DNA of 64,000 nucleotides from Eutreptiella sp. 'Long Island Sound 2002' (GCA_964036045.1 OZ038379.1:25916001-25980000), one strand, 5' to 3'; numbered from the stretch's first letter, positions 1-64,000 are shown. The notes: generated by a model from the letters alone, not told the origin. Program-made: numbers and translations.

Positions 1-1080
1 GGTTGAGGGTCGATTGATTTCGGTTAGCGGGTACCCGTGGATATGGCTGGTGGACGGACGCTTTGTGGCGATTCAGATAATGGGCCCATCAGTCAATTTG
101 CAGAACAGGCCGCTGTGCCCCCCCTCCCCCCTTCATGATGGAAGGATATCTGCAGCCACAGGTAGGGGAAGTGAGGGTTGTGATGGCAGGTGCATTTTGG
201 GAGAATACGCTCGTGACCCCTTGGGTATACTGTTCGGTACCGCTTCAGCACAGAAGTGGCCGGAGGTTGAGAAAGGGGCGATGTCCTCCCCTTTTGTGGC
301 TTGGTTGTGCCTGATCGCGCCGTGCACAGTTCTTCTCCACCCATTGCAGGCACAGAACAGCTGCCTGATATGCCCTTTGCACCGTTCTGGTACAAACGGA
401 ATGCACAGTGGGATTGGGATCGCAAGATGTCTCTTGCTCGATTTGTGTTTTGTGTTGCACACCGCGAAATGTGAGTGGTGTTCCGTGTTGTGTCCAAAAT
501 ATGTTGTGTGCCGTGATTTGTTTGCTGCGTGCGGAGTGGCCACATATGAAGGATTGGTACACATATCACAGTGACTTGCGGGCTGCATGCGAAACGGAAG
601 CGGCAGTTGCTGTTTTCATTCCACCCACAGAAATGCTCTAAGAAAAAACACTTTCCCAGCGCTTGTGGATGCGCAGTATCCAACTGTCAAAAGGTCAATT
701 TTTCAAGCTTTTTTCGTTTCTGGCCGAAATTTGCTCGAGTTTTTTGGGAGGCTGAGGAAAATTGTTGGCTAGATTTTTTAGTTTTGCAAGTATGAGGGTT
801 TCTTTTGGCGCTGTTTGGGATGCTTGGGTAATTTTTGGCTAATTTGCATATCTTCTGTTGTTTGTATTTTTAACACGTTATCAAACAGCTTGGGTAAATT
901 TCGGCCACCTTGAGTATTTTTTCAAATTTTTGGGTTTCTTTTTATCTTTTGGGATGCTGGAGGTAAATTTTGGCCAGCTGCGAGTTTGCTGCATCTTTTC
1001 GGGTAGTTCTGGGCTATTTTGATGGTTAAGCTGGGGAAAATTTCAGCAAATTTTGGTTTCTTGGTACCCCCCCCCCCCTT

Positions 1081-1402
1081 GCGCATGCACGGCCTTGTCT
1101 AAGCACGGGGTGGGCGTTGAACCGCCGTTTTGAGGAAATTTTGGGACCGCTGTTTTTGTGGTCCAGAATGGAGGGTTGGGTGTTTGTAGAGTGTTTGTAC
1201 AGGGAAAGAGGAGCTCAGTTATGTCTGTGATGGTGCATTCTGTTCATAACAACATTTTACTACACATTGGAACCCCATGCTGCTTGTTCTGATGTGATTT
1301 TCAGCCATGGCTAACAATGTTATTCCCGGTCTGGCTGTCACATGTGTCACGCGCATGCACAGCCTTGTCTAAGCACGGGGTGGGCGTTGAACCGCCGTTT
1401 TG
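1081..1402 (+). repeat. 52-bp direct repeat pair (1081-1132 and 1351-1402)
   Basis: GCGCATGCAC(G/A)GCCTTGTCTAAGCACGGGGTGGGCGTTGAACCGCCGTTTTG occurs twice, 270 bp apart, with one mismatch. Confidence 0.9.
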
Positions 1403-2044
1403 GCCTGACTGCTGGGACCGCGGCCGTGCTTGTGCAAGGGGGGGGGGGGGTAATTTGGGTGTTTCTGTTGACAAGTTTTCAACGGCTGGGTAAAATGTGA
1501 CCAGCTCTGGGATTTTGCTTGCTATAAGGGGTGAGTTTGGATATGTTCTTCAAGCTGTGGTAAATCACCCCGAAGAGAGGTTATGCAGGCATGGGCGCAT
1601 ACCCCAGTTTCTGGGGGTCATTCGCATCAGATACCCTATTATATGTCCAACCCCTTGTAAAATGATCCCTTTGGGGGACAAAATTCTCCCCCAACGAATT
1701 TTTTGATTTTGACCCCCCCCCCAAGCCTTAATTGATCAACCGGGGCGCTGTCCGAATGGCAAATCTACACGTAAGTGGGTGAATTTTACGAAAACGGCCA
1801 CTGTTTGGGCCACGGCGGTGTTTACAGGTGTAAATTGCGTGTAAATTGGTGTAAATTGATATGGCTCCACCATTTCTTGATGCAATTGAGCTTCTTTGTC
1901 TTGCAAGTTGTGTGCTTTTTGACATTTTCTCCACACTGTTGCCATTCGCACATGGTTGTCGCGGCACGTTTCGCGCGCACGGTGGGGTAGTGTAATCTAT
2001 GCATTGAAGAATGGTTATGAGACTTGGGAGTAGAACCAGTATTG

Positions 2045-2407
2045 GTGAGAGGGGTGGCCTCCTCCCCAAACTTGGTGGCACAACAACGTTGCTTTCAAGG
2101 GATGGGGTAGGGTAATGAACAATGTATGAAAAGACGAGAAGCTATGACCATAATGGTAGAAACTTTTATTAGGCAAATTGTAGCGCTGAAAATAGTCGGT
2201 GACAGGGGTGGCCTCCTCCCCAAACTTGGTGGCACAACAATGTTGGGTTCAAGGGATGGGGTAGGGTCATGAGCAATGCATGGAAAGAAGAGAAGCTATG
2301 ATTATAATGCAAAAACTATTATCAGGCAAATTTCAGAGTAGAAAAAGGTCAGTGAGAAGGGTGGCCCCCTCCCCAACTTTGGTGGCACAACAAGGTTGGT
2401 TACAAGG
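2045..2407 (+). repeat. Degenerate tandem repeat, ~154-bp unit, ~2.4 copies
   Basis: The motif GGGTGGCC(T/C)CCTCCCCAA(A/C)(C/T)TTGGTGGCACAACAA recurs at ~2051, ~2205 and ~2358, with similar sequence between copies. Confidence 0.85.
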
Positions 2408-3271
2408 GTGTCCTTCTTTCCCTTGCGGTCTCATTGCACCCCCCCCCCCCCGTTTTCTGTTCGATCACTCTTTTTTTGGGCTGTGACATGGGTGCGGCCG
2501 CTTGGCCCCGTTGCGCCTCAAGGTGCTGCTTGGATGCATTTTCCTGGCGTTGCTGAGGTCCTCCGGTACTTACATTCGGAGGCGGGTGGGTCTCTACGCA
2601 TCCAACACACTCAAGTCGCGCGCGCTGCCACAACCAACGCCATGCGGGACGGCTACGCCTTCACGTTTGCTGAGCCATCGTCTCTTGTGGCGGCCCCTGT
2701 GTGTTGATTTGGGCCCAGGTCCCATTGCACTTTAGGTCCCTCTATATCCCTCTATATCCCTCTATCCCTCTATATAGACCCCCCAACCAATGATGGGGGT
2801 TCTGGGTGCTATCTCCAATTTTCCAAGATCGGCCCCCCTGTGAGCCCACTTGTGAGGAATTGGCCGTGTACGAGTTGGCTGGCGCAATTTAGGGGTGATT
2901 CCCCAGCAACCCCAGGGACCATTGGGCCATTGTTGGGTAATTGTTTCGTGACAATGGCAGGATGTATAAACTCATGTAGCCCCAATTAGGCCCTCCTAGT
3001 GGTGCTTGTTGCCTCCCAAAGTGCCCTTTCGGCGTGTTTGCACTGGGATGGGTGGAACTTCGTCAGCCCATAGTGTACAACTTCCCCATTTTGTTGCTCG
3101 TCCTTTGTCAAGGTGCATTTTTGAAGGCAATAGAATTTTGACAAGAACAATGAAAATTTTTCTTGGGAGCGCTATTGGGTCCCACTGTATCCGAAGGACT
3201 AGCCACCAACAAAGAAGCAGTTGGGTACCAGCAAAGGGAAGGGAACTGTGTTTTGTAGCTGTGTGTTGTGG

Positions 3272-3289
3272 CTAGTTCGAGCCTCTTCA
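3272..3289 (+). repeat. Left target-site duplication of the LINE (18 bp)
   Basis: CTAGTTCGAGCCTCTTCA, identical to 14028-14045; the bases on either side differ between the two copies. Confidence 0.9.
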
Positions 3290-3456
3290 GGTGTTTTTGT
3301 TGCCCCTGCATGTGGTGACACTGCCACTGAGACTCTGAGACCCAGAATCTTACCGAAAGCAACAACTCTTGACCTACACAGGGCCCAGTGCCCTCGCCTC
3401 GCGCTCACACAGGCTTCTGGCCTCGCTGACACTGCCCTTGAGCGGGGCCATACAAT

Positions 3457-5487
3457 ATGTCGCCCATCACGCTGGACGACAAAGCGCTACGAGGGCTGCG
3501 CGACATCATCCGCCAGGAGGTTCAGGCGGCCATGGGAGCGACCTCACAACAGCAGCCAAGTGCAGCGGCTGGAGAGCGAAACACACCCACATCTGCAAAG
3601 AGCACCAGCAAAGGTGCAAGCAGATCACAAAACCCCACCCAATCCCAGGGGGCAGCAGGATCCAAGGCCAAGGCCAGATCACAGTCCCCAGCCCGCCAGT
3701 CAACCACTGGTGCAGGGAGCAAAACGGTGCGAGAAGATCCCAAAGACAAGGAAATTCGAGAGCTCAAAGACATGATCAAAGAGCTCACCGCCACGATCAA
3801 GGAGCTTCGGGCCTCCATTCGACATCCCAAGAAGACGTCAGACAACGAAGATGCAGCGGAGCCAACACAGCTGGCTCAACGGCTACGCACGTATGCGGAT
3901 GCAGCGGCCAAGGGGAAATCCTCCTCAGTGCAAAAGTCACAGGAAAGCAGCCAGTCCAGTGCTTATACGGTAGTCAAATCACGATCTGCTGTCAAAGTAC
4001 TTGGCAAGCCAAAAGATGTAGGTATGCCAGTGCAACCAACGCATGGAGTAGCTGCGGAGGAAGCACGAACCTGGCAAGCCTCTGCCCTACTACCATTGCA
4101 ACTCTGGAAAGAAGCCGAGAACAAACAACTTGGCCTTCCGGTGCTGAATCCCAGCAAACCACCAGCCGAATGGAAAGTCTCAGAAAGACCAGGCACCTTC
4201 CAAAGGGTGCTCATGCTAGGAGGCACAGCAGACTCATGTGCAGAACTCGCAGACATGGCTTTCACGTCCCATCCTCAGGTAGAACACATGGCTGCCATCG
4301 TCAACGTGCCAAATACAGCCGGAGTCAAAAAGGCAACTGTCGCGGACGCACTACGCCGCATGAGACTCACGCGCGCCGATCTAGATGTTCAGGGCTGCTT
4401 GCTAACCCTGGCAACCCGAATCACGCGGGCCGAGTGGGTCCACTCCGAGGGTCCGCCCAGGCCCATAGCAGATCAGCAACTATGGATGCAGTGGGAAAGG
4501 ACCACAATGGAACAAGACGACGAATCGGACCATCAGGAATCAGACACGGCGGAGCATGCCCCAGTGACCCCCTCGGAGAGGGAAAGTGGCTTCCACAAGA
4601 TATCCTTGCAGATAGATCCTCTTATGTGCTCGGATTCCGAACTGCCTCCGAACAGAACCAAAGGCTCTGCACAACGCTGGGTGAGGCAGCAAACGATGGA
4701 GTACCTGAAAACGTGCATGCAAGAAATGACACAGGCACCGCCAATGGAGATTTTTCGCCGAGCAGAACATTACTCAGTCACGATGGAGCTCCCACTGGAG
4801 GCTGCCAAAAGGGTGCTCATCGGGTCGGGCAAGCTGCAAGGCATCGAGGCAAGGCCGTGGATGTCGAAAGGATCTCCTGGACCTGGACTGGAAGCACGCA
4901 TTCTCTGGCTGAAAGCCCCCAACATGAAGAGCTCCAGCAACATATGGGAGATCCTTCACACCCAATACTGGTTTGCCGGTGTGCTGACAGGAGACGCTGT
5001 CGGCAGATGGGGTATCCGAATATGGGGAACAGAAGAACCAAGCGAGCAGCAAAGGACAGGTATTGCGAACCTGCTTGGAGCAGAGGCCCCCACCAAACGA
5101 ACACGCATACGGGTGTACGGATACCCGGCCGGTTTCGGCTACGGTACCACGTGGGCTCAAGAGGAGGCCGCACGTGTCTTTCCCTCAGGCAAGGTCCAAG
5201 TTCTTTCCTGCCAACACCTCGTCAGCGCGTCCATAACCAAGCCGGTGTTCGACATTACCGCAACGGGGGTGCCAACGGAATGGCAGGCGCACAAGCTGGA
5301 GTCCACCGACACCAGAGCAAACCCACGGATTTGGAGGCGGTGCGTGTCGCACAAACTCCGACCAGCAGCGGAAAGAGTTGGACGCCAAGAGAGACTACGT
5401 CTAGCCACACGGGCAGACGACGACCCAGAGACTACCTCTTTGCAAGACGTCGTGGAGGACAACCACGACATGGAGACGGGACAATAA
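3457..5487 (+). CDS. LINE ORF1 (gag-like nucleic-acid chaperone), 676 aa
   Basis: Intact ATG-TAA ORF at the 5' end of the element. It has a heptad coiled coil (KDKEIRELKDMIKELTATIKELRASI), the RTYADAAA motif often seen in LINE ORF1s, and a globular C-terminal half. Confidence 0.85.
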   Translation: MSPITLDDKALRGLRDIIRQEVQAAMGATSQQQPSAAAGERNTPTSAKSTSKGASRSQNPTQSQGAAGSKAKARSQSPARQSTTGAGSKTVREDPKDKEIRELKDMIKELTATIKELRASIRHPKKTSDNEDAAEPTQLAQRLRTYADAAAKGKSSSVQKSQESSQSSAYTVVKSRSAVKVLGKPKDVGMPVQPTHGVAAEEARTWQASALLPLQLWKEAENKQLGLPVLNPSKPPAEWKVSERPGTFQRVLMLGGTADSCAELADMAFTSHPQVEHMAAIVNVPNTAGVKKATVADALRRMRLTRADLDVQGCLLTLATRITRAEWVHSEGPPRPIADQQLWMQWERTTMEQDDESDHQESDTAEHAPVTPSERESGFHKISLQIDPLMCSDSELPPNRTKGSAQRWVRQQTMEYLKTCMQEMTQAPPMEIFRRAEHYSVTMELPLEAAKRVLIGSGKLQGIEARPWMSKGSPGPGLEARILWLKAPNMKSSSNIWEILHTQYWFAGVLTGDAVGRWGIRIWGTEEPSEQQRTGIANLLGAEAPTKRTRIRVYGYPAGFGYGTTWAQEEAARVFPSGKVQVLSCQHLVSASITKPVFDITATGVPTEWQAHKLESTDTRANPRIWRRCVSHKLRPAAERVGRQERLRLATRADDDPETTSLQDVVEDNHDMETGQ

Positions 5488-8400
5488 TGATGTCCGTACG
5501 GGCAGTGGCATTGCTGCGTCCAAGGGCATGCACGAGTCGGTACAAACAGCCGCCGTGCTACGCGAGACGGACACGTCCGCCGCGCGGGAAATCTTCAGGA
5601 TTCCTCTTGTGCATGCTGTGCCTTTTGCCACGGTGCTCTAACTGTAGACAATGTTGCCATACACCAGCCCTGAGTGCACGCAAGTGACCCCCCACTGAGC
5701 TGACGAGAGAGGACGCAATGAGAACCGCTCGGGCACGCAGCCCTGAAATGATGCTCCCCCTACCAGGGCTCTTACCACCCAGGACGTGCGACTGCCGCCC
5801 GGACTGCCTATTCCTGATGACAGGTACTATGTCTTATTCCATGGGACGGTCGCACAAAAGGCGAAGGTCGGACTCCAGCAGCGAGGAAGGTGAACGCCAA
5901 CATCGAAAGCGGCAGCAGCCGCAACAGCACACCCACATCCATGTCCACGTCCACCAGCCCCAACAGCGGCACCCAGATCGGTCGAAACGCCGCAGTGCAC
6001 ACCGAGAACGATGCAGGATTCAAGGCGAGACCAGACGGATGGAAAGCGCGCTGCAAGAGCTCGATGCCCAACAGGCAACTGAAGTCCAAGCAGCCCAGGA
6101 GGAGCAGCAGTCGGCCGCGCAGTACTCTGACAGGGCCCCTCCGATCCCGTTCCACGCTAACCCGCCGAGACAAAGGCCACGGACACCCAGCTACGAGCAG
6201 GTGATGGCCCGCCCACCACTACCCAGCTATGATGAGGTAGTGGGGATGACAGCAGACGAGGAAGAAGCAGAGCATGGCCCTAGCAGATCCGGACTCGCCA
6301 ACCCGTACTCCCTGGAGCAGCTGAGGGACATCTCGGCAGCGGTGCAGATGCAACCGGCACGGCCCACGGTGATCACCGACGTCCTGTACAAAACAGGCTC
6401 ATACATAGCCTTGGCGCCGGAGCCCCATCTTGCGCTGCATCATCGCGATGATTGGGTCAGAGACTGGGCCACGGATGTCGGACACCAGCTGGGTTTTGAC
6501 GACGCGCCAGAGCCCGACACGGTCAAGCAAGGGACCCATGCGGCGCCACGAAACTGGAGGCTGCGGCTGCGGGGAAGGAAACCCCAGAGACTTACTTTCG
6601 GCATCAGCTCCAACGCCAAATATGGAGTGTCCCAGTACGCATGGGCCTCGGGCGCGGCATGGCTGATCAGCCGCATCCACGCCCAAACAACAGCAGTGAG
6701 GCCGCCGTCACCGCCACCGGAGGACGAAGATGCCCAGCCGCCGGCATACGCGCCACGCCAAAAGTTTGTGGACCAGGTATGTGCAGACCTTGCTTGGCAG
6801 GTGCCTGAACGTGCGGTCCTCTCAGCAAGCGCTGATACATGCAGATACAGTACCCCCCTGCTCACACAAACTTGTCTTCTCACTTCCAGTGGCTCGACCC
6901 GGAATGGAAGCTGCAGCGAGGCTACCGAGACGGCAGATGACCGTGACCCGAAAATCCGTCAAGGCGCACCATCACCGCTGCCCATGCACACTCTCAACCC
7001 TGCCAGTGACGAGCAGGCCAGCATAGCTAAGACGGAGAGCTCCGCTAACCACCCAGCTAAGCCGTGCGCGAGATGGGAACGCCCGCCGCGTCACAGTGCC
7101 GAGAGACGGTCTGTGATGGCGAGAGTCGCCGGAATATTATGGACGAGTCGGGTAAGCCCGCCGTCCTCAGCAGCGGTGCCTGATGCACACTGCAATGCCA
7201 GTATTCACTGTCACTGTAACCTCAGAGCTTCTCTTCCTGACCCCTCCAGCATGCCTAACCGCCTGGCCTGCCTTGCTCCTTTTAGCCCCCTGCTCCTGCT
7301 CATGGATCAGTCAGATCAGAATCCCACCCCAACGCAGTCGGCCCACAACTTGGCACAGCTGGTGCCACCTGACCAGTGGGCCGCGCTGCATGTGCGCGCA
7401 CACACACGCGCACGCACGCATCCACACTGGAAGCGTGACCAGATCCTACGCTGTGGTGACATGCACCCCAACCCAGGACCCACCTCTCTGGCACTCATCA
7501 ACGTGACGGCCTTGCGAGCACACCACCATGAAGTGCTGGATTTGCAAGAGGACATCGTGGCGCTCACGGAAACACGGCTCACGCAAGGGGCCCAGAATGC
7601 GATGGCCTTCATGGCAAGACAGAAGGGGTGGCAACCCTTTTGGGGAGCCCCCCTACTATCCAAGACAGGAGGCATTTGGGGAGCTGCCCCAGGAGGGACG
7701 GCCCTTTTGGTACGGGAAAAGTGGCCGGCAAAGCAAGCTCAGCGGGACCCGGGATGCACACTCAGTGAGGAACTGTGGAATTCAGGCAGGTGGCTGCACG
7801 TCATCGTGACCCCAGCGGATGGTAAACGCCCCCTGAACGTGATTGTGGTGTATGGGATCCCAGGAGACCACAAGCTAAATGGCAAGCTATGGGAGGCAGT
7901 GCTGACCCAAGTTGCAAAGCTGGGGAACTCCCCCTTTCTGATAGCCACGGATGCCAATGTCCAACTAGATCATTATCGCTGCATGCCTAACCTCATGATG
8001 ACGGAGCTGCTGTCGGGGCGCATTGTGGATGTCGACCTCTTACATGCACGGACCACGGGACAGGACTGCCAGTGCTCGTACCACAATGGCTCCATCAAAC
8101 AGAAACCAACCAGAATTGATGGTATTTTGGCGGATGCCAAGACGGCCAGTGCCATCATGAAAGTCTTGCCAACTGAAAGATTTCCCGTGCCTGGACACAA
8201 GCCGGTCACCTTCACCTTCAATTTCAAGCAGTCTGCCCAGCGGGTTCTGAAGTTTGTGCGGTTACCACCCATGATACCAGCCCACCTGCAGAAACGCAAG
8301 CGGGACCAAATAGTGAAAGACGTCACCGAACCCTACGTGGCGATATGGGAGAAAGTCCTAGACAATGAGGCGTCCACGGCAGATCAACTGTGGGACCTCT

Positions 8401-11400
8401 GGACATGGCTGGCTGAAGAAACCATGCTGGTCCTGACCATGGCACCGCCGCCAGTGGTCAGGACAGGAATATGCCAACTACCACTGGCTCCCCAAGAGTT
8501 GCCGAGAGGACGGGGAACCAAGAAGATGCTCAAGACGGTGGAGCTCACGCCGAAGCGCATGACGTCGTCAGGACTCCCGTGCACTGCACCAACCAAGGAG
8601 ATGTCCGCCCTGCTGAGCGCCCTAGTGCCAGTGATGAAGTGGGCGGCAAGCAGGGAACAAGCCGTGGTCCCTGTTATGGGCCCCGTACCGCGAGAGGTCC
8701 TCAACAATTGGAAGGCGATACGCAGGAGAGCCCACCGCATTCTTCAGCTCATCTCCAAAGGGCAATGTGTAGCAGAGCACCAAGAACTACTGCGCACGGT
8801 GATGGAGGCCCCAGAAAGTGCACCCATGACCATCACCGACTTGGTCCGGCTCAGTGATAAGATTAAAATGCTGAGTAGGCGGCAACTAGCTCAAGAAGAA
8901 AATAAGAGGCACCAAGATTGGAGAGAATGGATTGAGGAGACCTGGACCACATCACCTGGGAAGGTGTACCAATGGATCAAAGAGGACAAGTACACGCCCA
9001 CGGTCCTGATCCAGAAAGAGGACGGCACCTTGACTGGCAATGTGCCCGAAATGGACCTCGTGATACACCAAAAATGGGACCCGATAATGAGACAGCACGC
9101 GGATCCGGCGCTGCCGGAGCCGGAAACTTAACCCTTCTGGCGCAAGTTCGGCAAATATGTGGAGCATCACCAGATGGAATGTCAGCCCATCACCGCGGAA
9201 CGCCTTTGCCGTCAGTTCAAGGACATGAAACGCGGCCGGGCCACAGGTCTAGACGGATGGACTGTTGTGGACATGCGGAACATGCCATGGCCGCTACTGC
9301 AAATGCTGGCTCAGCTGTTAAACTGGGTCGAATCCCATGGCGTATGGCCTGAGCAACTTGCCACCGGGTACATTCCGCTGATCCCCAAAGGCGAGGGCAG
9401 TGAGCCGCTGCAGCTCAGGCCGCTGTCGGTGCTGTCTGCGATTTATGGCGCCTGGTCCGGTATCCGACTCCGTGACTGCCTCATCTGGCAGGAGAAGTGG
9501 GTGCACCGTAATGCATTTGCCTTCAGGCCGCAGAAGAGCGCCCTGGACGCAGCAACTCTGCTAGCCGCCCTCATTGAGCGAGCACACCTACTGAAGCAGG
9601 CATTATCTGGCGCTGGCACTGACTATGTGAAGTGTTTTGATTTGATACCACAACAAATCTCCTTCCGGATGGCACGAGAGTTCGGCCTGGACCCCAAACC
9701 GCAGGCGGCATTGGAGGCCATGTATCAACAACTACACAGGGCATTCAAAATAAACGGGGCGGTGGGCTCCTTTTTTCACGCCACGAACGGAGTACTGCAA
9801 GGGTGCGCCATGAGCGTACTCATGATCAACATGCTCACCACAGTCTGGATGCGTGCCGTAGACGAGCTGGAAGGAGCTATCTCAGTGACGGTACACAGCC
9901 TGCCGCCCATACCGCCCAAGCTGGAAGAGCCCAAGGAGCTGAGATACAGACGTAAACCCTCCCCGTCCACCGCGGTGTCCTGCCTTCGGCCACCACCGGC
10001 CCCGAGCAGGTGCGTTATGAAGACCTTCGGCTCGGGGATTGACCAGTTTGAATATTGGGAACACTCCAACCCCTGCACATGTGGCCATGGACCTCCACCT
10101 CCGCCTCAGCAATCGCAGCCGCCACACCCCTCCTCCGAACCTGAGCCCGAACGCGATGGGCTGGTGGAAGAAGAAATGGCAGCATCGGGGGAGTCCCCTC
10201 CCCACAGCCCAGTGAAGCTCAGGGGTGCTCAACCCCAGCCACAAGAGGCGGGCACGATCCAGGTCGGGTCCATGGGCTACGCAGATGACACGTATCCGCT
10301 GCGATCTGAGGGCCAATACATGGCGCCGGTAATGCAGCTCACTGATGAGTGGCTAGCTCTTACTCTGCAAAAAGTGAACCCCAAGAAGTCACTGTCCATA
10401 CAAGTACGACAATCCAAGGAAATTGCCCGCAAACACACGGTACTCCAAGGGATCTCACTCCGCCTCCAAGCTGAATTCCGCTCGCTGGGGGTGGGTATTC
10501 GTACCAGCCTGACCAGGGGGACTGGCCCGCTCCTGAAAAAGAGGACATCCAAGGGGATACACCTGCTGTCCAGAGTGAGGGGTGCACAAGGAGGCTTCAG
10601 CCGGCGAACGCACATCATTGCCACTCTGGTACAAGCCGCAGCCCTATGGGGGACCCCGGGGGCGGAGGTATCCCGGAGGGATTTACAGAGTCTGGAGACG
10701 GCAGTGCTCCACAGTTTGTGGGGCACCTCGAGGCCAGGTAGGGCGAAGGAGATCATCTTCGTGCTGCTGGTACAGGGACACCGGGTGTCTCCTCACATGA
10801 AAACCACGTATGACAGGGTATGTTGGCTCCTCGTGGTGGCGCGCACGCCAGGCACCCTGCAGGTTGTGGTGCAGTCGTGCATTGAAGCTCGGCAAGCACA
10901 GGTACGACCCACTACATCAGGACCGGTTCAACGAGCCCTCCTGGAGTTGGAGAGCCTTGGCTGGAGGCAGGCGGATCATTGGTGGGTCTGGAATGTGCCA
11001 GGGGTGCCCGAAGAAATAGACATGACGCTCATAAATGAGGACAAATTCAAGCATATCCTGCGGGACTCCATCAGGCGGCGGGCCTAGCTCTTGCTGGAAG
11101 ATGGTCGACCGCGACAATTTCAAGGCATCTTAGGGGCCCTAGACAGGGAGGCATGTCAAATCCTTCTATCAGAGGGCACAGAATTTGATAAGGCGCTGCT
11201 GCGGGGCTGGCTCACAGGGGCGTTATGGACGGCTGCCAGGGCGCATGCGAAGGGCCTCAGGGCGACACCGCTATGCCCATACTGCTCGCGGCAACAAGAA
11301 GAAGACGACGAACACATCTTGTGGGCCTGCCCAGCCTGGGGCATACATCGATCCGGTGCCTGGCGCTCGCTTATGAGAACGGCGAGGGCACTGGGGCTAT

Positions 11401-13892
11401 CAGACCAGATCAGTAGTTGGCCCACGTGCTTACGGATCTGTGGCTTGATGCCGGAACACCTGTCGCACGGCATCCCCAAGGGTCAGGTGCACGACTTCAT
11501 GTACGGTTTTCATAGTATGGTGCTGCAAATTCTGCGAGCGCGGGCACACCGGGAAGATGTGCAGCTCTTTGACCAGCCTAAGACGAAACAAGGCAGAGGG
11601 TACCCATTCTGGCAGTTCATCGGGCCGCTACCACGGCCGGAGCACAGGGAGAAGCTGCGGATTCGCCAACCCACAGCTCAAGAGTGGCGGTGGGACTCCG
11701 ACTTTCGTGACGATCTGTTACTATGGGTCAACGAGCTGGTCTGGATACCAGGGAAAGGGCAAGTCTCCTTCATGGAACTAGCAATGGACTTTGAGTGCTT
11801 CGCGGCGCGCACCCTGCCGGCCTCACCCCAGGCTGTGTATCGGGCAACTGCCCTCCCGCTACCAGAAAGGGCAAGGGTCCTAAAGCTTGCCCTAGCGACC
11901 TTGCAAAAGCTGAGCGTGGCTGGGGCCGTGCCACCAGGTGGTGTACTTACCAAATGCTCCTCCCTAGTCCCACTGGGGGCCCGCACATTAGTGGGTGTGT
12001 CTGCGAGACCATACTTCACACGGCGCCTGGACATGCTGAAACTTCTACAAAACCTGCAAGAGTACTGTGAGCTGCGCTGGACGGCTGTGCTACAAGCACC
12101 GCCCCCCTCACCGGACACGAGACGGAGAAATGCCCAACGGGCCAAGGAACGGCGGGAATCAATGGAGTCCAGCCCCAACATCAGGGAGCGCATTCCCAAG
12201 CTCAAGTACACATCGTCTCTGCTGCCTGCTATGCACACCCCCAGGCATCTCACCGGCAGAGGAGGAGGTAAGAAGAGCACCGCTTTGTTTGCGGCTGACT
12301 ACTTTCCGGCACACCGCAACCCTGGAGCTCCCCCTACGCGGCCCTACCGGTTGCTCCGGCCTGCCAAGCAGGCGGTCCCGCCTCCACCTGATGTAGCTGC
12401 AGTGGGCTCGAGTCCACAAGCAGCACTGCCGGCGGGGCGAGCGGCAGCGCCCAACGTTTTGTCTCAGCGCGTAGATGCGCTAACTCTCCCGGATGCACCT
12501 CTAGGATGGGCTCCGCCGTCGCCGTCGCCCCCGGTGCAGATGGAATACACCTCGGAGGAAGGACCCTCTACCCCGGAGGTCTTCTCCTCGTCGTCCTCGT
12601 GGGAATCTGAGCCCATCAACACCGGGGGAAGCTGCCGACGGGCGACAGCGGGGCCCCGAGGCGGCCCGACGCGGTCCTCACCGCAACACGCAGTGCCCCG
12701 CACAGGAGCTCCCAGGGCCCGATCCGTTCACCGGTCAGGGAACCCGGCGCTGAGGAAGTCACGGCGAAGGGCACCACCTGCGAGAGTGCCCCGAGGGGTC
12801 AAGAGGCGGCAGTCGGTCACGGCACAGCCGGGGAGCCCACGGCGCAAGCGACCCCAGCTACAGCAAGGGGATGCGCGGTCACACACGGCCCTGGAGGCCC
12901 CAGACCGCCACGGGAGCCCAGCCGGAGCCCCCCTCCCCATGTCCAGGCATGCACTCTCATACCTACAGCTCACAGGAGCTATCACTCCTGAACGTGCGTC
13001 ACGCATAGTGGTGGTAAGCACCCCAGAGGGGCAGCGCACCCCACTACCGACACGCAGCTCGGAGCAGCCTCCACGCGAAAAGGGACGCGACATCCCCCCG
13101 GGGATAGCAAGGATGTTGCAGCAGATCCGGATGCCCCCAGCAAGGCCACAACCGCTACAGCCCCGAAGGGAACCACGGCCCAGCGAGAGGACTTCACGCA
13201 CCGCCGTCCTGCCCCCTGGCCCTCCGATGGGGTTCAACGTAGCTAGCACCCCGTCTCCGCGGGTGCTGAGCAGGCCAGGGCAATTCTCGCCATCTCCGGC
13301 ATGGTCGCCGGCGGTGACTTCCAGTTGGCACTCAGTGCGGCACGTGACCCCGGAGCATTGGTCGCCCGCATGCACACCAGGGGGGGGGTCTAACCGACAG
13401 CAGGATTCACCTCACCTGCCCCCTGTCCTGCTGGCGCCCCTATTTGAGAGCGCAATGTCTACCCCGCGAAGGGACAGCACTCAGAGTGCGTCTGATGAGG
13501 ACGTGCAACAGTATGCCGTCCGGTGTTCTACCCCCCCCGATCTGCCCCCCACCCTGCTGGCTCCACTTTTTGAGGGCGTGATGTCTGCCTCGCGAGCGGG
13601 CAGCACTCATCGTGAGTGCGATGAAGACATGGGTCAGTATGAAGTCCAGTACTCTACCCCACCCTCCGTGGGGGAGTGGCCCCCCCCTAACCCCTTTACT
13701 CTTCCCTCTCTTCGCGGAGCACAGCGTCTCTGCACGGAATTGCCTGGCATGGCCCGACAGGGCCAGGGATGGGTTCGTGAACCCCATGCACGACACTCCA
13801 CCATGCTGTACAGCATGCAGGGAGGTGCTCTGTCTTCCAGCAGCGCGGAGGGGTTCATGAAGCATGGACGGGCCTCACGTGAGGCAACCTAA
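5487..13892 (+). pseudogene. LINE ORF2 polyprotein (N-terminal extension - 2A-like - APE endonuclease - RT - CCHC finger - C-terminal extension), ~2,800 codons, three in-frame stops
   Basis: Track ORFs 5718-9131, 9159-11087 and 11091-13892 share one frame. They are separated only by TAA 9129-9131 and TAG 11085-11087; the same frame extends back past TGA 5685-5687 to ATG 5487. EN motifs: LINVT, DIVALTETR, IATDANV, PTRIDGIL, PGHKPV. RT motifs: ATGLDGW, LIPKGEG, LRPLSVLS, TDYVKCFD, VLQGCAMS, GYADD (10278-10289). Zinc finger CPYC-x9-H-x4-C at 11274-11330. Confidence 0.92.
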
Positions 13893-14027
13893 AGGACGGA
13901 GGGGGGAGCCTCTTGTCATACAGGGCGGCAGCTCTCCAGAAACCCGCGCGACTTGCCCCTTGGGTGAGTCTGGGGCTGGAATGGGTAGAAGCCCCATGGA
14001 CTATTGCTCCTTAATATGATTTCCTTC

Positions 14028-14045
14028 CTAGTTCGAGCCTCTTCA
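14028..14045 (+). repeat. Right target-site duplication of the LINE (18 bp)
   Basis: Identical to 3272-3289. Confidence 0.9.
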
Positions 14046-15699
14046 TTTGTGTCAATTTATGCCCTTGAATCGGAACATCTGGTGAAGATGAGGGGGGGTG
14101 GTAGCACGCCGGGCATCTTTTTTAGACCATTCCCCACCTGTGCTTGTTTCAGCCCCCACCTCACCAAACAATTTGGAGTATCTTCTCGCCGTGTCTAAGA
14201 GTTTGGCCCATCTTTTGCACCCAGTTTATGATGAAGGTAAGGGTGATGGTTCGAAGTGGTGGGAGTGACATTTTGTGTCGTTGACCTCACATATTTCGGC
14301 TTTTGCAAGTTGCCTTGCACAGAAGGTTTGCGGTCTAGTGCAGTCTACTTCAGGGACTTCCCAAGGTGAGGATATACTTGGGGCGAGATAAGATACTGAA
14401 CGCAAAAGGTAGCGCGCCGGGCAAACATCCCCCCTAAGTAAAGTTTGCTGTGAAGTAAGTCTATTGCATTTTCCTTCATACAAAATGTGAGTTTTGTGAT
14501 TTTGTGTGATTTTTGTTGAACTAGGGGTAAATTTCAGCTAGAGCGGATTTGATTTTGAGGGGTTCTGTCTAGTAGCCCTTTTGCTTCAACAATTGACAAT
14601 GCCCAACATCACTAGCTTCACAGACACATGGACGATCCCTCAGTTTTGAAACGGTCAGTCCCATTCTACTTTGCCTGTCGATGGTTTGTTTTTTTAATGT
14701 CTCAACTGTACATGCCCTATTTTGAATAATAGGTCATGTTTTGTCATTTTGTTCACACAACTGTGCACATCCTCTTGCACTTTTGCACATGTAGGGGTCT
14801 TTTTTAGCATGTTGTATTGCGCATGTGTTGCAATGTCTATAATGACCCCACATTTTGATGTTGTCAAGCTGCACTGTCATATGGGTATTTCACCCATTTG
14901 GGTGCGAGGGGAGTGGGTAGTTTGCAGCTCCTAGAGATACCGTTGGAGCGGCACACCAATGCCCCTCCCCCCCATCTTATAAACCCCCCCATTGCCCCCT
15001 AGGCCTTGCCTTGCCTTTTGTAGCCCTCTTCTCATCACTGCCCGGTCTTGTCACGGGTTGGGCTCGCTGAGTCATCCCCTGGATCTTGTTCATTGTAATG
15101 TGGTTCCCCCGGCCCCCATTGTCCAGTCCCCCCCTTGTCAATCCCACCGCGGTGTGGGGGAACGGGCACTTTGTCAACCACCACAAATCACACACTGCAA
15201 TTTACAGGTGCTCTGTGTTGCCCCAGCGCCATTGTTGCCCACCCATCGTACATATTGTGACAGGATTTTTTTCAGTTGCACATTTACTCATGTATTTGGA
15301 TAGCACAACCTAGTTCCCGCCTGGCACAGGTGTGATTTTCATGCGCTCGACAAAGGAACCTACTCTGGCGAGGGTTGTTGGGTACCCTGAGCGTGGCGAT
15401 GAATATCGTCACATCATTTATGGGCAGGGACCAAGAAGTGTCACACTGATCCTATCAGGCGCTAAATCATGGGAAATTTGCATTGATCCCATTCGTTTTC
15501 TGTGCAGTACAGTGCTCGGTTACAGTGACAGTGCCCCCCCCCCCCCAATTTCATGCCGCGCACATGGAGGAGAATTTACTCGCGTGGGACCAGTGCAATG
15601 AATTCAATGCAATCCAAGGAGGCTTTTGACTCCGCGGTACACGCCATGACCTGCACCAAAGGTTGGCGACTCCAACTCTATCCGTCCTAGCCAAGCATC

Positions 15700-16880
15700 T
15701 ATGATCCGCAGCCACCAGGAATGTGGGAATTGTGGGAAACGGCAGCACTACCGCCCCATGCTAAAGACTTTGTCCAAAGGTGCTTTGGAAGAAGTTACCG
15801 GTCCACGAACAGGTCCAAAAACGCTCGGGCACGGATAAGTGCCTAGTCTATGGGACAACAGAGAGCATACGACACGCCATGGTGGGTTGCTCTATGTTCA
15901 AGGCGGTTTCGGTGGTTATTCAACACTTTTATAGATCTGTCACGTGGGAGGACAAGGAGATGATGATCAAGGAAGCAGTGGAGTCCGTCGGCCAAGAGTG
16001 GTCGCCACAAGAAGCTCAGTGTTTGGCAATCTTGTCTGCCATACATGCCCACTGGGGAAACATATGTGAAGTGAAAGCAGGGGCCACCCCAATCTTTACA
16101 TCTCTCTTGGCGACGTGGTTGCCAGTGCCAAGTGAGTGGCTCCCGTTCTTTCAAGGAGACGGTAAGGATCAGTGGCACAAATTTCTTCAATCCACCTAAC
16201 GGCTCAGAGCAGCAGCAATTTAGCCAAGAAAGGGATATTGTCAACCCACCACAGGATTGAGCTCATGGTGGCACTTGTAGACAACCCTTTTCTCGCAAGT
16301 CAAGTCAACAACAGAGGACACAGAGGCGGCCAAGAGGTTGCGAACAGCGAAATGTGAGGTTTTGCAGCAAGTAGAAGACGTGATCACGCAGCTGGTGTAG
16401 GATGGGTGGCAAATGGTCTACACGGATGGCTCCTCCAAAAAATAATAAAAACAGCAAAAATTAGAGCGGGCAGATTTGGGGTGTTTGCGCCAGATGATGA
16501 CCAAGGACCTGAACTCAGGTTTTAGGGTATGTCCCTACCCAAGTACAGGCAAACCAACTATGGGTTGGAATTGTGGGCAGCGTTGGAGGCGATGCAGGGT
16601 TTTTGGGTCCCCCAATTGGCTGTTCCGACGGACTACCAGTACCTGCGGAAAGGTGCCCGTGGTAGCGCCTAGAATTGGAAGTCCAAGGGTGGGACAACGG
16701 CTTCTAGGACTCTGAAAGCGAAGGTGCCAGTGGGGGAACTCCTCTCAAGAGAAATGAACAAACCGGGCAGACAGGTGCGGTGGGGACGCGTTCCGGCACA
16801 CATGAATGTGTATGGCAACGAGGTGGCAAATGGGCTAGCCATGGAGGGCATGTGCTTCAACCCGCTATGGTCGCAGAACG
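15700..16880 (+). mobile_element. Decayed 3' fragment of a second LINE family (zf-RVT + RNase H)
   Basis: MWELWETAALPPHAKDFVQR / LWKKLPV...KCLVYGTTESIRHAMVGC (zf-RVT-like, 15721-15890). RNase H motifs follow: VYTDGS (16416-16433), GLELWAALEA, NWKSKGW, RVPAHMNVYGNEVANGLA (~16790-16840). Several frameshifts and stops. Confidence 0.85.
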
Positions 16881-18649
16881 TACGACAACACTCGGAATCC
16901 GAGTCTACAGTGGGACTACAAGGGGGATTGGGTTCAAACACGGAAGAAATGATGTGGGTAGAGCTGGGCTTGCGACCCATGCACAGCGAAGAGCTAATAG
17001 GAGAGGCATCGGGTGTGACATTGACACACACACGTAGCGGTTGTCCATAACCTGTTCAAAGAATCATGAAGGTTGGAGGGGAAAGTGGCAGTGTGACAGC
17101 CTGTGGTTAGATGACAGCCATTTTAGCAAGGATGTCATTGACGCACAGCGGCGGCGTGCCACACGCCGTAGGGGTACTTTGGCAGTGCAGAGTTGTGGCT
17201 CTGCTCATGGGACTGTGTGAGAGCACATCCCACGGCCAGTGAATGACCCTTCTTTTGAGATGTTGCCAATATCCTTGATCTACTGTACTTTACCGAAATT
17301 TACTGAAATGCTCACGGGAATGTGTAAGACCACACCCCACAACCAGCAAATGACCGTTCTTTTGAAATGGTGTCAATGTCATTGATCCACTGAAATGGTT
17401 GGACGCGGGCACATCCAGCGCCAACAATTCAAGGTCAATTGGGCACGAACCAGGGGAGCAGTGGCAATGGCCGAGAAGGATGACACGGCAAACATTGGCG
17501 ATCTGCGAAGCTAGCATGAATACCAAGAAGTTCCTGTGCGACTGGCAGAGGAATCCATGTCTCGCCTTGTGAATGGCTTCATTACGGCTGTAGGCGACCC
17601 GATTATGTTCAGGGAGCAGGAAAATTCCCGATGGGTGGCTCGGCTCTCATGGTATGTGAAATCCCAGCTTCACTATGTGGAACACGTGAGGTGGATCAAG
17701 AAACAGGCCACGCAGCACCACCCCTTTGGGTGGGGGGTTCGGGTGACAGGCGTGCATCCAATTTTGCCGCTTGCGATCGGTGCCTAGAGAGGCACGTAAA
17801 ATGCCGGCGTTTGTGTGTGATGAGAGCCTGGTGGGCCAAATGCCTCTCACAGCGAGACGTGAGGCGACTTGGAATGATACAGAAGAGGAGGAGACTAAAT
17901 GTGAGGCCCTACTGCCTTTCACGTGAGCCTTCATCAGAATCGTGCTTGTTATCAAGCCCCATTTATGCCAGCTCTTGAGCCCTCGTTCGGCTTGAGCCAG
18001 GGATTTGCGGTAGGGAATCACTAGATTTCCCATGCATGTCCATTATCTAATTTTAGAATATTTCTCTATTTCGGTTGTCATTGCCACCCCCCCACCCACC
18101 CACCCACACATTATCCCCTGTCATGGATCATGAGGCAGGAGCCACGTTCATCCAATTCGTCCTCACCCAAGAACTCCAAACGTTGATCAACAGCAAAGGA
18201 GTTGGCCGGGTGGCCAGAGCAGCAGCGGAGGTCTTGGACAGGATCAAAGAGGCAGGGGTGGACAAAGAGGAAGAGCCGCATTGCACAATCAGCGGGGCGC
18301 CGGGGGAGGTGACAGCAACAAACCCAGCCGTGCAGAGGAAGACAACCAATGGGGTTTCCCAATGTCAGGGCCCACCTGCCGGACGGCAACAACGGTCCTG
18401 GGAGGCATCCTGCAACAACGCAGATATGGTGAACCTCCGGACTAAAGAACGTTGCTTGCGCTTGCTCGGAAAACACCGTCCCTAGGGACTTTTGCATCCG
18501 GACTCTGAAAACTGGGCAGACGGCATACGGCAGCTCCAAATGAACCCGAATGGAAGATCATGGAAGAGCATTTGTAGGAGGAAACGGCAGCGGGGAGAAG
18601 CCCTAGCACCCTCACAACGGTGCTCTCAGCAACAACCTAGGCGGTATCC

Positions 18650-19195
18650 ATGGGCATCGCAGATGATGCGGTACCAAGATTTTTCTGGAAATATGACAAG
18701 GGAGGGGACAACGCCTCGGACAACAGGAAGATCCTATGGGGATCGGTTGTAGCCCTGCGGACGATGGCTTCCCAACCCCAGAACCCACCCGAACGGGCGG
18801 TGGTGGCAGCAGCGGTACCGTCGACGGTGGCACGGCTTTGTGTCCGGGACGTGGCGGGTATTAAAGTCCGAGGGCTTGACGGAATGCAATGCAAGATCAC
18901 CTCCTGGGATGAAGAGGTCAACTGCCGGGCATACTCCAAGGGAGTGGGACCCTGGGCGCTCCGCTGGGTCTGATTCTTACATTGCTGGGCAATCCGCTAC
19001 ATGGGACACAGCCCGCACGACATCATCTTCAATGGGACACGCCGGCTGGAAAGTGTCATGGCAAAATTGCTCGCAGGGTCAAAGTGCGAAGATGTCCGCT
19101 GGCACGGATGGCGCAGATTCTGCGCTGCAACACTCTACTAGGCGGGAACCCCCATGCCAAGCATCAAATCATGGTGCCGATGGAGATCACTAGTT
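18650..19195 (+). pseudogene. Tyrosine recombinase remnant 1 (DIRS/VIPER-type YR element)
   Basis: STVARLCVRDVAGIKVRGL (box I-like), then across stops VRWHGWRRFCAATL..AGTPMPSIKSWCRWRS (HxxR and box II-like). Confidence 0.7.
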
Positions 19196-20199
19196 AAGCC
19201 TCGCCACTACTTTTGTTTGCACTTCCACACTAAGGTAGTTCTTCTGTCCATTTGTTATTGATTATGAGTGCCATGGACGGGCATGACATGGAGGCACCTT
19301 CCGACCCCCATCAACCTCACGCCTCAACAGAGGAGAGGCTTGCAAAGCAAGCCAGAGAAATCCAACCGCCGCGGGAGCAGCTGGTCCAACCCTTCCGCCC
19401 CTGTCGGTACCGAAGCGGAACAAGGGCCTCGAACGACCACAGCTGACACAATGGATGAGACTTATCCTATCTAACTTGGAAGCCTATGTCAGGCCGAGGG
19501 CTGGAGAAGTCGGCGAAGTCCCGCGCCAATGGAGTTCAAGGGCCAAGTTGCCGACGACATGATGGCCCCGGGCGAGCAGTTGGGGTGGCGCACATGGGAA
19601 TACGCCAAGCGGTCCCAACCGGCATACGCCAGAAGGTATGCAGGATTAAGCGGCAGTACAAGGTAGTCAGACCAGCCGCATGCTATGCCGGAGGAAGCCC
19701 GAGAGGCCCTTGGGGAGAGTTTTGTGTGGCAAGGCGTCAAGTTCAGGGTGGTGGGGGGCGTCCTGCAATGGCAGATGCGCCAAGGGGAGCGGATCCCCGT
19801 CGAATCCCCACCGAGTGGAGACTGCCAGCGCTGCACCCAACGTGGCTCCCCAAGGGGGGGCTCCTGGCATTTCCAGTGCCGCCACTGGTCCTGATCACAG
19901 GACCCCCCCCCCCCCCCCCCGGACTTGAGGCCCCGGGGAGGACACAAGCGACATAGCCACCTTGCTCGCCAACCTCGCCAACCGCTGGGCTCGAGCGTCT
20001 TCTTGTCGTGGCGTCCGCGTACCAAGGCTCAATATGGTTCCCGACTTCGTGCACTGGCATCCTACGCGGCGCGAACGAGCCCGCCTTTTGTCGCAGAGGC
20101 ATTGACAGCCGTCCTTGCGGAGCGGGCTCACATGTGGCCACCGCGTCCTCATTGCGCAGCTTCACGTCAGCCGTCCCTACCATTGAGGATTTGCGATGG

Positions 20200-20680
20200 A
20201 TCCCGCCGGCCGTCAACACTCTCCAGGAAAGGATCGCAGTGGGAGCGGGTTCAGCCGCACCGCAGCCGTACCTTCCGCAGGCCGGGTTGGTCATCCTTGT
20301 TGAGAACGCCTCCAAGTCTGGGTATGGACCCCTCCTTGGGGCCCTCGCCACTCTTGCCTGCGTACGCTTTTTGCGTGTCGGGGAGGTGGCCACTGTCCGG
20401 GTGGCAGATATCGCGCTTCCGGGGTCTATCTAGTTTTGGAATAGCAAAACCGGGGAAGAGGGGTACACCACCAAGCCCCTGTTCGGATACGGGGACCAAG
20501 TGCGCGAGAGGGCCTACGCCTTCGTGGTGGACTCTGGCAAACAGTCTGAAATGCTTGTCTGGCAGGCAGATGAACCGGGCCTGGAGTCGGGCATGTCGGC
20601 CTTCAAGCCCGACCTAGCAAATTTCAAATGGTGGGGGCGATGGCAGTCTACTGCGGTTGCTCTGTAGTATGCAACCCGTT
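20200..20680 (+). pseudogene. Tyrosine recombinase remnant 2
   Basis: LACVRFLRVGEVATVRVADI (catalytic R box), *FWNSKTG (K loop), KWWGRWQSTAVAL*YAT (box II with Tyr). The HxxR segment appears deleted. Confidence 0.75.
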
Positions 20681-22912
20681 GGATTGATCCAGCGGTCATC
20701 GCCCCCACCATCCTCTTAGCCTGGGAACGGGACAAGGTGCCCAGCCAGGAACCCCCGCGTGTTGGCCTCGCCTCAATCGGGGGCAGGGCCCGGACCTCCG
20801 AGATGGCCAAGGTGGTTGACATGCCGACAAGAAGGAAGTGCACGGCCCCTCGCCCTGCGCGAGGCAAGGTGTCCTAGCCGGGGGCCGCGGCAGCGAGCAA
20901 CATCTCAGGTTCGGGCGATCACCTAGATCCGAATGAGAGCATTCCGACGCAATGTTGGACGACGGGGAGCAGGTGGAACACCCTGTCCCGGCGGGCGAAT
21001 TGGTTCATGCAGCCCCTGGGACGGTGGACCCTCCGTTGCTCCCTTGTCCGGCTCTCGGGGCTGCGCCCGGCAGCGTGGCCGCTGATGCTGCTGTGCGTGC
21101 ACATGGGTCCTGGAGGCCATAGCACTGCCGCGCAAACGGCCCAGAGAGCTGTTGCCGCCACCGGCAAAGACGCTGGCCCCACCGCCGTGCGAGCCTGGTG
21201 AAATCCATGCCGGACCTTTCTTCGAACAGGCAAGGCGAGCTATGCCACACGCCCAAACGCAAGCCGCACGACTCTACCTAGAAGAGGTAGCGCAGGCACT
21301 CGCTTGACGGGCCACCGCCTGGAAGTCCCTCTTATTGGCGCACCATCACGAACACTTGTGCTAGCAAACGTATTTCCTCTACAAGGAACAAACGTCGCGG
21401 TGGTACGTAGAGGCGCAACATGCGGTCTACCAATTGTCCAGGATGGCGGACTCTCGCCGACTGCGCTTCCGCCAGTGGCGCACGGCCGTCCTCCCCGAGG
21501 CGCGGTCCATGGAGTTGCGCAAGCTCGCCGCAGCATCCTCGTGTTTGGAGTAGGCTCATCGTTTGCGGTCCTCTACCATCCAAGCGGACGAAGCGGCCGC
21601 GAGGCGGCATATGTCTCAGGTGCACGTGGTGACCCTGACGGCCTTACGGCGGACGACTTTGTCGGACCCCCGATGCGACGTCCGTGAGACAATGCACAGT
21701 GCATGAAGCGCCTTCGGGACGAGAACCCAAATGCGACGCACAAGCAGCACAAGACAGAGGAAGCAGAGGTTCCCAGTGATCTCCGGGATATGGAGATCCC
21801 GCTCGAGGACATGGGCGATGTCATTGTCTTAACTGGATTGTAACACCCCTGAGAGGTCCGGGAGGACATGCACACCCATGCAAACGGGGCGACAGGGGTG
21901 GGGCAAGGCGCAGGACTCGTTCCTCCCGCCACTCCGCCGCAGCCGTCTTGGTGAGGGTAGGTCATGCCTAACCCAAACCCAAAGCTGGCCCTGTCACTGA
22001 CCCATGACCGGCTATGTGTACTCTCGATAGACACTTGGTGGAACTTCGGTCACGAGTGTCCATGCTCTCACCATTGTAGCAGAGAGCGGCAAGCAACAAA
22101 CGACAACCAACCCAGACCCCACCCATATTTGACACAGTCGATAATTGTTGGGACACGTGAAGAGTGCAGTAAGGGCTCATAGGCGGCCAAGAGGGCCAAA
22201 ATTTTCATCCAAACCCTCATTAGAGAGTGATGTTACCAGTGTGCCGCTTGGGCAGTCCACCGAATTGCAGCCCATGGTTCGGAAAAGGTTAGTTGCAGGG
22301 GCAATGGTCGCATTTGGACGCTCCTTGTTTAACCAGCGGTATTCACGGAGTTTCATACCCCACTTAGTCACTTGTCTTCTAAAGGATCTCCAATTGTTGT
22401 GAGCAGATGGTGATACTGGATTCACATTATGTTTACAAAGGTATAACCCACTGGTCGCCCAAGTGGCGACGCCATAACTAGAGAGTTCCGTCAGGGGGGG
22501 TTGGTCACAAGGATCTGTGGGCATCCATCTGAAGTTCAGGGAGGAGGCCGGCAGTTTGGTTCAAATTGTCTGCACACCATGTATACATTTCGGATTGTTT
22601 GTGGAATCAAGCGTCAGCCAAATTGGTGACAATTGCTCAGTAGTCGTGAGAGTGCACACCACATTTCTGTCAAACGTCAAAATGTACCGCAAACCACCGT
22701 GCTACGCTTCTGATGTGTGACGCCAACGGGCAGACAAGACAGGTGCCCAACTGCTAGAGCGACCAAGTCTATGTATTGACCATTCATGGCCAGCAAAGGA
22801 AAGATGGTGTGGTCCAACGGCCATTGGGAAGCTTCAGATACACAGATGTGCGTGTTGTGTGCCCAAATTTGTATTTGCCACAGACCACTCCAGCGTGTTG
22901 CTGCGCATCGCC

Positions 22913-23853
22913 ATGGGCACCAGCAATTGGTATTTTTTCGTGATGACGGGGGGCTTAATGGTGTGCGGCACTTTCAACAGCCTGATTGCAAAACTCATCT
23001 ACGGTCTGAAGTCCGAAGGAGTGCACCATTTGGTCCACAACTTTGAAAAGCCATGGTTTCAGACCACCAACATGTTCTTGGGGATGCTGCTGTGCCTTCC
23101 CCTGTTCTATGCGAAAACGGTGATGATGGCGCGGATGCATGGCCGGGACGAAGAGAACAAGCCCCTGTTGCCTGGATCGCCGACCTCCCCCCTTTCGGAT
23201 GACAGCAAAAGCCAGTCCATTCACGCCGTCATCGCTGCCACTGCAGTGGCAGACCTGGCAGCAACGGGGCTCATGATGACCGGGCTGGTGTTCACCACGC
23301 CCTCCGTGTACCAGATGCTGCGTGGCGCGGAGGTGGTCTTCGTCGCCGCCCTCTCCATTCTGTTCCTGAAGTCGCATCTGGACCAGCACATGCGCATGGG
23401 CATCGTCATCACGGTGGTGGGGATCACGCTGGTTGGGGTCGCCAGTTGCGTTGGCGACAGCGGCACCGCCCAGGGATCGTACTCCCTCGGCATGCAGGTG
23501 CTCGGGATCGTCCTGATTCTCCTGGCCCAGCTGGTGGCGGCCGTCCAGCAGGTCGCCGAGGAGTTTCTGCTGCAGGACGTCCGCATGGACGCACTGGAGC
23601 TCGCCGGCTATGAAGGCCTTTGGGGCGGGCTGCTGTGCGTTGCGGTATTCCTGCCGTTATTCTATCTCCTTCCGGGGGGCGACCAAGGGCGTTTGGAGGA
23701 TTCATACGACAGTCTGCTCATGTTGTACAACAGCCGCATGATTGTGCTCGCGGAAGTCCTCAACTGCCTCAGTGTACTTTCTTATAATTACTTTGGTCTC
23801 ACGGTGACACAGGACTTCACGGCCATGCACCGTGTCATCATTGAAGCCTCCAG
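22913..23853 (+). CDS. SLC35F6: SLC35F6-like drug/metabolite (nucleotide-sugar transporter family) membrane protein, exon 1
   Basis: Multi-TM protein with family-like motifs FEKPWFQTTNMFLG, SVYQMLRG, QQVAEE, GYEGLWG, YNYFGLTVT, HRVIIEASR. ATG 22913 is the likely start. Joined to 34659-34974 it gives 1257 nt = 418 aa + stop. Confidence 0.85.
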
Positions 23854-23858
23854 GCATC

Positions 23859-23899
<41 letters not shown>

Positions 23900-23993
23900 G
23901 TCTCGTTCTGTGTTTGTGCGTGCGCATGTGTAGCCCATGGGCGTGTGATTATGTGTGACGGTCAACTACCTCCGTGCCAATTTTTTCTGACAT

Positions 23994-24078
23994 TGCATCG
24001 AGCTGGATTCGAACCAGCGATGTCTTTGCACAGCGAGATTATGAGTCACGGGCCATTTGTCCCCCCGGCCACAGATGC
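23994..24078 (-). tRNA. tRNA-like cloverleaf (probable pseudogene or SINE head): CAT anticodon, long variable arm
   Basis: Minus strand GCATCTG TG GCC GGGGGGACAAAT GGC C CGTGA CTCATAA TCTCG CTGTGCAAAGACATC GCTGG TTCGAAT CCAGC TCGATGC A. Perfect T arm, 3-bp D stem, one mismatch each in the acceptor and anticodon stems. Confidence 0.65.
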
Positions 24079-24264
24079 ATCAGACAGATGAATGATAAGC
24101 ATTGATTGTGGGCAGCGATGTGCAGCTCTGTTACACCGGGGGAGTCTCCTGCAGGTTCCACCCACACCGTTCTGCTCTCACCTGACTCTGATCACTTGCG
24201 GTCGGGGTTACGGGACAGTGCACTAGTGCAAGGGTTGGGGTAAGGGCTACGCCGCTGCATGGGT

Positions 24265-24480
24265 CGCCGTCTCGGGGATCCCCACCACTTCAGAGCGGGG
24301 GGGAAAATCAGAAGTGGCCCACTTGTGGGCAAAGTGGCTACGTCACCCCTCACCCCTGCCGTCTCTGGGATCCCCACCGCTGCAGAGCGGGGGGCAAAAT
24401 CAGAAGTGGCCCACTTGTGGGCAAAGTGGCGACCTCACCCCTGCCGTCTCGGGGATCCCCACCGCTTCAGAGCGGGGGGC
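24265..24480 (+). repeat. ~80-bp satellite array, forward orientation (~2.5 units)
   Basis: Unit ~GCCGTCTCGGGGATCCCCACCGCTTCAGAGCGGGGGGCAAAATCAGAAGTGGCCCACTTGTGGGCAAAGTGGCTACGTCACCCCT. Confidence 0.9.
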
Positions 24481-24527
24481 AAACATGAAGACATAAAAAA
24501 CACCAAAAAAGCGAAGGCAAAAATATT

Positions 24528-24600
24528 GCAGGCAGCTGGGTTTGAACCCAGGACCTCTGAAATTAGCGCCTAGTGCTACTACCAACTAAGCTATGCCAGG
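24528..24600 (-). mobile_element. tRNA-derived SINE-like head (Pol III A and B boxes)
   Basis: Minus strand ...GGCATAGCTTAGTTGGTAG...AGGTCCTGGGTTCAAACCCAGC: A box TAGCTTAGTTGG, B box GGTTCAAACC; stems degenerate. Confidence 0.6.
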
Positions 24601-24702
24601 CTTGACACATCAGAGAGTGGCTGCCTTAGTAAAAAAAAAAAAAACTCTGAGCGTCCTTATGGCAACCCCTGCCCCCGTGTCGTGCCGGCACGGTCACGCA
24701 CT

Positions 24703-25147
24703 GGGTGACGTAGCCACTTTGCCCACAAGTGGGCCACTTCTGATTTTGCCCCCCGCTCTGAAGCGATGGGGATCCCCGAGACGGCAGGGGTGAGGGGTGA
24801 CGTAGCCACTTTGCCCACAAGTGGGCCACTTCTGATTTTCCCCCCCGCTCTGAAGCGGTGGGGATCCCCGAGACGGCAGGGGTGAGGGGTGACGTAGCCA
24901 CTTTGCCCACAAGTGGGCCACTTCTGATTTTGCCCCCCGCTCTGAAGCGGTGGGGATCCCCGAGACGGCAGGGGTGACGTAGCCACATTGCCCACAAGTG
25001 GGCCACTTCTGATTTCCCCCCCCGCTCTGAAGCGGTGGGGATCCCCAAGACGGCAGGGGTGACATAGCCACTTTGCCCACAAGTGGGCCACTTCTGATTC
25101 CCCCCCCCCCCGCTCTGCAGCGGTGGGGATCCCCGAGACGGCAGGGG
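24703..25147 (-). repeat. Same ~80-bp satellite, inverted orientation (~5.5 units)
   Basis: GGGTGACGTAGCCACTTTGCCCACAAGTGGGCCACTTCTGATTTT...GAGACGGCAGG repeated; the reverse complement of the 24265-24480 unit. Confidence 0.9.
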
Positions 25148-25213
25148 TAGCATTGCGGGACCTTTCCATTTCGACCCAGAAAGCGCAAAGTAGACGGAGA
25201 GGAAAAACCAGGG

Positions 25214-25700
25214 TTGGATGACTGCCCACTCCTTCATTTTGAGGCTTTCAAGGATCTTGCAGTCCCAGTTGACAGCCCCACCCCTGAGGTGACGGATGAA
25301 ATGCGTGCTCTGTGGACTATCTCACAGAGCAACGATTCCAACCCCAATTGCGATGAGATTTGGGAGACATATGGTGTCATGGGGGATGCAGAAAGTGACG
25401 CTAGTGATGTTGATCAAGATGTAGATGCCCCCTCCCCTGCCTTGGAACCGATAGTCCAGCAAGATGTACACCCTGCCCCCCCCCCAGGTTGAGCGCCCTA
25501 CCAGTGACGGCAGTGACAGAGTGCAGTTTCAACATGATGTGGACAGTGAGGTGTGCAAAGCCATGAAGCAAGGGACAATGATTGAGTGGACAGTGGTTGA
25601 ATTGAAGTCCATTTGCAGACTCCATAGTCTCTCAGTGCGCGGTACCAAGCCTGCATTGCTGGCCCGTGTGACCGCACACTTCTCGCAATTGTACCCTTGA
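25214..25700 (+). pseudogene. Gene fragment ending in a SAP DNA-binding domain
   Basis: WTVVELKSICRLHSLSVRGTKPALLARVTAHF* (~25587-25700) fits the SAP helix-loop-helix pattern. It is preceded by an acidic linker, and the frame changes near the poly-C tract at ~25476-25485. Confidence 0.55.
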
Positions 25701-26689
25701 ACAACGGATGTGGGCGTTTAAGGAGCCGGTGCGGCGCCCACACTGTGTTGTGCGTGTCTCTTAGTGCAGGGCCTTTGGTGAGGTAGGGCGTATTGGACAC
25801 TTTGAGTTTTTTTTTTATGGCAACCCCTGCACGGGGGGGGGGGGGGGATGCGTTCGAAGGAGAGGAATCCCAGAGTGGGGGTGTCTGGCGGTTGGTAAGG
25901 CGGTTGGGGGGGATTGGCAAAATCGTTTGGAGCGGATACGGTCGGTTACAAGTGCATTCGAGGCGTCAGCAGCGGCGAGGTCGCAGGCTCGGCCCTCACA
26001 TAAGGGGATGCGGGGCTTCTGATGCCTCCCTGCCCGGGGGCCTACAGCTCAGGCAGGTTGCCACTGGGGCGGAAGGAGAAAGGGTCGGCAGCGGTGTGCT
26101 GAGGCAGTCTTTTTGCAAGGGCTTCACACAGCATCGTATTCCCTTGAGGGGCAGGTGTGTCCTTAAGAAGCCCAATAATTGTTTTCAGTTAAGGAAAGAC
26201 TTTAACGACAGCCCCCAGGGACCAACCACTAACCACCAACCACGATCCGCCAACTGCCAACCGCCAACCCTTGTTCAATAATGTTTCTGTGGTCTTGTGT
26301 CTTCCTCATGTTTTGACCATGGACCAGAGAGCATCCCCGTGGACGTTCATTTCTGTTGGCGTTATGAAGGCCATTTTTGTGTTGTGCGGTGCCGTGCTGT
26401 GCAGTGCTGTTTGTGAAGTCCTGTGTTGTGTTGTGTTGTGCTGTGCCGTATGTGCTGTTACCAAAGGGCAAAGGCCGGGATGTCTACCCAAGGGTACAGG
26501 TAAACAGGAGGGCTGTGTGTGTCGTGCGCGGGCTGTGTGCGAGTGTGTTTAGAAAGGGGCGGAGAGCAGGAAGAGGGAGACCTGGAGGCTCCCCACCACG
26601 CTATCGTAGTTAGCCCAGGAGCTCCCGTGGGACTCTCCGCCCGCTGGTGCACGCGTACCTCTTGCAACACCCACGCCATCGTGCTGTTT

Positions 26690-29600
26690 GGGCCCAGCCG
26701 GGCCTTCAGCAGCGTGGGCTATCAACATGCCGACTGACAAAATCATGGATGTACTGGTCGCATGGGACGAGGTACATAAATCAAGATACATGCCAGAGAC
26801 AGACTCTCGCAAGTCCTCAAGCCATGATAATGACAGAAAGGCTTCTATACAGGCACCGGAGACTGAAACTGGGGAGCTAGAACGTGAAATGGCCAAGGTT
26901 GAAAAGTCCAAATCTTCAAAATCGGGCAGGATTGACTGGCTGGCACTGACTAAAGAAACCCTGGATGATTCCCAGCATTGACGTCAGGTCTGACGGCATG
27001 GATGATTGAGTCACTGGACCTCCTGCGCACAGTGGTGGAAGAAAACATCCCGTGTCATCACTGCTGCAGATCTCTGGGCCATGGTGGTCAAATGTCAAAC
27101 ACAGTATGAGCGCAAGTATTCCAAGTATGGCAAGAAATCTAAATCCTCTATGAAGAAATGTGCATCCTGGTCGCGGTCTAGATCCAGGTCGTGGTCACGT
27201 GGGCGTTCTAGGAACTCGTCCAAAAAGTCTAAGGACAGAAAGGGCAGGCAGATCTGGTGATGGCACAGACGTGGAATACTATTATTGAGGAAAATTCTGA
27301 TTCTGCGAAGTCGATGGTATCGAGTACGTTGTCTCCTCGGCTGGTAAGCGCTGGCGCACAGACCGGCCCCCGCCTGGGGACTGCGACCAGTGCGGGGGCC
27401 GGCACTGGGAGTGGAGATGCCCTTGTAAACGACGATGAAGTAGCTCCTGAGGTCCCGGACAAGTCCCTGGACATGTAAAGCACAGTCCCCACAAGAAAGA
27501 ATTGTTGTTGCCCTTGCTGCCCTGTCCACAGTCTATTGCCTCAGAATTAGTGACGCGGCCAGCATACGTGCAGTGGACCTGTAGCAACCCGAATCCGCAA
27601 TCCGATTTTGGGAGCAGAAGTCCAGGCGACAGTGGATCACTCGGCCGGCTGGGGAGTATATTAACAGCCTCTCTGGCTTCTTGCGGCTTCAAACTAGCAT
27701 CTAGGAGAGATCGCCATACTTGCCCCTCCTACCAGGCGGAACCAAGACCCTGTCCACGACGATGGAGCGCCTACTCCAAAGTACCGAGTATCATGGTATC
27801 ATCTGGCACACCTAGCGTAGGGCAAGCGCCACTATGTTCATTTGTGCGGGGGCAACCATGCCGCAATTGCTTCAATGGGGCCGCTGGAGGTCCCTTAGGC
27901 TCGCAAAGAAGTATATTGCCCGCTGGGACGGAGCACCGTGGAAGAGAGGCAAAGTCCCGTGGCCTGTCATTGTGCCGGGATCAGTTGGGGACTGGCGCTA
28001 TGACTGAAAAGAATTCAAAGCCAAGAACATGTGGCCTCCGAGACAGTTTATCTGGGATACAGATATGGAGTGGCTCACGGACGACTCAAGCGCTAAGGAC
28101 TTGGACGAAGGAACTCGTCCCCCTCACGTTCCGTTCAAAATGAAGGTTGAGGCCCAAGGTGTCAAGAGGGCTGCCCCCACCTCGGGGTTGCCGGACAGAC
28201 CGCGGACCAGGCCAAAGATATCCGAGGCGGGTAGCGCCAGCACGATGTCCGTGGACGCGCCAGCCAGTTCCAGCAAGCCAAAGACGTCCGAGCGGAAATT
28301 CTCGGTCGGTCTCAGGCGCGTAGGGGTCACCAGAGCTAAGCCTAAAGCCAAGGCAAAATGACCAGAGGTCATCGACCTCACGGGGGAAGAATCCGGGGTG
28401 GCATCGCTCGCGGCTAAAGCCCGACGGACTGCCCAGCGCACTGGGGCCGGAATTCAATGATGATACGTCTACCTCCCCCGGCCATTCCCTCTCTCAACAC
28501 CAAATTCATTAGTGGCGGTCCAAGCTGTGGCGCTTGGCTCGGCGTGTTAGGCTCCCACCCCGCTAGACTTTTGCACAGCCGTGGGTGCCTTTGTTTGCTG
28601 TGTTTATGGTGGCAGTGGTGTTTGTTTGTCGACTAGACTCATTTTACTATGTTCAGTTTTTGTTGGTTGTTGTCCGGCACTTGGGGTTCACAAAGCTTTT
28701 GACTACCTGCATCGGAATTTCACCTGACAGTCCTAAGAAGGGTGCCTCGGTGGGACCAGGGCACATGAATCAAAGGGAGCACCTGCAGGTTCCTGTGGAC
28801 GTTGCTGAGCGGAGTGTGGGATTTGCGGGCTATGTGCATGTGCCACAACACATATGGGACTCTATTGCTACCCCTAGGGCCCTGTCCAGCATGTTGAGTG
28901 TTGAGGTGCCTAGGAAACGGCTGAGACCTGAGGAGGTAGCCATGACCGGTGCCCTTGTCCGGCAGCGTCATCTGTTTATCTTGGACAGCGACATGCGCGG
29001 TCACGGTCGTGCCCAGTGCCCCTATTTTTATTATTCCCAAGACTGCTTCTAAGTGCTCTTTCATTGTAAACTGCACCCTAGGCAACAGGGCTTATTGTGG
29101 GCCTGTGCCCAAAAAGGCCCTGCTAAACCTGCATACCTTACACCACAAATTCATGCGTTGGGTTGCTTTGCTCAGGGGTATGTCCCCGGAGAGATTCCTC
29201 ATCAAACTGGACCTCACGAACTGCTTTCCCTCACCAAAGATCCCTTCATCTGCCTGGGGTACCTTCAGGGTCCAGGATCCAGGGGAGACTGTTTGTGACT
29301 TGTGTTCCTTCCCGTTTGGGTGGAAACTTTCCCTTGCTATTTGCCAGGAAGTGGTGGGACGGTCCGTTAAGGATTGCGTCAACTGCATGCCTTTACTCGG
29401 ATGGTAACCGGGTGGACTATGACCACTACTTGGATGACCTCCTTTTTGTCCAGGAAGATGTGTAGTGGCTTGACATGTGTGGAAAATTGTTGCCTAAGCT
29501 CCTACAACAGCAGGGTTATATTATATCTCCAAAAAGCAAGCTAACCCCGGTCCAGGAAACAGTTTGGCTCGGAAAGGAGATTGATTTAGTCCAGCTACGC

Positions 29601-30200
29601 ATAGGTAATTCTCAGCAGTTGCATACCAGAGTTTTCATTGCCGTTATCAACGTCCATGGTCGCGTTGTACACACCAAGACAATTGTCCGATATTTGGTCT
29701 CATTGGTTGGCTTGCGGCACCTAAGAAAGGCCACCTCCCGTTTTTGGCTGGAGTTTGGACAGTAATCTCCTAGAACCGATCTGATTTCAGAAGGATCATA
29801 GGGAACTTCCCTAGTCTCTGCTACGTTTATTGCTATGCCCGACTTTGCGCCCCCGTGTGTAGTCGCGTCCTCTTGGATGTGCGTCAAATGGATTGGCGTG
29901 GACGCCGCAAAATACGTCATTGTGACGGGTCAGGTGCGCTACAAAGTAGGCCTCTGCACTCTGCGCCACGGGAGGGTCTTTGAGTGCCCTCGATGGGTCA
30001 CAACCCAGCAAGTAGCAGGCCTGTTCCGAGTCTGGATGCTCGTCGGGTATGCAGTCGAGCAGAAATACCCTCAAGTGGCCATGTTTCAGGATAATATGCA
30101 AGCAGTCTAGGGTACAGTCAACCTTAGGTCCCGTGCGAGGCATGGAAGCAGCAACGTGTCCTCAGGGCACTGGTCCACCACCTGCGCACGTCTCAAACTC
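26690..30200 (+). mobile_element. Decayed DIRS-type (YR-class) retrotransposon: gag-like, RT, RNase H
   Basis: RT: SAPIFIIPK (~29010), LIKLDLTNCF, FPFGWKLSLAICQEVV, HYLDDLLF (~29425), GYIISPKSKL...WLGKEID. RNase H: WIGVDAA, TTQQVAGL, MFQDNMQAV. Upstream are an RS-rich gag-like ORF and a Cys cluster (LCSFVRGQPCRNC). Multiple frameshifts. Confidence 0.8.
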
Positions 30201-30548
30201 TTTTGCATGTCCTTTGGGTGCCAACCCACTTGCAGCCTGCAGACCCATTGTCCAGGGTCAAACATATAAGTGCTAGTCAAATACAACTAGCTATGGACAC
30301 GGTTCAACATATATGGTCCAAACTAATTTGTTCCATTGTTGAGGTGAAGTCATTTGGCACAATTTTTGTACCTACATGATGGTACCTGCTGGAGGTTGCT
30401 TGTTTTGCCTATTTCTGTTTAGTCTTGCTTGATGTTTTTCAGTGTACACTCAATGACTTGTCGTTGGGTCGCTTTTCATTTTCATTTTCAAAACGTGAGT
30501 TGCCAGGGGCCTGTAGTGTTGAGTGTGCATAAGAGGGGAAAAGTGGCC

Positions 30549-30842
30549 TAAGTGGTTCCTGCTATTGCAATATTTGAACTGATTTGGTGCATGTGTCACT
30601 GAAATTATCGTTTACCTCCGTGGGCGGTGGTTCCCGTTTCTACTAGGTTTTCCACTGTGTGTGTATCATTGTCAAATTTATTTATTATTTTTAAGGCTAG
30701 ACAACCTGGTGGCCCCACCCACCCGCCCCTTTCCTGTCTGTGTACTGCGCACTGGCTTTGACGAACTACTACCATGCCCTGTGGCCTAGGTGGTTCTTGC
30801 TACTGCAATATTTGAACTGATTTGGTGCATGTATCACTAAAA
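30549..30842 (+). repeat. ~56-bp direct repeat pair (~30549-30604 and ~30786-30842)
   Basis: CTA(A/G)GTGGTTC(C/T)TGCTA(T/C)TGCAATATTTGAACTGATTTGGTGCATGT(G/A)TCACT occurs twice. Confidence 0.85.
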
Positions 30843-30899
30843 CCAGTGGTGAATGTTGAGTTTGCCCGCACGGGCTATCCAATGTTTCATAGGCTGGTT

Positions 30900-31760
30900 T
30901 GGGTCAGAATCCGCACACGTTTAGAAGCCACCTGTGCCAGTAGGCAGTCATTGTCATCACTATCTCATCTTGGCATGCCATTGTCACACTCAGAACCCTC
31001 GAACCAACTGCCCTCTGAGCGCCCAATATCCAGTGCCCCATCCCCGATCGACTTTGGATCCTCATCACAGTCAGACATCTCTTCCAACCCCAGCTCATGC
31101 CACACATCATGTGCTACCCTTGCGGGGCTGGGCGCGCACAGGCTCAGCCTAGCGCCCCACATAACGGTGAAGCCACGCTGCGAGCCTCTCCCGGGCCGGC
31201 CACCACTCATGGGATTGGGCCGAGTAGACCCACAGGTGGGGCGCCGTTTCCTGCCGTGTTCCACACAGAAGGCACGTGGTGTCCAGCACCGTGGCACGGT
31301 GGGACGATCTGTGTGCCAGGTGCATCATCGTTGGGACGTTGTCCATGCGGTGCGCCGATATATGGCTCTGTTGGTCCCTGTTGATCCAGTCTAGAGGGAG
31401 ACCTACCCGCGGCGCGTAGTTGCCCCCCCCAACGGGCCTCATGGCCGACTTGCGCCGGAATGGAGGCCTGCTCCTGCAACCAGTCATGCAGCGCCGTGGG
31501 GCAGAGCTGGCACTGGTCCCGGTAGGCCACCAGGGGGAGGAAAGAGAAGGGCGGCGTAGGTGCTAGGTCAGGTCCACCTCGGGCGGATCCTGCGTCGCTG
31601 CATCCACCCGGACATTGAGGTCTGTGATCTAGTGCGACGGCGTGGTAATCACGTTGATCGCCGAGGTGGGGACCACACGGCTGCCCCCAGGACTGTAGCA
31701 TGCAGGTGGATGCCATCCCCACATCCTGGTAGGTGTGCGGAGGGCCCCCACTGCCGCCTC
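30900..31760 (-). mobile_element. Decayed LINE 3' fragment with zf-RVT
   Basis: Minus strand HRMDNVPTMMHLAHR...TCLLCGTRQETAPHLW (ORF 31149-31487); frameshifted upstream. Confidence 0.7.
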
Positions 31761-31794
31761 CGAGTCCGGTACAAGCCAGTATACCCCGGACTGT

Positions 31795-34635
31795 GCCGCT
31801 GCTGTGTTGTGCTGTGTTGTGCTGTGCTGTGCTGTGCTGTGGTGCTCTGCCGTGCCGTGCTATGCTGTTGTGCTGTTGTGCGTGCTGTGCTGTGAGTGTT
31901 GTGCCGTGCTGTGATATTGTGTGCGGTGTGCTGTGCTGTGGTACGTGTGCTGTGGTGTGCCGAAGGCGCTGTTACCAAAGGGCAAAAGGCCGGGATGTCT
32001 ACCCACGGGTACAGGTAAACGGGCTGGGCTGTGTGTGTTGTGTGCGTGCGCGCAGTTTGTGGTCCTCCCTCACCAGGCAGTGCATCCTGCACTAGGCAGG
32101 GCATCCTGCACTAGGCAGGTCCTCCCTCACCAGGCAGGGCATCCTGCAGCAAGCAGGGCATCCTGCAATGGCAGGGCATCCCGCACCAAGCAGGGCATCC
32201 TGCACCAGGCAGGGCATCCTGCACCAGGCAGGGCATCCTGCTCCAGGCAGGGCATCCTCCATGGGCAGGGCCCCTCTTGGGATTGTCCTCGGCGGCGGCG
32301 GCGGTTGTGCCGTGTTGCGCTGTGCTATGCTGTGCTGTGCTGTGCTGTGTGCTGTGCTGTGTATTGTGCCGCGCTGTGTCATGTTGTGCTGTGCTGCGTT
32401 GTGATGTGTTGTGTTGTGTTGTGCTGTGCCGTGTGCTGTGCTATGCTGGTGCCGAGAGTGCTGGGTCAGGTTGTGGGCTGGATTTAGGGCTAGAGAGGCG
32501 GGGGGAGGGGGAGCTGGGTAGGGTTGCGGGCTGGTGTTAGGGCAGGAGGGGCGGAGGGAGGGAGGGAGGGCATCCTGCACCATGAACCGTGCAGGGCATC
32601 GCGCACCGGGCAGGTCCTCCCTCTCCAGGCACGGCATCCTGCACGAGGCAGGGCATCCTGCACCAGGCAGGTCCTCCCTCACCAGGCAGGGCATCCTGCA
32701 CCAGGCAGGGCTGTGTGTGTTGCGCGCACGCTGTGTGCGAGTGTGCTTCCTGCACCAGGCAGGGCATCCTGCACAAGGCAAGGCATCCTGCAGCAAGCAG
32801 GGCATCCTGCAACAGGCAGGGCATCCTGCACCAGGCAGGGCATCCTGCACCAGGTAGGGCATCCTGCATGGGTAGGGGCCTCACACTGGCAGGGCTCTTG
32901 GGGATGTCCTCGGCGGTGGCGGCGGTTGTGCCGTGCTTTGCTGTGCTGTGCTGTGTTGTGCTGTGTACTGTGCTGTGTGTTGCGCCGTGCTGTGTCGTGC
33001 TGTGCTGTGCTGTATTGTGCTATGCTGTGCTGTGCTGTGTTGTGCTGTATGCTGTGCTGTGCTGGTGCCGACAGTGCTGGGTCATGTTGTGGGCTGGATT
33101 TAGGGCAAGAGAGGCGGGGGGAGGGGGAGCTAGGTAGGGTTGCGGGCTGGTGTTAGGGCAGGAGGGGCGGAGGGAGGGAGAGTTGGGTAGGGTTGTGGGC
33201 TGGACTTAGGGCACGAGGGGCGGAGGGAGGGAGGGAGGGCATCCTGTACCATGAACCGTGCAAGGCATCCTGCACCAGGCATATCCTCCCTCACCAGGCA
33301 GGGCATCCTGCACCAGGCAGGGCATCCTGCACTAGGCAGGGCATCCCGCACCAGGCAGGTCCTCCCTCACCAGGCAGGGCATCCTGCAGCAAGCAGGGCA
33401 TCCCGCAGCAAGCAGGGCATCCCGCGCCAGGCAGCGCATCCTGCACCAGGCAGGGCATCCTGCACTAGGCAGGGCATCCCGCACCAGGCAGGTCCTCCCT
33501 CACCAGGCAGGGCATCCTGCAGCAAGCAGGGCATCCTGCAATGGCAGGGCATCCCGCACCAGGCAGGGCATCCTGCACTAGGCAGGGCATCCCGCACCAG
33601 GCAGGTCCTCCCTCACCAGGCAGGGCATCCGCACCAGGCAGGGCATCCTGCACCAGGCAGGGCATCCTCCTTGGGCAGAGGTGGGAAGGGTTGCGGGCTG
33701 GATGTAGGGCAGGAGGGGCGGAAAGGGGGAGAGGTGGCTTGGGTTACGGGCTGGTTTTACGGCAGGAGAGGCGGGGGGAGGGAGTGTTGGCAGGGTTGTG
33801 GGCTGGATCTAGGGCGGGAGGGGCGGAGGGAGGGAGTGCTGGCAGGGTTGTGGGCTGGATCTAGGGCAGGAGGGGCGAAGGGAGGGAGTGCTGGCAGGGG
33901 TGTGGGTTGGTTTTAGGGCAGGAGGGGCGGTGGGTGGGAGCGCTGGGCAAGGCAGGAGGGGCAGAGGGAGAGAGAGAAAGGGGGAGAGGTGGCTTGGGTT
34001 ACGGGCTGGTTTCAGGGCAGGAGAGGCGGAGGGAGGGAGTGCTGGCTGGGTTGTGGGCTGGTTTTAGGGCAGGAGGGGTGGAGGGAGGGAGTGCTGGCAG
34101 GGTTGTGGGTTGGTTTTAGGGCAGGAGGGGCGGTGGGTGGGAGCGCTGGGCAAGGCAGGAGGGGCAGAAGGAGAGAGAGCTGGGAAGGGTTGTGGGCTGA
34201 ATTTAGGGCAGGAGGGTGTGCTATGCTATGTGGTGTTGTGCCGTGCTGTGCTGTGCTGTGCTGTGCTGTGCTGTGTTGTGCCGTGCTGTGCTGTGGTGGC
34301 GGGGGGGGGGGGGGTAGCTCGTGTGCAGTTTCTGGCCCATTTTGGCCGGACACACACCCCGTTCAACCGGCAGGGCCTCAACGAGGGCCCTGCCTGGGGC
34401 TGCCCCACCGCCTCGCGGAGCTACTCGCGGGCGGGCTGCCGGTAACCCCCCGCGTAACAGCTACCCCCAAGCCCTGCCCAACGTGGGCCGAGCTCGCTGG
34501 GGTCGCCCGCGAGGGGACCAGGCGTGTGCTGTGGTGTGGTGTGCTGTGGTGTGCTGTGGTATGCTGTGGTGCTCATGGTGTGCTGTAGTGCATGCGGTGT
34601 GCTGTGGTGCTGTGCTGTGCTGTGTTGTGCTGTGC
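31795..34635 (+). repeat. Composite satellite: (CTGTG)n tracts, ~19-bp GCAGGGCATCCTGCACCAG arrays, ~52-bp G-rich TTAGGGC-containing units
   Basis: Directly visible: 19-mer arrays at ~32070-32270, 32570-32870, 33240-33670; pentamer tracts at ~31800-31960, 32305-32450, 32930-33065, 34220-34295, 34520-34635; G-rich units at ~33680-34215. Confidence 0.92.
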
Positions 34636-34658
34636 CCATGTCTGTACGCATTTCGCAG

Positions 34659-34974
34659 GAGTCTCCTGGTTTGGATCTCTGACCTTGCGATCTTTTACAT
34701 ATTCACGAATGGCAAATTTGGTGAGTCTTGGACGTGGAGCAGTTACTTGCAGCTGGCAGGCTTTGTGGTCCTTCTTATCGGCACCATTGTGTACAACTAT
34801 ACCACATTGTATGTGGAAATCCATCATGAGAAGCTCCAGGAACAGTTTGGGCAATACCCTGAAACGGGGCTTCCGCAGAGTAGCCGCCATAGCCAGACCA
34901 GCCGCAGCTCTGCTCACAGCAAGGCAAGCAGCAGCAGGAGCTACGGCGCGCAGGGAAGATTGCCTGTGCAATAA
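34659..34974 (+). CDS. SLC35F6: SLC35F6-like transporter, exon 2 (last)
   Basis: Acceptor TTTCGCAG|G; reads SLLVWISDLAIFYIFTNGKFGESWTWSSYLQLAGFVVLLIGTIVYN..., supplying the last TM pair expected after ...IIEASR; ends TAA 34972-34974. Confidence 0.85.
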
Positions 34975-35974
34975 GCCTTGATCTTTATCTACCCTAGCAT
35001 TGGGGAGGACGCCAAGAGGCTAAGGCAGCACATGTGAGCAGAGGGGCAACAGTCCCACTCTCACCTACCTAAAACACATGGTCCCACCGTCTGTGACAAC
35101 CAGTGCAGACTACTTCCTCCTGCAGAACCGAATCAGTGCATATACGCACACTCACTGAGCCATTATGGCAACCCCCCCCGGCGTTACGCAGACACATGCA
35201 TGCACGCACAGCGTGGCCAGAAGTGTCGAGAGGTGATGTTTCATGCTGAACACATCAGAGTTTGTGAACCTGCTTTGGCTTCACTCACACAAGCACTCGC
35301 GGCGTTGCCAGAGTTCAATATCGCCTGCATTGGGGTATTCTGCATTGGCACAAACACTCGACCACACACATGCACACACACACCGCGGTAGGGCACATGT
35401 GTCGTATATAGGTGCACATCTTTTGTCTTGCAGAGAGGGAGGAACGGCCGCAAGGGGCGGAAAATCCAAACATTGCTGCAGTGCGAACAGAGCTGTAGAG
35501 CGGTGATGTATGTTAGTGAACGCTATGATGTTGCTTCAAATGATAATGGGCGTCACACACACAAACACACACGGACTGAGAAAGCATGATTGACCCCCCC
35601 CCCCCCATTCAGTTTCACTCATTTCACAAGATACCACGTTGTCCAAGCAACACTTCGTTTCCTGGTGTGTCGGCAATTTTGAACCTTGGGTTTGTGAATG
35701 TACTCTTTGGTTGAAAGGCAAATGGAGGGTGTACCTGCTTGACGTCCCGGCATGGTGTGCTGGCCGCATTGATGGGCACAACGGCATTGGTTTGCTTGCT
35801 GTTCATCTGGATTTTCTGATGGTCCGTGCCCCAACAATTGTTGTCATGGTGGTGCACGTGTCGTGGTAGTGAGTGATTTATGTTAGCGGATGCTATGAGT
35901 TGAGGAAAAAAAATATGGGCGTCACACACAGGGAGCCCAGATCTGGTGTCCCACCCACCATCATATCCCCCACT

Positions 35975-36690
35975 CAAACACCTACACACACCTACACACA
36001 CCCACACACCCACACACCCACACACAACCACACACACCCACACCCATCCACACACCCACCCATCCACACCCACCCAAACACACACACACGCACACACCCA
36101 CCCATCCACGCCCACCCACACGCACCCACCCACACACCCACACACCCACACCCACGCACCCACGCGCACCCACACACCCACACCCACGCACACACCCACC
36201 CACACACACCCACCCACACACACCCACCCACACACACCCACACACCCACACACCCACACACCCACACCCACACACCCACGCACCGACACGCACCCACCCA
36301 CCCACACTCACACACACACACCCACCCACCCACACCCACGCACCGACACGCACCCACACACCCACACCCACGCACCCACATGCACCCACACACCCACACC
36401 CAGCCACCCACACCCACACACCCACCCACCCACATACACACACCCACACACCCACACCCACACACACACACCCAAACACACACACACACACACACACACC
36501 CACACACACACACCCACGCACCGACACGCACCCAAACACACACACCCACACATACACACCCACCCACACACACCCACACCCACACACACACACACACACA
36601 CGCACCCACACACACACACACCCCCACACCCACACACCCACACCCACGCACCCACACGCACCCACACACACACACCCACACCCATGCCAT
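35975..36690 (+). repeat. Degenerate CA-rich microsatellite (~710 bp)
   Basis: CACACACC/CACCCACA variants throughout; it produces the spurious HTP/VCG ORFs in the track. Confidence 0.95.
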
Positions 36691-36898
36691 GTTTGTGCGG
36701 TTGTGCCATCAGCCTTGTTGTCTTTCTTTCTGCCTTCCTGAAGTACAGCTGATGGCAGCCCCTTCCAAAAGTCGTTTCTCCAACATACCATGCTGCTTCT
36801 GTCTGTGTTGGAGATGGGGATGGGTTGGGGATGCAGACGCACGGACGCCCCCATTTGGCACATGAAGAGCCCTTTGGGAAGTCCAAGAGGTGCACTGC

Positions 36899-36901
36899 TA
36901 T

Positions 36902-36933
<32 letters not shown>

Positions 36934-36936
36934 CTG
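36899..36936 (+). repeat. (TGC)n microsatellite
   Basis: TTGCTGCTGTTGCTGCTGCTGCTGCTGCTGCTGCTG. Confidence 0.9.
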
Positions 36937-39900
36937 TCCAATGGCAGGCAATTCCAGACTATCCCGATTGTTCCTCCTTCGCTGCGAAAGGAGTGAATGG
37001 AAAGGCATTGTGGACCTGAGGCCGTTGTGCAAGACACGCAGATGCACGACCCAAACCCGTACATCCCGCTTTGCTTGGTTTGGCTTTATGGGCCCCCGAA
37101 TACATTGGGTGAAAGGAAGCAGGAGATGGCGGTGCGTGTTTGCTTTAGACACAGCAGACCACATCATTGTGCCCTCTCCAAATTCGCTGAAATGACGACA
37201 TGTTGGAGCACCACCTCTGGTAGTACTTGCATGTGCGGGACTGCGCGCACGGCAGGATGTATGCTGATCCTGGAAAAGCCAAACCTCTTCAGGGGGTTGC
37301 CCGAGGACCAGAGTCCCACTCACTCCCACCAATCGCAAGGCGGTTGTTGGGCAAAGGGGGAAGGATACCCATATCCTTAAAACATGACCCCCCCTTCTTG
37401 ACCTGCAAAACGGAGGGGTAGGAGTGGAGATGTTCCGACAGTATTCCATGGTAGGATGCAAAAAGGATATATTTTGAAGCCTTCAACCCTCTCTCTAGGG
37501 GGGGCCAGGGCCCATTTGAAAGCCACAAAATCCTCGTGTATACTGCAAATAGGGTGGAATTTCTTCCGTGTGCAACTGCTGAGGCAGTTTTCCACCCTCC
37601 ACAGCTCAAACATAAAAAAAATCCAAAACCCATTTGTTGATATTGTGACCAGTCACAATGATCAAACATGCTATGTGAAGCATGTTTTATGCCCTCTTCA
37701 TGAATTTCTCACCCTATTTGGGGATTGGGTGCTGGGGGGCCCAGGGACTGGTGCACAAACTGCTTAAGCAGTTGTACACCCTCAACAATGGAAATTTCCC
37801 CGGTGGAGTTATTTTGACCACTCACATTGATCACACGTACAGGTAGAGCATGTTTTAGGCCCTCTTGTGTTTTTCACCCCATTTGGGTATTTGGGGATGA
37901 ATGTTCTTTGAGGGGAAGATACACAAACTACTTCAGCAGTTTTCCACCCTCTACAGCTAAAAAAAAAAGTTCCGAAACCGATTTTTTCGATTTTCGATTT
38001 TGGCTACACACAATGATGAAACACCTGATGTAAAACATGTTTGAGGCCTTCTTTATGCATTTTTCACATGCCTGGCGATGTGTGAAGTGCATTGGATTTT
38101 TTTTCCTGAGGGGGGCGAGTTGATTGTTGCATTCCAGGGGCAGTCCCTGGCAGTAGTCGCTTATTTTGCATTTATGGGGGCAAGTGCAAATCCCCTCGTC
38201 TCAGCATTCATGGCCCACAGGTTGCATCAATTATTTTAATTTTCATGACCTCACATCATGCAGCCCCCCCAACCCCTCAGATAGAAGATAGAAGGATTGA
38301 AGAACTGGTTTTGGCTGGGTAGGCGGGGGCATTTACTTGCATGCCGGAGGGCGAATTCCCCCTCCCCCTGAGGCCTTTGCATCTCCAAAATGCCCGTTTC
38401 CAGTGCTCTCCCGCCATGCCCTCAGGCGCAGCACGTTGCAAAAGAATCACGCTGTCCAAAGAAGACATATTACGCTGTGCTTTGTGCAGTCCTTTGCGCG
38501 CACATTGAACACATGTCTTAGCACAGGACAACTGCTCCTGTGCTCAACTGCATAACAACAATCTCAACACATGCAAAGCACATGTGCAAAAGTCTGCTCT
38601 GAGACCTCCACGTATTTGCATCCGCAACACTTCTGTTGCAGCCAAGGGGGGAGTCTGGTGCCCGATGACGGCGGGGGTGCCATTGAGAGCCCATGCTGCT
38701 CATCCGTGCAGTTTGCAGTCATCTTGAGTGAGCTACGGGGCATTACGGACCTCCATAGTACCTTCCTTCACAGCAATATTCCAAAGTCGGTTTGGAACGT
38801 AACCGACGTAGCCCAGAAGCGGATTCCTGTTGCAGTACATGGGCTTGCCTTCTCAGGGCTGGCATAGGTCTGCAACACCTGTGAGCCACGTCACCAATCT
38901 GCATTTGATTCCGATGGGCCTGCCTGGGGGGCAGTGTCCTGCGCTCGCCGAAAGGGTAAGACTGTCAAGGACTTGGTGTGTCACAGAACGCATGTGTGAC
39001 CCAATTCATGTGTCGATGAGTCCTCGCATTCCTAATCAGGGGCCGTGCACAAGTCACAATGACCGCCAACTTCCAATCGCAGCGAAATGCAGTGCATGAG
39101 CAAATATATCACCACCGGCCGTGTGCTGTATGCACCGGATGGCCCAATGGGCAACCCCGAGCCATGTTAGTGTTCACCCTCCAGACCAACTGCCTTCATC
39201 CTCAATCCCCAGGAACACGCATGGATGGCATGGCTGTGGCCATCTACACATCTTGGCCACCCCACTAACTACCATGCGCTCCCCCCTTTTTGTTGGCGGA
39301 GGCACCTGCTTGTTGAACGACGAGGCCTGTCGGACCGCGCTTTTTGCCTCATGGTTTCCTTGATGCTTGGATTCAAGAGAAGCGCAGGTGCCCTACAGTC
39401 CCGTGTTCCTGCTGATGGAGATCCCTGCCACAAGAGCAGTGAGATTCCACGTGATGTTTTGGTGTGAGAGTCTTGTTGGGCACAACAGGTGATGGACAGA
39501 ATGCCACTCCTGCTGCAGCCTAGATGCTGCAGCCTAAGCTTGTTCCGGCGGGGTTCTTCCCAAGTGCCCTTGACCTGAAGGGCGTGTGTGAGCCCACCAC
39601 CCGGGAAGGGCAATGGGGTCAAGGATAGGCATCCGATCGGAGGGGACCAGGGGTATGGTGATGTCCAGTGATGTAGCTCGGTTTACAGGCTTACGTTTCG
39701 TCCAGTCGCAGGTTTTCGCGCATTACGCATTGCACTGACTGAAGATGATATTACTGCGCTTTCTGAATTCATGCCTCGGGACATGACGTGGACATGCCAA
39801 TGACTTCATTGTGCATTTGCTGGTGGGTCTTGTGAGATGCCGCTGGGCAGTGTCCGGCTGGAAATCCTCAAGCGTCTTCAGCTACGCGCATGGTGATGCA

Positions 39901-40579
39901 CAACAATGTTTCTGTTTTCACTGGGAACAAATTTGGATGCACTCAGCTTGGATAAAAACGTGGAAAAAATTGGGTTTGAAACTATGAGTCAATACATGTA
40001 AACAGTGCTAAAATGGCCCGTGGCTAAGTGGCTTCAAGCAACCCTCTGCTTTTTATATGCAGATCTCACCCCTGTGCCACTCAGTTACTCTGTAGGGACT
40101 GCTGCTGCAAACGTCGAACCAACCTCTGGTTTTGCCCTGCCCCCACCACCCACCTCAGCACATGAACATGGGATGCTAAAGAAACTCTCAATGGGTTTTT
40201 TTTGGCGATTTGGAGCAGGGCGTAGAGCACCCGTGCCGGGGGTGTGCGAAATGCAAACAAATTTTTTGATGTCAACACCTAAGATCCTCCAGAGGGGGGT
40301 CCCAGAGTATTCCAGACTGGTCTGGAGATCACCCTGCCTGATGCTGCTGCAGTCCAGTCACATCCCGTGACTGCTACCGTGAATTGGCATGGACTGGGAT
40401 CCCTTGTTACAGCACCGCCCGCCTGCTGTCATAATAGAGAAGAATTGCAAGGAATTGACAAATTTGGTCAATGGGTAAGACAATGCAAACCTTTAGCAAG
40501 ATTACAAATGAAACAATGAAAATCATGTGGTCAAACTGTCCAACCTCAAAGCATCCTCTGGTGACTTTTGCCAGGGTCT

Positions 40580-41750
40580 GTAGTTAAACCTAGTAAAAAA
40601 AAAGTTGTTTTAAAAAAAGTTTTATTTTTTACTAGGTAACAGTTTACTAGGTTCACTAGTTTTTTACTGGGTATCGGGAACCTAGGGGAAAAAAAGTGTT
40701 TTTTCTTACTAGGTTTCAAAATCGCCACAAACAAAAGAACTAGGCTGTAGAACTTTCGGGCCACTTGTTGGCCACTTCTGATGTTGTCCCCCGCTCTGAG
40801 GGGCTTTTTTCCACTGGCCTGGTGAGGCAGGGTGGTCCTTTAGGACCAATTTTTTTTTTTAAGGACCGCCATTAAGGACCCCCACTATGGGATTTTTTCC
40901 AGGAGCCCGGCGCGGGCCACTTTTGTTTCCCTCCCCTTCTGTAGTGCACCCCGAGAACGCGGGGGTGACGTAGCACTTCCGCCCTCTTTTGGGCCCCTGA
41001 GAAGGTAGGGGTGAGGCAACCACTTCTGATTTCGTTCCCCTTTGTTGGGGATCCCCGAGAATGCCATTTTGCCTCCCACCTTCTTTCCTTTTTTTTTTAT
41101 CCCCACGCTTTGTTGCGTGGCCCCTTGAGTTGGGGTTAGGGACTCACAATCCACAGCTGGGAATTTTGCTTGAACTAGTAGAGGGCGAAAAAATGGGTTT
41201 TCACCCATGTGTCTATACTCAAAATACTCAGTTTTTTCAGGAGAACCAAATAATGGATGAAAACCAAATTGGCCCAAATATCAATACCACCCCCGTGCAT
41301 AGGCACAACAGAGATGGCTCATACCCTAGTGGGTAAAGCAGTGTCTCTATAAGTGGAAGGTCATGGGTTCAAACCCCATTGGGGGTAATCTGTTGACCCT
41401 GAGGCTGAGTCATCATGGGGGAATCTTCGTTTTTGTTTTTTTTGTTTTTTTTGTGTTTTGATTTTGTCCCCTTTGTTGGGGATCATCGAGAATGCAGGGG
41501 TGACGTAGCATTTCTGCCCACTTGTGGGCCCTCCAGAAGGCAGGGGTTAGGCAGCCAATTCTGATTTTGTCCCCCTTGCACCCCCCCCCCCCCGGGGAGT
41601 TGACCTAGTAAGGAAATTTTTTTTCAAAATTTTGCTTTCTTCATCTAGTTAAAAAAAAACTTTTTCAAAAAAAATTTTTACTAGGTTTCACTACATTTTA
41701 CTAGGTTTTGCTACATTTTACTAGGTTTTGCTACGTGCATACTAGGTTTC
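40580..41750. repeat. Composite non-autonomous repeat: ACTAGGTTT-rich ends, degenerate 80-bp satellite units, central tRNA-like box pair
   Basis: TACTAGGT motifs cluster at ~40590-40745 and ~41600-41750, with a ~20-bp TTTTACTAGGTTTT(G)CTACA run of three. Satellite-like units at ~40760-40805, 40960-41060, 41455-41575. B box GGGTTCAAACCC at ~41365-41376. Confidence 0.6.
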
Positions 41751-44700
41751 ACCAAATGCCCCTTTTGCCAACCGCCATTGCTTGCACACAATGCAAAACA
41801 GACAAAGATGCCACAATGCAATTCGAAGTCCTAGAGCTGTTGTTGTGCCTTTATGCTGTGTTGTTGTGCAATGTCAGTAGCTAAGACAATTTTGGTATTG
41901 TGATCTCTGTGCTGTCTCTGAAATGGCTGAGCCATATCCTTTGTCACACCTTTGCGGTGTCGCCTTGCATGAGAACGACAACACATACTTATCCAAGGAC
42001 AAAACGAATAACATGCAAAATGCCTTACGAAAAGAGAGAAGGGAGGGACCACACATGCACAATTTGGACCTGCTGCAGCACAAATAGGTAAACCCAAGGG
42101 GGGCATCATGCAAAACGCTTTAAGAAATTGGGACAATTTACACTCCTCCAACCAAGGGAATGCTGTGCACGCAGTGCGAAGTTTTCAATGTCGGCAAATA
42201 CTCGGACCCTACTTTTGGCCCCTTTGGACTAGTTTTTGGTTCCATACGGGGTTTTTGTTTTTAGCTTCCTATGCATTTGGGATGTGGCGCATTTGAATTG
42301 TCACCCTTTTTTGCCCATTTTCAACCATTTTTACGCATTTTCCATCCCGCATATTGGTCGGAAAATTTTGAGTGAAGACCAACAAGAGTATAACGATGTC
42401 CTTGGCTTCTATCCTGCAAGGGTGGAGCACCTCTTTGCACAATTGTGGCAATGGTGGATTGTCCGCAATGTTTGGACACGCTCTGCAATGGAGCTGCATA
42501 GCCATGTGCGTATTTTGCTCCACCTTACTCAGTTTTGTATTCGCAAGTAGACCACCCCCCGCCCCCCTGTCCAAGCAACGCCTATGTCCAAGCAATACTG
42601 GGCGTTGGTTCCGTCAATTTTTGCACCGTTGATTTTGGCGGTGTGTTTTTCAATTTGTTGTACTATGTGCCATGTGTGCTTCCCAATACCTTGGTTTTGA
42701 GAAGCACGAAGTTCATATTTTGTGTCAAGGCAGCTCTGTTGGCCAAGAGGGCATTCGTAGCGTGTTTTACCTCTTGGTTTTCAGAATAGTACATCATGTC
42801 TGCATGTGTATCACGCAAGTTCCGGCGCTTAAACAACACCCTTGTCCAAGCAACACTAGGCGTTGGTTCCGTCAATTTGTGGTCATTTACCGTTGCTTGT
42901 ACAAGTGGGGTTGGGGGGGTAGGTATCAACCCTATGGACCTTGGCCTCATGTGCCTGAATCTGTGTGGGCATAGGAGGAGGCAACCATTGAGGAGGAAGA
43001 AAATGATGATGGTGTTTGTTGCCAATTGTGTGGCCACCATCCTGGTGATGTATTTGAGTGTGGCATTTGCCACTTGAACATGTGTGCATCTTGCATGCCC
43101 TTGCATAGTTGTACTTTACAAGTCTGAGTGGGTTGTTCATAGGGATAGTGGAGTGCCAAGTTGAAGGCAGTTTCGTTGTCCTCATGTGGTGACAGGTATT
43201 CTTGGGTGAGTATCCCAGCCTCTACGTGCGTAGTATGCATGCAATGCACAGCAGTGCAACAACTTGGCCCAAGCTAGCTCGTGGACAGAGTGACAGGGAA
43301 TGTGAAAACTGCGAATCCCATTCTTCTTGTTTGAATTGTAGATTGATGTGGCCTATCTCCATCACAAGTGTGATTTGTAGGCTGTTGAGTGGAATAATTT
43401 GAAAGAGTTTTTGCATGTCTTCAAAGCCCACTTGGTTGCATGCGGTCCATGACAACCTCATTATGAAGGCTCCGGATGCACACACACCACACACACATGA
43501 TGAGGGAGCATTTGTGTGCTAAGTGCGTGCGAGGGATCCTTTGGGGCTCCACCCCCCCCCCCCTAGTGCCCCATCTAAGGGCGGCAACTTACAAGAGGCC
43601 CTCTTCAAGCAACTCACAAGATTCATATGCCCTGCCAAAGGCAATCGAACTTTTGCTCACCCATTGAACCATTATCTAATTCACATTTGGTTGAGTGTCG
43701 CAGCAACAATTGTTGCAGATTCCAATTCAAGGGGTTGGCTGGTGGGGTAGATAGGACCTTTAACGTCATTAAGTATGCAGTGATTTCTCATAACGTAGAC
43801 TTGCCTCCACACAAGTTTTCAATTCAAGTGTAGGCTCTGAAAATGCTGCAGCAGTTAATGCCAAGGCATGTTCCCCAGCCATTATCTTCTTTTTCTTGTG
43901 GGAACAAAGATGATGTTCCGGGGCTGAATGTGGACAGTGGAGGACATGATACCAAAGGTGGTGCACAAACCTTTGCAAGTCCCCCATTTTTGTTGTCCAA
44001 AATACATGTGTTTCATGCGCTTGAGGCTATGATTGGCAAAAATGGCACGCAGTGCATGACCAAAATACGCATTTGGAGGGAACATGCAACGTGTAGAGGC
44101 TCCAAACCACAGAAGCAATGCAAACACTTCATCCAGTACATTCCTCTAGCCTCCCCCCAGCCTCACCACGTGCCCCTACCTCCAGCCCCAGCTGAGCACT
44201 GGCTTAAATGCAGGCCCAAACCGAACCAGCAGAGTTGATGAGGGCTGTTGAGCAGGATGATGAGGGGTTGTGTTATTGGTAAAGGGTGCATGTCTCAGGG
44301 ATTCATGGACCCAAGTGCCTCATACCCTCCCCCTGGCTGTCATTTGGCAAACCACCCCCTTCTGGGTGTGTGCAGGGGCAGCGGGAAGGAAGAGGGGAGT
44401 GGGTACACAATGGACCTTGTGTGTTTCTGCAAAGCCACATCAAAAGGCCTGCAGTCACACATGTAGTGTGAACCATCCTCTTTTTCCTTGACAATCTTGC
44501 AGCCCTTCTCCATAGCCAGCCCAGCCTGTGTGCCCACCTCAGTCCTCCCCACAACGGTTCAATTCCATTCGAGGTGGTCCTTGAACAAGGGGGAAGGGCA
44601 AATGTCTTGAACATTGGGCCTCAAACTGCTTGAGGGCCATTTGCACAATGGTGGGCAAAACTGGTTTTGCTGATTGCAGCCACTAAGCGTCCAACCAGAC

Positions 44701-47700
44701 CCACGTCCAGCTTTTCTCTTCACCATAGACCTGGATCCCCTGACCAATTGCAAAGGGCCTCAGGTCATATTTCCAGTCAGCCCAAATCGGCCTGCCTCGC
44801 GCTTTTTTTTTACAGGATTGGCTGAAAAATTGCGACTTTTGGGACACCCGTACTGCTGGACCCTTTCTCTAGGTGGCCTCCAGAAGGGACTTTTGGCATA
44901 CTTTTTGCGCATCGATGAAGGCAGTCCTCTGCAAAGTGGCCTCGCAAGAGCAATAAGATTTGCGGGTGCTAAATGCACTGGTGGATGTAGTTTCAGCCAA
45001 GTGTATCGCAAAAAAAGGTCCATGATGGCCCAACCTGTCCGCATACTCTGACAGTGCTACATCCACCAGTACAATTGGACGGGCTCAAATGGTGGAAAGT
45101 AGAAGTGTAAAATGGAGTCGCCCGCCCCCCTCCCCCCTTTGACAATTCATGGACATGCATGGGAGGGGAAAAGGCTGGGCTGGAGTCCTGATTTGGGGGA
45201 TGCTGGAGGCGGGAAAGGGAGATCCTCAAGAGGTCTTGCCCAAAACAACAGAGCGTTGCCCCACGCACATGGCCCTACTTGTCCCTGACTGAACCGATCC
45301 AACGGTGTGCCTTGACGTTGTGGTTGCTGAGCGCTCTTCAATGACTCACTTCGTGCAAACGATTGGTGCAACCGCACAGGGTTTGTTCGTTGGATGGGCT
45401 GACGCCTGCGGGTACGCATGCAGTATGGCAGATTGGCAGGCCATTCATGCGGAGTGGGGGACTAGCCCTGCGGATGCATTTTATGTGGACAGCAAAGGCT
45501 GCAGCTCCAATGCCATCTACGAACGGAACATGGCACTGGAGCAGGTCCCGGTGTACTCGTTGTGGAATGGCCGGCCTCCCGACCACAAGATGCGGGCCTA
45601 CTGGTGTGCAAGTGTGCAATGTGCCATACCGAAACCAGTGTGCAGTGCGTGGCCCTCGTATTCCCCCGAAAGTGGCCGTCCCCCTAGCGTTGTGCACAAG
45701 GCTTTAGGCCACAGGGCTGTGGGCCACTGCAGCTCCATTGCTTCCGTGACAGGACTGTGTGGTGCTGCAAGTGCGTGTTGCTTGTTCCGCTGCTGGCGGC
45801 GTGGTCTTGGTGTTGCTCAAGGGATGCCCCTCTGTCGGTTTCTAGTGTGTCTGCAGCTCGCCACACCCTAACTGATGCAGTTTCCAGTCCTCTTCCATTC
45901 AGTTCATGGGAGAATTAGCCCTTTTGCTGTCAAATGCAGCAGCAGGAACGCCCTGGCATGTGCATGTTGTAAGTGGTGGTTTTTTTTTTTTTGCTGTCAG
46001 TGTGTATACAGAAAAAAATCGCCACGCTGTGTGATTTTTTTCCCTGTCAGCGCGTGTAATTTTGTGGGGTACACGATGTGACAACAACAAAACAATGACA
46101 TGATCTGACGGCAAAAAAAATTACACAATGTGACAGCTGTTTTTTTACACCACGACAGTGAAGAATAAATTTTCTCAAACTGACAGTAAAAACACCACCA
46201 AACAGCAAAAGTAAAAATCTTCAAAAATATTTATGATTTTCTCCATTTGCTGAGCACCGGGGATCCCCAAGAAGGCAGGGGCTATGTAGCCATCTTGCCC
46301 ACATGTGGGCCATTTTTTTGTGATTTTCTCCGCGTGCTGAGCACTGGGGACCCCCGAGAACTTTTTGGACCATTCCCCACCCGTGACCATTCTGCCCCCC
46401 CCCTTTTCACCAAACAATTCACAAATTTGTGTGGCCCTTTGAGTTGGGGATATGGACTCATCAATCCACATTTTTTTTTGTCGCCTCTTGAGTTGGGTAC
46501 CCTCACCCCCCCTTGTCGTTCCCCACCCCTTGTCGTTCCCTTGGGGGGGGGGGGGGAGCGTCACTTGGTCAACCCAAAATTTTTCGTTGCGGCTCACTGT
46601 GTTGTTGTGTGGGTGACTGTGTTGTGGGGCACTGCCACTTGTATGCCTTGTACTCATGGCAGGAAATTTTGCTCACTTTCACTGAAATGGAACTTGACAG
46701 CACAACCATGTTTCCCCCTGGGACAAGTGTGATCTTCATCTGCTCTACGGGGGAACCGAAGGTCGCTGGACATGGGGAGCACGGTGATGCATATCGCTGC
46801 ATCACTTATGACCGCGATGGCAAGACCGTCTTGCACGACCGTGCGTCTGTTCGGCGCCTCTCACTGCCACGTGCTCCCTCTCCGCCCCGCCCTGCCCAAT
46901 CGGTGCGGTCCCCCAGGGGGGGGGGGGGGACCGTCTTCCCTGGGGTGGGGAACGACATGGGGGGGGGGAGGGTATATGGACTCAAAGCCCACGAAAGATT
47001 TTTGGCCCCTTGTGTCCAACTTCCTTCTGCAATCCCAAACCAGGGCACACACCCGGAAGTACCAGCAGACTCACCGAGCGTTTCTGGCAGACGCCCCCTT
47101 GACCCGACCTGTGTGCAACGAACATCAACGCACGAAAGTGATTAGGTTGGGCTGAAGTGTTTGCTGGACAAGGGCGTTAGTGCAGGGGGGGGGGGGGGGG
47201 CGGAGCGGGAACCAGAGCCGCTACGCACACACACCCAAACACCGAGCTCGACCCGAAATGTTGGCTTCGGAAAAATCACGTTTGAACCAGCAGCCCCCTG
47301 TGCGACCCACCCACACCGCCCGCTCCCTCTTCCACAAAGTTGTCACTCCGTATGCACGGCATCTGGGGCACCCGGATTGCTGCTGCGACTACCCGAGCAC
47401 CCGACAGAGAAAAAACATACACACGCTGACAGAAATGCACGCCATGGCAATTCTTTTGGACCTGACTTACATTGTTCACCCCTGGCGTACTTGTCACATC
47501 GTTGGTGCAGCAGCCTGTCCACAATTTACCCCTCACAAAAGTTCTGGTGCTAATGTTTCACCCACAAAACCCTCTTCTCGTGTTCAGGAAGAACAAAGGG
47601 CGGCAGATGCGGCAATTGCAGGCCCAAGGGCTCAAGAGTAAAGTGGTTTCTGGCCTCAAGAGGTCTGTGCCCTGCAGCCCCATAGTACAGCCACGGCCCC

Positions 47701-48518
47701 AAGTGCCCTCCAGCTGTGCCTTGTGGGCGCCTCTTGCCTACAGCCGCGGAGGTGGGCGACAGCCGACGTGGCCTGTGGATTTGTGGAACTGTGGATTTGT
47801 ACCTTTTGATCAGCACGGCCCCATGTGCCCCGTCATAAGGTCACGGCTTGCAGCCCCACATCTACGGTCGGATTCCAATCCGCCCCCCCCCCTTCTGTTC
47901 CGTGTCCAACGAGACACACGCTGTCGGCTTTTGTACTTTTGGGTCAAATGCAGATCGGGTTCGGAAGATCGGGTTCGGACGTAGCAGCACCGCTGATGGC
48001 GAAATGCAGGGGTTTTTTAGGCTGTCCCCGTGACACTTCCCACATCGGTGGTGGAGAGTGGGAATGACTAAATGTGACACAGTGCCGGCACCGGCGTGGG
48101 AGGGATGCCAAGGGGCAGAAGCAGCACCTGTGAGCAGCCCACTCTCACCCACCAAAAGCATGTTTTCCCACCGTCGGACGGTGGGGGCTCAGAGGCGCCC
48201 AGGAGGGGGTCACGCTGGCCTGTCCCGTGCCCCTCGGTGCCGCCGCTCAGCTCGCAGCGTGTGAGCAAAACAACGCAAGCCCTGGCTGACCCGTCGTCCG
48301 CACGTCCTGCTGTCCTGCCCTCCCCCAAGCCTCCCGAGGTGTGGCCCCCTCTCCGTGCTGAGAACGTGTCAGCTGCCCTCTCAAAACCGGCTGTGAGGGC
48401 CAACCCGCCACACTGAGACACCCAGACTCTGACTGCGGGGCAAGGCCATCCATAGGGACAGGCTCTGTTTTCTTTACGGTAAAGGTAAGCTGAGGACTGG
48501 TCTGCCTGCGTGTCTGTA

Positions 48519-48519
<1 letters not shown>

Positions 48520-48584
<65 letters not shown>

Positions 48585-48585
48585 G
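48520..48585 (+). repeat. (CT)n(GT)n(GCGT)n compound microsatellite
   Basis: Directly visible; probably intronic, since a strong AAG|GTAAGC donor lies at 48484/48485. Confidence 0.9.
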
Positions 48586-48899
48586 TTCTTGTCTCACGGT
48601 TCTCATCTTGTGTGTTCTGGAGGGCAGGCATCATCTTGCCCCATCACCACCTCCAGGGCTTCACAGCAGTGGCGCACGTGTTCTTCCGTATAAACGCACG
48701 TGTGGCCTACGCATTTGTGCAGCCTGCTGCAGCCCTGTGGTGCTCTCTGGCGTGTACGTGCCCTCCAGCCCATGTGTAGCCTGCAGCCATTCACAAGCCC
48801 ACCGCCGCACATGTCACCTCCAGCACTACGTGCACCGTGCAGCCTTGCACATGCGTGCAGCCCTGCCCCAGGGGTGTGGCCATTCCTGTATCTCTGCAG

Positions 48900-49094
48900 T
48901 ACTCCCTCGACACCTTCGATGGAGTGCCTCGAGGAGGATGGTCAGAAGATGAGGGTCTCCACTCGGTATTGGGGGGCCAAGAATGCAGCCCGGGAACGTG
49001 ATCCAGAGCTTGTCAGATTTCGGGCCGCATTTGCCCAAAGATCTGCAAAGCGGCAGAAGCTCTCGGAGGTCAAGGACCCAGAGCGCCTGTGGAG
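48900..49094 (+). CDS. NRDE2: NRDE2 exon (earliest well-supported; true 5' exons uncertain, candidate 48623-48699)
   Basis: CTGCAG| acceptor; encodes ...KMRVSTRYWGAKNAARERDPELVRFR, resembling the RYWxAKxAAxER segment I recall from plant NRDE2; donor AG|GTTGTG, phase 2. Confidence 0.65.
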
Positions 49095-51124
49095 GTTGTG
49101 TGGGGCTGAGCACTCGGTTGTGTGTGCATGCAGGCATTTGGTCCGCAGTTGTCAGGGGCTGCACAGGTAATATCCAGACCAAGAAACAGTCAGTTGATTG
49201 TCATAGGTGTTTAATAAGTGTTCAGTCACAAGCACTTTTTTTTTCACCTTGGGAGGTGGCAGTTTTTGGGCTGTTGCACAATTTCTGGGGTGCTCTTGTT
49301 TTGCAGGGGTGCTATCAGACTGTGCTTTTTTTGCACCACTTGCACACAGCACCGATGGGCATTGATGCCCAAGCCCTCCTCGCGCACTACTTTGTGCCGC
49401 CAACACATTTGCACATTTGTGCCGCTCTCACAAATGGCCTTTTTCAAACAAAAATTCCAGTTTTGCTCTGAAAGTCCTGTTTTGGCCATGAGACAAAGTT
49501 AATTTTCAGCCCATTGGCAAAAACTGACCGGTTCAAAGGCCCATTATTTGGTCCCACCAATGCACTTAGTTTCTCCGTTCGAGTGCGCGAGGAATATGTA
49601 GGGAGTGCGGTGGCCACAATTTTCTGTGATTGCCCGTACAGGCCGTGCAATAAAACCGCACCGTGGAACATACCTACAACACAGGATGTTGATGGAAAGT
49701 GTGCGACAGACCAAAAACAGGGACCACCCTGGAGGACAGCAATTTGATCTTTTACAGCTTTTTGCAAACCTTGTGTGACAAACCAATGAATGTTTTGTGG
49801 CTTTTCTGCTTTCTATGCTCCGAGCCTGTGACAGTTGTATCAGCTGTTTTTTTATGTCGCTTGCACAATAACTATCTACGTTGCTTGCAGTATGCATGCA
49901 ATTGACCACAGGTAGGAGAAAATGCTGCCATGAGAGAATTGAGGGGTGGGGGCTATACGTAATCTCCTTCGACACAAGAATTAAAAGGCCACGTCACCTT
50001 TCACGGGGGTTGACAGAAAAACAAGCAGGCAGGGGAGGGGTTGTGTGGAGAACTCTTTGTGAGGGAAATGTACAGCCCCCACCTTGCAAACCCATGCAAA
50101 CATGCAACCCCAAGATTTTTTTTGGGGCGATACTGCTTACCACCTGTACACCCTTGTTTCAATTACCCCCTCTCATTTTACGGTGCCAACACTGTAAACA
50201 TTGACAGCGGTGGCGCCATAAATATTTACCCACTACACAATGATCCCCCCCCCTTTGCCCGTTGGGGGTCTTCACTGGTGTGTCCAGCCGCCATAGGTTA
50301 TGAGGGGGATCACACTTAGCACATATGGGAAGCAACAATGGACTATGCACAACCCCCCGTTTGTCCATCTCTGCCTTTCTCCGTCAGGAAGAGATCATAT
50401 GTTTCAATTATTGTATTGTATTATTGCCAACTACCAGGCAAACAGCTTTTTTTTGCGGCGTTGGCGCCGTAAACATTTTTGCATTGAGATGTGCCCTTGA
50501 GGGTATATGATTATACTGGGAGTTTACCTGTGTGCGGAAGCTGGTTGTCATGGGCTATCTTGGTGTGTTATTTGGGGGAACCTGCGATGTTCATCTGAAA
50601 GGGTGTTTTCTTGTACAGTTGCCTCTTCCCAAATGATCACCAAACAAAATGGGAGCACTGAACGACTGTTTGGGGCACATTTGGTCAATATTCCCCCCCC
50701 CGCTGCAATTTTCCAATTAGGGGGATGTCTTCTAGCTTGTCCAGAAAATGCAACTTACAGCTATCTACCCTTTTGTGGACCTGTTTTACACATTTTCTTG
50801 GGGGTGCCAATTACCCGTTGCAGCATTTCTGAACAAGGTCCGGATCCTGCACTACTAATTTAAAACGCTGCTGGAATTGTGTTTTCAGATACAACTCGGT
50901 ATAGAGAAAATGTAAAATTTGACCGAAATTCTTGAATGTTTATGGCGCAGGGGCCGTAAAATTTTCATTGGTTACACATTGCCGTCCCAGGGGATTTGAG
51001 CCCTGCTGTGCGCATGTTTTTGAAAGGGGTACATTTTTTAGGGCGCCCTGGGTTTGGGGGTTTACGGCTGTAGGCGTGCGCATAGTGCACCCCAAGTTCA
51101 GCGCACACACTATTTTGTTGACAG

Positions 51125-51320
51125 GGACAAGGATCTGGTGTCTGTCTGGAAGCAACCCTTCATTCCGTTACCTTCACAAAGTCCACTGCCCCAAAAGGCA
51201 CGCGTGGAAGAGAGTTTCCAGGATTACATCCAGTTCAAGACTGGGGAGTACAACACGAAGCTGCGCATGAGGCCCAAGGACCAGCAGCTTTGGTTGGACT
51301 ACGTGGCCTTTCAGGATCAG
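51125..51320 (+). CDS. NRDE2: NRDE2 exon
   Basis: GACAG| acceptor, phase-compatible; DKDLVSVWKQPFIPLP...KTGEYNTKLRMRPKDQQLWLDYVAFQDQ (NRDE2 N-terminal HAT-like repeat); donor CAG|GTCTGG. Confidence 0.85.
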
Positions 51321-52208
51321 GTCTGGGTTGCCTGGCCTCTGCTATCCCTCCCAAGCACCATTGGGGTGCAGTGTAGTGTGGCCACCTGGGCTCACACACA
51401 CATGCAGACACACATGCGCATGCCTGACAAAACACGGGCACACTGATGCTCCCCGGACGTAGCATATGGAGCTAGCAGACCCCAGCATGGGGGGGGGGGG
51501 GGGGCACTGTAGCTGCACATCAAAGAACACGGAACATAAGGTTGGCTACAGTCAGCAGGAAAGTACGAAGTAGGAATGTTGAAGCTTGCAGTTTCAGCGT
51601 GATTGAATGAGAGACAGCCTTGGCCCATGGCCGTGAACACGTGGTTGATTGTACTGCACAGAAACTGCACAGAAAATCTCCAGAAACTGTAGGTGCGCCG
51701 GAGTTGAGTCATTGTCAGATTATTGATTTCGGACTCAGAGCCCCTCATTGGGTCTGTGACAAGTGATACAATCACCAATAGCAAATGAACACAATACATC
51801 AGAATCCGGCAGGCTCTCAGAATATGCCTTCTCTGAAGTTCGATGCCTGTGTTTGGACCACATTCTACGAAAAGAAGGTGACGGTTGCATGACATATGTT
51901 CTCAAACCTGGGATGTGTGACTGACACATGTAGTGCAGAGATTTCGCCAATTTATCCCACCGAATACGAATACAACCACAATTTTTAAAACATTCACTGG
52001 ACCTGGAGCAACATCATGTGACCTCGTAAGTACTTCACACGCATGGGACATTCAAATCACAATCAACACACACACACACACACAGCCGCCCTGAGCATGG
52101 GGCGCTTTGGGACACACTTCAGGCGGATCCATGCACCCCTTGCCCTCAAATACAGACAAAAGAATGGTTCGCCACAAGTAGAAAGTCGCGCAAAGCGCTC
52201 CAAAGTCT

Positions 52209-52564
52209 GCGCTAAGTCTCTGTGTCGATTATGTGGCCCCAATAGTTGTCGGCGTCAAAGAAACACATTGCCAGTTTTGGACGGTCCTTGATCACTGCAA
52301 GACAAGAGTACGGCTTGGCCAACGTGCAGGAGGTTGTGTGCCATGAGTGTGTCCAGTGCATCTTTGCAGTTGGTTTGTGTGTGTGAGTGTGTACCGTGTT
52401 GATGTTGGACCGAATGGAAATGAATGCCAATGGCAGATCTGAGGAAAGACCGTGAGTCAAATATATTTCGTAATCATCTATTTTTGCCCAGTTGGCTTCC
52501 ATTCACCTTCTTCTTGATGACAGCATCTTCCCTGTGCCCCCTGACTGCCTCGCCCAAAATCTAC
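52209..52564 (+). repeat. ~356-bp intronic direct repeat, copy 1
   Basis: Near-identical to 53502-53857 (GCGCTAAGTCTCTGTGTCGATT ... CCTCGCCCAA(A/G)ATCTACCT). Confidence 0.92.
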
Positions 52565-53093
52565 CTAAGACTCTAAGACACAGTGGATGCTTGGGCAGGG
52601 GGATACGGGTTGCAGACAAAGAAACTGGGGCCTGGAACAGGCCAAAGGGCAAAGGGACGACGACCACTGATTTGTGGAAGTAGTTTTTGAGGGAGTATTT
52701 CTTCTAATGAGCCGAGTGGCACTTTCTGGGAGCTGTGTCCTGCCCTGCTGGGCGCGGTCAACGGGGCTGTAGCCCAGAGGGATCAGCCCAGAGTGGTACA
52801 GTCCACAGGGATATAGCCGAGAGACCCACGCGCCACATGGCTGAAGGCCACAGGGCTGCAGCCCAGAGAGGTACGGCCCAGGGGGCTACAGGCCCCGTAC
52901 AGTGGCATGACGCCATCCATGAGTCTCATTTTGGTTCTATTCTAGAGATGCGATGACCATCACAATGTGTGTCATATGCAACGCGTTGGGGGGGGTTCCT
53001 CCATCGCATTGTGCAGCAGCACAAACAGCAAAAAGGGGTGGTCCTGCTGGGGCTGCACCCACAGACGCCGGTCCATGCACCCCGTGCGCACAG

Positions 53094-53219
53094 GCTCATG
53101 GGAACGTGGGAGGGAAGCAGGTGCGGAAGGCCATTGTTGAGAAGAAGCTTGCGGTGTTGGAGAAGGCCACGGAGGCCAACCCTCAAAGCGAAGCCCTGTG
53201 GAGTGCATACCTCGCAATG
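53094..53219 (+). CDS. NRDE2: NRDE2 exon
   Basis: CACAG|; AHGNVGGKQVRKAIVEKKLAVLEKATEANPQSEALWSAYLAM; donor ATG|GTATGT; phase 0-0. Confidence 0.88.
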
Positions 53220-53501
53220 GTATGTCCGGACGCCACGAGTGCAGCCTCTCGTTTATCGCATGGCCGATTTCCCCCTCCGGGGGGCCTCTCTTTTTGTCAT
53301 GGATCTGGTGAGTGCGCCCTGGCCGTGCCCTGAAATGAAGGCTTCGGCAGACACTGCGGGCGAGGGGGGGGGACCCGGTCTACACATTGCCAACCTCCCG
53401 GATAGCCCAATGTGGCAGCATGCGGGCACGCCGGGTGGCAGGAGCTGCAGCAGGGATCAACGATCAACAGGCGTTGGAGGACTGTTTTGCTTTTTGTGTG
53501 C

Positions 53502-53857
53502 GCGCTAAGTCTCTGTGTCGATTGTGTGGCCCCAATAGTTGTCGGCGTCAAAGAAACACATTGCCAGTTTTGGACGGTCCTTGATCACTGCAAGACAAGA
53601 GTACGGCTTGGCCAACGTGCAGGAGGTTGTGTGCCATGAGTGTGTCCAGTGCATCTTTGCAATTGGTTTGTGTGTGTGAGTGTACCGTGTTGATGTTGGA
53701 CCGAATGGAAATGAATGCCAATGGCAGATCTGAGGAAAGACCGTGAGTCAAATATATTTCGTAATCATCTATTTTTGCCCAGTTGGCTTCCGTTCACCTT
53801 CTTCTTGATGACAGCATCTTCCCTGTGCCCCCTGACTGCCTCGCCCAAGATCTACCT
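53502..53857 (+). repeat. ~356-bp intronic direct repeat, copy 2
   Basis: Near-identical to 52209-52564. Confidence 0.92.
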
Positions 53858-54103
53858 CATTTTATCTCGTAGCCCCCCCCCCCCTCTGTCCACACCGTTT
53901 CTCCGTAGCTGAACATGTGTACTGTGCATGGCCCCTCAGTACCCCCAGGCATTCCCCCCGTTTGTGGGTTGTGGGTATTCTTGGGTCCCCAAGAGGCTTC
54001 CGCGCCGCAGTGGCAGGCACCGCCCGCCGCTTCCTCCGCTGCTTCCTTCCCCTGAGCGTCCCGCGGCCTCTGCATCCGTCGACACGGGCCCACGTGTCCA
54101 CAG

Positions 54104-54241
54104 GCCAGTGAGACGCTGCCCCCCGGCGATGTGGAGGATTTGTGGGATCAGACGTTGCGCAGAATCCCCCACAGCGCTCGGCTGTGGCTGCAGTTCATCG
54201 CGTGGCGGCGGTCTGTCTTCTCGATGTACTCACCGCAGGAG
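54104..54241 (+). CDS. NRDE2: NRDE2 exon
   Basis: CACAG|; ASETLPPGDVEDLWDQTLRRIPHSARLWLQFIAWRRSVFSMYSPQE; donor GAG|GTCTGC. Confidence 0.88.
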
Positions 54242-55539
54242 GTCTGCTTTGTGTGTGTGCGCGCGTTGGGGGCGTCAAGGCATCAGGGAGTCCGCCCCAG
54301 CCCACCGTGTGTGCGGCTGTGGCGCCCCCCACAAACATAAGCAGGCATTGCCCCGGACATTCGAGGACCGGGTGCCGTCTACCCCAGAGCCAAGCAAACC
54401 CTCGTGGTCGCCGAACACACAGTGTGGCCTGTGCACATTGGGTCATACCGATCCGAAGGGCGAGGGGTGAATGCGCATGGCTTGACTGTCGGCAGCATGT
54501 GCATCCCCCAGATACGCAGTGGCAACGAATCATGGTGCGTGGCCTAGTGGAAGGAAGGAAGGAAGACAGACCGGAACCATTCAGATACCTGTTGTACTTT
54601 ACCGCAGCCCCCGATTACGATCACGAAACCTTTTTTGGTCGAATGCCTTTGGTGTCAAGCAGCTTTCAGAACCGCAAGCGAAGGTGGGGGGGGGGGGGGG
54701 AGCTGCAGAATGCCATATCCCCAGTATCAGCCCCAGGACAAGGTTTTCGGGTTTCAAACTCCGTTTTTTGGTTTGTTTGATCGGCTGATCAAAGCGTGGG
54801 TGTGTAACTGACACATGTCCACCTTGGGCCCGTGTGCAGTCTGTGTACAGCGTGTACACTCAGGCATACAGCTTGCACACGGCGTACACAGCAACGTCAT
54901 AGAGCATGCATACAGCATATACGCAGTGTATGCTGCACCATACTGCATGGTTGCAGTCGCAATGGAGACCTGGATCTATGGCATTTATCCCGCTGCTCCA
55001 CACTGCGGTAAGCAAGAGCAGCCGCAGCATGCTGCACAATGCCACAGCACCTGATTTGGGGGGGCGGACAGGTATTGATTTGGCCCAACGACTCTGTGCA
55101 TCTTCTCTGCTATTTTCGATTTCAGGGACTAGAGGGAGCATTGGTGTCGTGGGCACCCACAAGTGCAAGTAGCACCATGGCGCAGTAGTATACCGCAGTA
55201 TGGCGCAGCAGCACCAAATTTGGCAGGGGACTGCGCTAGGCCGCACTGCTGCTCTGTTGTTCGGGTGGACCACAATATTTTCCCCACAGACAGTTTTCTC
55301 TGCCCTCCCCATGAGCTTGTGACGACCGTCCGTCGGGTCAGACGCCAGCAGGCGGAGCTGAGTCCCAGTGATTGGGATGCAGCTGATGCGTACCGTGTTG
55401 CGGGGGCCCCCAAGACAGACATCCCTGAGTGCGGACACGGGGCCTTCCTGTCGAGGCACAGTCCCCCTGCCGGACACTCGTGGCATGTTTGGCGACATCC
55501 GCGGACCATGTGATGCACTACTGTCGAAGTAGGGATTTT

Positions 55540-55865
55540 ACGACGCGTCGGGCCCCGACACCTCCCGACGCGTCGTACATCCCCGACGCATCGGGCCCCG
55601 ACACCTTGTACGACACAGTACGACGCGTCGTACAGTGTCGTACGACGCTTGAACGACACTGTACGACACTGTACGACACTGTACGACACTGTACGACACT
55701 GTACGACACAGTACGGCACAGTACGACACAGTACGACACAGTACGACACAGTACGACACAGTACGACACAGTACGACACAGTACGACGCGTCGTACAGTG
55801 TCGTACGGCGCTGGTACGACACTGTACGACACTATACGACACTGTCGTACAGTGTCGTACGACAT
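55540..55865 (+). repeat. 10-bp GTACGACAC(A/T) minisatellite with palindromic modules
   Basis: Tandem GTACGACACA/GTACGACACT units plus CGACGCGTCG palindromes. Confidence 0.92.
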
Positions 55866-55899
55866 ACATATGTATATATATGTATGTATGTATGTATAT

Positions 55900-56788
55900 C
55901 TCTCGGGGACATTCATAACCTGCCAACTTTCTGGGTTTTGGCACTTTTCGGCACTTTCTACAACTTTTGCTTTTGTGTGCAAACATGTCGTCACCTGGGG
56001 GGGGGTATGTGTATACTTTTTGAAATGTGTAAGAAAACGCCGTTTCAGAAATGTATGGGTTTGGGGGGGAGGGCTTGACATTTTTCAGGGCAGCACAACA
56101 CAGGATTCAGGATTCTCAGTTTTCTGACGAAGCGTTGTTTATTCCGCACAACGTGCTGGATTGTCAGGCTTGACATGTCAGTCACCCCTCTTGATGGTGT
56201 ACTTCTCGTAATTGTTGTACTTCACGTTTTTCTCCACATCAACGTCAATGCATGTGGCCAAAAATTCATGTTGCGAAGCCTTGGTGGGGTGCATCTTTTG
56301 ATCCCAAAACTGGGCAGCAAAAGCGGTGGCCTCAGCGGTCGTCAGAATGTCGTGCTCCTTGTGGGAGCATGCGGGTGGCTGTGAGCGGGCGCTACGGGGA
56401 TTTTTTGCCTGGCTACAGGGCTCATGTCGAGCCACCCGCACCCACTGTGCACCCCCAGAGCGAGCCCTTTTGCGCGCCAAAGGCTTTTGTGGTGCGTCCG
56501 GGGAAGCAACAGCCCGTGGTGTAAATTTGTATGAGGACATGGCAGCTGCCTGTTAACAAAAAGAGGCAGCAAGCAACACATGCACCGTCCGAAACGGACG
56601 AAAATCTCAGACATGTCGCCAGTCCAGCAAGCAGACCTGGGGTGTTCCAAATAGCCCTTTTCAAGGGCTTTCCGGATATGCCCCACATACCCCTACCTCC
56701 GGAACACTCAGTTGGCAAAAATGAGGCAACAAGGTCGCCAACCCGCGAAAACCCAGAAAGTTGGCAGGAACAGCGTCGTCCCCGAGAG
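55900..56788. mobile_element. MITE-like element with ~41-bp imperfect terminal inverted repeats, flanked by (TA)n-rich tracts
   Basis: Left CTCTCGGGGAC-N8-CCTGCCAACTTTCTGGGTTTT (55900-55939); reverse complement of right end CTCTCGGGGAC-N9-CCTGCCAACTTTCTGGGTTTT (56748-56788); both abut TATA runs. Confidence 0.75.
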
Positions 56789-56791
56789 ATA

Positions 56792-56822
<31 letters not shown>

Positions 56823-56862
56823 AGATATATATATATATATATATATATAGATATAGATATAT
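56789..56862 (+). repeat. (TA)n/(TAGATA)n microsatellite
   Basis: Directly visible. Confidence 0.95.
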
Positions 56863-57247
56863 GGCCTGCTAATTGTAGACACTGTCGGCATGTTGTAGAC
56901 GCGAAGTGCCAATATTTGGGAAGGACGCCGAAGGCCCCCTTCCCCCAAAACGGTCCGCTGCCATCGTTTACCCGCCTAGAGGGGGAGGGCGGTCTGGGGT
57001 CTGTAGACACTGTGCACCACAGGTAGACGCGGCCTGCTAATTGTAGACACTGTCGGCACGTTGTAGACACGAAGTGCCAATATTTGGGAAGGGGGCCGAA
57101 GGCCCCCTTCCCCCAAAACGGTCCGCTGCCATCGTTTACCCGCATAGAGGGGGAGGGCGGTCTGGGGTCTGTAGACACTGTGCACCACAAGTAGACGCGG
57201 CCTGCTAATTGTAGACACTGTCGGCATGTTGTAGACGCGAAGTGCCA
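56863..57247 (+). repeat. 168-bp tandem repeat, ~2.3 copies
   Basis: GGCCTGCTAATTGTAGACACTGTCGGCA starts at 56863, 57031 and 57199; units are highly similar. Confidence 0.93.
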
Positions 57248-57387
57248 CTATTTGAGGTTTCCCCTTTTGGACTGTTTTGACCAAAATGGAAACGCATTTG
57301 GACCCATTTTGCCCCGTTCTGACCAATCTGTTTTTTTTTTCCATTTACATGTGTTCATATGTCTACATATGTATATGTCTGTGTGTG

Positions 57388-57692
57388 ACGTACTGTGTCG
57401 TACTGTGTCGTACTGTGTCGTACTGTGTCGTACCGTGTCGTACCGTGTCGTACAGTGTCGTACTGTGTCGTACTGTGTCGTACTGTGTCGTACTGTGTCG
57501 TACTGTGTCGTACTATGTCGTGCTGTGTCGTATGGTGTCGGTGCTGTACGACACCTTGTACGACACTGTACGACGCGTCGTACATCCCCGACGCGTCGGG
57601 CCCCGACGCCTTGTACGACACTGTACGACGCGTCGTACGCTCCCGACGCGTCGGGCCCCGACGCCTTGTACGACGCCCCGACGCGTCGTACA
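57388..57692 (-). repeat. Same 10-bp minisatellite, main run inverted (GTACTGTGTC)n, plus palindromic modules
   Basis: GTACTGTGTC is the reverse complement of a rotation of the 55540-55865 unit; followed by CGACGCGTCG / GTCGGGCCCCGAC modules. Confidence 0.92.
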
Positions 57693-57750
57693 GTGCATTT
57701 CCGACAGCACTCACGTGATGCCCGCCGCCCGCACATCCGCACACCTTCAG

Positions 57751-57837
57751 ATTCGGTTCCTCTACTCCAAAACCGTCGGCAGAGTTGTGGCCCTACGACG
57801 CAAGACCGTTCGGGACCGAGAGGAGTTGGCTGCGCAG
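57751..57837 (+). CDS. NRDE2: NRDE2 exon
   Basis: TTCAG|; IRFLYSKTVGRVVALRRKTVRDREELAAQ; donor CAG|GTGCTG; phase 0-0. Confidence 0.8.
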
Positions 57838-58109
57838 GTGCTGTGTGTCCTCCCGCTGTCAGTTTTTGGGGCCCATGAAGTTCGGAGGGTTGTGTGGAGG
57901 GAATGCTCTGCCGGGACGGAGCATCCCCCCCGTGCCCCTCCCCACCAGGACACTGCACCCCTGAGGTCTATCCTCTTGGCCATGACTCATGTGAGTAGGG
58001 TTGGTATCAACAGGCTTCACACTCCCATTGCAGGGATGTCGCCCATATCTGCTTGTTGCTGTGGTGTGTGGGTGCGTGCGGGGGTCCGTCCTTCCACCGG
58101 CCCTTTCAG

Positions 58110-58260
58110 GGGGCAGACAGCGATGATGACAAGGACAATCTGGAAGCGGAGGGGGCTAAATTGGACGCGCAGATCGTAGAGTGTGAAGAGACGTTGCTGC
58201 GAGTGTTGTCGGAGGCCGTGGAGTACGAGCAGGGGGCTGGGTACCACGAAAGAGCACTAG
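58110..58260 (+). CDS. NRDE2: NRDE2 exon
   Basis: TTTCAG|; GADSDDDKDNLEAEG...EYEQGAGYHERAL; donor G|GTGTGT, phase 1. Confidence 0.85.
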
Positions 58261-58414
58261 GTGTGTCTGCATGGCCCACTGGTGCGTCTTGCAGACTTCA
58301 CTTGGCAATGTGATGCCCTGGGGCTGTGGGGCCATGGGGCTGTGGGGTCCAGGGGCTGTGTCCGTGCTCCCCCTCCGAATGCCCATGTTACGCATCCCTC
58401 GGCCCTGCGCTTAG

Positions 58415-58645
58415 GCATACTGCAGGCGGTGGTGGAGTACAACTGCTTCGTGCAGGAGGACATCATCGACACCGACGAGCATTTGCGGCGCTTCCGACAG
58501 TTTTGGGACTCCGAAGTGCCGCGCGTGGGCGAAGATGGGGCCACGGGCTGGGCCAACACCGACCTCCCCACCGCCATGGCCCAGGGCCGGCCGCCGCAGC
58601 CGTCGTGGATGTCGTACGCGCGGGGGGCCGACGCTGAGGATGAAG
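58415..58645 (+). CDS. NRDE2: NRDE2 exon (core NRDE-2 domain signature)
   Basis: CTTAG|; (G)ILQAVVEYNCF...FRQFWDSEVPRVGEDGATGWAN, the FWDSxxPRxGExGAxGW hallmark of NRDE2/Nrl1; donor G|GTGCGC. Confidence 0.92.
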
Positions 58646-59517
58646 GTGCGCGCTTTGCGGGGCCCTGCGGGTGTTTGTGGAGAGTCCCCCCCCCGGTAGA
58701 GCGCGAGGACCACAGGCGTAGCTCCCAGGTAGGCCTCGGCGAAGGAAGGCCTGGTAGAGCGTGAGGGCCTGCCACAGCTCCGTCGCACTGCATTGCCAGG
58801 GTGGCCTGCAGTGGACAGTTGAGCTTGGGCCGGTAGTGTGGGGGATGGTCCCTAAAGGTGGACCGGGCACTGCCGTGCACTCTTGTGGGGCGTGTTGGTG
58901 GGCGGGGCTGCTCACTACCGCCAGCAAAGAAGATACTCCGCTGTGGACAGAGTGCGAATACTCTGAGCGAAGATATTTCTGCAACGCGCGCTCGCCATGA
59001 ATGGTGCAGAGCGCAGAAGATATTACTGCAACGCACTACCAGCAAGTCACACATTGGTGAGCTGGCACCCATGGCCTTGTGTGACATTCACGTTGCTGGT
59101 TGTGGTGAGCACCTCCCAGCCTGGGGTCTTCGTGATGACCGCATAACGGGCACTGATCAGGCCGTCAGGGGAGGTCTCCATGGGCTGAAGTTGCATTCTG
59201 GATTCCCACCCAGGCCGGTGGATGCCCGCGGCAGTGCGGATGCCCGCAGTAGTACGGATTCCTGCTTAGCAGAAGGTTCAAAGGCGAGAGGCCAGTAGCG
59301 CCGCCACAGGCTAACAGAGCCAACCACCAAGGCCTTGTGCCAACACCCCCCCCCCCCCGCCTCCTTCACAGTGCCGTGTGCCATGCGCCGTGTGGGGGCT
59401 GCTGACCAATGGTGGCAATTGGGGATTGGACAGGGGCCTGCGGGGACCTGCTGGGCCCTCGTGTCTCGCACATCCATCGCGCATGCCGCACGCTCCTGGC
59501 AACCCCCTTGGTCTCAG

Positions 59518-59579
59518 GTACTGACAACTTTGTTGGAGAGCCTCAAGATGCGAAGTCGGTGTCGGGTTCGGATTCTGAG
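59518..59579 (+). CDS. NRDE2: NRDE2 short exon (probable)
   Basis: CTCAG| ... GAG|GTACAG; 62 nt bridges a phase-1 donor to a phase-0 acceptor; (G)TDNFVGEPQDAKSVSGSDSE. Confidence 0.6.
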
Positions 59580-60055
59580 GTACAGCCTCGTGCTTGTGCT
59601 GGGGCCGGGAGGCCAATGCGCTGGACCAGCCGCCTCTTGTCTTCGGGCCAATGTGATTTGTCAGTGCCGAAGTGCAGAAACCGCGTTGAGCAACGGTCAA
59701 ACGCTTTGACCCAAGTTTCGTTCAAGGGCATCTGCCATTTTACTTCGCCTCCCATGGCCCCCATGTTTAGAAATCTCATTTGGGTGGGGGCCTTATGTGC
59801 CTTGTTTTTTGAGGCAGATTGAGATGGCTGCCTTCTGCCGTTGGGGCATGCTTTGGCCATGGAAGCCTGTGGTGCACTACCCACAGTAGGCGGGGTGGTG
59901 ATCCATCTCCTTTGCCAAGTGCTCATAGGTGTTGCAGCCCACCTCCACCGCCCCGTAGCCCTCACGACACAGCCCCGTCTCCCCCACGTCCGACAGCCGT
60001 GGCCCTGCAACGCGTGCAGCACGTCGTGTGGCATTCCCCCGCCCCCTCTTCACAG

Positions 60056-60264
60056 GACGATGCATCGAGGGCCCCCCCGGTCCACAGGCAGGGGGTCAGC
60101 CGGGAGCAGTTACTGCGGTGGATGGAGGAGGAGGACAGGCGCATGGCCCAGCACTGGCGCCCCTGCCGCCCGGTGTGCGATCATCAGTTGTATGTGGCCG
60201 ACCCGGACCGTGTGGTCTTGTGGGACGACGTGGAGCCCTATTTATTTTATTTATATACGCCGAG
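60056..60264 (+). CDS. NRDE2: NRDE2 exon
   Basis: CACAG|; ...LLRWMEEEDRRMAQHWRPCRP...ADPDRVVLWDDVEPYLFYL, matching the W..E..R...W.P.R / DP.R.VL..D pattern; donor AG|GTGCCT. Confidence 0.88.
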
Positions 60265-60510
60265 GTGCCTCACCCGCCGCTCCTCGGTCCCCACCCCCTC
60301 TGCCACGCCCTGTGCCACGCTCCGTGCCATACATCCCGCGCCATGCATCGCGCTCGGCCCAAACGCCCGCTGCCCCGCCCTCTATCACGCCCTTTGCGAC
60401 ACGTATCCCCCACACCAAACGCCCTGCACCACGCCCTCCGCCGTGCCCTGTGCCATGGTACGCGCTGTGGCCTTGTCGGGTCTGATCTGTCGCTCGCCAT
60501 CGTTTGTCAG

Positions 60511-60619
60511 ATTGCGGATGTATCTTATATTTGTACTGCTGGAGTTCATGGGGGTTTCAGTCACGTACAGTCAGCGGGTGGTCACTGACCCCTTGGTGCA
60601 GTTCTCCCTTTCGTCCAAG
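60511..60619 (+). CDS. NRDE2: NRDE2 exon
   Basis: TGTCAG|; (R)LRMYLIFVLLEFMGVSVTYSQRVVTDPLVQFSLSSK; donor AAG|GTCTGC; phase-compatible. Confidence 0.78.
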
Positions 60620-61646
60620 GTCTGCCCCGTCTTCACTTGGCTTCCAGGGCCTCACAAGGTGGGCCCCTGGCCGCATGCCACTGCAGGCCTCTGTTGCAGG
60701 GCTGCGCTGTGCCTATGCGCAGGCCACCGCAGCCGAAGAGCATGGCCGCAAATGCATGCGCGAACACCCACACCCGCACTCACGCTCGACCGCCCAGCCC
60801 ACCCCCTGCACGACGTTGGGTCCACCCGATGATCCCACCGGCCGCCGGTTGATTTAGGACTAACGAGGCCTTGCCCTTCGATGTTGGGGCTGGAATCCGT
60901 GAGGAACAGACGCGGTGGTTGCGGAGGGCTGGACGCGAGATTGAAGGCAAACCAGACAGACAGTCATGACGGCAGCACCACACAGACAATGCAAACCTCC
61001 GACCAGCGCGGGAGCAGCCCATCACGCAACTGTGCAACTGACGTCGCTTGAGCTTCCCCGGCCGGTGGTTGGCACGCAGGACGTACTACCGAAGATGTTT
61101 AAGACGGGCCGCTACTTCACGTGGCGCCAGGGACCGGGTCCAGAGCCTCCGTTGCTGAAGTCGGCAACGGATGTGTTGGTGCGGGCCACCCCCGGGGGCC
61201 ACCGCCATCAGTTCGTTGGTGTACGGCGCTGCCGAGGGGCTGGAGGACGTCCAACAAAAGGCCCCATCGATTCCCGCCGACCCACTGTTACCCCATCGAC
61301 CACTCAACTGCCCTCAGTGACGTGTTCCGTTGAAGGCCAGAAGAGCTTTTCGAGACCCCATGCCCCCCCCCCTCCTCCCCATTGGACAAGTCATCCGGGG
61401 GCTCCGGTGACACAACCAAAACACGTTCGGACCCACAGAGCGTCAGAATGAGCAGTAGCGAGAGGCCATAGGCGCCGCCAAAGGCAAACCATCTGATACC
61501 GAGGCCTTGTGCCCACCCCCCCCCCCATTGGCCCGAGGTCAGTCACTGCGAAGACCCGGTCCTCTGAGGGGCCTTCGTTGCACGTGCTGGGGCCAGGCGG
61601 GGTGTGGGCCGTGGGGCCTGCACTTCACCGTCCTCCCTCTGCCCAG

Positions 61647-61779
61647 ATCTCAATGGATGGCGTGCCTGAGGCGTACATTGCGCTGTTCACTGCCGAGTCT
61701 CTGGAGAAGATGTTTGAGTGGCAACCAATGATCCAGCGCAAGGCCGACGAGGCCAGGCCATGGGACGTGGCAAAGATGG
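61647..61779 (+). CDS. NRDE2: NRDE2 exon (probable)
   Basis: CCCAG|; ISMDGVPEAYIALFTAESLEKMFEWQPMIQRKADEARPWDVAKM; donor G|GTCTGT. Connections on either side are uncertain (possible exons near 61080-61177 and 62087-62150). Confidence 0.55.
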
Positions 61780-62343
61780 GTCTGTTCTGTGCACGCCCCA
61801 CCACATGTCTGTGCTGGTTTGGGGTCCGTGGGTGCGGCCCCGGGCCTCCCGGTTCAGTCACCCCAAAGACCACCCAAGCCCCCCCCCCTCCCAGGCCCAA
61901 GATGGTGCCGCCGGGTCGAGGCCTTGAGGCCGCGTCTGCCCCCTTGACGGCAGGGGCTATGTGTAGCCACATCATTCCTCTCCGCTCCGCCGACCCAAGC
62001 CCCCCCCCCCCTGAGCAGAAGCTGCGATGTGACCATGGCCCTTCTGGGCCGGGCCCGAAGATAGTGCGGAGGGGTCCAGGTATAGACCTGCTGGGCCGCG
62101 ATTGCCGCGGGGGTGCGGCGGCGGCCGGTGCTGTGCCCCGTCGGCGGTCTTTCATGACCGGGTCTCTTTTCCATGCAACACCCGCCCGGGGACGACGCCC
62201 TGGTCTCGGACAGACCGGCATCCCCCTTCCACCGCTGTGCCCCCGCCCCCTCCCCAACCGCCGTCCAGAGCACTGGGCCATGGCACCCGTTGCCATTGTG
62301 TGTACCGACTGCCCCCCCCCCCCCCCCCCGTCCACTCCTGCAG

Positions 62344-62565
62344 CGGTGCTCTTGTGCCAGACTTTGTTCGGAACGTCTTCGGTCTCGCGTTGGACACGTT
62401 TCCTCAAGACCGGGCGGTGTTGATGATGTGGCTGGAGTGGGAGGCCGCAATGTCAGTGGACGATGCCCTGGCCAAAGGCAAAGAGCTGCTGCAGCGCCAC
62501 CGCACGGACGTTGTGTTGTGGGTGTTCTACGCGCAGCTCCTGCACCGCAATCGGCAGTTTGACAG
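62344..62565 (+). CDS. NRDE2: NRDE2 exon (last identified; gene continues downstream)
   Basis: CTGCAG|; GALVPDFVRNVFGLALDTFP...GKELLQRHRTDVVLWVFYAQLL, matching the F.RN.....L..FP / K.LL...R.D..LW..YA HAT pattern; donor AG|GTCCGG; no stop. Confidence 0.85.
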
Positions 62566-64000
62566 GTCCGGTCCCACGGCCCCCTCCCCGACCACCATCT
62601 CTTGTTGGCGCAGGGGACAGAGGCGGTACTGCGCCCCACGACAAAGGGCTGGGCCCGCACGAGACCGCGGCCCTGGGGCCCGATAACCCCCGCCCCTCGC
62701 GAAGAGAGCGGCCCTCATGCGCAGCCACGGACCAGACATCGCCGGTTCCGGACGGCGGTATGGCCCCCGACAATGCCCCGAACATGGGAGGAGAGTCCTC
62801 CCCCCATTTGCCCTGCGCTCCACCCCCCCACTCCGCATCCGACGGGAGGGACGGGAGGTGCTGGTCTCTGGCAGTGCCTGGCGACGATGTGTCAGGCTCC
62901 CGGTGCTCTTCACCGAGGCGCTCTGGAATGCTTGTCCCAAGGGACGCACTGAGGCCATGGCACTCGACCTCCACGCCTCAACCTCAGACTGACAAGGGGC
63001 TCCGGGGAGGACACAGACGAATGCCCAGTGAAGATGCCCTTTGTCCGGCCGTTTCATCTCATCCCCGACCTTCCCCCATTCCTCACACAAATGCCCCAGT
63101 CCCCCACTGTTCCGAATCGCCCCATTCCCCATGAACGCCTCTGTAGCGCCCCTGACGCACAGCTGCACCTGCAGACATGGATAGGCGGATTGCGAAGATG
63201 GGCGAGGATGATGCATGTCAGACGTTCAAAGTGAGGGCACACCAGAAAGACGGGCAGAGTGGGATGATGGAGGTAGAAGATGCATGTCGGGCGGGGGTGG
63301 GCACAATGGGCATCAGGGAGGACCGGCACGTACACCCACTCACGTGCAAATGCCGTTGTCAAGTCAGGCTACATCCCTGCGACTGACCCGCTCATGTAGC
63401 CCCCTCCCCCGTTGTGTTCAGGGCACGGTCAGGGCGCACTACACAGGCACATGACATGAAAAGAGGCAGAGAGGCCCGCAGTGCAGTATGACGTGCTTCA
63501 TGAAGGCAGAACAGCAGTGCTCACGGGGCCTGCGGTAGGCTGACGCCAGTCAACTAAGGCATCCACTTCAGGTGCTGACAGGAAGCTGTGCTTTGGGAGG
63601 CACACGACTGCAGTGCAGATGAGGTGGGGGGGGCGTGCCACGGTGTTGGCTCGCCTCACCGCCCACAATTTGTTGACGAGGGTTGTGAGCACAGCGGACC
63701 TGCTATGCGATCTAATATGCCTGGGCTGCTGCGTATTGGGTCCGTGCCCCCTTCTTAGATCTAGTGCGTATTGGATGTAGTACACGTAGTAGCGAATGCG
63801 TGGGCACTGTGCACATACCCGTTGACCTGTGTGTCGTCCGCAGACGCCGCGCGCACCCAATGTGCGACGTGCACATGTTGTAGACGCGAACAGGCAATCT
63901 GAAGGAAGGGGCGCAGGTCCCATGCGTGTTAGCTACACCGTATTGGAGGGCCCCACGCTACACTCATTTGGGAGGGGGACGGCTGAAAGCCGGTGCACGG

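Follow-up and report, generated by a model that had tools for sequence, protein, structure and literature searches.

A reading frame kept open across the whole of ORF1 leads into a 2A-like motif and the APE-RT region in a LINE clade found in Eutreptiella

Introduction

Short overlaps between ORF1 and ORF2, or stop-start coupling of the two, have been described for bicistronic LINEs such as mouse L1, lizard L1 and SART1, the last with UAAUG (PMC5381506, PMC3708506). Single-ORF APE-type LINEs with an N-terminal 2A are known from trypanosomes (L1Tc, Ingi) and animals (CR1, Crack, Rex1, STR) (Odon et al. 2013, PMC3708506; Luke et al. 2013, PMC3894237). Class B 2A peptides carry Pro before an N/H position, N or H at position 4 and Trp ~16 residues upstream (PMC12338488), and GDVHPNPGP is the reported 2A-like motif of yadokariviruses (PMC10817634). 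In some RNA viruses, part of the ribosomes start at an upstream non-AUG codon while others scan past it and initiate further downstream, at an AUG in a different frame (PMC3542737); glyco-Gag of murine leukaemia virus and the C' protein of Sendai virus are products of upstream non-AUG initiation.

Here, we analyzed a window, meaning the whole stretch of 64,000 nt of Eutreptiella sp. 'Long Island Sound 2002' (GCA_964036045.1 OZ038379.1:25916001-25980000, one strand), which contains an element that resembles each of these systems in part. With bicistronic LINEs it shares an ORF1 upstream of an APE-RT ORF2 on one RNA and, in the young family, a TAATG; described overlaps lie only at ORF ends, whereas here all of ORF1 (2 kb) is overlapped from a point upstream of it, and a SART1-type UAAUG is not conserved in the clade. 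As in retroviral and LTR-element gag-pol, which makes its enzyme in small amounts, the enzyme frame is -1 to the structural gene, but in gag-pol only the 3' end of gag is overlapped and the shift depends on a slippery heptamer plus structure, while the overlap here is complete and no conserved heptamer was found. L1Tc and Ingi belong to the same host group (Euglenozoa), and the idea that a 2A sets the amount of ORF2p is common to the single-ORF 2A LINEs and our proposal. Those elements reportedly lack ORF1, in contrast to the conserved 650-700-aa ORF1 found here inside the leader in another frame; their leader spans a few dozen codons versus 0.7-1.4 thousand, and their motif reads ExNPGP versus HP(N/H)PGP. 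The latter shares with class B 2A and yadokarivirus sequences the Pro before N/H, the position-4 N/H and the terminal PGP, although those occur in RNA viruses and this one in a retrotransposon. By analogy with the viral non-AUG systems, a weak upstream near-cognate codon and a strong AUG could set the ratio of two products of one mRNA; in the viruses both products are functional and the overlaps short, whereas here the frame entered upstream, by an inferred non-AUG start, would serve as a long passage without constraint that ends at a distal enzyme. The literature searched contained no description of such a layout, and the proposed route to the second LINE protein appears to be undescribed.

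Results

A slightly damaged full-length member of a young LINE family

The element and its enzymatic domains were delimited as follows.

3290..14027, + strand: full-length non-LTR retrotransposon of 10,738 bp that lacks LTRs and poly-A
3272..3289, + strand: target-site duplication, 5' copy, 18 bp, identical to the 18 bases at 14028-14045
14028..14045, + strand: target-site duplication, 3' copy
7530..8141, + strand: APE endonuclease domain (Pfam Exo_endo_phos, E 1.3e-4, 22.3 bits, just under the 24.5-bit cut-off)
9411..9863, + strand: reverse transcriptase domain (Pfam RVT_1, E 9e-11, 42.3 bits against a 29.6-bit cut-off)
11211..11333, + strand: zf-RVT-like zinc-binding motif after RT (Pfam PF13966, E 3.8e-4, below cut-off)
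5685..5687, + strand: nonsense mutation in frame 0, private to this copy and missing in all 27 ungapped sisters
9129..9131, + strand: nonsense mutation in the giant ORF, unshared with relatives (no stop here in sister protein P0013 or in copy L032)
11085..11087, + strand: nonsense mutation in the giant ORF, unshared with relatives (no stop here in sister protein P0007 or in copy L031)
13890..13892, + strand: stop of the giant frame-0 ORF

The 5' end at 3290 is common to 30 copies, homology among sister copies is lost upstream of it, and at least 40 copies with 97-100% identity have unrelated flanks. A search for long terminal repeats found none. All APE, RT and zf-RVT matches fall inside 3290-14027, and the nearest solved structure to the RT is human LINE-1 ORF2p (E 2e-8). 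The element thus meets the criteria of an RT, an APE preceding it, and duplications and dispersed copies without LTRs, which identifies it as an APE-type non-LTR retrotransposon (LINE). Its 3' terminus (...TTTCCTTC) has neither an A-run nor a repeat, so that a poly-A or microsatellite tail is missing; this does not exclude LINE membership because not all LINE clades have a tail. With three nonsense mutations in its long frame (5685, 9129, 11085), this copy is a slightly damaged full-length member of a young family.

ORF1 encodes a folded protein under purifying selection

3290..3456, + strand: 5' leader, with a mini-uORF and frame-0 near-cognate codons
3457..5487, + strand: ORF1, 676 aa, wholly within the ORF2 frame
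5485..5489, + strand: TAATG, the ORF1 stop overlapping a frame-0 ATG, in 28/28 young copies

The terminus of the 5' leader is homologous to that of a distant family (L033). The leader contains a mini-uORF (ATG-TGG-TGA, 3310-3318) and, in frame 0, the near-cognates CTG (3417, 3426, 3432), TTG (3369, 3438) and ATA (3450); from 3339 up to 3457, none of the three frames has an AUG. Once the long frame has opened, the first AUG to be reached is that of ORF1, with a purine at -3. Compared with L032, a decayed copy from the same genome, ORF1 is 88% identical in amino acids with a dN/dS of 0.09 (dS 0.68), and the surplus variation in ORF1 among sisters sits at third codon positions. Homologues formed 176 clusters. 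An AlphaFold2 model had pLDDT >90 over most of residues ~190-630 and gave weak Foldseek matches to multi-RRM proteins. Overall, ORF1 is a genuine folded protein, which on the strength of the predicted model is probably RNA-binding and has several RRM-like domains.

The frame overlapping ORF1 is depleted of stop codons

3339..5684, + strand: stop-free frame-0 stretch, -1 relative to ORF1, covering all of ORF1; first part of the giant-ORF leader

The frame of positions divisible by three (frame 0) has no stop from 3339 to 5684 and its first at 5685, and it is the frame of the ORF2 pieces at 5718-9131, 9159-11087 and 11091-13892. Synonymous-codon shuffles of ORF1 gave 19.9 +/- 3.5 stops in the -1 frame, none of 5000 giving zero, and codon-order shuffles gave 19.6. 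Each quarter of ORF1 was depleted independently (P 0.002-0.012), and the stretch 3457-4169 alone had none of 7.1 expected stops. Among the 676 ORF1 codons, 80 end in T and 165 begin with AA, AG or GA; none of these 165 follows a T-ending codon, compared with 80 of the 510 other codons. Junctions of T with G or A are not generally avoided, only T/AA, T/AG and T/GA being missing. As a control, the -1 frame of the three ORF2 pieces had 40, 20 and 26 stops, against 34, 16 and 24 expected. Stop depletion in the -1 frame of ORF1 is far beyond chance, and selection keeps this frame open.

An earlier note on this locus, made from the sequence alone, had described the stop-free -1 frame and its identity with the ORF2 frame, the absence of AA, AG or GA after T-ending ORF1 codons, the frequent interruption of the -1 frame over ORF2 and selection against stops; all four held, the second throughout ORF1 and the last in six more lineages (below). 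Its remark that full-length nesting of ORF1 is unusual for LINEs agrees with the known overlaps. The note needs correction in that the terminal stop of its 772-aa ORF (3369-5687) is the private mutation at 5685, and the over-conservation it predicted at synonymous ORF1 sites was not seen.

Selection acts on stops and not on the encoded residues

In the comparison of the window copy with L032, the overlapping frame had a dN/dS of 2.2 and only 62% amino-acid identity, showing no amino-acid constraint, against dN/dS values of 0.45 for the spacer between ORF1 and the 2A-like motif, 0.12 for APE and 0.10 for RT. Synonymous sites of ORF1 (dS 0.68) were not over-conserved relative to APE (0.73) and RT (0.86). 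The overlapping frame would yield a basic product with many R, G, S and A residues; this product had no tblastn match in L033 and no Pfam match. The constraint on the overlapping frame thus concerns stops only.

The open frame is conserved across sister copies and distant lineages

Of 28 sister copies, 22 keep the overlapping frame open across ORF1. Because only this copy has the stop at 5685, the frame continues into ORF2 in 27/27 ungapped sisters. Six additional ORF1 lineages, one of them 86% identical and the others 23-42%, show the same depletion, namely three decayed copies from the same genome (L032, L033, L034) and three contigs from other samples (L035, L036, L037), whose DNA matches this genome not at all or in short, weak stretches: L036 and L037 had no match, and L035 matched over only about 250 nt (66-70% identity). 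Stops in the -1 frame, with the expectation from shuffles, were as follows.

L032: 2 observed, 18.1 expected
L033: 2 observed, 10.8 expected
L034: 4 observed, 12 expected
L035: 0 observed, 9.3 expected
L036: 0 observed, 6.8 expected
L037: 0 observed, 15.9 expected

The four intact lineages together had 0 stops against 52 expected, and 0 against 7.4 in the first 100 ORF1 codons, while ORF1 identity among stop-depleted lineages is as low as 25-32%. A distant ORF1 homologue (L038) served as a natural control and was not depleted (13 stops, 17.1 expected), and a related LINE of conventional layout (L039) had a normal stop count. Openness of the frame is thus selected and conserved across lineages. 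In every intact lineage the frame opens upstream of the ORF1 AUG, ~100-190 nt before it, a length that only slightly exceeds what GC-rich DNA would give by chance. The first AUG of the long frame lies 560-1406 nt past the ORF1 AUG, with 4-19 other AUGs in between, and the long frame is thus without a usable AUG. A CUG with a purine at -3 precedes the ORF1 AUG in every lineage, which proves little because CUG is a common codon, and no single near-cognate codon was found to be conserved between lineages.

The frame leads through a variable spacer into a 2A-like motif abutting APE

5487..7430, + strand: remainder of the leader, open in frame 0 alone; a variable-length spacer under weak constraint
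7431..7469, + strand: 2A-like (StopGo) motif ILRCGDMHPNPG/P, adjoining APE, with NPGP at 7458-7469

The spacer comprises about 650 codons in the window, ~130 in L033, ~180 in L037 and 20 in L035. Its amino-acid identity to L032 is 62%, versus 83-86% for APE and RT (APE, 83%), its variation among sisters lacks codon periodicity, and no Pfam match was found at 5487-7430. In five of the six lineages with DNA extending that far, the frame leads into a 2A-like motif just before APE, and the continuity of the frame with the motif and APE is directly evident. Homologous motifs precede APE in L032, L033, L034 and L035 (decayed variants in L033 and L034); L033 and L035 also have a recognisable APE N-terminus. 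In L035, the frame is open to the contig end, motif and APE N-terminus lie 20 codons past the ORF1 stop, and no AUG occurs between that stop and a position inside APE. In L037, the motif follows the ORF1 stop and the contig ends right after it.

Across lineages the motif reads CGD[V/I/M]HP[N/H]PG/P, abutting APE, and GDVHPNPGP occurs exactly in L032 and L035. Its core has His in place of the Glu of canonical class A D(V/I)ExNPGP and so fails the class A criterion, while NPG/P (or HPG/P) does fall at a domain boundary inside an ORF, as a 2A should. L037 and L033 have H or R instead of the N, and Pro before the N/H position is present in all lineages. The upstream Trp of class B 2A is found at position 18 in the window family and in L032, further upstream in L033, and not in L035 or L037. 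The motif resembles published 2A-like sequences; StopGo activity is inferred from this resemblance.

Discussion

With moderate confidence, we favor a model in which the APE-RT would be the 3' part of one giant reading frame and not a separate downstream cistron. This frame opens before the ORF1 AUG, crosses ORF1 in -1, and continues through the spacer and the 2A-like motif into APE. In this view, the majority of scanning ribosomes would initiate at the ORF1 AUG and make abundant ORF1p, while a minority would enter the long frame at or before the ORF1 start; a near-cognate codon of the 5' leader, such as CUG, is the most likely though not certain entry point. Entry near the 5' end is supported by the stop-free beginning of ORF1 and the late first AUG of the long frame, and weakly by the upstream CUG codons. 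These ribosomes would read a throw-away leader of about 700-1,400 residues, shed it at the 2A-like site and then make ORF2p. Active lineages would purge leader stops because any such stop would abolish ORF2p, and the residues of the leader would be able to drift. That the frame is translated, where and how ribosomes enter it, and that the motif acts as StopGo are all inferred. Several points weigh against the proposal: near-cognate codons are not conserved between lineages, the frame opens only a short way before the AUG, the motif deviates from the canonical class A core, a waste product of 1,380 residues is costly, and the TAATG of the young family could serve ORF2 by termination-reinitiation, making upstream openness redundant there. 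In a bolder reading, which we regard as no more secure than its negation, a euglenid LINE clade would make its APE-RT by a non-AUG start, a meaningless leader of 0.7-1.4 thousand codons and class-B-like StopGo. If true, this would be a route not described for any retrotransposon, in which frame overlap, weak start and 2A jointly set the ORF1p:ORF2p ratio and the sole selective demand on 2-4 kb is the absence of stop codons.

The alternative that survives best is frameshifting, which remains possible: ribosomes would start at the ORF1 AUG and slip to -1 at one early programmed site or diffusely, the 2A-like site then splitting the fusion from ORF2p. The lack of a usable AUG in the long frame speaks for it, as does the -1 position of the enzyme frame, as in gag-pol. 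Canonical X_XXY_YYZ heptamers, of which the earlier note found none, do occur at 3630 (A_AAC_CCC) and 5319 (A_AAC_CCA) and in other lineages. However, both are weak types, those of other lineages are mostly C/G runs at unrelated positions, none is conserved, and none lies within the first 40 codons. A late site would need no openness upstream of it, yet the first 100 codons are stop-free, and diffuse slippage predicts weak 5' selection, which is not seen. Nor is the overlap confined downstream of a shift site, as in every lineage the frame opens before the AUG. A frameshift could fuse ORF1 to ORF2 only if it took place at the very start of ORF1.

It is unlikely that ORF2 is instead reached by termination-reinitiation at TAATG, or translated from an mRNA of its own that arises by processing or trans-splicing, with the open frame a functionless historical or compositional by-product. 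In support, TAATG is present in all 28 young copies, the DNA is GC-rich, and the host trans-splices a leader onto mRNAs with which other LINEs of this genome begin. However, TAATG is absent in L032, L033, L035, L036 and L037, failing clade-wide conservation, and L035 offers no AUG before the inside of APE. A by-product would also not survive a dS of 0.68, or 25-32% ORF1 identity across organisms with none of 52 expected stops, and composition was controlled by the shuffles, ORF2 and L038.

An overprinted gene, with the overlapping frame encoding a functional protein of its own (e.g., a basic, disordered RNA-binding one), draws support from the openness of both frames over 2 kb in many lineages and from the basic, R-, G-, S- and A-rich product, but is very unlikely given a dN/dS of 2.2, 62% identity where ORF1 keeps 88%, ORF1 synonymous sites that are not slowed, no detectable between-family similarity or Pfam match of the product, and a frame continuous with the 2A-like motif and APE.

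Of the three mechanisms offered in the earlier note, the non-AUG-initiated giant ORF2 fits best, a frameshift fusion is restricted as above, and an overlapping gene with a conserved product is unsupported. The link between the open frame and the 2A-like motif before APE, which the note had not made, is the key to the layout.

The element and its copies

The stop-free frame lies within a non-LTR retrotransposon of 10,738 bp, copies of which were sought in the 2.28-Gb host genome. Its 5' end, starting GGTGTTTTTG, is common to 30 genomic copies with unrelated upstream sequences; L040 yielded no clean 5' end, being too decayed and internally deleted. No LTRs were found when looked for in the element, which excludes an LTR element or provirus, and the closest solved structure to its reverse transcriptase (RT) is human LINE-1 ORF2p. 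An Rfam search of the window returned nothing.

Features of the element (window positions; domains from Pfam)
3272-3289 and 14028-14045: target-site duplication, identical 18 bases, flanking the element
3290-14027: non-LTR retrotransposon
3457-5487: ORF1
~7530-8141: Exo_endo_phos, the endonuclease domain (APE)
~9411-9863: RVT_1 (RT)
~11211-11333: zf-RVT-like motif

Near-identical genomic copies (sisters) were compared over window 1800-7200 only, and stops further 3' were checked via sister proteins. Frame 0 (window positions divisible by 3, the frame of ORF2) is interrupted in the window copy at 5685, 9129 and 11085. The first stop, at which an earlier note had ended the open frame (5687), is private to this copy and is a sense codon in 27/27 ungapped sisters, while the other two are read through in sister-copy proteins and diverged copies. 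As none is family-wide, frame 0 of the family is one ORF of ~3,500 codons (3339-13892). The window copy is thus a dead one in which ORF1 remains intact; both frames are unbroken over 3339-5750 in 17 of 28 sisters. CpG transitions make up ~13% of copy-to-copy differences (window 3300-7200, 24 sisters), roughly equal to the share of CpG sites, with no indication that methylation drives decay of this repeat.

Two tandem repeats were observed in this region. A 126-bp repeat (2 copies, 75% matches) lies at 13416-13664, within the C-terminal part of ORF2. A 154-bp repeat (2.4 copies, 2045-2408) lies in the upstream flank and outside the element, since sister copies are found without it.

Two reading frames are kept open over ORF1

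Frame 0 is free of stops over 3339-5684; relative to it, ORF1 occupies the +1 frame. Of the 165 ORF1 codons starting AA, AG or GA, none comes directly after a codon ending in T, compared with 80/510 for the remaining codons and 40/260 for the corresponding count in ORF2. Synonymous shuffling of ORF1 predicted 19.9 frame-0 stops and gave zero stops in 0/5000 shuffles, and the depletion was significant separately in each quarter of ORF1. When the test was reversed and frame 0 treated as coding, openness beyond expectation was likewise seen for the ORF1 frame. Both frames are therefore kept open over the overlap. The earlier note had inferred selection against stops here, to be refuted if shuffled ORF1 often gave a stop-free frame, and had described the -1 frame over ORF2 as often broken. 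The first claim held in the shuffles and in the further lineages described below; the second also held, the -1 frame of ORF2 containing the expected number of stops.

Three alternative explanations were excluded. Fusion with an upstream host ORF is precluded by a frame-0 stop at 3336, 46 nt into the element, and by flanks that differ between copies. A dinucleotide bias at codon junctions does not apply, as T followed by GC, GG, GT, AC or AT is either present or in excess, and the missing junctions are just the three that form stops. Chance or composition is ruled out, since neither kind of shuffle (synonymous or codon-order) reproduces the depletion, and the -1 frame of ORF2 and a distant ORF1 homologue (L038) lack it.

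ORF1 itself is a real protein, as established by purifying selection, homologue clusters (176 in a profile search) and predicted fold. AlphaFold2 modeled most of residues 190-630 with pLDDT > 90, together with N-terminal helices, and Foldseek returned weak matches of this model to multi-RRM proteins. Searches of ORF1 against Pfam, the sequences of solved structures and Atlas look-alikes gave no result.

The open frame recurs in diverged lineages

Stops in the -1 frame of ORF1 were counted in relatives from the same genome and in contigs from other samples.

Stops in the -1 frame of ORF1 in other lineages (source; ORF1 identity to window; observed vs expected)
L033: same genome; 29%; 2 vs 10.8
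L034: same genome; 35-42%; 4 vs 12
L035: another sample; 28%; 0 vs 9.3
L036: another sample; 28%; 0 vs 6.8
L037: another sample; 27%; 0 vs 15.9
L038: another sample, most distant; 23-28% (to the others); 13 vs 17.1

Pooled over the four intact lineages, 0 stops were observed against 52 expected. The contigs L035-L037 are only 2.7-3.5 kb long, and the long frame is open up to the contig end in all three. DNA of L036 and L037 had no match in the host genome, and that of L035 matched only over ~250 nt at 66-70% identity. No stop depletion was seen in the -1 frame of L038. A more distant LINE (L039; ERZ25071330, 1-5707; RT 40% identical) has an ordinary layout, in which an unrelated 610-aa ORF1 lies in the APE-RT frame with one stop (1833) between, and no alternative frame is open. 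Together, L038 and L039 indicate that the open frame is not a consequence of ORF1 protein sequence or base composition.

Selection acts on openness, not on the frame-0 product

Within the overlap, differences between 24 sisters fall preferentially on the third positions of ORF1 codons (110, 71 and 70 by phase); ORF1-synonymous changes make up 41% against 28% expected, and frame-0-synonymous changes fall under expectation. The window copy was also compared with L032, a diverged copy at 84% nucleotide identity.

Substitution rates, window copy vs L032
ORF1: dN/dS 0.09; dS 0.68
Frame 0 over the same codons: dN/dS 2.2
Spacer, 5487-7430: dN/dS 0.45
APE: dN/dS 0.12; dS 0.73
RT: dN/dS 0.10; dS 0.86

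As dS of ORF1 is similar to that of APE and RT, and dN/dS of frame 0 is 2.2, ORF1 shows no over-conservation at synonymous sites, which the earlier note had proposed to look for, and the frame-0 product is unconserved. L032 nevertheless has only 2 stops in the long frame vs 18 expected, with 19 in its third frame. The frame-0 product had no match in Pfam. The reduced divergence of sisters over the ORF1 region was dropped as a sign of extra constraint, as the contrast was inflated by six outlier copies with unrelated downstream sequence, and similarity to this same region had been the criterion for selecting the copies.

A 2A-like motif precedes the endonuclease

Frame 0 of the window copy reaches ILRCGDMHPNPG followed by P at 7431-7469, immediately before the APE N-terminus. 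GDVHPNPGP precedes APE in L032 and L035, and decayed variants do so in L033 and L034. In L037, GDVHPHPGP lies ~180 codons past the ORF1 stop, three residues short of the contig end. GDVHPNPGP has been reported as a 2A-like motif in yadokariviruses (PMC10817634), and class B 2A peptides are defined by a proline before the N/H position, some being active with either residue (PMC12338488). The spacer from ORF1 to the motif is weakly constrained, ranging from 20 to ~650 codons across lineages. At the lower end, L035 has no AUG between the ORF1 stop and a position inside APE, beyond its N-terminal conserved residues, which rules out a start of ORF2p after ORF1 in this lineage. Peptide-bond skipping (StopGo) at the motif is inferred, and would require ribosomes already in the long frame within ORF1.

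In the decayed copy L033, a ~230-nt tandem duplication just upstream of the motif (L033:8101-8445) shifts the long frame, so that the peptide LAGWL...GWPKQYDLQ occurs twice, in two frames.

Proposed ribosome entry into the long frame

The long frame opens 100-190 nt upstream of the ORF1 AUG, and in no lineage examined does it contain an AUG upstream of that codon. Leaky scanning to a frame-0 AUG was excluded, the first one lying 560-1406 nt past the ORF1 AUG behind 4-19 AUGs of other frames. Stop depletion is already significant before this point (3457-4169: 0 vs 7.1 expected), and the first 100 ORF1 codons of the four intact lineages hold 0 stops vs 7.4 expected. In the intact lineages, the ORF1 AUG is the first AUG once the long frame opens and has a purine at -3.

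The main rival, judged unlikely, is that ribosomes starting at the ORF1 AUG slip by -1 early on. Slippery heptamers are scarce and of weak types, and their positions are not shared between lineages. TAATG spans the ORF1 stop throughout the young family formed by the sisters and is absent elsewhere. Between the frame opening and the ORF1 AUG, every lineage offers a CUG preceded at -3 by a purine, although no near-cognate codon is aligned between families. Taken together, the lack of a usable AUG, the early stop depletion, the CUGs, the unconserved heptamers and the restriction of TAATG to the young family favor near-cognate entry, whereby ribosomes would begin reading the long frame from a near-cognate codon within the 5' leader. 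We consider this probable; translation of the frame and its start site are both inferred.

Several features of the 5' end were also observed. A two-codon uORF (ATG TGG TGA, 3310-3318), 20 nt from the element 5' end and in the ORF1 frame, is present in all aligned sisters but one, which has a 15-nt deletion there; the position reads ACG TGG TGG in the distant family L033, so conservation of the uORF does not extend across the clade. A 5' terminus of the form GGT.T.TTTGTT...CA.GTGGTG can be recognised in families with ORF1s only 27-29% identical (window 3290-3335; L033:5808-5860; L037:1-40) and may be an internal promoter or translation signal. A spliced-leader head of the euglenid pattern was not found at the element's 5' end.

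Comparison with known LINEs

A 2A directly before APE is known in trypanosome L1Tc and Ingi and in several animal LINE clades, where its presence correlates with a missing ORF1 (PMC3708506, PMC3894237). In contrast, ORF1 of the present clade is embedded in the leader of a 2A-headed giant frame. Overlaps described to date are limited to the ends of the ORFs, 3' for ORF1 and 5' for ORF2 (PMC5381506, PMC3708506). Some mammals are known to carry a long ORF antisense to ORF1, and the full-text literature searched yielded no LINE whose ORF1 is nested in the frame of ORF2. A LINE with a putative 2A-headed enzyme whose ORF1 sits inside the leader of the same giant frame thus appears new, with motif activity and translation inferred.

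How ORF2 is translated from a bicistronic LINE RNA, and how ORF2p is kept scarce, is a long-standing open question (PMC3708506, PMC3894237, PMC5381506). A natural alternative that can be tested is provided by this clade, in which the enzyme would be the distal part of a giant frame overlapping the entire ORF1 and be freed by a 2A-like site. It challenges the published correlation, as ORF1 may be hidden in the other frame of the leader, and extends HP(N/H)PGP 2A-like motifs to euglenid retrotransposons. It is also a clean natural case of a long reading frame selected only to remain open; methods for detecting overlapping genes rely on synonymous constraint and would miss such a frame, making it a useful test case.

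Additional observations

Predicted proteins of other copies included P0006, in which an RNase H domain is joined to the frame-0 leader (window 3339-3575) and then the ORF1 frame (3577-4218), and P0003 and P0005, ORF1/frame-0 chimeras from frameshifted copies. All three are probably gene-caller artefacts, but nonetheless show the frame open in those copies.

Another LINE lies on L031, a contig of assembly ERZ25074135, which matches the host genome at 100% identity through L033. Its RT is 50% identical to the window RT over the first part and 92% over the last, and this unevenness suggests a chimeric element. About 100 nt before its first ORF lies a sequence (L031:7451-7469) corresponding to the 3' portion of the spliced leader of euglenids. 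Two host genes were noted in the window: a long single-exon EamA/nucleotide-sugar-transporter-like ORF of 410 aa (22859-24091) and an ORF with an NRDE-2 domain (59819-60832).
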